A stretch of DNA of 5,288 bases. Origin: a virus (Duplodnaviria > Heunggongvirae > Uroviricota > Caudoviricetes). Shown here piece by piece: positions 1 to 5,288 of the stretch. Under the pieces are notes generated by a model. The model was not told the origin of the DNA and did not search any database. It was given only the letters and a program-made list of their open reading frames with translations. Numbering within the stretch: position 1 is the stretch's first letter; every line of letters starts with the position of its first letter. The DNA lies in the IMG/VR virus record IMGVR_UViG_2657244940_000001, positions 1 to 5,288 of that record, one strand, 5' to 3'. Both the position numbers and the translations under genes were made by a program.

Positions 1-31
1 AGCATCGGTCACCACAGCAGCCACTGCTTTG

Positions 32-77
32 GCGGTACCAGTTTGTACACTTGCTTCCGGCTGGTACCGCTCTTTTT
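32..77 (+). terminator. Candidate intrinsic terminator-like hairpin followed by a T-run
   Basis: GCGGTACCAG at 32-41 is the perfect reverse complement of CTGGTACCGC at 61-70 (10-bp stem, 19-nt loop), followed directly by TCTTTTT at 71-77. The loop is larger than in typical rho-independent terminators, so this is tentative. Confidence 0.3.
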
Positions 78-166
78 ACAAAACAGAGAAGAGCATCACC
101 GGACGACGGGCTCATAACCCAATCCACCCGGGCGGCTGCCACCGCAGGTGTTCTTCTCTGTTTTGT
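78..166. repeat. Long-range perfect 15-bp inverted repeat flanking a GC-rich 59-nt spacer (possible leader RNA structure or protein-binding site)
   Basis: ACAAAACAGAGAAGA at 78-92 is the exact reverse complement of TCTTCTCTGTTTTGT at 152-166, checked by hand. It lies upstream of the rdgC-like start at 201. Confidence 0.4.
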
Positions 167-200
167 GGAGAAACTAATATCTTGTGCAGAGGAAAATAGA

Positions 201-1118
201 ATGAAATTACCAAAATTTCGTAACGCAATTGTGTACCGAGCAACATTACCTAGTATACAGGCTATTGAAGGTCATCTTCTCGAACTCCCTTATTCTGAAA
301 TCGGGGAAACAGAACTTTCACGGTCCTCTTTTGTAGAGAATCCTGTCACTGGTGAACTGGTAACTCCGATATCTGGTGGGTACGCAATGGTAATCCGTCA
401 TGATCAGAAAATAATTCCCCGACATGTCGTCATGAAAGAAGCTAATTCTCGAATCCAAACAATCGAAAATATGTCCGGGAATAAATTAAAGCGTGCCGAA
501 CGACTGACCATTATTGATAACGTACGAGTAGATCTATGCAAACAGGCATTTGTTAAGTCTACGCTGATTCTTGCATTGTACAGCACTGATGAGAAATTAT
601 TGGTAATCAACACAACCAATAAAATAATAGCCGGTATGGTATGCGCAATGCTGATTAAGGTTGTCGGTTCAGTGAAAACAGAAACAATCAACATCAGTGA
701 TATCAAGAATGGACTGACTACACGCCTGAATAACTACATCAATGGTGCAGCCAATGCATTTGAAGGATTCACTGTCGGAAATTATATTCAGCTATCACGC
801 TACGCAGATCAAAAGGAAATTATTCGCTACTCAGCTGAGCATGAGTCAATTCAAAGCGAACTGGCCGATAGCCTTAGTAGTAGTTTCACTGCTGATAAAA
901 TGGAGTTATCCGGTTGCGGTGTGACCTTCATTCTTACCGAAAATTTCCATTTTTCGCGCATCAATACTCAATCTCAGACATTTAATGATGAAGATGATAA
1001 AGCATTCCAGTGGCGTCATCAGACTGGCGCTGACCTTTTCCAATTCAGCAAGGTAGTTAATTTGATGTGTGACCTTCTTTCTTACAAAGAAGATAAAAGC
1101 CAAAATCCAACAACTTAA
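201..1118 (+). CDS. rdgC: RdgC-like recombination-associated protein (305 aa)
   Basis: The track ORF 51..1118 is trimmed to ATG 201, which has AGGA at 190-193 about 7 nt upstream. The resulting N-terminus MKLPKFRNAIVYRATLP resembles the N-terminus of E. coli RdgC (MLWFKNLMVYRL, from memory), and 305 aa is close to RdgC length. Not aligned. The frame is also open upstream of 201 to the window edge. Confidence 0.6.
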   Translation: MKLPKFRNAIVYRATLPSIQAIEGHLLELPYSEIGETELSRSSFVENPVTGELVTPISGGYAMVIRHDQKIIPRHVVMKEANSRIQTIENMSGNKLKRAERLTIIDNVRVDLCKQAFVKSTLILALYSTDEKLLVINTTNKIIAGMVCAMLIKVVGSVKTETINISDIKNGLTTRLNNYINGAANAFEGFTVGNYIQLSRYADQKEIIRYSAEHESIQSELADSLSSSFTADKMELSGCGVTFILTENFHFSRINTQSQTFNDEDDKAFQWRHQTGADLFQFSKVVNLMCDLLSYKEDKSQNPTT

Positions 1119-1122
1119 AAAA

Positions 1123-1166
1123 ATTGCAGCAATCATCCCATGTCAAATGGGCTGGATTGCTGCAAT
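1123..1166. promoter_or_regulatory. Pair of inverted near-palindromic 11-mers (ATTGCAGCAAT / ATTGCTGCAAT) in the rdgC-like/HD intergenic region: operator-like or RNA hairpin
   Basis: ATTGCAGCAAT at 1123-1133 and ATTGCTGCAAT at 1156-1166 are exact reverse complements, and each is itself a palindrome apart from the central base. Centres are about 33 bp apart, roughly three helical turns. An inner palindrome CCCAT-GTCAA-ATGGG lies at 1137-1151. A run of A at 1116-1122 precedes the element, so on the minus strand the hairpin would be followed by a T-run. Confidence 0.4.
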
Positions 1167-1208
1167 CAAAATTCAGAGCGGTGCAGCGCATATAACGTGG
1201 AGAACAAA

Positions 1209-1745
1209 ATGTCATTTATTAAAACTTTTTCCGGGAAGCATTTTTATTATGACAAGATAAATAAAGACGACATCGTGATTAACGATATCGCGGTTTCCCT
1301 TTCAAATATCTGCCGCTTTGCCGGTCATCTTTCTCATTTCTACAGCGTCGCCCAACATGCGGTGCTTTGCAGCCAGCTGGTACCGCAGGAATTTGCTTTT
1401 GAAGCATTAATGCATGATGCAACAGAAGCGTATTGCCAGGACATCCCCGCGCCACTGAAACGCCTTCTTCCTGACTATAAACGGATGGAAGAAAAAATAG
1501 ACGCCGTAATCCGTGAGAAATACGGGTTACCTCCTGTTATGAGCACGCCAGTGAAATATGCCGATCTCATTATGCTGGCAACCGAACGTCGCGATCTCGG
1601 GCTTGATGATGGCTCTTTCTGGCCAGTACTGGAAGGTATCCCGGCAACAGAAATGTTCAAAGTTATTCCACTGGCTCCGAGCCATGCCTACGGGATGTTT
1701 ATGGAGCGCTTTAACGAGTTATCGGAGTTACGCACATGCGCATGA
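1209..1745 (+). CDS. HD-domain phosphohydrolase, YfbR/YfdR-type 5'-(deoxy)nucleotidase family (178 aa)
   Basis: The track ORF 1140..1745 is trimmed to ATG 1209, which has GGAG at 1199-1202 6 nt upstream, whereas ATG 1140 has no SD and sits inside the palindromic element. The protein carries an H...HD...D metal-binding signature (AQHAVL ... LMHDATEAYCQDIPAPLKR) that closely resembles the YfbR motif HDASEVLTGDLPTPVKY recalled from memory. 178 aa matches the size of prophage YfdR-type proteins. Confidence 0.75.
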   Translation: MSFIKTFSGKHFYYDKINKDDIVINDIAVSLSNICRFAGHLSHFYSVAQHAVLCSQLVPQEFAFEALMHDATEAYCQDIPAPLKRLLPDYKRMEEKIDAVIREKYGLPPVMSTPVKYADLIMLATERRDLGLDDGSFWPVLEGIPATEMFKVIPLAPSHAYGMFMERFNELSELRTCA

Positions 1746-2347
1746 ATGTTTTCGAAATGGAAGGGTTTCTTCGCGGGAAATGTGTACCACGAGATCTGAA
1801 AGTGAATGAAACAAATGCTGAATATCTGGTGCGTAAATTTGCTGAAGCGGAGGCCAAGATTTTGGCTCTGTCCGAAGACCAACAGAAAGCGATTGAGTCA
1901 ATTAAGCAGGCTGATGCAGCTGTTAAGTTGGCACACGAGAAGTTTTCGGCGCTGGCGGCGGAGAATGCGGGGCTGAAACACGCAATGGCCGTAACTCTTG
2001 AGCATGTGTCGGTCACGGATGCAGGGCAGGCTGGTGTTGCTGCAATGATTATCAACGATGCCCTGCACCACAGCGAAACTCCAGCCACCGATGATTTCCT
2101 GGCTGAAATTCGTGCGGAAGCACGCAACGAGGGGATTAACTATACCGCAAGCCGTCTTGCTGCTGCTTTCAATCACGGATTTATCAATAAGTCTTTACGT
2201 GAAGTTTTCGACGTTACACGCATGATTCTGTCAGCGAAAGAAGAGTTGGCTAATGAACCACACCCGATTGATGGCCTGTCCGGTGAATATGCGGAGAAAT
2301 CCCTAGAAGAATGGGCGGAACAGATTCGCAAAGGAGGCAACCAGTGA
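1736..2347 (+). CDS. Hypothetical phage protein, Ala/Glu-rich, probably partly coiled-coil (203 aa)
   Basis: Complete ORF. ATG 1736 has GGAG at 1724-1727 8 nt upstream, and the alternative ATG 1742 forms an ATGA overlap with the upstream stop at 1743-1745. No family recognised. Confidence 0.6.
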   Translation: MRMNVFEMEGFLRGKCVPRDLKVNETNAEYLVRKFAEAEAKILALSEDQQKAIESIKQADAAVKLAHEKFSALAAENAGLKHAMAVTLEHVSVTDAGQAGVAAMIINDALHHSETPATDDFLAEIRAEARNEGINYTASRLAAAFNHGFINKSLREVFDVTRMILSAKEELANEPHPIDGLSGEYAEKSLEEWAEQIRKGGNQ

Positions 2348-2568
2348 GCGGAAAAAGAATGACTAACAGAGAGCTTGTTGATGCCGCGATTAAGCTTGCT
2401 GGTGATTTTTATTCAATGATGGGGTACGCGCATCGCCCTGGATTCAAATATTGGGAATCACCGCATCCGCAAGAGCAACTGGTATTTCAAATGGCCTGCC
2501 GTGCTTTTGAGGTTATTCGCGGTTCTGATGTGATGGACGCCGTTGCCGACTTGGAGGATGAAGAGTGA
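2344..2568 (+). CDS. Hypothetical small acidic phage protein (74 aa from GTG 2344, or 69 aa if ATG 2359 is used)
   Basis: Lies in the frame of track ORF 2311..2568. GTG 2344 has AGGAGG at 2332-2337 6 nt upstream and overlaps the upstream stop as GTGA. The in-frame ATG 2359 has only a weak SD. The C-terminus is acidic (DLEDEE). Confidence 0.5.
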   Translation: MSGKRMTNRELVDAAIKLAGDFYSMMGYAHRPGFKYWESPHPQEQLVFQMACRAFEVIRGSDVMDAVADLEDEE

Positions 2569-3122
2569 CCCAAATTAACTATCAGGCACTGCGTGAAAAG
2601 GCAGAGAAAGCAACTAAAGGAAGCTACATCGTAGGGCATACATCTGTTAACCAGCACGGCAATTTAACAGGAGTTTTTGTTTGCCAAAAATGGAAAGGAG
2701 AACCCGGTGGCGTGATTGCGGAATGTCATGTTAACTGCCTGATTGAATCAGATGCTCAGGCTTATGCAAACGCTGAATTCATAGCAGAGGCTAACCCGGC
2801 TACCGTGCTGGCACTGCTGGATGAACAGGAAAGAAACCAGCAATACATCAAACGCCGCGACCAGGAGAACGAGGAGATTGCGCTTACGGTTGGGAAGCTG
2901 CGTGTTGAGCTTGAAGCAGAAAAACAGCGGGCAAAAGTTCTATTTATGGAAAATGCTCGGCTTAAGTCAGGCATAGCCGGTCTGATACACCTCGGTATTC
3001 GATATGCAGATGTTGAGGTCATGAAAATTGCTGGAGATGCCCAGCTTTCTACTCCATGCACTGACAGCATCATAAACAGCATTGCAGCAGGCATTTTCAC
3101 CAAAGAGGGGGCAGCACGATGA
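2565..3122 (+). CDS. Ead/Ea22-like family protein (185 aa)
   Basis: GTG start at 2565 overlaps the upstream stop (GTGA), with GGAGG at 2553-2557 7 nt upstream. The first in-frame ATG is far downstream, so the GTG start is needed. The N-terminal QALREKAEKATKG and the internal motif NAEFIAEANPATVLALLDEQE match the signature I recall for lambdoid Ead/Ea22-like proteins, followed by a charged coiled-coil-like segment. Confidence 0.65.
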   Translation: MTQINYQALREKAEKATKGSYIVGHTSVNQHGNLTGVFVCQKWKGEPGGVIAECHVNCLIESDAQAYANAEFIAEANPATVLALLDEQERNQQYIKRRDQENEEIALTVGKLRVELEAEKQRAKVLFMENARLKSGIAGLIHLGIRYADVEVMKIAGDAQLSTPCTDSIINSIAAGIFTKEGAAR

Positions 3123-3304
3123 GAACACTAGAGGTTCGCGCTGAAGACGTAATCCCTGGTGATGTGCTCATAACATCTAAAGGTCAACAATGTGCGGTTA
3201 AATCTTTTTGGATGGAAAATGACAAAGTGACTCTGTTCGGTACGGATGGTTCCGAAACTGATTATGACTACGACGAATTGCTTGTTATTGAGAGAGCTGC
3301 CTAA
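3119..3304 (+). CDS. Hypothetical small phage protein (61 aa)
   Basis: ATG 3119 overlaps the upstream stop (ATGA), with AGAGGGGG at 3104-3110 upstream. Complete ORF, no family recognised. Confidence 0.5.
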   Translation: MRTLEVRAEDVIPGDVLITSKGQQCAVKSFWMENDKVTLFGTDGSETDYDYDELLVIERAA

Positions 3305-3891
3305 TGACCACCTTTACCAAAGAACAGTTAATCTCCCATGCACGCGAAAGCGTTAGTTATCTGGAAAACTTGAAAGGACGTGTTAGCAAAGAAGGTGCGG
3401 ACTGCAAAGTTGTTATTGAGATGGTTGCACGAGATCTAAAACTGGCACGAATTGCACTGGCCTCGCTTGAGGCAAAGCCGGTGGCGTGGAAGGTAACCTT
3501 CACGCAAATTGACCGTGAATATAACACGTTCACTGGTATGTATTCTGACAAAGCAGAAGTCGAACGGTGGGTGCGGCTGCATAAAGCATGTAATTTTCGG
3601 GCAGATATAACACCGCTTTATACCGCCCAGCCAGTGCCGGTAACTCCGGATGCCTGGATAAGCTGTAGTGAGCGAATGCCAGAAATGGGAGAGCGACAAT
3701 GCTATGTGTTAGCTGCTGACTTTAAAAACAACTACCCACCAAACATCCCCAACACTCAGGTCGGCGTATATGGCGACTGGTTTAATGATGGCAAGCCCAC
3801 TTGGGATGACGGTGATGGCGAAGACCTGTATCTCAAGGAGGTAACCCACTGGATGCCGCTGCCAGAACCGCCGCAGGAGGTGAATCAATGA
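3304..3891 (+). CDS. DUF551-domain phage protein (195 aa)
   Basis: ATG 3304 overlaps the upstream TAA (TAATG). The C-terminal region (W-x-C-x-ERMPE ... THWMPLPEPP) matches the signature I recall for the prophage DUF551 family. The N-terminal half is unassigned. Confidence 0.65.
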   Translation: MTTFTKEQLISHARESVSYLENLKGRVSKEGADCKVVIEMVARDLKLARIALASLEAKPVAWKVTFTQIDREYNTFTGMYSDKAEVERWVRLHKACNFRADITPLYTAQPVPVTPDAWISCSERMPEMGERQCYVLAADFKNNYPPNIPNTQVGVYGDWFNDGKPTWDDGDGEDLYLKEVTHWMPLPEPPQEVNQ

Positions 3892-3971
3892 GCTGGCCTG
3901 ATGCAATCGTAACTCTGGGGATGGTATTCGCAGTAGCGTTTGTTGTGTACTCGATTTGTCGATGGGGATAA
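3888..3971 (+). CDS. Small hydrophobic single-pass membrane peptide (27 aa: MSWPDAIVTLGMVFAVAFVVYSICRWG), not in the ORF track
   Basis: ATG 3888 overlaps the upstream stop (ATGA 3888-3891), with AGGAGG at 3875-3880 7 nt upstream. Hand translation runs to TAA at 3969-3971 and contains an 18-residue hydrophobic stretch followed by R-W-G. Confidence 0.45.
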   Translation: MSWPDAIVTLGMVFAVAFVVYSICRWG

Positions 3972-3975
3972 CCAC

Positions 3976-4218
3976 ATGTTCGCTTTGATTCAACGCGGGC
4001 AGATATACACCGATAGTGCTGGCTACCCGATAAAAATTGTTCACTGCATAAACAACACTGTGTTGTACAGAAGAATGGATGGGCGAACACAGTCAGTAAA
4101 AATAAACGATTTCAATGAACTGTTTGAACGGATTGATCACCAGGAATACCGACAAATTCTGGCAGAAACAGAGCAGGAAGCTCATCTGAAAAAATTACGG
4201 GCCATGAAAAGGAAGTAA
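3976..4218 (+). CDS. Hypothetical small phage protein, possibly DUF4222-like (80 aa)
   Basis: The track ORF 3940..4218 is trimmed to ATG 3976, which has GGGGA at 3964-3968 upstream, because the 3940 start would overlap the preceding small ORF without an SD. The DUF4222 resemblance is weak recall only. Confidence 0.5.
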   Translation: MFALIQRGQIYTDSAGYPIKIVHCINNTVLYRRMDGRTQSVKINDFNELFERIDHQEYRQILAETEQEAHLKKLRAMKRK

Positions 4219-4221
4219 ACA

Positions 4222-4368
4222 ATGAATAAAGCATTTGAACAATGGGTCCACCAGCGTTACGGCAATCGCTATGACCTGACACGAGATGTTGACGGTTTCT
4301 ACTGTCGTGAAATTGTGAAACGAATGTTTGAAGTGTGGTGCCACTGCCGTGGGCTGAGTGTTGTGTGA
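4222..4368 (+). CDS. Small Cys/His-containing protein (48 aa: MNKAFEQWVHQRYGNRYDLTRDVDGFYCREIVKRMFEVWCHCRGLSVV), not in the ORF track
   Basis: ATG 4222 lies 4 nt after the upstream stop, with AAGGAAG at 4210-4215 upstream. Hand translation runs to TGA at 4366-4368. It fills the gap before the xis-like gene. Residues C28, C40, H41 and C42 could form a small metal-binding site (speculative). Confidence 0.4.
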   Translation: MNKAFEQWVHQRYGNRYDLTRDVDGFYCREIVKRMFEVWCHCRGLSVV

Positions 4369-4376
4369 GGTAATGC

Positions 4377-4613
4377 ATGGGCAATGTGATTCAACTGGCT
4401 CCCAATGAATGGGTTTGTGAAAGCGTTCTAATCGCAATTACCGGGCTCAAACCAGGCACAATTCTTCGGGCCCGGAAAGAATGCTGGATGGTTGGAAGAG
4501 AGTATATTCACGTATCACCAGACGGTAATCCAAAGCCTTCCAGTGAATGTATGTATAACAGAAAAGCAATAGATGCCTGGGTCGCTTCAATGAAAAACAA
4601 ACAACCTGGGTGA
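4377..4613 (+). CDS. xis: Excisionase-like / AlpA-family HTH DNA-binding protein (78 aa)
   Basis: ATG 4377 has GAGG at 4367-4370 6 nt upstream. It sits immediately upstream of the integrase in the same orientation. The segment IAITGLKPGTILRARKE resembles the AlpA/excisionase HTH motif (ITGLSRSTIYR), and the NEW...W pattern resembles putative prophage excisionases (recall). Confidence 0.55.
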   Translation: MGNVIQLAPNEWVCESVLIAITGLKPGTILRARKECWMVGREYIHVSPDGNPKPSSECMYNRKAIDAWVASMKNKQPG

Positions 4614-4668
4614 TTTAATATCATGAAATATGTAAGCTCGTATCGCTCTTGGGCGTCTGGAGGTATCG

Positions 4669-5288
4669 ATGGATAAAGTCAAATATCCAACAGGCGTCGA
4701 AAACCACGGCGGCACATTACGCATCTGGTTTAATTTTAAAGGTAAACGTGTCAGGGAAAATCTTGGTGTCCCTGACACTGCCAAGAACAGGAAGATCGCC
4801 GGGGAACTGCGGACATCAGTATGTTTTGCCATCCGCACAGGAAGCTTTGATTATGCTGCACAGTTCCCTGACTCCCCCAACCTTCAGGCTTTTGGGGTAA
4901 GTAAAAAAGAAATTACGGTGAAGGAACTTGAAGAAAAGTGGCTGGATCTGAAACGAATGGAAATCTCTGCAAATGCATTCAATCGCTATGAATCCGTTGC
5001 AAGAACGATGGTTTCGAAAATTGGAGGCAGTAGACTGGTGTCATCGGTAACCAAAGAGGAATTGCTGTATATCAGGAAAGATTTGCTAACCGGGTATCAG
5101 AATTCAACGAAAAACAAAGCAGCAGCAAAAGGACGGAGCGTCGTTACTGTAAATTATTACATGACGACAATCGCTGGAATGTTTCAGTTTGCTGCAGATC
5201 ACGGTTACTTAGAAGCAAATCCCTTTCAGGGAATTAAGCCTCTTAAAAGAGCCAGGGCAGAGCCAGATCCGCTAACTCGTGACGAATT
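4669..5288 (+). CDS. int: Tyrosine-type phage integrase, N-terminal ~206 aa (partial, continues past the window end)
   Basis: ATG 4669 has GGAGG at 4659-4663 5 nt upstream. I translated the frame by hand to position 5286 with no stop (MDKVKYPTGVENHGGTLRIWFNFKGKRVRENLGV...). This N-terminal pattern resembles the arm-binding N-termini of enterobacterial cryptic-prophage integrases (recall). It is missing from the ORF track because no stop falls inside the window. Confidence 0.8.
   Translation, partial: MDKVKYPTGVENHGGTLRIWFNFKGKRVRENLGVPDTAKNRKIAGELRTSVCFAIRTGSFDYAAQFPDSPNLQAFGVSKKEITVKELEEKWLDLKRMEISANAFNRYESVARTMVSKIGGSRLVSSVTKEELLYIRKDLLTGYQNSTKNKAAAKGRSVVTVNYYMTTIAGMFQFAADHGYLEANPFQGIKPLKRARAEPDPLTRDE

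Follow-up and report, generated by a model that had tools for sequence, protein, structure and literature searches.

The DNA analysed here (the window, 5,288 nt) corresponds to the leftward early region in a lambdoid prophage of E. coli. Its genes are, in order, rdgC, yfdR, four small genes without a known function among Ead/Ea22, DUF551, and DUF4222 genes, an excisionase gene, and a tyrosine integrase gene, of which the 5′ part is included. This arrangement agrees with an earlier note on the sequence, which had placed an RdgC homolog in an early operon: rdgC does belong to the prophage's leftward early operon, which ends in xis-int. The rdgC coding sequence begins with an ATG at 201, 7 nt downstream of a Shine-Dalgarno sequence (GAGGA, 189–193), and ends with a TAA at 1116–1118. 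An in-frame TTG at position 51 would extend the protein to 355 aa. We dropped this start because every homolog begins with MKL and because positions 1–177, a non-coding leader, are common to phages that have another first gene. The window protein is identical or nearly identical to RefSeq WP_000775327.1, and PGAP labels it 'recombination-associated protein RdgC'. The features discussed below are as follows.

1–177, + strand: conserved 3′ end of the predicted PL leader, most likely untranslated; the full leader is ~600 nt and starts upstream of the window
31–77, + strand: hairpin H1, a GC-rich 13-bp stem (31–71) followed by T5 (73–77)
73–171, + strand: hairpin H2, a 25-bp outer stem around a three-way junction
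178–200, + strand: 5′ junction of the rdgC cassette, with the RBS TGCAGAGGA that includes GAGGA (189–193)
201–1118, + strand: rdgC homolog, 305 aa
1123–1166, + strand: 3′ hairpin, a 12-bp outer and a 5-bp inner stem (fold z = -3.7)
1167–1208, + strand: common intergenic sequence, with a small GCGGTGCAGCGC hairpin and the yfdR RBS (GGAGA)
1209–1745, + strand: yfdR, HD-domain 5′-deoxynucleotidase family, 178 aa (PHROG 318, E = 2e-109; PGAP)

A divergent member of the RdgC family

Profile searches place the window protein in the RdgC family. It matches Pfam PF04381 (RdgC) with E = 5e-31 and 108.5 bits (gathering cut-off, 25 bits), with residues 6–280 aligned to positions 3–278 of the 298-position profile. 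The match to PHROG 724, which is labelled 'exonuclease recombination-associated', covers residues 1–304 against positions 1–307 of 312 (E = 1.7e-76), and the E. coli RdgC structure in the PDB (2OWL) is matched with E = 1.4e-9. The earlier identification of a phage-carried RdgC homolog is therefore upheld, and the profile search that it had proposed as a check finds RdgC across most of the 305 residues. An AF2 monomer model (pLDDT 89, pTM 0.83) contains the three-domain RdgC fold of centre, two-helix tip or finger, and base. Together, these data show that the open reading frame encodes a full-length RdgC family protein with centre, finger (tip), and base domains.

The relationship to the cellular protein is distant. 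Identity to E. coli RdgC is only 17–19%, and the subfamily and equivalog cut-offs of the NCBIfam models of cellular RdgC (NF001460, NF001462, and related models) are missed: the best score is 91 bits against a cut-off of 227, and with the E. coli-type model the score is 45 bits where 501 are required. The window protein is thus a Pfam-level member of the family and not an equivalog of cellular RdgC. RdgC homologs occur in 185 phage records; they include HrdC of P1 and P7 and proteins of Vibrio, Pseudomonas, Klebsiella, Salmonella, and Yersinia phages. None of the deposited phages has the E. coli allele itself; the closest of their genes, from Klebsiella phages, are 66–67% identical to it. Purifying selection on the rdgC family is strong (dN/dS 0.04–0.09). 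These comparisons show a divergent RdgC clade, found here in lambdoid prophage and viral contexts of Enterobacterales.

Several DNA-binding residues are retained, and the horseshoe interface appears altered

Residues with experimentally established importance in E. coli or P. aeruginosa RdgC (structures 2OWL and 2OWY) were placed on the window protein by HMMER alignment and scored in 40 homologs. As in the cellular proteins, the fingertip is basic, the gate phenylalanine is present, and several DNA-contacting basic residues are kept. The electropositive fingertip of E. coli RdgC is required for loading onto circular DNA; its residues R97, K98, K100, and K101 align to N94, K95, K97, and R98, so that K95, K97, and R98 retain the basic character of K98, K100, and K101, with R101 in addition. 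At each of the three basic fingertip positions, 25 to 39 of the 40 homologs have K or R. The gate residue F120 of the E. coli protein corresponds to F117, a position that is F or L in all 40, and the gate residue R118 corresponds to Q115 (Q, T, or K across the family). Among the basic residues that line the hole of the P. aeruginosa ring (R4, K70, R81, R122, K146, R198, R208, and R252), R4, R122, R208, and R252 align directly with R7, K119, R209, and R253. K141 and R200 sit one or two positions away from the counterparts of K146 and R198, while K70 and R81 are replaced by H67 and M78. R66, K70, and P73 of the window protein are also retained, and the retained functional positions are for the most part conserved in the 40 homologs as well.

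The two proteins differ at the horseshoe interface. E. coli RdgC requires a hydrogen-bond network at this interface (Q212, H222, and K227) in vivo. In the window protein the polar network is replaced: Q212, E218, H222, and K227 correspond to H214, E220, S224, and F229, so that only the glutamate is kept, in a mapping that is approximate because the alignment is weak here. This pattern suggests that the horseshoe interface of this phage RdgC has been remodelled. Since both this network and R118 are replaced, a dimer geometry and tight binding like those of the cellular protein are presumptive for the phage protein.

rdgC is a mosaic cassette that replaces yfdP-yfdQ

The window is homologous to the phages mEp460, Lys8385Vzw, and Stx2a_WGPS2 over positions 1–177 (96–98%) and again from 1167–1170 onward (94–98%). 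In the slot between, these phages have yfdP and yfdQ (DUF2303). Accordingly, the rdgC cassette spans 178–1168, an AT-rich segment of ~990 bp between the conserved leader and yfdR. It is rare: of 5426 complete E. coli genomes, 24 (0.4%) have it and 2723 have yfdP-yfdQ, which is about 100 times commoner in this slot.

The cassette supplies its own RBS and 3′ hairpin, but just 23 nt upstream of the start codon. Within those 23 nt we found the TGCAGAGGA motif, invariant across all rdgC classes, and no promoter-like site. Internal promoter-like sites at 600 and 760 are at or below the number expected by chance. The 3′ hairpin ends exactly at the cassette junction, and its 3′ arm, ATGGGTTGGGTTGCTGCA, is conserved in all rdgC classes. 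This hairpin has no U-tract on the + strand, and the cassette contains no terminator for that strand; a run of seven A residues just before the hairpin would make it read as a terminator for the minus strand.

The whole-gene GC content of rdgC is 39.9% (GC3 35.9%), compared with 46.6% for yfdR, 49.3, 49.2, and 47.7% for the genes that follow, and 47.0% for the rest of the window. The difference from positions 1209–5288 is significant (chi-square p = 1.7e-4), which bears out the earlier claim that rdgC is AT-richer than its neighbours. The two 60-nt hand counts behind that claim were exact (35.0% and 48.3%) but overstated the contrast, which is ~7 rather than 13 percentage points for the whole gene. 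When GC was computed across the region, as had also been proposed, it was not uniform: the best two-breakpoint low-GC segment runs from ~151 to 1310 (39.1% vs 47.6%) and reaches into the 5′ end of yfdR. GC content is also low in two small neighbouring genes, orf61 (42.5%) and the DUF4222 gene (41.2%).

The earlier note took the base composition to be consistent with a moron, and we considered a lysogenic-conversion moron, an autonomously expressed, separately acquired accessory gene that benefits the host. The GC content fits this reading, in that rdgC lies below its flanks, as do the orthologs of other hosts (39.8 vs 47.4%, 45.1 vs 48.7%, and 47.3 vs 50.0%). Since these orthologs are below their flanks too, low GC is a trait of the family. 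The other three of the four features that define a moron fail: the cassette has no promoter in its 23 upstream nucleotides, it has no + strand terminator, and it replaces genes instead of being inserted between adjacent ones. In addition, rdgC lies downstream of a promoter predicted to be repressor-controlled (see below). A moron is therefore very improbable, and this part of the earlier note is set aside. rdgC is instead an alternative mosaic cassette, an allelic replacement within the operon.

A conserved, structured leader precedes rdgC

The leader segment in the window (1–177) is shared, as described above, with phages whose first gene is yfdP and not rdgC. The leader was found in 177 phage records, with Escherichia, Klebsiella, and Salmonella among the hosts, and neither the leader nor the flanking elements have a match in Rfam at E ≤ 1. 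Leader variants differ by indels of 1, 4, 7, and 8 nt, and for this reason the leader is most likely untranslated.

The last 150 nt of the leader, all within the window, form two hairpins. H1 looks like an intrinsic terminator situated between the predicted PL promoter and rdgC; a simple terminator scan overlooked it because its loop exceeds 8 nt. Compensatory changes are seen in 5 of 11 stem pairs of H1 in an alignment of 22 sequences. The outer stem of H2 is retained even in leader classes with an unrelated interior, and its 3′ arm, TG(T/C)TCTT..GTT(T/G)TGTGGAGA, resembles boxA. Together, H1 and H2 fold far more stably than shuffled sequence (z = -6.1, window 20–200), and 12 of their 49 pairs show compensatory changes, with almost none broken, among 22 diverged sequences. 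The structured non-coding elements that had been suggested on both sides of rdgC are thus real features of the sequence, at 31–171 (z = -6.1, with covariation) and at 1123–1166 (z = -3.7). The upstream element is part of the operon leader and not of the cassette.

Several other interpretations of the leader were tried. ARAGORN detected no tRNA or tRNA remnant in it, and a 13-nt identity to the anticodon arm of initiator tRNA was dismissed since it is not conserved among relatives. In a blastn comparison of two leader types with the HK022 immunity/PL region, made to look for put-like sequence, only chance matches appeared; the comparison has little power, as put elements are short and structurally defined. 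A leader paralog in the PR operon was likewise rejected, as only a 13–15-nt RBS motif recurs there. Finally, a 122-aa minus-strand ORF in the leader, annotated in mEp460, is probably spurious: both of its ends are truncated or altered in variants, and its composition is implausible.

Predicted placement of rdgC at the head of a PL operon

We read the region from cI to rdgC in three loci with differing immunity regions: the E. coli SW070917 prophage (L001), an IMG/VR contig in which rdgC and its 5′ flank are identical to the window (L005), and a locus of the type of the 66–67%-identical Klebsiella phages, with an rdgC 67% identical to that of the window (L047). Consensus predictions give one order in all three: cI, an intrinsic terminator, operators and a promoter, the ~600-nt leader, and rdgC. 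The cI gene is of the S24 type and is followed within ~10–20 nt by the predicted intrinsic terminator (11513–11530 in L001; 2560–2577 followed by T7 in L005; 3305–3322 followed by T8 in L047). The terminator is followed by predicted inverted-repeat operators of the type found between cI and cro. In L001 the operator motif TTGC-N7-GCAA occurs at 5 sites in 29 kb, compared with 1.1 expected, and three of the five flank cI; in L047, palindromes of the type TGCGT-N3-ACGCA lie on either side of cI. A predicted sigma-70 promoter overlaps the operators. The L005 candidate, TTGACA-16-CATAAT, scores 11/12 and is the best in the region. In L001 and L047 the candidate consists of TTGCAT or TTGCGT and TATCTT, separated by 17 nt. 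No promoter-like site was found between the predicted PL promoter and rdgC.

Given that each of the three immunity types has a predicted terminator after cI and predicted operators and a promoter ahead of the leader, we predict that rdgC is the promoter-proximal gene of a repressor-controlled PL operon and not a passenger of the cI transcript. In lambda, the PL-proximal position is held by N. A place at the head of a lambdoid PL operon would set the window gene apart from other phage homologs in PHROG 724. The gene would also differ from cellular rdgC, a housekeeping gene regulated by growth phase, in being prophage-borne and under predicted repressor control.

A few lambdoid phages have RdgC homologs described as 'just left of cI', and for these a different arrangement has been tentatively suggested, in which the gene is co-transcribed with cI and has a role like that of RexA (Genome Res 2025, PMC12315714). 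On this reading, lysogens would produce the protein from the cI transcript, and it would act, like lambda RexA, in superinfection exclusion or in biasing the choice between lysis and lysogeny. The published genes are of the same class and have the same map position, in lambdoids without a canonical Rec module, and RexA (8TWQ) is likewise a non-specific DNA binder encoded beside cI. However, the predicted terminator, operators, and promoter, along with a ~600-nt leader that contains a further terminator-like hairpin, separate cI from rdgC in all three immunity types. In lambda, rexA and its partner rexB are situated between cI and OL/PL, whereas no gene occupies that interval in the loci examined. 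Nor does rdgC have a RexB-like partner; the next gene is yfdR or, in other loci, a ParB-like cluster. The fold is also that of RdgC proper: RexA is without a finger domain and has no detectable profile similarity to the window protein (hhalign probability 0.1%). We consider a RexA-like role quite unlikely.

The cassette lies next to yfdR in a recombinase-less, Chi-rich setting

yfdR directly follows rdgC in 29 of 29 loci in the classes with 85–100% identity. The K-12 YfdR protein binds DnaA, and multicopy yfdQ together with yfdR and yfdS or yfdT inhibits initiation at oriC (PMC4776307). Since the cassette precisely replaces yfdP-yfdQ immediately upstream of yfdR, RdgC might substitute for YfdP/YfdQ in a takeover of host replication, acting with YfdR early in lytic growth to block chromosome initiation or to coat the nucleoid. 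The nucleoid association of E. coli RdgC is in keeping with such a role. In the 66–70% class, on the other hand, ~40 of 51 loci are without yfdR, and a small ORF and a ParB-like gene follow rdgC, so the linkage is not obligatory. RdgC and YfdQ also show no sequence relationship (hhalign probability 0.1%). Replication takeover is an unlikely explanation. The separate idea that YfdQ is a hidden relative of RdgC or RexA was discarded on the same value.

We found no recombinase, exonuclease, or RecBCD inhibitor among the proteins of the window, which marks it as a lambdoid with 'no Rec module' in the sense of PMC12315714. PADLOC gave no defence match among the 10 window proteins. The complete Klebsiella phage ST101-KPC2phi6.3, which has an rdgC ortholog, contains no annotated recombination genes and has 16 Chi sites, all in one orientation. 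There are 13 Chi octamers in 17.9 kb of the L001 prophage (0.73 per kb), and in 639 kb of rdgC-bearing viral contigs the counts by orientation are 272 and 30, which are descriptive since the loci are related. Overall, Chi density in rdgC-bearing phages is 0.45–0.73 per kb, compared with 0.217 per kb in E. coli and none in lambda (PMC12315714). Lambdoid phages of this recombinase-less, Chi-rich kind make up about a fifth of those surveyed and are reported to depend on host RecBCD recombination (PMC12315714).

A proposed role in tuning host RecA

Cellular RdgC is a ring dimer with a non-specific grip on double-stranded DNA, and it inhibits strand exchange by RecA (Drees 2006; Briggs 2010; Ha 2007). 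By analogy, we propose that rdgC would be silent in the lysogen and expressed early after induction or infection, with transcription from PL passing the conserved, terminator-like hairpin H1 before it reaches the gene. The protein may then form a ring dimer, load onto duplex DNA by means of its basic finger, and grip it non-specifically, and the ring might limit the access of RecA filaments to duplex DNA, especially filaments loaded by RecFOR. The DNA-binding element of this proposal is suggested by the modelled fold and by residue conservation, while an effect on RecA is extrapolated from the cellular protein.

Early in lytic growth, the likely outcome would be that RecA-dependent transactions of the host are tuned, on phage or host DNA that is being replicated, and not that RecA is shut down. 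We favour tuning over blocking because these phages appear to depend on host RecBCD, Chi, and RecA (PMC12315714) and because P1, which also needs RecA and RecBCD from its host, encodes an RdgC homolog of its own, HrdC, whose gene is dispensable. Strong inhibition of RecA would harm a phage that needs it, and the recombinase-less, Chi-rich context speaks against simple RecA antagonism. Taken as a whole, a PL-proximal, RdgC-type ring that tunes host RecA transactions is the best explanation for the locus, and our belief in it is evenly balanced with our doubt. A literature search found no experimental paper on the function of any phage RdgC, the sole functional datum being that P1 hrdC is non-essential.

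RdgC might instead favour recombination. The ring could aid the RecBCD-Chi-RecA pathway or shield phage DNA, with no antagonism of RecA at all. RdgC has a positive role in pilin variation in Neisseria, and P1 combines host dependence, Chi richness, and HrdC. The recombinase-less, Chi-rich context (PMC12315714) also suits this idea. Yet phages of the same recombinase-less class that carry yfdP and yfdQ manage without RdgC, the Chi counts come from many related loci that are not independent, and we found no biochemical precedent for stimulation of RecBCD or RecA by RdgC. A role in promoting recombination or protecting DNA is improbable. More speculatively, the phage RdgC clade as a whole might be an accessory of host RecBCD, Chi, and RecA in recombinase-less phages (the Chi-rich lambdoids, and P1 with HrdC) and not a RecA antagonist. 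Its remodelled base-domain interface would fit the ring to phage replication or recombination intermediates, and an RNA leader of ~600 nt, independent of N and containing a terminator, would gate its synthesis in place of N and nutL. We regard this broader proposal as unlikely.

If phage RdgC does tune host RecA, it would offer a simple genetic means of studying the way in which temperate phages that are recombinase-less and Chi-rich make use of recombination by the host, and it would bear on the interplay of induction with SOS.

Relation to known phage genes

That phages encode RdgC and that such genes lie next to cI is already known from RefSeq annotation, PHROG 724, and PMC12315714. The present analysis adds that the protein is RdgC proper and not RexA-like; that the gene is predicted to belong to PL and not to the cI transcript; that it is a rare allelic alternative to yfdP-yfdQ, with defined cassette boundaries; and that it combines an apparently remodelled horseshoe interface with a recombinase-less, Chi-rich context. 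HrdC of P1 is only 22% identical to the window protein.

Conserved elements in the predicted PL leader

Three elements mark the leader, which precedes the first gene of the PL operon:

11607-11900 of L001 (the E. coli SW070917 prophage locus), upstream of the window: leader core of ~260 nt, directly 3' of the predicted PL
31-171 of the window (12031-12171 of L001): two conserved hairpins, H1 and H2, directly 5' of the first PL gene
167-177 of the window: GGAGAAACTAA, a motif closing the leader

The core is nearly unchanged across E. coli leader variants whose flanks have been swapped, and homologs were found in loci L027, L042, L054, L064, L070, and L073. Searches with nhmmer recovered it from Klebsiella- and Citrobacter-type leaders with E values of 1e-14 to 1e-7, which improved to 1e-58 after one iteration. 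A single minus-strand ORF across the core remains open in the E. coli variants and is probably spurious; no conserved ORF was established in this segment. The core has no Rfam family, and blastn of two leader types against the put region of HK022 yielded chance matches only, a weak test given that put elements are short and defined by structure. Given that phages having this core lack an N gene, the core is a candidate for a cis-acting antitermination or regulatory RNA.

H1 consists of a GC stem followed by T5 and is terminator-like. H2 has a 25-bp stem and includes a three-way junction; the 3' arm of H2 (UGCUCUU..GUUGUG) is boxA-like. Compensatory covariation was detected in 12 of the 49 pairs of H1 and H2. 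Both hairpins occur ahead of either rdgC or yfdP and are therefore part of the operon leader. By analogy to the lambda N leader, they could represent a putative terminator together with an RNase III or attenuation element.

The interior of H2 contains GGGCTCATAACCC (window 108-120), a sequence that exactly matches the anticodon stem-loop of the E. coli initiator tRNA. A tRNA-related origin was considered and rejected, since the loop of this element differs between relatives (CCCAUCA, CUCAUUC, CCCACCA) and ARAGORN detected no tRNA. The identity is thus probably a coincidence.

The motif GGAGAAACTAA recurs on the minus strand of L001 at 9898-9912, 5215-5227, and 3387-3399, where the copies lie just ahead of the start codons of three rightward-operon genes, Rha, KilA-N, and Q. 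It appears to be a common ribosome-binding-site or junction motif.

The rdgC cassette boundary and downstream genes

Two features follow the rdgC coding sequence:

1123-1166 of the window: cassette 3' hairpin, terminating exactly at the recombination junction
1209-1745 of the window: yfdR, HD-domain 5'-deoxynucleotidase family, the next gene after rdgC

The 3' arm of the hairpin, ATGGGTTGGGTTGCTGCA, is kept in all rdgC classes, including those in which the 5' arm is not conserved. The hairpin may act in module exchange, as a boundary or as a linker. With the A-run on its 5' side, it would function as a terminator of antisense transcription.

K-12 YfdR binds domain I of DnaA; together with YfdQ and either YfdS or YfdT, it inhibits initiation at oriC (PMC4776307). 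Along the run of genes that starts with yfdR and ends with the DUF551 gene (up to 3891), neighbours overlap or abut at their start and stop codons, which suggests translational coupling. In Klebsiella-type phages (L047 4977-6091; L085 28409-30697), rdgC is followed not by yfdR but by a small ORF and a ParB/Spo0J-like protein, after which L085, a complete Klebsiella phage, adds a DGQHR (DndB-like) protein. The first gene, rdgC, is therefore constant, and the DNA-transaction genes after it vary.

Some distant homologs (P0111, P0113, P0116, and P0119; 37–38% identity, about 376 aa) carry a C-terminally fused FtsK-gamma winged-helix domain (PF09397), which would place a sequence-reading DNA-binding module on the RdgC ring.

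Chi content and probable attachment site

Chi octamers are 2- to 3-fold above the E. coli average (L001 1-17925; L085 1-35530; L005-L084) and strongly biased in orientation (272 versus 30 in 639 kb of rdgC-bearing loci; 16 versus 0 in the complete Klebsiella phage). The window holds only one, at 4248 on the minus strand. This enrichment and orientation fit the Rec-less, Chi-rich class of lambdoid phages described previously (PMC12315714).

At 16612-18335 of L001, a truncated DUF72 gene is overlapped by the integrase gene, and this overlap is probably the attachment site. Directly past this region lies another element, which carries a serine recombinase as well as tail genes, an adjacency that suggests tandem prophages.

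What the first reader, a model, noticed from the sequence alone, without database searches (positions are those of the whole stretch)
1123..1166. Operator-like pair of inverted palindromic 11-mers between the rdgC-like and HD genes
Two near-palindromic half-site pairs ATTGC(A/T)GCAAT sit about three helical turns apart, with a third small palindrome between them. That is the architecture of cooperative binding sites for a dimeric regulator. As RNA the same sequence folds into a long imperfect hairpin (12-bp outer stem) that could be an RNase III or stability element, and on the minus strand it is followed by a T-run like a terminator for antisense transcription. It interrupts an otherwise tightly coupled operon.
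Basis: seen in the sequence. Interest (0 to 1): 0.5.

Follow-up and report, generated by a model that had tools for sequence, protein, structure and literature searches.

The report
Conserved RNA hairpin after prophage rdgC
The two "operator-like" 11-mers are the two arms of an RNA stem-loop that related prophages keep on the coding strand just after the first gene of their early-left operon; it most likely controls mRNA processing or stability, does not look like a repressor binding site, and its function is untested.

Summary
The sequence is exactly as described: a perfect 12-bp inverted repeat (1123-1134 / 1155-1166) around a 5-bp inner hairpin, between rdgC and the HD-domain gene yfdR in a lambdoid-type prophage early-left operon.

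The operator interpretation does not hold.
- The prophage's real operators are unrelated CTACTTAAAATAG-type repeats.
- Each 11-mer is self-palindromic only in this lineage.
- The apical loop varies from 3 to 5 nt.

About 100 related loci from Escherichia, Klebsiella-type and other enterobacterial prophages conserve arm-to-arm pairing on the + (mRNA) strand.
- The 5' arm has over 40 variants. They still pair with a nearly invariant G/U-rich 3' strand (AUGGGUUGGGUUGCUGC), largely through G·U wobbles.
- The + strand folds better than its reverse complement in 51 of 55 variants.
- A few true compensatory changes exist.

No variant has a + strand U-tract. The minus-strand T-run occurs in only 14 of 67 variants. 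There is one copy per phage and no Rfam match.

Best reading: an intercistronic sense-strand RNA stem-loop acting in mRNA processing or stability.

It lies beside a second small hairpin (1178-1189). That hairpin belongs to a repeated cassette in front of many early genes: a hairpin with a KUGCAG hexaloop, then a Shine-Dalgarno sequence.

Interest is moderate: a new member of a known kind.

The parts
1116..1118 (+). Stop codon (TAA) of the RdgC-family gene (201-1118). The hairpin begins 4 nt later.
   Evidence: ORF list; RefSeq annotation of an identical prophage; Pfam RdgC, E = 5e-31.
1123..1166 (+). HP1: the whole bipartite stem-loop. It has a 12-bp outer stem, a 2x3-nt internal loop, a 5-bp inner stem and a 5-nt loop.
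   Evidence: MFE -25.3 kcal/mol, z = -5.25. The covariance model finds exactly one copy per related locus.
1123..1134 (+). HP1 5' arm (ATTGCAGCAATC). This is the evolutionarily variable strand.
   Evidence: 40 distinct 5' strands among 49 unique homologues. 63% keep an uninterrupted helix of at least 8 bp, against 0.6% after shuffling.
1137..1151 (+). Inner hairpin CCCAT-GTCAA-ATGGG. The stem is conserved; the loop is free in sequence and length.
   Evidence: 24 different loops of 3-5 nt. Compensatory CCCAC/GUGGG in L282/L283 and U·G intermediates in L041, L238 and L240.
1147..1166 (+). HP1 3' strand (ATGGGCTGGATTGCTGCAAT; ATGGGTTGGGTTGCTGCA in most relatives). It is G/U-rich and nearly invariant.
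   Evidence: 3 distinct 3' strands against 40 distinct 5' strands. All 46 unique class-I loci found by protein similarity carry it, as do 38 of 46 class-II loci.
1167..1177 (+). A-rich single-stranded linker (CAAAATTCAGA). Homology to the K-12 CPS-53 yfdR module starts here (1167-1170).
   Evidence: Match boundaries in 2,900+ E. coli genomes begin at query positions 268-271, which equal window 1167-1170. Sequence comparison.
1178..1189 (+). HP2: a small GC hairpin, gcg-GTGCAG-cgc. It is a weak member of the repeated cassette 'KUGCAG hexaloop hairpin, about 5 nt, GGAG, about 8 nt, start codon'.
   Evidence: Fold. Family census: GTGCAG and TTGCAG are by far the commonest hexaloops before SD+start; 176 cassette hits, 10 inner-stem types, 56 different downstream N-termini.
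1199..1211 (+). Shine-Dalgarno GGAG (1199-1202) and ATG (1209-1211) of the yfdR-like HD-domain 5'-deoxynucleotidase gene.
   Evidence: Sequence; RefSeq annotation; weak Pfam YfbR-like match.
180..193 (+). A second cassette-type hairpin in the window: tctt-GTGCAG-agga. Its 3' stem is the rdgC Shine-Dalgarno sequence.
   Evidence: Covaries as tcct-TTGCAG-agga in Klebsiella-type loci.

Best explanation
Shown: positions 1123-1166 encode a stem-loop that forms in the sense (+) transcript of the prophage early-left operon, 4 nt after the stop codon of the first gene (rdgC). It is not a pair of DNA operators. Relatives conserve the hairpin itself: a sequence-constrained inner stem (CCCAU/AUGGG) and 3' strand (UUGGGUUGCUGC), paired with a freely drifting 5' strand.

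Inferred: it acts after transcription as an intercistronic processing or stability element. It gives the rdgC segment a stable 3' hairpin that blocks 3'-to-5' exonucleases, or it serves as an RNase III-type site. The A-rich linker that follows is the likely endonuclease-accessible spot. The next small hairpin (HP2) caps the 5' end of the distal message just upstream of its ribosome binding site. This would uncouple expression of the first cistron from the tightly coupled genes downstream.
For: - Exact hairpin, far more stable than shuffles.
- Present downstream of every class-I rdgC homologue found by protein similarity (46 of 46 unique sequences, 66-100% aa identity). Present downstream of 38 of 46 class-II rdgC loci, with informative variants in the others.
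- 40 different 5' arms still pair with about 3 different 3' arms. 63% keep a helix of at least 8 bp, against 0.6% in shuffles. 132 of 443 pairs are G·U.
- The + strand folds better than the reverse complement in 51 of 55 variants (mean -19.1 against -15.2 kcal/mol).
- Compensatory changes: CCCAU/AUGGG to CCCAC/GUGGG (L282/283); a T-A pair in the window against C-G or U·G elsewhere; the outer stem rebuilt as GAAAG/CUUUC (L286/287).
- Loop of 3-5 nt with 24 different sequences.
- No + strand U-tract in 0 of 67 variants, so it is not a sense terminator. Both flanks are A-rich.
- It sits in the only large intergenic gap of the operon.
- In CPS-53 and Stx2a phages, where yfdQ replaces rdgC, other stable hairpins occupy the same position.
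- It survives precise loss of rdgC.
Against: - No transcript-end, cleavage or half-life data exist. The function is inferred from anatomy and analogy only.
- The helix (17 bp plus an internal loop) is shorter than typical E. coli RNase III substrates of about 20-22 bp.
- A pure structural barrier would not need a nearly invariant 3' strand and inner stem. That points to an additional sequence-specific reader.
- Formal covariation statistics are weak because the 3' side hardly varies: 70.2% paired against 69.8% in column shuffles, and only 2 pairs change on both sides.
- The sequences are phylogenetically related, and part of the data set (L088-L206) was collected using the motif itself.
Confidence: 0.5

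Rival explanations
1. A sequence-specific regulatory RNA site. The invariant 3' strand (AUGGGUUGGGUUGCUGCA) and inner hairpin are read by a protein or by another RNA, and the variable 5' arm merely masks or presents it. A ribosome terminating at the rdgC stop, 4 nt upstream, would melt the 5' arm and free the 3' strand. Its GCUGCA is complementary to the UGCAGC of the HP2 loop, which could link rdgC translation to expression of the next gene.
For: - The 3' strand and the CCCAU are much more conserved than the loop, the 5' arm or the linker: 0.98-1.0 against 0.33-0.65 mean pairwise identity.
- The stop codon lies within ribosome reach of the 5' arm.
- A 6-7-nt complementarity exists between the 3' arm and the loop and 3' stem of HP2.
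- HP2 belongs to a repeated loop-conserved hairpin family, which suggests a dedicated reader.
Against: - No covariation supports the HP1-HP2 pairing. The flanking position pairs A with G, or C with U, in most lineages.
- HP2 is absent or replaced by unrelated hairpins in several lineages that keep HP1 (L007, L088, L120, L153).
- No candidate binding protein was identified.
- Part of the apparent invariance comes from motif-based sampling. L286/287 show that the 3' strand can change.
Confidence: 0.22
2. An intrinsic terminator for antisense (minus-strand) transcription: the hairpin plus the T7 run that reads TTTTTTTAA on the minus strand.
For: In this window the minus-strand hairpin (-24.6 kcal/mol) is followed directly by U7. 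14 of 67 variants have an A-rich run at that position.
Against: - 53 of 67 variants lack the run.
- Many variants fold poorly on the minus strand, for example -10 against -22 kcal/mol.
- No minus-strand gene or promoter-like site lies downstream of it in the window.
- The A-run overlaps the TAA stop codon and its AT-rich flank.
Confidence: 0.08
3. A double-stranded DNA operator pair bound cooperatively by a dimeric prophage regulator.
For: In this window each 11-mer is a near-perfect palindrome, and the two lie 33 bp apart, about 3 helical turns.
Against: - The prophage's real operator repeats are different (CTACTTAAAATAG).
- The 11-mer palindromy is lineage-specific.
- The spacing of the inner half-sites varies.
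- Conservation follows G·U-tolerant pairing, which has no meaning in duplex DNA.
- There is no promoter nearby.
- There is no further copy elsewhere in the phage.
Confidence: 0.03
4. A cis-acting transcription-elongation (antitermination) RNA of the nut or put type for an N-less lambdoid phage.
For: - These phages have no recognisable N gene.
- A strong intrinsic terminator sits in the pL leader.
- HP1 followed by HP2 is a two-hairpin arrangement after the first gene, as nutR follows cro.
Against: - Only one copy per phage, and none in the early-right operon.
- It lies downstream of the only strong terminator (window 31-78), not upstream of it.
- No strong intrinsic terminators follow it in the window.
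- No convincing boxA.
Confidence: 0.05
5. A recombination 'linker' or mosaic-boundary relic with no function of its own: a shared sequence at which gene modules are exchanged.
For: - Module breakpoints fall at both edges. Homology with CPS-53 yfdR begins at 1167-1170.
- Two rdgC classes and rdgC-less variants share everything from CCCAT rightwards.
- Many different genes follow it.
Against: An 18-nt island is too short for efficient homologous exchange. A relic would not keep pairing through more than 40 different 5' arms or show compensatory changes.
Confidence: 0.07

Closest known systems
Intercistronic mRNA stabiliser or processing hairpins: T7 early-region RNase III sites such as R1.1, lambda sib, and the malE-malF, pap and puf intercistronic stem-loops (from established knowledge)
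   Same: A stable stem-loop with an internal loop, in an untranslated gap of a polycistronic phage early transcript, on the sense strand, without a U-tract and with A-rich single-stranded flanks.
   Different: At 17 bp it is shorter than classical RNase III substrates. Cleavage and stabilisation are untested. The 3' strand and inner stem are constrained in sequence, which those elements do not require.
Lambda nut (boxA/boxB) and HK022 put antitermination RNAs
   Same: Sense-strand RNA hairpins placed after the first gene of an early operon in a lambdoid genome. The neighbouring HP2 has a conserved loop on variable stems, as boxB does.
   Different: There is a single copy and none in the early-right operon. 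It lies downstream of the leader terminator. No N gene and no clear boxA. The HK022 stretch searched (22-29 kb, which was not checked to contain the put sites) gave no match to the HP1 model.
Lambdoid repressor operators (OL/OR)
   Same: In this one lineage, two near-palindromic sites about three helical turns apart.
   Different: Sequence unrelated to the prophage's own operator repeats. No promoter. Palindromy and spacing are not conserved.
Rho-independent terminators, including bidirectional ones
   Same: A stable hairpin with an A-run on one side. On the minus strand it is followed by U7 in this window.
   Different: No U-tract on the transcribed (+) strand in any of 67 variants. The minus-strand tract is present in 14 of 67.
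Loop-conserved intercistronic hairpins of phage T4: C(UUCG)G hairpins and PeSL cassettes (from memory, not tested)
   Same: The neighbouring HP2/KUGCAG family consists of many intergenic hairpins with an identical loop on different stems, at the starts of gene modules.
   Different: Different loop (K-UGCA-G). No associated promoter. The host phages are temperate and enterobacterial. HP1 itself is single-copy.

Membership tests
Repressor operator pair (lambdoid OL/OR type) | Sequence related to the operator repeats at the prophage's own cI/cro region | tested here: not met
   The OR and OL repeats are CTACTTAAAATAG(C/A)A / CTACTTTTAGTAG (L002 2305-2343 and 4677-4712). They have no similarity to ATTGCWGCAAT.
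Repressor operator pair (lambdoid OL/OR type) | Dyad-symmetric half-sites and fixed spacing conserved in homologous phages | tested here: not met
   Homologues have non-palindromic arms (CAGCAGCAAT / GGTTGCTGCAC), and the distance between the inner half-sites varies by 2 nt.
Repressor operator pair (lambdoid OL/OR type) | Overlaps or adjoins a promoter | tested here: not met
   No sigma-70-like site within 250 nt on either strand. This is a simple consensus scan only.
Intrinsic (Rho-independent) terminator | GC-containing hairpin followed by a U-tract on the transcribed strand | tested here: not met
   + strand: 0 of 67 variants have at least 6 T in the 9 nt after the stem. The window reads CAAAATTCA.
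Intrinsic (Rho-independent) terminator | The same features on the minus strand, conserved among relatives | tested here: inconclusive
   The window has U7, but only 14 of 67 variants have an equivalent run, and the minus-strand fold is weaker in 51 of 55.
RNase III processing site | About two helical turns (20 bp or more) of mostly regular dsRNA | tested here: inconclusive
   12 + 5 bp with a 2x3 internal loop in the window. A perfect 17-bp stem in L154. This is shorter than classical substrates.
RNase III processing site | Cleavage by RNase III in vivo or in vitro | not testable with these tools
   Needs RNA-end mapping in rnc+ and rnc- backgrounds, or an in vitro cleavage assay.
nut/put antitermination RNA | Related copies in both early operons, upstream of the terminators they override | tested here: not met
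   The covariance model finds exactly one copy per locus, across 0.76 Mb that includes the early-right operons. The strong leader terminator lies upstream, at window 31-78.
Conserved structured RNA (generic) | Base pairing maintained across diverged homologues, with compensatory or wobble-compatible changes, on one strand | tested here: met
   Caveat: column-shuffle statistics are uninformative because the 3' strand is almost invariant.
Any Rfam 15 family | Covariance-model match | tested here: not met
   No hit at E <= 1 on the window and L002, nor at E <= 10 on L002 4400-6330, which contains the element.

The most novel reading that the evidence does not exclude
HP1's nearly invariant G/U-rich 3' strand, the repeated KUGCAG-hexaloop hairpins placed about 5 nt before the Shine-Dalgarno sequences of many early genes (including 1178-1189 and 180-193 here), and the structured leader at 73-171 are parts of one undescribed RNA-level control system. 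The system would belong to N-less lambdoid prophages of the e14 / CPS-53 / Sawaravirus / Klebsiella type. These sites would be read by an unidentified phage or host RNA-binding factor, or would interact through the self-complementary UGCA loops and the GCUGCA of HP1, to time early-gene expression.
Probability: 0.15. Interest if true: 0.7.

Novelty: new member of a known kind. Interest (0 to 1): 0.38.

Why it matters
If the model is right, this prophage group sets the relative output of its first early-left gene (an RdgC-type recombination modulator) and the distal genes (yfdR and onwards to xis and int) by RNA processing rather than by a DNA-bound regulator.

The hairpin is also a clean natural example of a helix held together by a G/U-rich strand that tolerates dozens of partner strands.

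Practically, the result removes a false operator call. It also points to three unannotated RNA features of very common E. coli and Klebsiella prophages: HP1, the KUGCAG hairpin-SD cassette, and the leader three-way junction found in about half of complete E. coli genomes. All three can be tested directly in K-12 (e14) or in STEC lysogens.

Tried and rejected
1. Rfam: no family matches the element, its neighbour or the leader.

2. Second copies: a covariance model built from 49 variants finds one copy per phage. It finds none in the early-right operon, K-12 CPS-53, Stx2a_WGPS2 or the HK022 stretch searched.

3. Long-range pairing: the HP1 3' strand has a 12-bp complementarity to the conserved leader loop UAACCCAAUCCA. 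I rejected this because the window lineage has two uncompensated mismatches, and leaders of the L004 type lack the motif while keeping HP1.

4. HP1/HP2 alternative pairing: the complementarity exists, but the flanking position does not covary.

5. Stop-codon readthrough stimulated by the hairpin: in this window the rdgC frame stays open through the gap and is in frame with yfdR. That holds in only 19 of 82 unique variants, about 5 lineages. The hairpin falls in frame 0, 1 or 2 in 49, 18 and 15 variants respectively. So it is not a conserved feature.

6. A parS- or centromere-like DNA site (ParA and ParB genes occur in some relatives): rejected for the same reasons as the operator.

7. Literature searches (GUGCAG stem-loop; lambdoid intergenic stem-loops; rdgC prophage sRNA; yfdQ/yfdR; ymfH/e14) found nothing describing these elements.

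8. blastn of the rdgC 3' end plus hairpin against 50,697 deposited phage genomes: no match. It occurs in 25 of 5,426 complete E. coli genomes.

9. Formal pair-count test on a model-fitted alignment: weak and uninformative, because two pairing registers coexist and the 3' strand is invariant.

Full report
**What is in the window.** The window is the early-left arm of a lambdoid-type prophage, all on the + strand.
- An RdgC-family gene lies at 201-1118 (Pfam RdgC, E = 5e-31).
- A 90-nt gap follows.
- Next comes a yfdR-like HD-domain 5'-deoxynucleotidase gene (1209-1745).
- Then come tightly overlapping small genes (Ead/Ea22, DUF551 and others), an excisionase (4377-4613) and the start of an integrase (4669 onwards).

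A near-identical prophage in E. coli STEC17-183 shows the wider context: cro-like and cI-like genes, ParA, about 900 nt without genes, then rdgC, yfdR and on to xis and int.

**The observation.** It is accurate.
- ATTGCAGCAAT (1123-1133) and ATTGCTGCAAT (1156-1166) are reverse complements. With one more base they form a perfect 12-bp inverted repeat.
- CCCAT/ATGGG (1137-1141 / 1147-1151) lies between them.
- The motif occurs more often than chance: 3 hits against 0.28 expected.
- The RNA fold is far better than shuffles: -25.3 kcal/mol, z = -5.25.
- The minus-strand fold is followed by U7.

**Collecting relatives.** In 2,900+ E. coli genomes, homology with the CPS-53 (KpLE1) yfdR module starts at window 1167-1170, exactly at the 3' edge of the hairpin. 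K-12 carries yfdQ plus different hairpins on the left side. The hairpin therefore travels with the upstream module.

The rdgC 3' end plus hairpin occurs in only 25 of 5,426 complete E. coli genomes and in no deposited phage genome at blastn sensitivity.

Three searches gave about 280 loci from Escherichia, Kluyvera, Raoultella, Enterobacter and Klebsiella-type prophages:
- protein-based searches of IMG/VR and GTDB genomes with this RdgC (class I);
- the same with a second, more canonical RdgC class (class II);
- a motif scan.

**What is conserved.** All 46 unique sequences downstream of class-I rdgC genes contain CCCAT-N3-5-(A/G)TGGG-YTGG-RTTGCTG. These were found by protein similarity alone, at 66-100% aa identity. 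So do 38 of 46 unique class-II sequences.

The 5' arm is highly variable. There are 40 distinct versions among 49 unique hairpins, for example GCAGCAAUU, AGUGACCU, AGCGACUU, AAGCAUCU, GCAGCCCU and GCAGUAAU. The 3' strand has 3 versions.

Despite that variation, 63% of variants keep an uninterrupted outer helix of at least 8 bp, against 0.6% when the 5' arm is shuffled. 132 of 443 pairs are G·U. One variant (L154) is a perfect 17-bp stem.

Because G·U becomes A·C on the other strand, the direction can be read. The + strand RNA folds better than its reverse complement in 51 of 55 variants, with means of -19.1 and -15.2 kcal/mol. In many cases the difference is about -22 against -11.

True double changes exist but are few:
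- CCCAU/AUGGG becomes CCCAC/GUGGG in L282/L283, with U·G intermediates in L041 and L238;
- the window's T-A pair is C-G in L007 and U·G in most others;
- L286/L287 have rebuilt the outer stem as GAAAG/CUUUC.

The apical loop is free: 24 sequences of 3-5 nt.

**Caveats on the comparative evidence.**
- The sequences are related to one another.
- Loci L088-L206 were ascertained with the motif itself.
- A formal pair-count test on a model-fitted alignment is uninformative: 70.2% paired against 69.8% in column shuffles. The 3' side scarcely varies, and two pairing registers coexist.

The operator reading fails on four counts.
- The prophage's real operator repeats are recognisable as sequences shared, in inverted orientation, between the cI/cro intergenic region and a site about 600 nt upstream of rdgC. 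They are CTACTTAAAATAG-like and unrelated to the 11-mers.
- The self-palindromy of each 11-mer is confined to this lineage.
- The spacing between the inner half-sites varies.
- Wobble-tolerant conservation has no meaning for duplex DNA.

No promoter-like site is nearby.

A sense terminator is excluded, since 0 of 67 variants have a U-tract. The antisense terminator is a feature of a minority, 14 of 67 including this window.

The element is single-copy. A covariance model finds one per phage. It finds none in the early-right operon, CPS-53, Stx2a_WGPS2 or the HK022 stretch searched. This argues against a nut- or put-like pair. The element also lies downstream of the only strong terminator, not upstream of it. 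That terminator is at window 31-78: a 13-bp stem followed by UCUUUUU.

No Rfam family matches.

**Mechanism.**

Shown: a sense-strand RNA stem-loop conserved at the first intercistronic gap of the early-left operon. It starts 4-15 nt after the stop codon of the first gene and has A-rich single-stranded flanks. It survives replacement of rdgC by another class and even precise loss of rdgC.

Inferred (confidence about 0.5): it works as an intercistronic processing or stability element. It would be a 3' exonuclease barrier or a double-strand-specific RNase site for the proximal segment. Cleavage would fall in the A-rich linker. HP2 would then form the 5' hairpin of the distal message.

The main reservation is the near-invariance of the inner stem and 3' strand. 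That suggests an additional sequence-specific reader (rival, about 0.22).

**The neighbour, HP2.** The small hairpin at 1178-1189 (gcg-GTGCAG-cgc) sits 9 nt before the yfdR GGAG. It is one instance of a repeated cassette in these phages:
- a GC-rich stem of 4-8 bp;
- the hexaloop (G/U)UGCAG;
- then a median of 5 nt, GGAG, a median of 8 nt, and a start codon.

In an unbiased census of stem-5 hexaloop hairpins that precede an SD and start codon in 119 loci, GTGCAG (99) and TTGCAG (53) are far ahead of any other loop.

There are 176 cassette hits with 10 different innermost stems, in front of 56 different N-termini. They always lie on the coding strand of the local operon: + downstream of HP1, and - in the early-right operon. 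Some raw hits inside an HNH gene are coding artefacts and were excluded by the SD/start filter.

A second member in this window is 180-193 (tctt-GTGCAG-agga), whose 3' stem is the rdgC Shine-Dalgarno sequence.

I found no description of this motif in the literature searched. Its function is unknown.

**Verdict.**
- The headline interpretation (operators) is wrong.
- The secondary suggestion (RNA hairpin, stability or RNase element) is the best-supported one.
- The antisense-terminator idea is lineage-specific at best.

The element is an unannotated, conserved RNA stem-loop. It is a new member of a familiar class and of moderate interest. The surrounding RNA features noticed in passing may be of greater interest than the hairpin itself.

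Noticed in passing
window 29-177 (terminator 31-78; three-way junction 73-171): A strong intrinsic terminator is followed at once by a roughly 100-nt three-way-junction RNA (MFE -51.5 kcal/mol, z = -5.85). It has a long P1 stem, a highly conserved loop GACGGGCUCAUAACCCAAUCC and a variable third hairpin. RNAalifold on 15 diverse loci gives 41 pairs, 14 of them with compensatory double changes. There is no Rfam hit. blastn finds it in 2,811 of 5,426 complete E. coli genomes. That includes K-12 prophage e14, where it lies under the CDS annotated ymfH, and Stx2a phages (Sawaravirus WGPS2). It is probably an undescribed, very common prophage leader RNA.
   Followed up: partly
window 180-193 and 1178-1189; L209 5186-5201 (-) and 12870-12885 (+); many IMG/VR loci: A repeated cassette: a hairpin with a constant (G/U)UGCAG hexaloop on covarying stems, about 5 nt upstream of GGAG and a start codon. 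It lies in front of many unrelated early genes (the second gene of the left operon, xis, the gene after rusA) and always on the coding strand. The core UGCA of the loop is self-complementary. I could not find it described.
   Followed up: partly
L002 2305-2343 and 4677-4712 (outside the window, same prophage): The operator-like repeats CTACTTAAAATAG(C/A)A occur twice, 23 nt apart, in the cI/cro intergenic region. They occur again, inverted, about 600 nt upstream of rdgC, which marks the probable OL/pL. The first 430 nt or so of the pL transcript would then be non-coding and end at the terminator at window 31-78. No N-like ORF is evident. A conserved hairpin with a GAAGAG(A/U) loop (L002, about 4905-4935) covaries among distant relatives.
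   Followed up: partly
window 1116-1211: The rdgC reading frame stays open after its TAA through the whole gap and is in frame with the yfdR ATG. Readthrough would therefore fuse the two proteins. This holds in only 19 of 82 unique variants, so it is probably incidental.
   Followed up: yes
window 1167-1170; L001 2413-2539: A mosaic breakpoint. Homology with the K-12 CPS-53 yfdR module begins exactly at the 3' edge of the hairpin. After yfdQ, CPS-53 carries two different hairpins instead (AAAUGCCCC-UGCG-GGGGCAUUU and UCACC-GGAU-GGUGA).
   Followed up: yes
L098, L116, L134, L145, L157, L178 and others (IMG/VR): Variants in which rdgC is absent. The end of the leader (GUGGAGAACUAACG), plus a CCGCCA-UUGCAG-UGGCGG hairpin, is joined through about 35 nt to the inner hairpin and 3' strand of HP1. 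That spacer is homologous to the 3' UTR of class-II rdgC loci.
   Followed up: partly
window 2036-2046: A third near-copy of the 11-mer (GTTGCTGCAAT) lies inside the ORF 1736-2347, in a context resembling the right arm (CTGGTGTTGCTGCAATG against CTGGATTGCTGCAATC). It is probably chance.
   Followed up: no
L002 851-938 and 963-1039 (- strand): Rfam C4 antisense RNA (80.1 bits) and the isrK Hfq-binding RNA (61.8 bits) lie in the early-right arm of the same prophage, near an ash-family gene. This indicates a P1/P7-type c4-ant immunity module in addition to the cI/cro switch.
   Followed up: no
window 27-50: From memory, the 5' half of the leader terminator (UUUGGCGGUACCAGUUUGUAC) resembles the DicF sRNA terminator region (UUUGGCGGUAUCAGUUUUAC). 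The Rfam DicF model did not match, so this remains an untested lead.
   Followed up: partly

Follow-up and report, generated by a model that had tools for sequence, protein, structure and literature searches.

The locus analysed here raises the question of whether six overlapping genes of a prophage, referred to as g1 to g6, work as one unit or are independent genes that happen to be packed together. The stretch of viral DNA as a whole comprises 5,288 nt (IMGVR_UViG_2657244940_000001:1-5288, hereafter the window). A first-pass annotation had proposed that the six products are made in stoichiometric amounts and that the block is a place where anti-defence or host-takeover functions could be found.

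Identity of the region and gene order

We consider with good confidence that the region is the accessory segment ("ea" or exo-xis type) of an early-left, PL-type operon in a lambdoid prophage at yecE of E. coli. An accessory stretch of this kind is already catalogued in E. coli lambda-like prophages. The gene order is repressor, rdgC, yfdR, g1, g2, g3, g4, g5, g6, DUF4222, orf48, xis and int, in which g1 is EaE-like, g3 belongs to EaD/Ea22, g5 is an EaA/YfdS-type DUF551 gene, and g2, g4 and g6 are small interspersed genes. Many E. coli assemblies share this order beside yecE-yecN-cmoA-cmoB, with different immunity and recombination modules upstream, and the identical block adjoins intact xis and int genes on at least 24 contigs.

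All features given below with both end positions lie on the plus strand. The overlaps that had been reported for the chain are real, but its limitation to six genes was arbitrary. Upstream, yfdR (1209-1745), encoding an HD-domain 5'-deoxynucleotidase, also overlaps g1. Downstream the series continues at gaps of 3-8 nt, with DUF4222 (3976-4218, +4 nt after g6), orf48 (4222-4368, +3 nt) and the excisionase gene xis (4377-4613, +8 nt), and the integrase gene starts at 4669. Profile matches in this downstream part were PF13973 (DUF4222), PF06806/DUF1233 and Phage_integrase.

Promoter-like and terminator-like sites inside the chain did not exceed shuffle expectation, and Rfam gave no match there, which fits a single polycistronic transcript. 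The genes all run in the same direction and are closely packed; a shared transcript is probable, as is coupling of translation where they overlap. Upon induction or infection the whole stretch would be read as a single long early message.

Gene junctions and translation signals

All six stop/start junctions were found where they had first been described, and the open reading frames of g1 to g6 have the reported lengths of 203, 74, 185, 61, 195 and 27 aa. The yfdR stop codon at 1743-1745 and the g1 ATG at 1736 give a 10-nt overlap; an alternative in-frame ATG at 1742 would give the ATGA form (-4). Overlaps of -4 follow at g1/g2 (GTGA at 2344), g2/g3 (GTGA at 2565), g3/g4 (ATGA at 3119) and g5/g6 (ATGA at 3888), whereas g4/g5 overlaps by -1 (TAATG at 3302-3306).

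The statement that each gene has its own Shine-Dalgarno (SD) sequence held for four of the genes. The duplex energies with the anti-SD were -11.6 kcal/mol for g2 (at 2344), -9.3 for g3, -11.1 for g4 and -11.6 for g6, which places these starts in the top 1-3% among start-like codons of the window. The value for g1 was moderate (-6.1 kcal/mol), and that for g5 was weak (-4.7 kcal/mol) and equalled by 20% of start-like codons.

About 15% of co-directional gene pairs overlap in bacteria (PMC6728339). Six consecutive overlaps are unusual against this baseline, but they are the norm in lambdoid early operons. The opposite, replication-side early operon of the same prophage type, encoding Rha, methyltransferase, LexA-like and RusA proteins, has overlaps at nine of its ten junctions. 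In the P22 ea region five overlaps occur in succession, and yfdR/S/T of CPS-53 overlap by -10 and -1. We concluded that the overlaps reflect the way lambdoid early operons are normally packed and do not mark a six-subunit assembly.

Coupled translation along the chain is nevertheless plausible. The geometry is that of a translationally coupled operon, with overlaps of -10 (or -4), -4, -4, -4, -1 and -4, and 13 of 14 overlapping pairs tested were strictly coupled (Huber et al. 2019, PMC6728339). Those pairs resemble the present ones in their co-directional -4/-1 overlaps and in an SD that lies mostly inside the upstream gene. By analogy with the published tests, ribosomes ending one gene would reinitiate at the overlapping ATGA, GTGA or TAATG start of the next. 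Strong internal SDs would assist g2, g3, g4 and g6, while g5, and to a lesser degree g1, would rely mostly on reinitiation. The pairs encoding complex subunits that are stressed in PMC10666635 differ from the present chain, in which the partners are interchangeable.

Proteins encoded along the chain

The yfdR product is 98% identical to YfdR of the K-12 prophage CPS-53 (PHROG 318, E=1.7e-109). The g1 gene (1736-2347) encodes an acidic, Ala-rich protein of 203 aa (16% Ala, pI 5.2). Its residues 1-45, and only these, are 89% identical to K-12 YfdS, and its residues 69-200 match residues 39-162 of P22 EaE (35% over 134 aa, E=3.6e-21). By tblastn, g1 matched genes annotated as eaE in P22, L and SE1, and it occupies the EaE position just 3' of recombination/nucleotide-metabolism genes. 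PHROG matches were 614, 14548 and 368, and 806 representatives matched three separate segments of the protein. In other phages its C-terminal module is fused to Ead N-termini. A Pfam search detected no domain in g1, DUF551 included.

The product of g2 (2344-2568) is an acidic protein (pI 4.9) of 74 aa from GTG 2344, predicted as a three-helix protein, and belongs to a small Enterobacteriaceae phage family in which 19 alignment columns are invariant across genera. Its start is ambiguous: PGAP calls ATG 2359 (69 aa), most other callers GTG 2344. The strong SD speaks for the GTG, as does its use behind the same junction sequence as the start of Ead genes elsewhere; against it, M6 hardly varies, in contrast to the variable residues 1-5.

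The assignment of g3 (2565-3122, 185 aa) to Ead/Ea22 was correct. With the Pfam profile PF13935, whose gathering score is 27, the protein reached 121.6 bits (E=4.8e-35) in an alignment to profile positions 2-139 of 139. It consists of a conserved N-terminal domain, a helical middle and a C-terminal part unlike that of lambda Ea22. Residues 83-122 are 78% identical to P22 EaD. A phmmer search against all PDB chains returned no match at E<=1 for g3, the C-terminal domain (CTD) of lambda Ea22 (8DSX) included. Ea22 genes are mosaic, with portable C-terminal domains, DUF551 among them, and acidic CTDs (PMC10834534). Given this published variability of the CTD, the missing 8DSX match is compatible with Ead/Ea22 membership. 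Mosaic breakpoints of g3 were located near window positions 2766-2777, 2907-2924 and 3105 (window position = query position + 1735).

A narrow family is represented by g4 (3119-3304; 61 aa, very acidic, pI 4.2), for which no domain was found and which has only 18 clusters among 5.8 billion proteins (PHROG 15283). The g5 protein (3304-3891, 195 aa) is modular: a YfdT/EaA-type helical head (MTTFTKEQ...IALASLEAKPVA) is followed by a small alpha/beta module in the middle and, at the C-terminus, by DUF551. This DUF551 assignment was likewise borne out (PF04448, residues 117-191, 73.1 bits with the cutoff at 22). The protein has more than 7,500 relatives. In a family alignment the motifs W-I-S-C-S-x-x-M-P and H-W-M-P-L-P-E-P-P are conserved, and variable inserts are bracketed by conserved hinges. 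P22 EaA gave a weak match to both ends. The AF2 pLDDT was approx. 80-88 for residues 1-105 and approx. 50 for DUF551. Finally, g6 (3888-3971), which lacks a PGAP annotation, encodes a conserved hydrophobic peptide of 27 aa with a single predicted span (KD hydropathy 2.45, residues 7-23) and is present in 89 phage records. The 27-codon frame with ATG start and stop is intact in 17 of 20 nucleotide variants, nearly all with a GGAGG-type SD. Codon changes are dominated by the third position (225 vs 112 and 77), and the motif is M-x-W-P-[DE]-A...YSICRWG.

As had been noted from the sequence, none of g1 to g6 has an assigned biochemical function in domain and family searches. NCBIfam and PDB sequence searches gave no functional match and no known defence-system protein. 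PADLOC, whose models cover defence-system proteins and not anti-defence proteins, matched none of the proteins, and fold searches with models of g2 and g5 gave no informative PDB or BFVD match. The five soluble products are acidic, with pI values of 4.2-5.9. Many anti-defence proteins are acidic.

A junction cassette shared by unrelated genes

The g1/g2 junction contains a 20-nt SD-GTG element, AAAGGAGGCAACCAGTGAGC (2330-2349), made up of the upstream-gene codons K-G-G-N-Q-stop, the SD AGGAGG and the downstream-gene GTG start. Conservation reaches to about 2318, and the extended cassette (2318-2349) reads ...[FI]A[AE]Q[LI]RKGGNQ-stop / AGGAGG / GTG. It is widespread, being found in at least 120 IMG/VR stretches. 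Among the fetched loci it occurred in 82 unique contexts, 50 of them with neither flank like that of the window. At least 10 left and at least 13 right flank families were seen in 21 combinations, and the unrelated proteins upstream all terminate in ...RKGGNQ-stop. Reused in this way, the cassette looks like a linker for module exchange. Junctions that hold 3' codons followed by SD and start are reused between unrelated genes.

From the distribution of the cassette we infer a putative role as recombination linker. Its conservation could instead reflect constraint on translation signals together with descent of the C-terminal tails from a common ancestor; synonymous variation of the Ala codons at -10 and -9 points to selection at the peptide level. 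If the junctions, with the 3' codons of one gene and the SD and start of the next, served as short homology linkers, a promoterless gene swapped in between them would at once gain transcription and coupled translation.

Co-inheritance of the genes and alternative explanations

The six-gene block was found in 0 of 5,426 complete E. coli genomes. In the same genomes the full-length genes were present very unequally (g1 in 19, g2 in 156, g3 in 58, g4 in 157 and g5 in none). In IMG/VR each gene has many different neighbours: g1 lies upstream of g2 in only 7 of 59 unique contexts and a non-Ead gene lies downstream in 35 of the 59, g4 comes directly after g3-type genes in no more than 1-2 of 18, and g2 and g4 never occurred together in 50 and 17 contexts with 2.5-kb flanks. 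The genes g1, g3 and g5 are themselves mosaic, built of shuffling segments. We concluded that genes and sub-domains alike shuffle independently, as modules, and do not form a fixed six-part machine. The first-pass annotation had regarded homologs that occur only singly and in unrelated contexts as evidence against a functional block; the alleles do assort independently, but in lambdoid phages and phage-plasmids alike they always occupy one type of location, flanked by the recombination genes and xis-int.

Part of the local synteny is not random, and this leaves room for small functional pairs: g4 with the C-terminal part of g3 and/or with g5, and yfdR with g1/g5 as an inhibitor of replication initiation resembling YfdR-YfdS/T, the rest being independent passengers. 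We find this reading conceivable but rather doubtful. A protein with a g3-like C-terminal part lies upstream of g4 in 21 of 22 contexts and a DUF551-type gene downstream in approx. 20 of 22, the series g2-Ead-g4-DUF551 recurs on 111-kb plasmids, the size of phage-plasmids, and yfdR is followed by a gene with a g1/YfdS head in 34 of 34 contexts. YfdR of CPS-53 is a DnaA-binding protein that inhibits initiation at oriC together with YfdQ and either YfdS or YfdT, an effect that required overexpression and yfdQ (PMC4776307). In the present prophage, however, yfdQ is absent and its position is occupied by rdgC. The association of g4 is also one-sided, with g3-type genes lacking it in 16 of 18 contexts, and its left boundary lies 14 nt inside the end of g3 (breakpoint 3105), as expected of a cassette with its own SD; g4 thus behaves like an insertion cassette placed after an Ea22-like gene. 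In lambdoid genomes it is moreover the general rule that order is conserved while alleles vary, and this need not imply interaction.

It is unlikely that the six genes form one functional unit with fixed-ratio products, acting jointly against host defence or in host takeover, and the claim of stoichiometric co-expression was not upheld. Overlapping genes are frequently coupled in translation, and their products are often partners in heteromeric complexes (PMC6728339, PMC10666635), the soluble products share their acidity, and the counterpart operon of P22 has ral, abc1/abc2, kil and gene 17 just upstream. The co-inheritance expected of a heteromeric complex or a single module was however seen for g4 alone, with its g3-like part upstream and DUF551 gene downstream. 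The intact set was missing from the complete genomes, prevalence and neighbours varied, the cassette joins unrelated genes, an equal overlap pattern is found in operons of unrelated routine functions, and the searches gave no likeness to a known defence-system component or solved structure.

It is highly improbable that we are looking at degenerating cargo left in a cryptic prophage, with reading frames no longer expressed or selected and overlaps that are leftovers. PGAP does flag several Ead and DUF551 homologues as incomplete pseudogenes, and the K-12 homologues sit in the cryptic prophage CPS-53, but every reading frame of the window is intact with start and SD, intact xis and int adjoin the block, g1-g3 are 96-99.5% identical in protein (99% in DNA) to those of Escherichia phage Lys8385Vzw, whose genome was deposited as that of a complete phage, and g2 and g6 show the conservation described above. 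The pseudogene flags arise because mosaic C-termini do not fit the reference protein.

A more speculative reading, to which we give clearly less than even odds, is that the junction cassettes of approx. 30 nt, of which the one at g1/g2 is the clearest, are selected plug-in linkers and the chain an array of cassettes; individual cargo genes could be host-takeover or anti-defence effectors. If so, the linkers would be roughly the homologous-recombination counterpart of integron cassette sites. Promoterless accessory genes flanked by them could pass from one lambdoid phage or phage-plasmid to another and would at once come under PL and be translated through coupling, and candidate effector cargo would include the highly conserved g2 and the plasmid-enriched g4. 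Apart from this speculative reading, relatives suggest that the products, most of them acidic, are dispensable and modulate the host and the choice between lysis and lysogeny; each would most likely act alone or within a small local pair.

Comparison with known systems

The functional analogies to Ea22 and YfdQRST are weak. Ea22 of lambda and of Stx phages favours lysogeny, and the tetramer and the pro-lysogenic effect come from experiments on Ea22 of lambda, phi24B and P27 (PMC7093339, PMC10834534). Like the exo-xis region of lambda and Stx phages, the present one has an Ead_Ea22 member, g3, between recombination genes and xis. It differs in that the C-terminal part of g3 has no detectable similarity to the lambda CTD (8DSX), and in that DUF551 is carried on a separate protein, g5, and not fused to Ead.

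The four-gene series yfdQ-yfdR-yfdS-yfdT of CPS-53 shares with the window the nearly identical yfdR, the junction to the next gene, ATGCGCATGA, with its -10 overlap, and the first 45 residues of the protein after YfdR. YfdS has DUF551, as has g5, and the N-terminus of YfdT resembles that of g5. Past residue 45, however, g1 has an EaE-type body that lacks DUF551, rdgC replaces yfdQ, and the YfdS-type head is separated from the DUF551 domain by four additional genes. Neither g1 nor g5 was accepted as the YfdS orthologue: g1 shares only the 45 residues, and DUF551 sits on g5.

The P22 ea region (eaE-orf45-eaF-eaD-eaI-eaA-eaG-eaC, between abc2 and xis) holds the same position in the early-left operon. 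The order of families is alike, with the EaE-like g1, the EaD-like g3, g5 with an EaA-like head and tail, and small ORFs between them, as are the -4 overlaps. The P22 EaE tail, ...AAQLRKGVQS-stop, resembles the g1 tail, ...AEQIRKGGNQ-stop. In the window, on the other hand, alleles are diverged or replaced, g1 has a YfdS-type N-terminus, eaF, eaG and eaC are missing, BLASTP found nothing in P22 that corresponds to g2 or g4, and the upstream neighbours are yfdR and rdgC in place of erf/abc.

Gene layout and translation signals

The genes of the window lie on one consistent strand (+). rdgC (201-1118, ATG at 201) is followed by a yfdR-type HD hydrolase gene (1209-1745), by the six overlapping genes g1 to g6, and then by a DUF4222 gene (3976-4218), a 48-codon ORF (4222-4368), the excisionase gene xis (4377-4613) and the integrase gene starting at 4669. 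The overlapping chain consists of g1 (1736-2347, 203 aa), g2 (2344-2568), g3 (2565-3122, 185 aa), g4 (3119-3304, 61 aa), g5 (3304-3891, 195 aa) and g6 (3888-3971, 27 aa). The first-pass annotation had described these six as a translationally coupled unit, and all the junctions it named were found: ATGA at 1742, GTGA at 2344 and 2565, ATGA at 3119, TAATG at 3302-3306 and ATGA at 3888. The run of overlaps exceeds the limits it had set, as yfdR belongs to it upstream (10 nt shared with g1 if counted from the ATG at 1736) and the downstream gaps as far as xis are just +4, +3 and +8 nt.

It had also been stated that each gene carried its own Shine-Dalgarno (SD) sequence. This held for g2 (at 2344), g3, g4 and g6, where the anti-SD pairing energies of -9.3 to -11.6 kcal/mol were among the top 1-3% of the window's start-like codons; pairing was moderate for g1 (-6.1 kcal/mol) and weak for g5 (-4.7 kcal/mol). 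A promoter and terminator scan of the chain region gave no motifs beyond shuffle expectation, the Rfam search of the window gave no RNA family, and no meaningful repeats were detected within the chain.

The start of g2 was ambiguous (2344-2361). The GTG at 2344 is preceded by the strong SD and overlaps the stop codon of g1; starting there yields the 74-aa form chosen by the majority of callers. The ATG at 2359, giving 69 aa, is the start used by PGAP and corresponds to a nearly invariant Met after five variable residues. Opposite g3, a 113-aa antisense ORF (2762-3103, - strand) matched PHROG 13760 (E=5.8e-29), the only match to PHROG among the antisense ORFs of the window. PHROG 13760 is most likely a family built of spurious antisense calls, and the ORF no real gene.

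Two RNA hairpins were observed near rdgC. A long one (73-171, +) immediately precedes the SD and start codon of rdgC. It consists of a stem of about 25 bp with a branched loop, has an MFE of -49.2 kcal/mol (z = -7.2 against shuffles), and showed neither an Rfam match nor a U-tract. Possible roles are those of an RNase III site, an element for processing or attenuation, or an antitermination-type RNA serving this N-less early-left operon. The second, a 12-bp hairpin (TTGCAGCAATC... / ...GATTGCTGCAA; 1123-1166, +; MFE -25.3 kcal/mol, z = -5.35), lies between rdgC and yfdR, in a 90-nt spacer that is the operon's only intergenic gap of notable size.

Co-inheritance and mosaicism

We surveyed co-occurrence across prophage genomes and found that the six genes do not travel together. 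No genome among 5,426 complete E. coli genomes carried as much as 80% of the block. In the same genomes full-length g1, g2, g3, g4 and g5 were found in 19, 156, 58, 157 and 0, respectively, and partial matches to g1-g5 in up to 3,093. Only one short contig carried all six genes among approx. 335 IMG/VR loci seeded with each protein. The segment from g1 to g3 (1736-3105) shared 99% identity with O157/O103 prophages and phage Lys8385Vzw, and this similarity ended 14 nt ahead of g4.

The neighbours of the single genes varied: among 59 unique contexts g2 was preceded by g1 in 7 and by a window-unrelated gene in 48, and was followed by an Ead-like gene in 24 and by another gene in 35. g3 was followed by g4 in 1-2 of 18 unique contexts. 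Within 2.5-kb flanks, g2 and g4 did not co-occur in any of 50 (g2) and 17 (g4) contexts. The upstream neighbour of g4 had a C-terminal part resembling g3 residues ~70/105-185 in 21 of 22 contexts, and g4 was usually followed by a DUF551 gene. This g3-g4 association was one-sided, with g3-type genes occurring mostly without g4. In the contexts examined the DUF4222 gene always came next after g6.

Exchange was also seen inside the larger genes. Relatives of g1 were proteins of 71-361 aa that matched three separate segments (residues ~2-83, 57-140 and 110-203). In PHROG 368 an Ead N-terminus is fused to a g1-type C-terminus, and in PHROG 60 Ead is linked with a g5-type body. The g5 alignment contained variable inserts between the conserved hinges IALASLEAEPVA, PVTPDGWISCSERMP and HWMPLPEPPQEV. 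The larger genes g1, g3 and g5 are mosaics themselves. This agrees with the Ea22 genes, which have been described as mosaics with portable C-terminal domains, DUF551 among them (PMC10834534).

PGAP flagged such mosaic Ead/Ea22 and DUF551 genes as pseudogenes ('incomplete; missing C-terminus') in the comparison loci L001 (9736-11399), L002 (5527-5961) and L468 (2433-2723, 4236-4640 and 5140-5388). The flagged span of L002 translates free of stops, and the matching ORFs of the window are intact. The flags probably arose because variable C-termini were compared with a reference protein.

Of the places where g2 and g4 occur in complete E. coli genomes, most were on plasmids (98 of 166 for g2, 124 of 159 for g4). 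The order g2-Ead-g4-DUF551 recurs on 111-kb plasmids; in one example, pR9-658-1 (L468), ISEcp1-blaCTX-M-15 is inserted in the DUF551 gene. The plasmids bearing g2 or g4 look like phage-plasmids.

A conserved cassette at the g1/g2 junction

The g1/g2 junction proved the most informative part of the analysis. Its 20-mer AAAGGAGGCAACCAGTGAGC (2330-2349) combines the upstream K-G-G-N-Q-stop, an AGGAGG SD and the downstream GTG start. Conservation covers 2318-2349 of the window, and the cassette was located in loci L347-L425 and in many of L005-L338. In the seeded loci it occupied 82 unique contexts, 50 of them with neither flank resembling the window. An unbiased exact-match scan of IMG/VR gave at least 120 matches; among the matches listed, 72 unique contexts comprised 10 left and 13 right flank families in 21 combinations. 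Since ungapped flank-identity classes may undercount similarity at indels, the conclusion on the cassette rests on the BLAST-clustered flank analysis. Several phages contained two copies.

The proteins encoded upstream of the cassette were otherwise unrelated, and all ended in ...[FI]A[AE][QE][LI]RKGGNQ*, where the invariance of K-G-G-N-Q is partly a product of the exact 20-mer search; P22 EaE ends in ...AAQLRKGVQS*. For the Ala codons at -10 and -9 all four synonymous codons were used, so the tail is conserved in part as a peptide. The usual gene downstream was Ead, starting V-S-[KEN]-I-[DN]-Y-Q-x-L-R-E, and g2 was one of several alternatives.

We propose that the junctions act as short homology linkers, through which promoterless genes would be swapped while staying aligned with the SD and start of the gene that follows. 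Such linkers would explain why the overlap at the end of each gene contains the translation signals of its successor. Linker-type exchange at gene boundaries corresponds to the classical modular view of how lambdoid phages evolve. The quantified reuse of an SD/start cassette between unrelated genes is a potentially useful by-product, relevant to the long-standing question of how phage modules come to be exchanged so exactly at such boundaries.

The 27-aa ORF g6

g6 is in all likelihood a genuine gene. Among 20 distinct nucleotide versions in the fetched loci, the 27-codon frame and stop were intact in 17; the remaining three were rare and had lost the stop or contained an internal one. An ATG start was present in all versions and a GGAGG-type SD in nearly all. 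The common pattern is M-x-W-P-[DE]-A, a hydrophobic stretch and Y-S-I-C-R-W-G, and changes fell mostly on third codon positions (225, vs 112 and 77). The ORF was found in 89 phage records, including 933W and VT2-Sakai. In 933W (L466, 2501-2578) a DUF551-type gene directly precedes it, and the hokW/sokW toxin-antisense module follows a short way downstream. None of the pipeline annotations examined, PGAP included, had called it; a widespread membrane-peptide gene overlooked by annotation pipelines is a potentially useful by-product of the analysis. The small conserved genes g2, g4 and g6, together with the linker reading of the cassette, are the only parts worth follow-up.

Function of the chain products

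The earlier statement that none of the products has an assigned biochemical function was borne out, as our searches yielded no assignment. The g1, g3 and g5 sequences gave only noise against all PDB chains, and PADLOC gave no match to any of the chain proteins. NCBIfam returned one sub-threshold match, g1 to fructokinase (18.4 bits, cutoff 450), which was treated as noise. The AF2 model of g2 was a confident three-helix protein (pLDDT 91); its matches among PDB folds were at noise level, and its sole convincing structural relative was an uncharacterised Acinetobacter phage protein. The g2 family is small (87 clusters, Enterobacteriaceae phages), and g4 formed merely 18 clusters among 5.8 billion proteins. 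All five soluble chain proteins are acidic, a property reported for Ea22 C-terminal domains (PMC10834534).

Experimental leads come only from relatives: Ea22 favours lysogeny (PMC7093339, PMC10834534), the YfdR protein of CPS-53 binds DnaA, and overexpression of YfdQ and YfdR with YfdS or YfdT inhibits initiation at oriC (PMC4776307). By analogy, the chain products might each act alone as dispensable modulators of host replication and of the choice between lysis and lysogeny, a reading to which we give slightly less than an even chance. One or more of them may serve in anti-defence, as the first-pass annotation had suggested; in P22 ral, abc1/2 and gene 17 lie upstream in the same operon. The region was not mentioned in a preprint on prophage Pas sRNAs or in a paper on lambdoid-phage co-transfer. 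The biochemistry of Ea22, EaE and DUF551 is a problem of Stx-phage biology, for which the window is no more tractable than the existing model phages.

Meaning of the overlaps

Across prokaryotes approx. 15% of co-directional gene pairs overlap, and strict coupling was observed in 13 of 14 tested overlapping pairs (PMC6728339). Because of the latter, it is reasonable to infer that translation is coupled along g1-g6, where g5 is predicted to rely most on reinitiation. The chain had further been taken to imply stoichiometric co-expression. A stoichiometric six-gene unit was not supported: the genes are not co-inherited, and the overlap pattern is common to lambdoid early operons. In the opposite early operon of the same prophage type, encoding Rha-type regulators, a methyltransferase, a LexA-like protein and RusA, 9 of 10 junctions overlap, and the P22 ea region has five overlaps in succession. 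Overlap is thus the default of lambdoid early operons, and a chain of this kind signals a phage operon, not a multi-subunit machine. Runs of ATGA/GTGA overlaps in such operons should therefore not be taken as evidence of a multi-subunit system. The idea of a single Ea22-DUF551 fusion gene that was split, prompted by the fused forms in PHROG 60 and 368, was rejected, since every ORF possesses a conserved start and SD of its own and many genomes contain it apart from the others.

Identity of the region

By megablast the window corresponds to E. coli lambdoid prophages adjoining yecE-yecN-cmoA-cmoB. The exact g5 protein was encoded on at least 24 contigs with the gene order exactly as in the window, and upstream of rdgC these contigs differed in their repressor/cro modules. 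In one E. coli prophage (L346, 968-5044) a P22/lambda-like N-Nmad5-cIII-kil-...-Abc2 (anti-RecBCD)-DUF2737 module replaces rdgC-yfdR-g1. From a g2-sized ORF to int its genes match the window in size and position, and the g5 product, the only one aligned, is identical. L346 is a clean instance of a module replaced at the g1/g2 junction. Swapped upstream modules and a shared gene order place the region as the early-left operon between the recombination genes and xis-int.

The naming of g3 as an Ead/Ea22 protein and of g5 as a DUF551 protein stood, both scoring well over their Pfam cutoffs. The chain's proteins are already catalogued in Pfam or PHROGs as families without known function. g1 is homologous to P22 EaE (35% over 134 aa, E=3.6e-21); its residues 1-45 are 89% identical to YfdS of K-12 CPS-53, and the remainder is unrelated to it. 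The N-terminus of g5 resembles YfdT and P22 EaA, and its C-terminus that of EaA. In P22 the family order eaE-orf45-eaF-eaD-eaI-eaA is the same as in the window, with -4 overlaps, and in K-12 CPS-53 yfdR-yfdS-yfdT are joined by overlaps of -10 and -1. By this order and these junctions the chain is the well-known ea / exo-xis accessory region, and it rediscovers what was described earlier in P22, lambda, Stx phages and CPS-53.

Follow-up and report, generated by a model that had tools for sequence, protein, structure and literature searches.

A conserved and mostly unannotated 27-codon reading frame in the early-left arm of lambdoid prophages, with a predicted single-pass membrane peptide as its product

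MgrB, MgtS, MgtR, PmrR, AcrZ, KdpF, CydX and SgrT of E. coli and Salmonella are proteins of fewer than 50 residues with a single helix, each of which binds a larger membrane protein; regulators of this class are chromosomal and are for the most part encoded by stand-alone regulated genes with known partners. The inner-membrane proteins by which phages exclude competitors or block DNA injection, among them Imm and Sp of T4, SieA of P22 and gp15 of HK97, are larger (about 80-160 residues or more); T4 imm is an early gene, and the exclusion proteins of temperate phages are expressed from the repressed prophage. Type I toxins (Hok/Gef, IbsC, ShoB, DinQ, TisB, Ldr) have 19-50 residues and one hydrophobic helix and are often borne on prophages or plasmids, features that recur in the small open reading frame (sORF) described here. 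The sORF has the same neighbourhood, and presumably the same early transcript, as the lambdoid exo-xis/ea genes (ea22, orf60a, orf61, orf63, orf73), which are reported to be non-essential modulators of the lysis-lysogeny decision, and genes of this region reportedly affect lysogenisation and prophage induction. Annotation systematically overlooks small membrane peptides, and the sORF offers a concrete, cheaply testable candidate for an as yet unassigned early phage function in the little understood ea/exo-xis region.

The small reading frame and its signals

The window, by which we mean the whole stretch of 5,288 nucleotides analysed, is the early-left arm of an E. coli lambdoid prophage. All of its genes are on the + strand, in the order rdgC-like, yfdR, ea22-like, a 61-aa ORF, DUF551, sORF, DUF4222, a 48-aa ORF and excisionase (Table 1). 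Assignments were made from ORF and family searches together with the RefSeq annotation of a 99% identical prophage, in which the integrase gene comes after the excisionase.

Table 1. Positions of the sORF, its signals and the neighbouring genes in the window
Feature	Position	Strand	Evidence
DUF551-domain gene, ea/Ea22 region	3304..3891	+	Pfam PF04448, E 3.5e-20; PHROG 60
Shine-Dalgarno AGGAGG, also coding the Q-E-V tail of the upstream DUF551 protein	3875..3880	+	sequence
27-codon small ORF (sORF) and stop, product MSWPDAIVTLGMVFAVAFVVYSICRWG	3888..3971	+	sequence, conserved family, fixed length
ATGA overlap of sORF start and DUF551 stop (translational coupling)	3888..3891	+	sequence
Predicted transmembrane helix, codons 6-24, flanked by W3-P4 and R25-W26	3903..3959	+	hydropathy, per-position conservation
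GGGGA in the last sORF codons (W26-G27), 7 nt 5' of the DUF4222 start	3964..3968	+	sequence
DUF4222 gene	3976..4218	+	Pfam PF13973, E 9.9e-16
48-aa ORF	4222..4368	+	RefSeq annotation of 99% identical prophage
Excisionase gene	4377..4613	+	RefSeq annotation of 99% identical prophage

A preliminary description of this DNA had pointed to a 27-aa ORF with a consensus Shine-Dalgarno (SD) sequence at 7-nt spacing and an ATGA overlap with the DUF551 gene, and both can be read directly from the sequence: the spacer TGAATCA separates AGGAGG from the ATG (3888-3890), the TGA of the DUF551 ORF occupies 3889-3891 and so lies over that start codon, and the sORF ends with TAA at 3969-3971. That this is among the strongest ribosome-binding contexts of the window is also borne out. 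AGGAGG occurs only three times on the + strand, and the other two copies, at 3836 within the DUF551 gene and at 2332 within the ORF at 1736..2347, are internal to reading frames and on our reading of the sequence serve no comparable free start. On the downstream side just 4 nt separate the sORF stop from the start of DUF4222, for which the GGGGA motif at the end of the sORF is probably the SD, a function assigned from its position.

Around the sORF start the mRNA has a weaker fold than shuffled sequences used as controls (z = +1.96). No promoter-like (sigma-70-like) or terminator-like site was found on either strand between 3300 and 4700 in a simple consensus scan, which weak or other promoters could escape, and a simple scan of the whole window, suggestive rather than final, gave no Rfam match at E <= 1. 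Taken together, the lack of promoter, terminator and Rfam match and the weak fold suggest that the sORF is a cistron internal to its operon, open to ribosomes at its initiation region, rather than a locus on its own or a structured RNA. The window also holds many ORFs of 20-30 codons, such that the size of the sORF is by itself compatible with chance, and the case for a gene must come from comparison.

Conservation, distribution and annotation

A degenerate DNA pattern built on W-P-[DE]-A...Y-S-I-C-R-W, which set neither the start nor the stop codon, matched more than 120 IMG/VR contigs. Among 126 pattern matches, codon 1 is ATG in 122 and GTG in two more, and a stop follows codon 27 in 124. 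Because such a pattern presupposes the sORF frame, loci were also drawn through the neighbouring genes, using DUF4222 and DUF551 as anchors and a frame-blind nucleotide HMM to locate the element. Here the sORF is intact in all 50 DUF4222-anchored copies and in 30 of the 38 anchored on DUF551 (80/88 together). The broken copies comprise six with a TGG to TAG change at codon 3, all of a single lineage identified as the Shigella phage POCJ13 and 75/02 Stx type, one that is frameshifted and one that is truncated; copies of these kinds indicate that the sORF is dispensable. Two copies from the pattern set (L086 and L058) had the appearance of DUF551-sORF fusions, a candidate that we rejected: in both, a 1-nt deletion following the ATG has shifted the frame, and they are dead copies with no start codon left.

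The pattern of substitution is specific to the frame. In the neighbour-anchored loci pN/pS is 0.45 in the sORF frame, against 1.01 and 1.24 in the other two sense frames, both of which contain stops in 14 of 14 distinct sequences, and at the codons left unfixed by the search pattern the corresponding values are 0.50 against 0.86 and 1.54. Of the 26 third codon positions 23 are variable, as against 28 of the 52 first and second positions taken together (Fisher p = 0.0025). The MNWPEAF clade has six DNA variants besides its commonest one, and their differences from it fall at five synonymous sites and one non-synonymous site. On a minimum spanning tree, 74 of 89 amino-acid replacements remain small or hydrophobic. 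Purifying selection on the sORF is, at a pN/pS of 0.45-0.5, moderate and not strong.

One antisense frame requires comment. The frame that shares its third positions with the sORF also has a low pN/pS (0.53). Two antisense ORFs cover the region, one of 111 codons and one of 85, the latter lying in this frame. We read the value of 0.53 as a mirror effect, given the shared third positions and the fact that the 85-codon ORF crosses three sense genes that recombine independently; on the same grounds that ORF was rejected as a true gene.

The frame is thus conserved in homologous regions, the point on which the preliminary description had made its proposal depend. Comparative conservation of this kind is far beyond chance and excludes a chance origin, and we consider it very probable that the sORF is a real, translated gene.

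How widely is it distributed? A tblastn search of 50,697 phage records with the sORF peptide matched 95 of them, and in 93 the match extends over 80% or more of the query. Matches in E. coli and Shigella phages are 48-96% identical to the query, and the matched phages include 933W, VT2-Sakai, Min27, BP-4795, YYZ-2008, phi467 and many Stx1/Stx2 phages; phage lambda itself does not appear among the matches listed, and the divergent POCJ13-type variant, used as query, found no match in the phage set. The close sub-family to which the window copy belongs occurs in 297 of 5,426 complete genomes of E. coli, nearly always with no annotated feature beneath it, and the sORF is carried by the prophage of the O104:H4 outbreak strain C227-11. 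The variant MSWPEAFTTVGIVMAAALGLYSICRWW, again with the ATGA overlap, is found on about 180 plasmids from E. coli, Salmonella and Klebsiella; nearly all of these plasmids are non-mobilizable, those listed are mostly 80-130 kb in size, and they are taken to be phage-plasmids.

At the protein level, HMMER returned 23 matches from 1.84 billion representative proteins, and 22 of these belong by inspection to the sORF family, which argues that the peptide is not a piece of a larger known protein. The matches include the remoter variants MAWSGALTIAGVAIAMAFLVYVICRWG and MEISWPEAIMWIGIAFAAALAIYSIMRWGD, in-frame Ala-Met repeat expansions and N-extended ORF calls; one (P0046) is aligned solely to N-terminal query columns outside the sORF. 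The exact 27-aa peptide of the window is absent from a collection of 15 billion proteins. Pfam, PHROG, NCBIfam, PADLOC, the PDB sequences and Rfam gave no match for the sORF, at permissive E-values in the case of Pfam, NCBIfam and PADLOC, and in the first five of these the peptide has no homology to known toxin, exclusion or defence families. Judged from these searches, the family appears to be narrow and confined to enterobacterial phages.

The annotation of this family is inconsistent. In every phage record that we examined, the sORF occupies an unannotated gap with its ATG overlapping the stop of the preceding gene, whether this gene encodes a DUF551 protein, an Ea22-like protein, the L0139 protein of 933W or a protein of 114 aa without a family. 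RefSeq mostly leaves the sORF unannotated and otherwise holds N-extended "hypothetical proteins" of 40-45 aa; PGAP calls this longer version where an in-frame upstream ATG exists, as in WP_255625547.1, the DNA of which is identical to window positions 3892-3968. With the 41-aa in-frame extension as query only two matches were obtained, both of them 40-aa N-extended E. coli proteins. Some GenBank entries do annotate 27-aa versions, under the names "putative prophage protein" (E. coli 042) and "bacteriophage protein". On some partial copies of 30-31 aa the NCBI name is "DUF551", a name that in our view was carried over from the gene overlapping the sORF; the peptide itself has no PF04448 match. 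Possible DUF551-peptide fusions in 90% clusters were also discarded, the 121-aa and 185-aa members being without the sORF peptide. There is no mention of the sORF in the literature searched, including the supplements of the Sakai Ribo-seq paper, and these sources yielded no Ribo-seq or proteomic record of it.

The suggestion that a small gene had been overlooked at this position is therefore upheld, in that the reading frame is conserved and most public records are without an annotation for it. Its recognition corrects the gene map of medically important and heavily studied genomes, namely 933W, VT2-Sakai, the O104:H4 prophage and the Stx1/Stx2 phages, and gene models need correcting wherever PGAP skips the sORF or calls the N-extended versions of 40-45 aa.

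The predicted peptide and its possible action

Across 37 distinct peptides M1, W3, A6, S22 and W26 are invariant, P4, G11, A15, Y21, I23, C24 and R25 are nearly so, A17 is well conserved, and position 5 is always D or E, giving conserved ends of the form M-x-W-P-[DE]-A and Y-S-I-C-R-W. A single transmembrane helix with a short basic/aromatic tail had been predicted from the window sequence, and this agrees with what we find: residues 6-24 are hydrophobic, with a mean Kyte-Doolittle value of 2.42, and the tail reads C-R-W-G. The insertion energy summed on the Hessa scale is estimated at -1.1 kcal/mol for the peptide of the window; for the commonest variant it is about +0.2 kcal/mol. These values are within the range of real membrane helices and not extreme, the commonest variant being borderline. 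The tryptophans at the two ends are 23 residues apart, and the lone arginine near the C-terminus favours an orientation with the C-terminus inside. We have good confidence that the sORF product is a single-pass membrane peptide.

On a helical wheel G11, A15, L/F18 and S22 fall at 280, 320, 260 and 300 degrees, respectively, and the overall conservation moment of the helix is weak (0.10). As far as the conservation pattern goes, this stripe of small residues could be of the kind used in helix-helix packing. The helix has no polar or charged residues able to line a pore.

What, then, might the peptide do? The explanation that we judge best as a whole, and hold to be somewhat likelier true than false, is that the sORF is a coupled early-left cistron for a single-pass inner-membrane peptide that acts by helix packing. 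It would be transcribed within the co-directional early-left block rdgC, yfdR, ea22-like, DUF551, sORF, DUF4222, xis, int, and efficient translation would follow from a consensus SD in unstructured mRNA and from the overlap of ATG and stop, which would let terminating ribosomes re-initiate. The 27-residue product would enter the inner membrane as one helix (residues ~6-24), with W3-P4 as anchor at one interface and Y21, R25 and W26 at the other, and may pack through the conserved G11-x3-A15-x2-(L/F)18-x3-S22 stripe against a partner helix. The partner could be the peptide itself or, more probably, a host inner-membrane protein that is modulated early after infection or induction, and the role of the sORF would be an accessory, non-essential one.

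For the mode of action by itself, modulation through packing rather than damage to the membrane, we would allow slightly less than an even chance. A narrower proposal, that the peptide is an early effector that binds one host inner-membrane machine and thereby tunes lysogeny versus lysis or excludes superinfecting phages while Stx phages go through their infection cycle, seems decidedly unlikely; speculative targets are the FtsH/HflKC protease, on which CII/CIII stability depends, the ManYZ channel for lambdoid DNA entry and a division or transport complex. The lack of a promoter-like site somewhat disfavours a classical exclusion gene expressed in the lysogen, and exclusion during the infection cycle is possible. 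If the early-effector reading is true, 933W and VT2-Sakai contain an unrecognised regulator affecting Shiga-toxin output; if the sORF is merely a dispensable accessory peptide with a mild phenotype, its discovery is a useful annotation fix and little more.

The peptide might instead be a membrane-damaging toxin, like IbsC, ShoB, DinQ or TisB but without an antisense RNA, which depolarises or permeabilises the inner membrane early, so that a product of the left operon stops host functions or kills the host. We regard this as rather unlikely. Size, a single very hydrophobic helix and location on a mobile element all fit the class, yet that helix is without the polar or charged residues that would line a pore, and the peptide has no sequence similarity to the type I toxins, including no PF01848 HOK_GEF match, nor homology to other toxin families. 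Toxins do occur in the region, since a mok/hok locus follows the sORF at a distance of about 154 nt in 43 of the 202 homologous loci, and in 933W-type phages it is the element immediately after the sORF; the dispensability and occasional inactivation of the sORF would suit an accessory toxin. Its mode of expression, however, would be the reverse of that expected. Type I toxins are typically under tight translational repression, whereas the sORF lies in an operon with a strong, unoccluded SD and start/stop coupling, and in the window neither a promoter-like element of its own on either strand nor an antisense RNA (no Rfam match, for instance to Sok-like RNAs) was detected. The missing antisense signal also somewhat disfavours a type I toxin-antitoxin locus.

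Changing gene contexts and comparison with known systems

The genes around the sORF vary. Among 107 sORF-anchored loci the upstream gene is of DUF551 type in 41 and encodes in about 52 the 114-aa "...GLISVEDILR" protein, which has no Pfam match; at least three other proteins make up the rest. Downstream, DUF4222 is found in 94 of the 202 homologous loci, and in addition to the mok/hok loci mentioned above the contexts include an 80-aa protein, an ORF6N protein, convergent toxin-antitoxin genes, or nothing. Nearly all of the 202 loci have a GGAGG-type motif 7-10 nt 5' of the ATG, in at least two unrelated upstream contexts, and the overlap with the upstream stop takes the form ATGA in 143 and TGATG in 34. 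With at least five unrelated genes before it, several unrelated genes after it and always an SD of its own, the sORF behaves as an independent module. Upstream proteins that are otherwise unlike end alike (...EVNQ, ...KVNQ, ...EVK) because these ends are encoded by the SD and spacer of the sORF, which suggests that recombination moves the sORF along with its ribosome-binding site.

The strong SD, which the preliminary description had credited to the sORF, is present, but it belongs in part to the junction: DUF551 proteins have a conserved tail, PPQEV, encoded by CAGGAGGTG, and this stretch of DNA acts as SD for unrelated genes after DUF551 too, and is thus used by whatever follows. The sORF is also optional. 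Many phages have no sORF at this position, it is missing from 42 of 80 DUF551-anchored loci, and DUF4222 genes occur with no sORF adjoining them, a distribution typical of phage accessory genes.

Programmed frameshifting from DUF551 into the sORF frame was considered and rejected, there being no slippery heptamer in CCGCAGGAGGTGAATCAATGA. A separate candidate, in which the sORF would be an upstream element of RgdR, a T3SS regulator, was likewise rejected: RgdR is ECs1581 in the P4-like Sp7, which has no sORF upstream of it, and its similarity to the DUF4222 protein of the window is distant only (E 0.012).

The variety of upstream genes makes a fixed partnership with the upstream protein unlikely, and we consider it very unlikely that the peptide is a membrane partner or anchor that tethers this protein, usually DUF551, in a ratio fixed by coupling. 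Coupling of the ATGA or TGATG type is seen in 177 of 202 loci, but the proteins so coupled are of at least five unrelated kinds; DUF551-type tails precede the sORF in 41 of 107 sORF-anchored loci, but most such loci have a different upstream gene, and the DUF551-anchored loci that are without an sORF point the same way. Some ORF calls do present in-frame fusions or extensions, such as a 143-aa Ea22-like protein joined to the sORF (P0064). Against these stand the frameshifted state of the apparent fusions L086 and L058, which have no start codon, and the lack of a slippery heptamer.

The tight overlap on one side of the sORF and the short gap on the other, together with the probable DUF4222 SD inside its last codons, could also mean that the act of translation alone matters, the sORF relaying ribosomes from DUF551 to DUF4222 and the peptide being functionless. 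This is highly improbable. It is the amino-acid sequence that is conserved, beyond the mere openness of the frame, and DUF4222 genes exist without an sORF; moreover, the same peptide is kept where no close gene follows, mok/hok being some 154 nt away or the next genes convergent, and its conservation where nothing is coupled downstream contradicts a purely cis-acting coupling ORF. That the sORF is a chance spacer ORF, or the conserved element really an RNA or an antisense-strand gene, is hardly credible, for although short ORFs are common and two antisense ORFs and one antisense frame of low pN/pS cover the region, divergent copies share the same start, stop and length, selection is specific to the sORF frame, neither an Rfam match nor a stable fold is found, and the antisense ORFs cross three sense genes in changing combinations and so could not be conserved as units.

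Read as a coupled cistron for an inner-membrane peptide that acts by packing, how does the sORF compare with the systems described at the outset? Like the MgrB-class regulators, it would encode a single-pass peptide of fewer than 50 aa with a face of small residues (G11, A15, S22); it differs from them in being phage-borne and has no homology to them. The exclusion proteins are phage-encoded, accessory and located in the inner membrane, as is proposed for the smaller sORF peptide, from which they are set apart by the lack of any PHROG or PADLOC match and of a promoter-like site at the sORF. The products of the exo-xis/ea genes are soluble, in contrast to a peptide with a predicted membrane helix, and in a modelling paper on the exo-xis proteins the word 'transmembrane' is absent and 'membrane' occurs in unrelated uses only. 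The sORF has the defining features of no named family beyond "small single-helix membrane peptide". By kind, its predicted product would thus belong with the small membrane peptides encoded by phages and plasmids; by sequence, it appears to represent an uncharacterised orphan family.

The DUF551 tail as a gene junction

Comparison of homologous loci (table) shows that the end of the DUF551 gene, immediately upstream of the 27-codon small ORF (sORF), is the start point of several unrelated genes. The conserved C-terminal tail of the DUF551 protein, HWMPLPEPPQEV, is encoded by CAGGAGGTG, and this same stretch of DNA serves as the ribosome-binding site of whichever gene comes next, which overlaps the DUF551 gene at the junction by ATGA or TGATG. 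Among the unrelated genes beginning here is one for a hydrophobic protein of 50+ residues (MDSFAKYTIIDWIAFLQVLLIWFY...). The junction looks like a fixed joint at which modules are both recombined and coupled.

Features compared at the DUF551 junction and its surroundings
Feature	Location	Remarks
DUF551 C-terminal tail / junction	window 3862-3891; loci L246, L247, L257-L259, L270, L284	shared start point of several unrelated genes
L0139 (933W) and VT2-Sakai orf75	L006 1034-1504 (933W)	L0139 annotated as 156 aa
sORF + mokW/hokW region	L006 and L007 1501-1950	933W, VT2-Sakai
Divergent sORF copy	L219 2262-2345; also L220, L283, L287-L289	one lineage; matches in Shigella phages POCJ13 and 75/02 Stx
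sORF copy, plasmid NZ_CP028125.1	L292 1501-1584	after DUF551 gene, unannotated
DUF4222 protein gene	window 3976-4218	downstream neighbour of the sORF

The annotated start of L0139 in phage 933W falls within the DUF551 gene, in the alternative frame of the latter (VDNSWCVVETVTLDAATRTAAGGE...). The true start is likely to be the ATG directly after the DUF551 Shine-Dalgarno sequence (MENEGDNII...), which lies at the junction position occupied by the sORF in other loci; the annotation is probably some 25 codons too long. When proteins are clustered at 90% identity, peptides of 27 aa fall into two clusters in which the remaining members listed are DUF551 proteins of 121 and 185 aa that themselves lack the peptide sequence, and some partial family copies of 30-31 aa are named 'DUF551 domain-containing protein' by NCBI. 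Both the clustering and the naming look like artefacts of the overlapping neighbour gene.

Variation and plasmid copies of the sORF family

Three HMMER protein matches to the family (P0058, P0061 and P0063; 31-35 residues) carry an in-frame expansion of an Ala-Met or Ala-Val dipeptide within the helix (MAMAMAMA...), which lengthens the predicted membrane span while keeping the frame, and which appears to have arisen by slippage on a GCNATG repeat. In the POCJ13 / 75/02 Stx lineage, codon 3 is TAG in place of TGG and the conserved G11 is replaced by V. Because this copy is unbroken apart from the nonsense codon, its sequence suggests that it became a pseudogene recently. An intact relative of the sub-type, MSWPDAFAIAGVAMSIALIVFAICRWG, ends a 143-aa ORF call (P0064).

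Beyond NZ_CP028125.1, the family is found on approximately 180 further plasmids, with E. coli, Salmonella and Klebsiella as hosts. These are nearly all non-mobilizable and, among those listed, mostly 80-130 kb in size; we take them to be phage-plasmids. The plasmid variant of the peptide ends in RWW.

Downstream neighbours

In 933W-type phages, approximately 154 nt separate the end of the sORF from the downstream mokW/hokW locus and the SokW antisense RNA that belongs to it. Genes for two dissimilar small membrane peptides are thus neighbours where the early-left region ends.

In the window, the downstream neighbour encodes a DUF4222 protein. According to a review (PMC10877973), the DUF4222 proteins include RgdR (ECs1581), which contains an RGD motif, is encoded by a prophage of O157:H7 and activates the LEE type III secretion system there. 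No sORF is present upstream of RgdR in Sakai Sp7. The similarity between the window protein and RgdR is only distant (BLASTP E 0.012), and at the aligned place the former has RGQ where RgdR has RGD.

Follow-up and report, generated by a model that had tools for sequence, protein, structure and literature searches.

The 48-codon open reading frame at positions 4222–4368 (+) of the viral DNA analyzed here (5,288 nt at its full length and called the window below) is a genuine gene for a small phage protein, which is conserved and held under purifying selection. Weighing all the evidence, we consider it probable that this is an exo-xis gene of a lambdoid prophage, coupled to the excisionase gene (xis) behind it and encoding a metal-independent protein with a protein-binding accessory role. 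For now the result is an ordinary one: what fills the gap between two annotated genes is a known hypothetical phage gene, and the idea of a zinc site in its product fails on conservation. The main lead is that the small gene is persistently coupled to excisionases from several families with no relation to one another, and that it is naturally fused to Xis in two cases.

The window comes from a lambdoid E. coli prophage, of whose early-left operon it represents the distal end; its genes are tightly packed and without exception on the + strand. It opens with a gene for an RdgC-like recombination-associated protein (201–1118; with 91 bits vs 227, its NCBIfam match falls well short of the cut-off) and one for an HD-domain deoxyribonucleoside 5'-monophosphate phosphatase (1209–1745; phrog_318, E 1.7e-109). 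These are followed by two unknown genes (1736–2347 and 2359–2568), an Ead/Ea22-like gene (2565–3122), a gene for an unknown protein of 61 aa (3119–3304), and a DUF551 gene (3304–3891). Next come a 27-aa hydrophobic open reading frame (3888–3971), the gene of an 80-aa DUF4222 protein (3976–4218; Pfam PF13973, E 9.9e-16), the small gene itself, and the gene of a 78-aa excisionase (4377–4613) belonging to DUF1233 (Pfam PF06806, E 9.5e-33) and phrog_539 (E 7.4e-40). The last gene (4669–5288) runs off the end of the window and covers the N-terminal part of a tyrosine integrase, as judged from the tyrosine recombinase annotation in the matching E. coli locus and from homologous integrases in related loci. 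The small gene is thus co-oriented and tightly packed between early-left accessory genes (Ead/Ea22, DUF551) and the xis-int pair, which is the arrangement that defines an exo-xis gene. It would be the last member of the variable accessory block at this end of the operon and, because no promoter or terminator was found in 3800–4800, it is presumably transcribed together with its neighbors.

Two of these neighbors deserve a short comment. The 27-aa hydrophobic reading frame (MSWPDAIVTLGMVFAVAFVVYSICRWG) overlaps the stop of the DUF551 gene in an ATGA and has no PHROG or Pfam match; its product may be a small membrane protein. Relatives occur in loci L005 and L006 (2628–2750, in a 40-aa form) and in L020 (3876–3959), and the 40-aa form is found in RefSeq as WP_255625547.1 (L110, 3950–4072). 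The DUF4222 protein, the upstream neighbor of the small gene, shares its family with RgdR, which is encoded by a prophage and activates type III secretion in EHEC O157:H7 (PMC10877973); at the place of the RGD motif of RgdR, the window protein carries RGQ. Our literature search returned no paper that mentions DUF1233 and none on the 48-aa gene.

The small gene is already catalogued and not new. Its product (MNKAFEQWVHQRYGNRYDLTRDVDGFYCREIVKRMFEVWCHCRGLSVV) is identical to RefSeq WP_001030145.1, a “hypothetical protein”, and is listed in UniRef as A0A0Q3BPY4, a “Bacteriophage protein”; under one or the other of these names, at least 1000 public contigs carry the exact sequence. It is a member of phrog_3871 (function not assigned) that shows no difference from the family, matching the profile end to end (residues 1–48 against positions 1–48 of 48, E 3.5e-35). 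In the RefSeq locus, WP_001030145.1 likewise lies between a DUF4222 gene and an excisionase gene, in a prophage adjoining a yecE-type DUF72 gene and yecN. An earlier note on this DNA, made from the letters alone, had called the reading frame unannotated, which is true for some records (phiP27 and VT1-Sakai) and false for the RefSeq E. coli genomes. The annotation value of the present work is that the gene should be called in those reference phage records from which it is absent.

By itself, an open frame of this length is nothing unusual, as 48 open codons arise by chance in random sequence with a probability of (61/64)^48, i.e., about 10%; the reality of the gene therefore rests on conservation and selection. 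Both could be established. The conservation check proposed in the earlier note, a tblastn search, recovered the small gene in 49 phage records, including E. coli phages, Stx1 and Stx2 phages, Salmonella Fels-1, and Klebsiella phages. Among 5.8 billion proteins searched, the homologs fell into 91 clusters at 90% identity, with members from Escherichia, Shigella, Salmonella, Klebsiella, Enterobacter, Citrobacter, Cronobacter, Pantoea, and Hafnia, so that homologs are spread over the prophages of Enterobacterales. IMG/VR added 452 matching stretches, the best 80 of which are near-identical copies only. For the proposed frame, a comparison of 19 distinct homologous DNA sequences gives a pN of 0.158 and a pS of 0.663 (dN/dS ~0.15), and the differences at codon positions 1, 2, and 3 amount to 0.17, 0.14, and 0.45. 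Frames +1 and +2 of the same DNA display the opposite pattern (pN 0.27–0.28, pS 0.17–0.21), which marks the overlapping minus-strand reading frames at 4112–4384 and 4195–4437 as by-products. Occurrence in many genera, a PHROG family, and a RefSeq annotation all speak against a chance reading frame in an intergenic spacer, and the frame-specific selection refutes it; we regard that explanation as having practically no probability left.

The noncoding readings of the interval fared no better. That it might be an untranslated leader of xis, which would have undone the earlier claim, is not borne out, considering the low dN/dS and a start codon that is invariant among the homologs and preceded by a Shine–Dalgarno sequence. 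An RNA element was ruled out as well: a scan of the region found no Rfam family, its predicted folds are less stable than those of shuffled sequences (z-scores of +1.75 and +0.48), and neither a promoter nor a terminator is at hand.

The layout of the gene was described correctly beforehand. It runs from an ATG to a TGA at 4366–4368 and indeed fills the gap at 4219–4376, leaving spacers of only 3 nt from the DUF4222 gene (which ends at 4218) and 8 nt to the excisionase gene (which starts at 4377). The Shine–Dalgarno-like AAGGAAG is present on the + strand at 4209–4215, within the 3' end of the DUF4222 gene and 6 nt ahead of the ATG, and the homologous loci have a GGAGG-type sequence at the equivalent place. 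Translation would thus start from the gene's own Shine–Dalgarno sequence. At the other end, the junction TGTGTGAGGTAATGC (4362–4376, +) embeds the TGA in the GAGGT ribosome-binding site of xis. This GTGTGAGGT-type junction, in which the last codons plus the TGA form the ribosome-binding site of the next gene, is kept before five different families of downstream genes. The distance from the stop to the downstream gene is conserved at 1–9 nt, being 8 nt in 79 of 108 loci. Such a layout, as read from the DNA, suits termination–reinitiation coupling and, with the stop inside the xis ribosome-binding site, translation of the small gene probably feeds ribosomes to xis. A programmed −1 frameshift joining the two genes was also considered and rejected, as a TAA at 4371–4373 lies in the xis frame directly before its ATG.

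Taken to its extreme, the embedded stop and the conserved spacing could mean that the small frame is nothing but a leader that delivers ribosomes to xis, with an irrelevant peptide sequence. We consider this very unlikely. The amino-acid sequence is under strong purifying selection and has a confidently predicted fold, and homologs occur in other contexts that lack xis. Moreover, xis has a good Shine–Dalgarno sequence of its own, with no RNA structure hiding it. Our preferred reading therefore keeps both parts, namely a translational coupling and a functional product, and it infers from them a small protein-binding accessory factor.

The AlphaFold2 model of this product (pLDDT 86.5) consists of a helix (3–13), a beta-hairpin (~17–27), and a second helix (30–42). 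In an alignment of 83 cluster representatives, covering positions 5–42, the best conserved residues are F5, Y17, and Y27 (0.99), E6 and E30 (0.96), and D22, M35, and W39 (0.95). The most conserved residues are therefore aromatic or charged, and not Cys or His. We picture the protein as a 48-residue mini-domain that would be held together by the aromatics F5, Y17, Y27, and W39 and would need no metal.

This contrasts with the proposal in the earlier note, according to which a C-x11-C-H-C motif could coordinate a metal. The motif is certainly there, as C28, C40, H41, and C42 of the window protein, but its candidate ligands are among the less conserved positions of the family. C28 is kept in 71 of the 83 representatives (variants A/S/V/F/R), C40 in 68 (R/Y/S/Q/H/V), C42 in 66 (A/R/H/L/F), and H41 in 57, where ten other residues take its place; all four occur together in only 36/83. 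The representatives with C40R, with C42R, and with the double change C40R+C42L stand for clusters that comprise tens of members or hundreds of contigs, and sequencing noise is not the source of these variants; C42L, C28S, and C28A are further natural examples. In the distant members P0094, P0104, P0105, P0106, and P0108, and in the protein of locus L020 (a fusion to Xis, discussed below), one of these Cys or none is found.

Structurally, too, the case is poor. The model does not resemble a zinc ribbon, in which CxxC/CxxH knuckles sit on hairpins; the 48-aa protein has no CxxC at all, and no zinc-finger Pfam match was obtained even at E values up to 10. C28 precedes the predicted 13-residue helix 30–42 and C40–C42 end it, so that C28 and C40 would be ~18 Å apart and, lying at opposite ends of the helix, C28 and C40–C42 presumably cannot share a metal within a monomer. 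A zinc-ribbon-like, metal-binding small regulator could still appeal to the motif itself and to the fact that each Cys is kept in ~80–86% of the family representatives, yet the limited co-occurrence, the abundant variants, and the structural arguments make it highly improbable. A conserved metal site as a property of the family is not supported by the alignment. The retention of each Cys holds for the closest subfamily, in which these residues might have a role of their own.

What, then, is known about the relatives of this mini-domain? Pfam, NCBIfam, and PADLOC scans of the 48-aa protein yielded no match, and in the PDB the family profile had no match with an E value below 0.6. With Foldseek, the only neighbors in BFVD were uncharacterized phage proteins of 47–270 aa, from phages of Burkholderia, Pseudomonas, Erwinia, Ralstonia, and Acinetobacter, where the mini-domain often forms the N-terminal end of a longer chain. 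When 1.84 billion proteins were searched exhaustively with the profile, only 28 representatives at 50% identity came up. Among these are longer proteins (P0112, P0113) that carry the small module N-terminal to other domains. Proteins of this type share the motif F-E...Y-x-(L/F)-x-x-D-x-(D/E)-G-x-Y...W (family profile E 5e-4 to 8e-4) and match both phrog_3871 and phrog_343. Unlike the window protein, they are longer and have extra C-terminal domains, one of which is a Lar/Elf1-like zinc ribbon; they, too, are uncharacterized.

With no enzymatic or DNA-binding signature in sight, the small protein would most likely act by binding a host or phage protein during induction or infection. Such a role would match what is reported for the small exo-xis genes of lambda, which are nonessential and alter lysogenization and induction (PMC8614690). 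The closest counterparts by position are lambda orf55 (lambdap35) and ea8.5, which, like the window gene, close the series of small genes in the pL operon immediately before xis. For the exo-xis region, the only solved structure is that of Ea8.5; orf55 is predicted to fold into three strands and one helix (PMC8614690), whereas a helix–hairpin–helix is predicted for the window protein. Homology to either of them was rejected, with hhalign probabilities of 0.16% and 0.31%; by these comparisons, both appear to be positional analogs, and not homologs, of the window gene.

The genomic context of the small gene is of particular interest. In a sample of 25 diverse loci, it lies directly upstream of an excisionase-type gene in 16, while its own upstream neighbors vary widely (at least eight families). 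The downstream partners span phrog_539/DUF1233, phrog_2917, phrog_66 (AlpA-like, with a convergent P4-type integrase), phrog_1553, phrog_629/Pfam Exc, and one PrtN-type gene. In five further loci, one to three genes separate the small gene from an excisionase-type gene, and these often encode a LexA-N-like DNA-binding protein. Even among copies sharing at least 94% identity with the window protein, the Xis encoded next comes from either of two unrelated families, phrog_539 in most cases and phrog_2917 in ten, and nearly all of these copies keep the same 8-nt gap to xis.

Two natural in-frame fusions were also seen. In the first, at 3977–4336 of L020, a divergent homolog without the C-terminal tail continues in frame into a DUF1233 Xis. 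In the second (P0172/L111, 2501–2905), a TGA-to-CGA change has removed the stop codon in a lineage that has the two genes in the same frame. Each fusion was seen in only one or two contigs: a search with the L020 fusion as query returned L020 alone, and one with the window Xis as query added a single further case, P0172. In the AlphaFold2 model of the P0172 fusion (pLDDT 60.5, pTM 0.46), the linker is disordered, and the model says little about how the two parts might dock.

Distant homologs, on the other hand, are found in nin regions with no xis nearby. The gene order is NinH–homolog–MT-A70 methyltransferase in L101 (homolog at 2521–2670), NinG–homolog–...–antiterminator Q in L103 (3001–3153), and RusA–...–homolog–Q-like, followed by lysis genes, in L016 (3001–3144).

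These observations can be read in several ways. The small protein resembles the excisionases and recombination directionality factors (DUF1233, AlpA-like, lambda Exc, and PrtN-like) in its small size, operon, adjacency, and the two fusions. It differs from them in sequence, as no excisionase match was obtained in Pfam, PHROG, or NCBIfam, and in structure, as the two helices and hairpin of its model contain no helix-turn-helix or winged helix. A directionality role, which the earlier note had brought up for small proteins next to xis, is at most weakly suggested by the synteny. A dedicated excision accessory factor that acts physically or functionally with Xis, be it by stabilizing it, timing excision, or modulating directionality, would account for the persistent position upstream of such diverse partners and for both fusions. 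We nevertheless judge it unlikely, although not to be dismissed. The near-identical copies in front of two unrelated Xis families argue against a specific protein–protein fit, the nin-region homologs do without xis, and the swapping of int-xis cassettes would keep the genes adjacent without any functional link. Each fusion is limited to one or two contigs and the one fusion model shows no confident docking; the fusions indicate that closeness to Xis is at least tolerated.

A more speculative variant, to which we give a still lower probability, makes the protein a general excisionase partner: a small regulator or cofactor for Xis proteins from at least five unrelated families, to which it would be tied by translational coupling and occasionally by fusion. 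The step on which it acts would then be common to all of them, for example how well Xis withstands host proteases, when excision takes place, or a host factor used by all, like IHF or Fis. If true, it would represent a component of lambdoid excision control that has not been described before.

The reading that we prefer, a small accessory factor that binds another protein and is produced along with Xis, is our best guess from sequence and gene order. That the same module also occurs in nin regions, and at the N-terminal end of larger phage proteins, is consistent with a generic accessory role. Its adjacency to xis could be explained by its position as the last gene of the left arm, combined with exchange of int-xis cassettes at the conserved junction; equally, it could reflect a shared step of excision. 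Speaking against a generic accessory role, the persistent place before excisionase genes and the two Xis fusions could point to a more specific role in excision. If the xis-coupled position does reflect function, the small protein would be a new player in the control of prophage excision, including that of Shiga-toxin phages, which carry a 44-aa variant.

This variant ends in ...CHCRG and is present in Stx2a_WGPS2 (L003), VT1-Sakai, and further Stx1/Stx2 phages. Behind it come a gap of 128 nt and an N-terminally truncated excisionase of 46 aa, the whole arrangement lying at 2501–2904 in L003; the stretch in these phages that matches the start of the Fels-1 xis runs into a stop codon after six codons. 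A different irregularity is seen in L005 and L006 (the Shigella flexneri and E. coli ECMA0423 representatives), where the excisionase (3156–3353) is 65 aa long and divergent beyond residue 55, with no integrase reading frame downstream within the stretch read. This prophage appears to be degraded at the excisionase.

In the Pantoea loci, a protein of 120–130 aa with a LexA-type N-terminal DNA-binding domain adjoins the small gene, either between it and xis or just upstream (L014 and L018, both 3141–3503; L019, 3327–3695; L015, 2619–3008); the PF01726 scan behind this assignment covered L014 only. Finally, copies with 79–83% identity are found in two records assigned to Flavobacteriales, namely L011 (titled Chryseobacterium sp. 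18061) and OM284015 (Elizabethkingia phage EKP1). The former is flanked by a P4-type integrase gene and, by eye, an exonuclease I-like gene, much as is the Kosakonia locus L013 with its closely similar flanks, and the Flavobacteriales copies are likely due to contamination or mislabeling.
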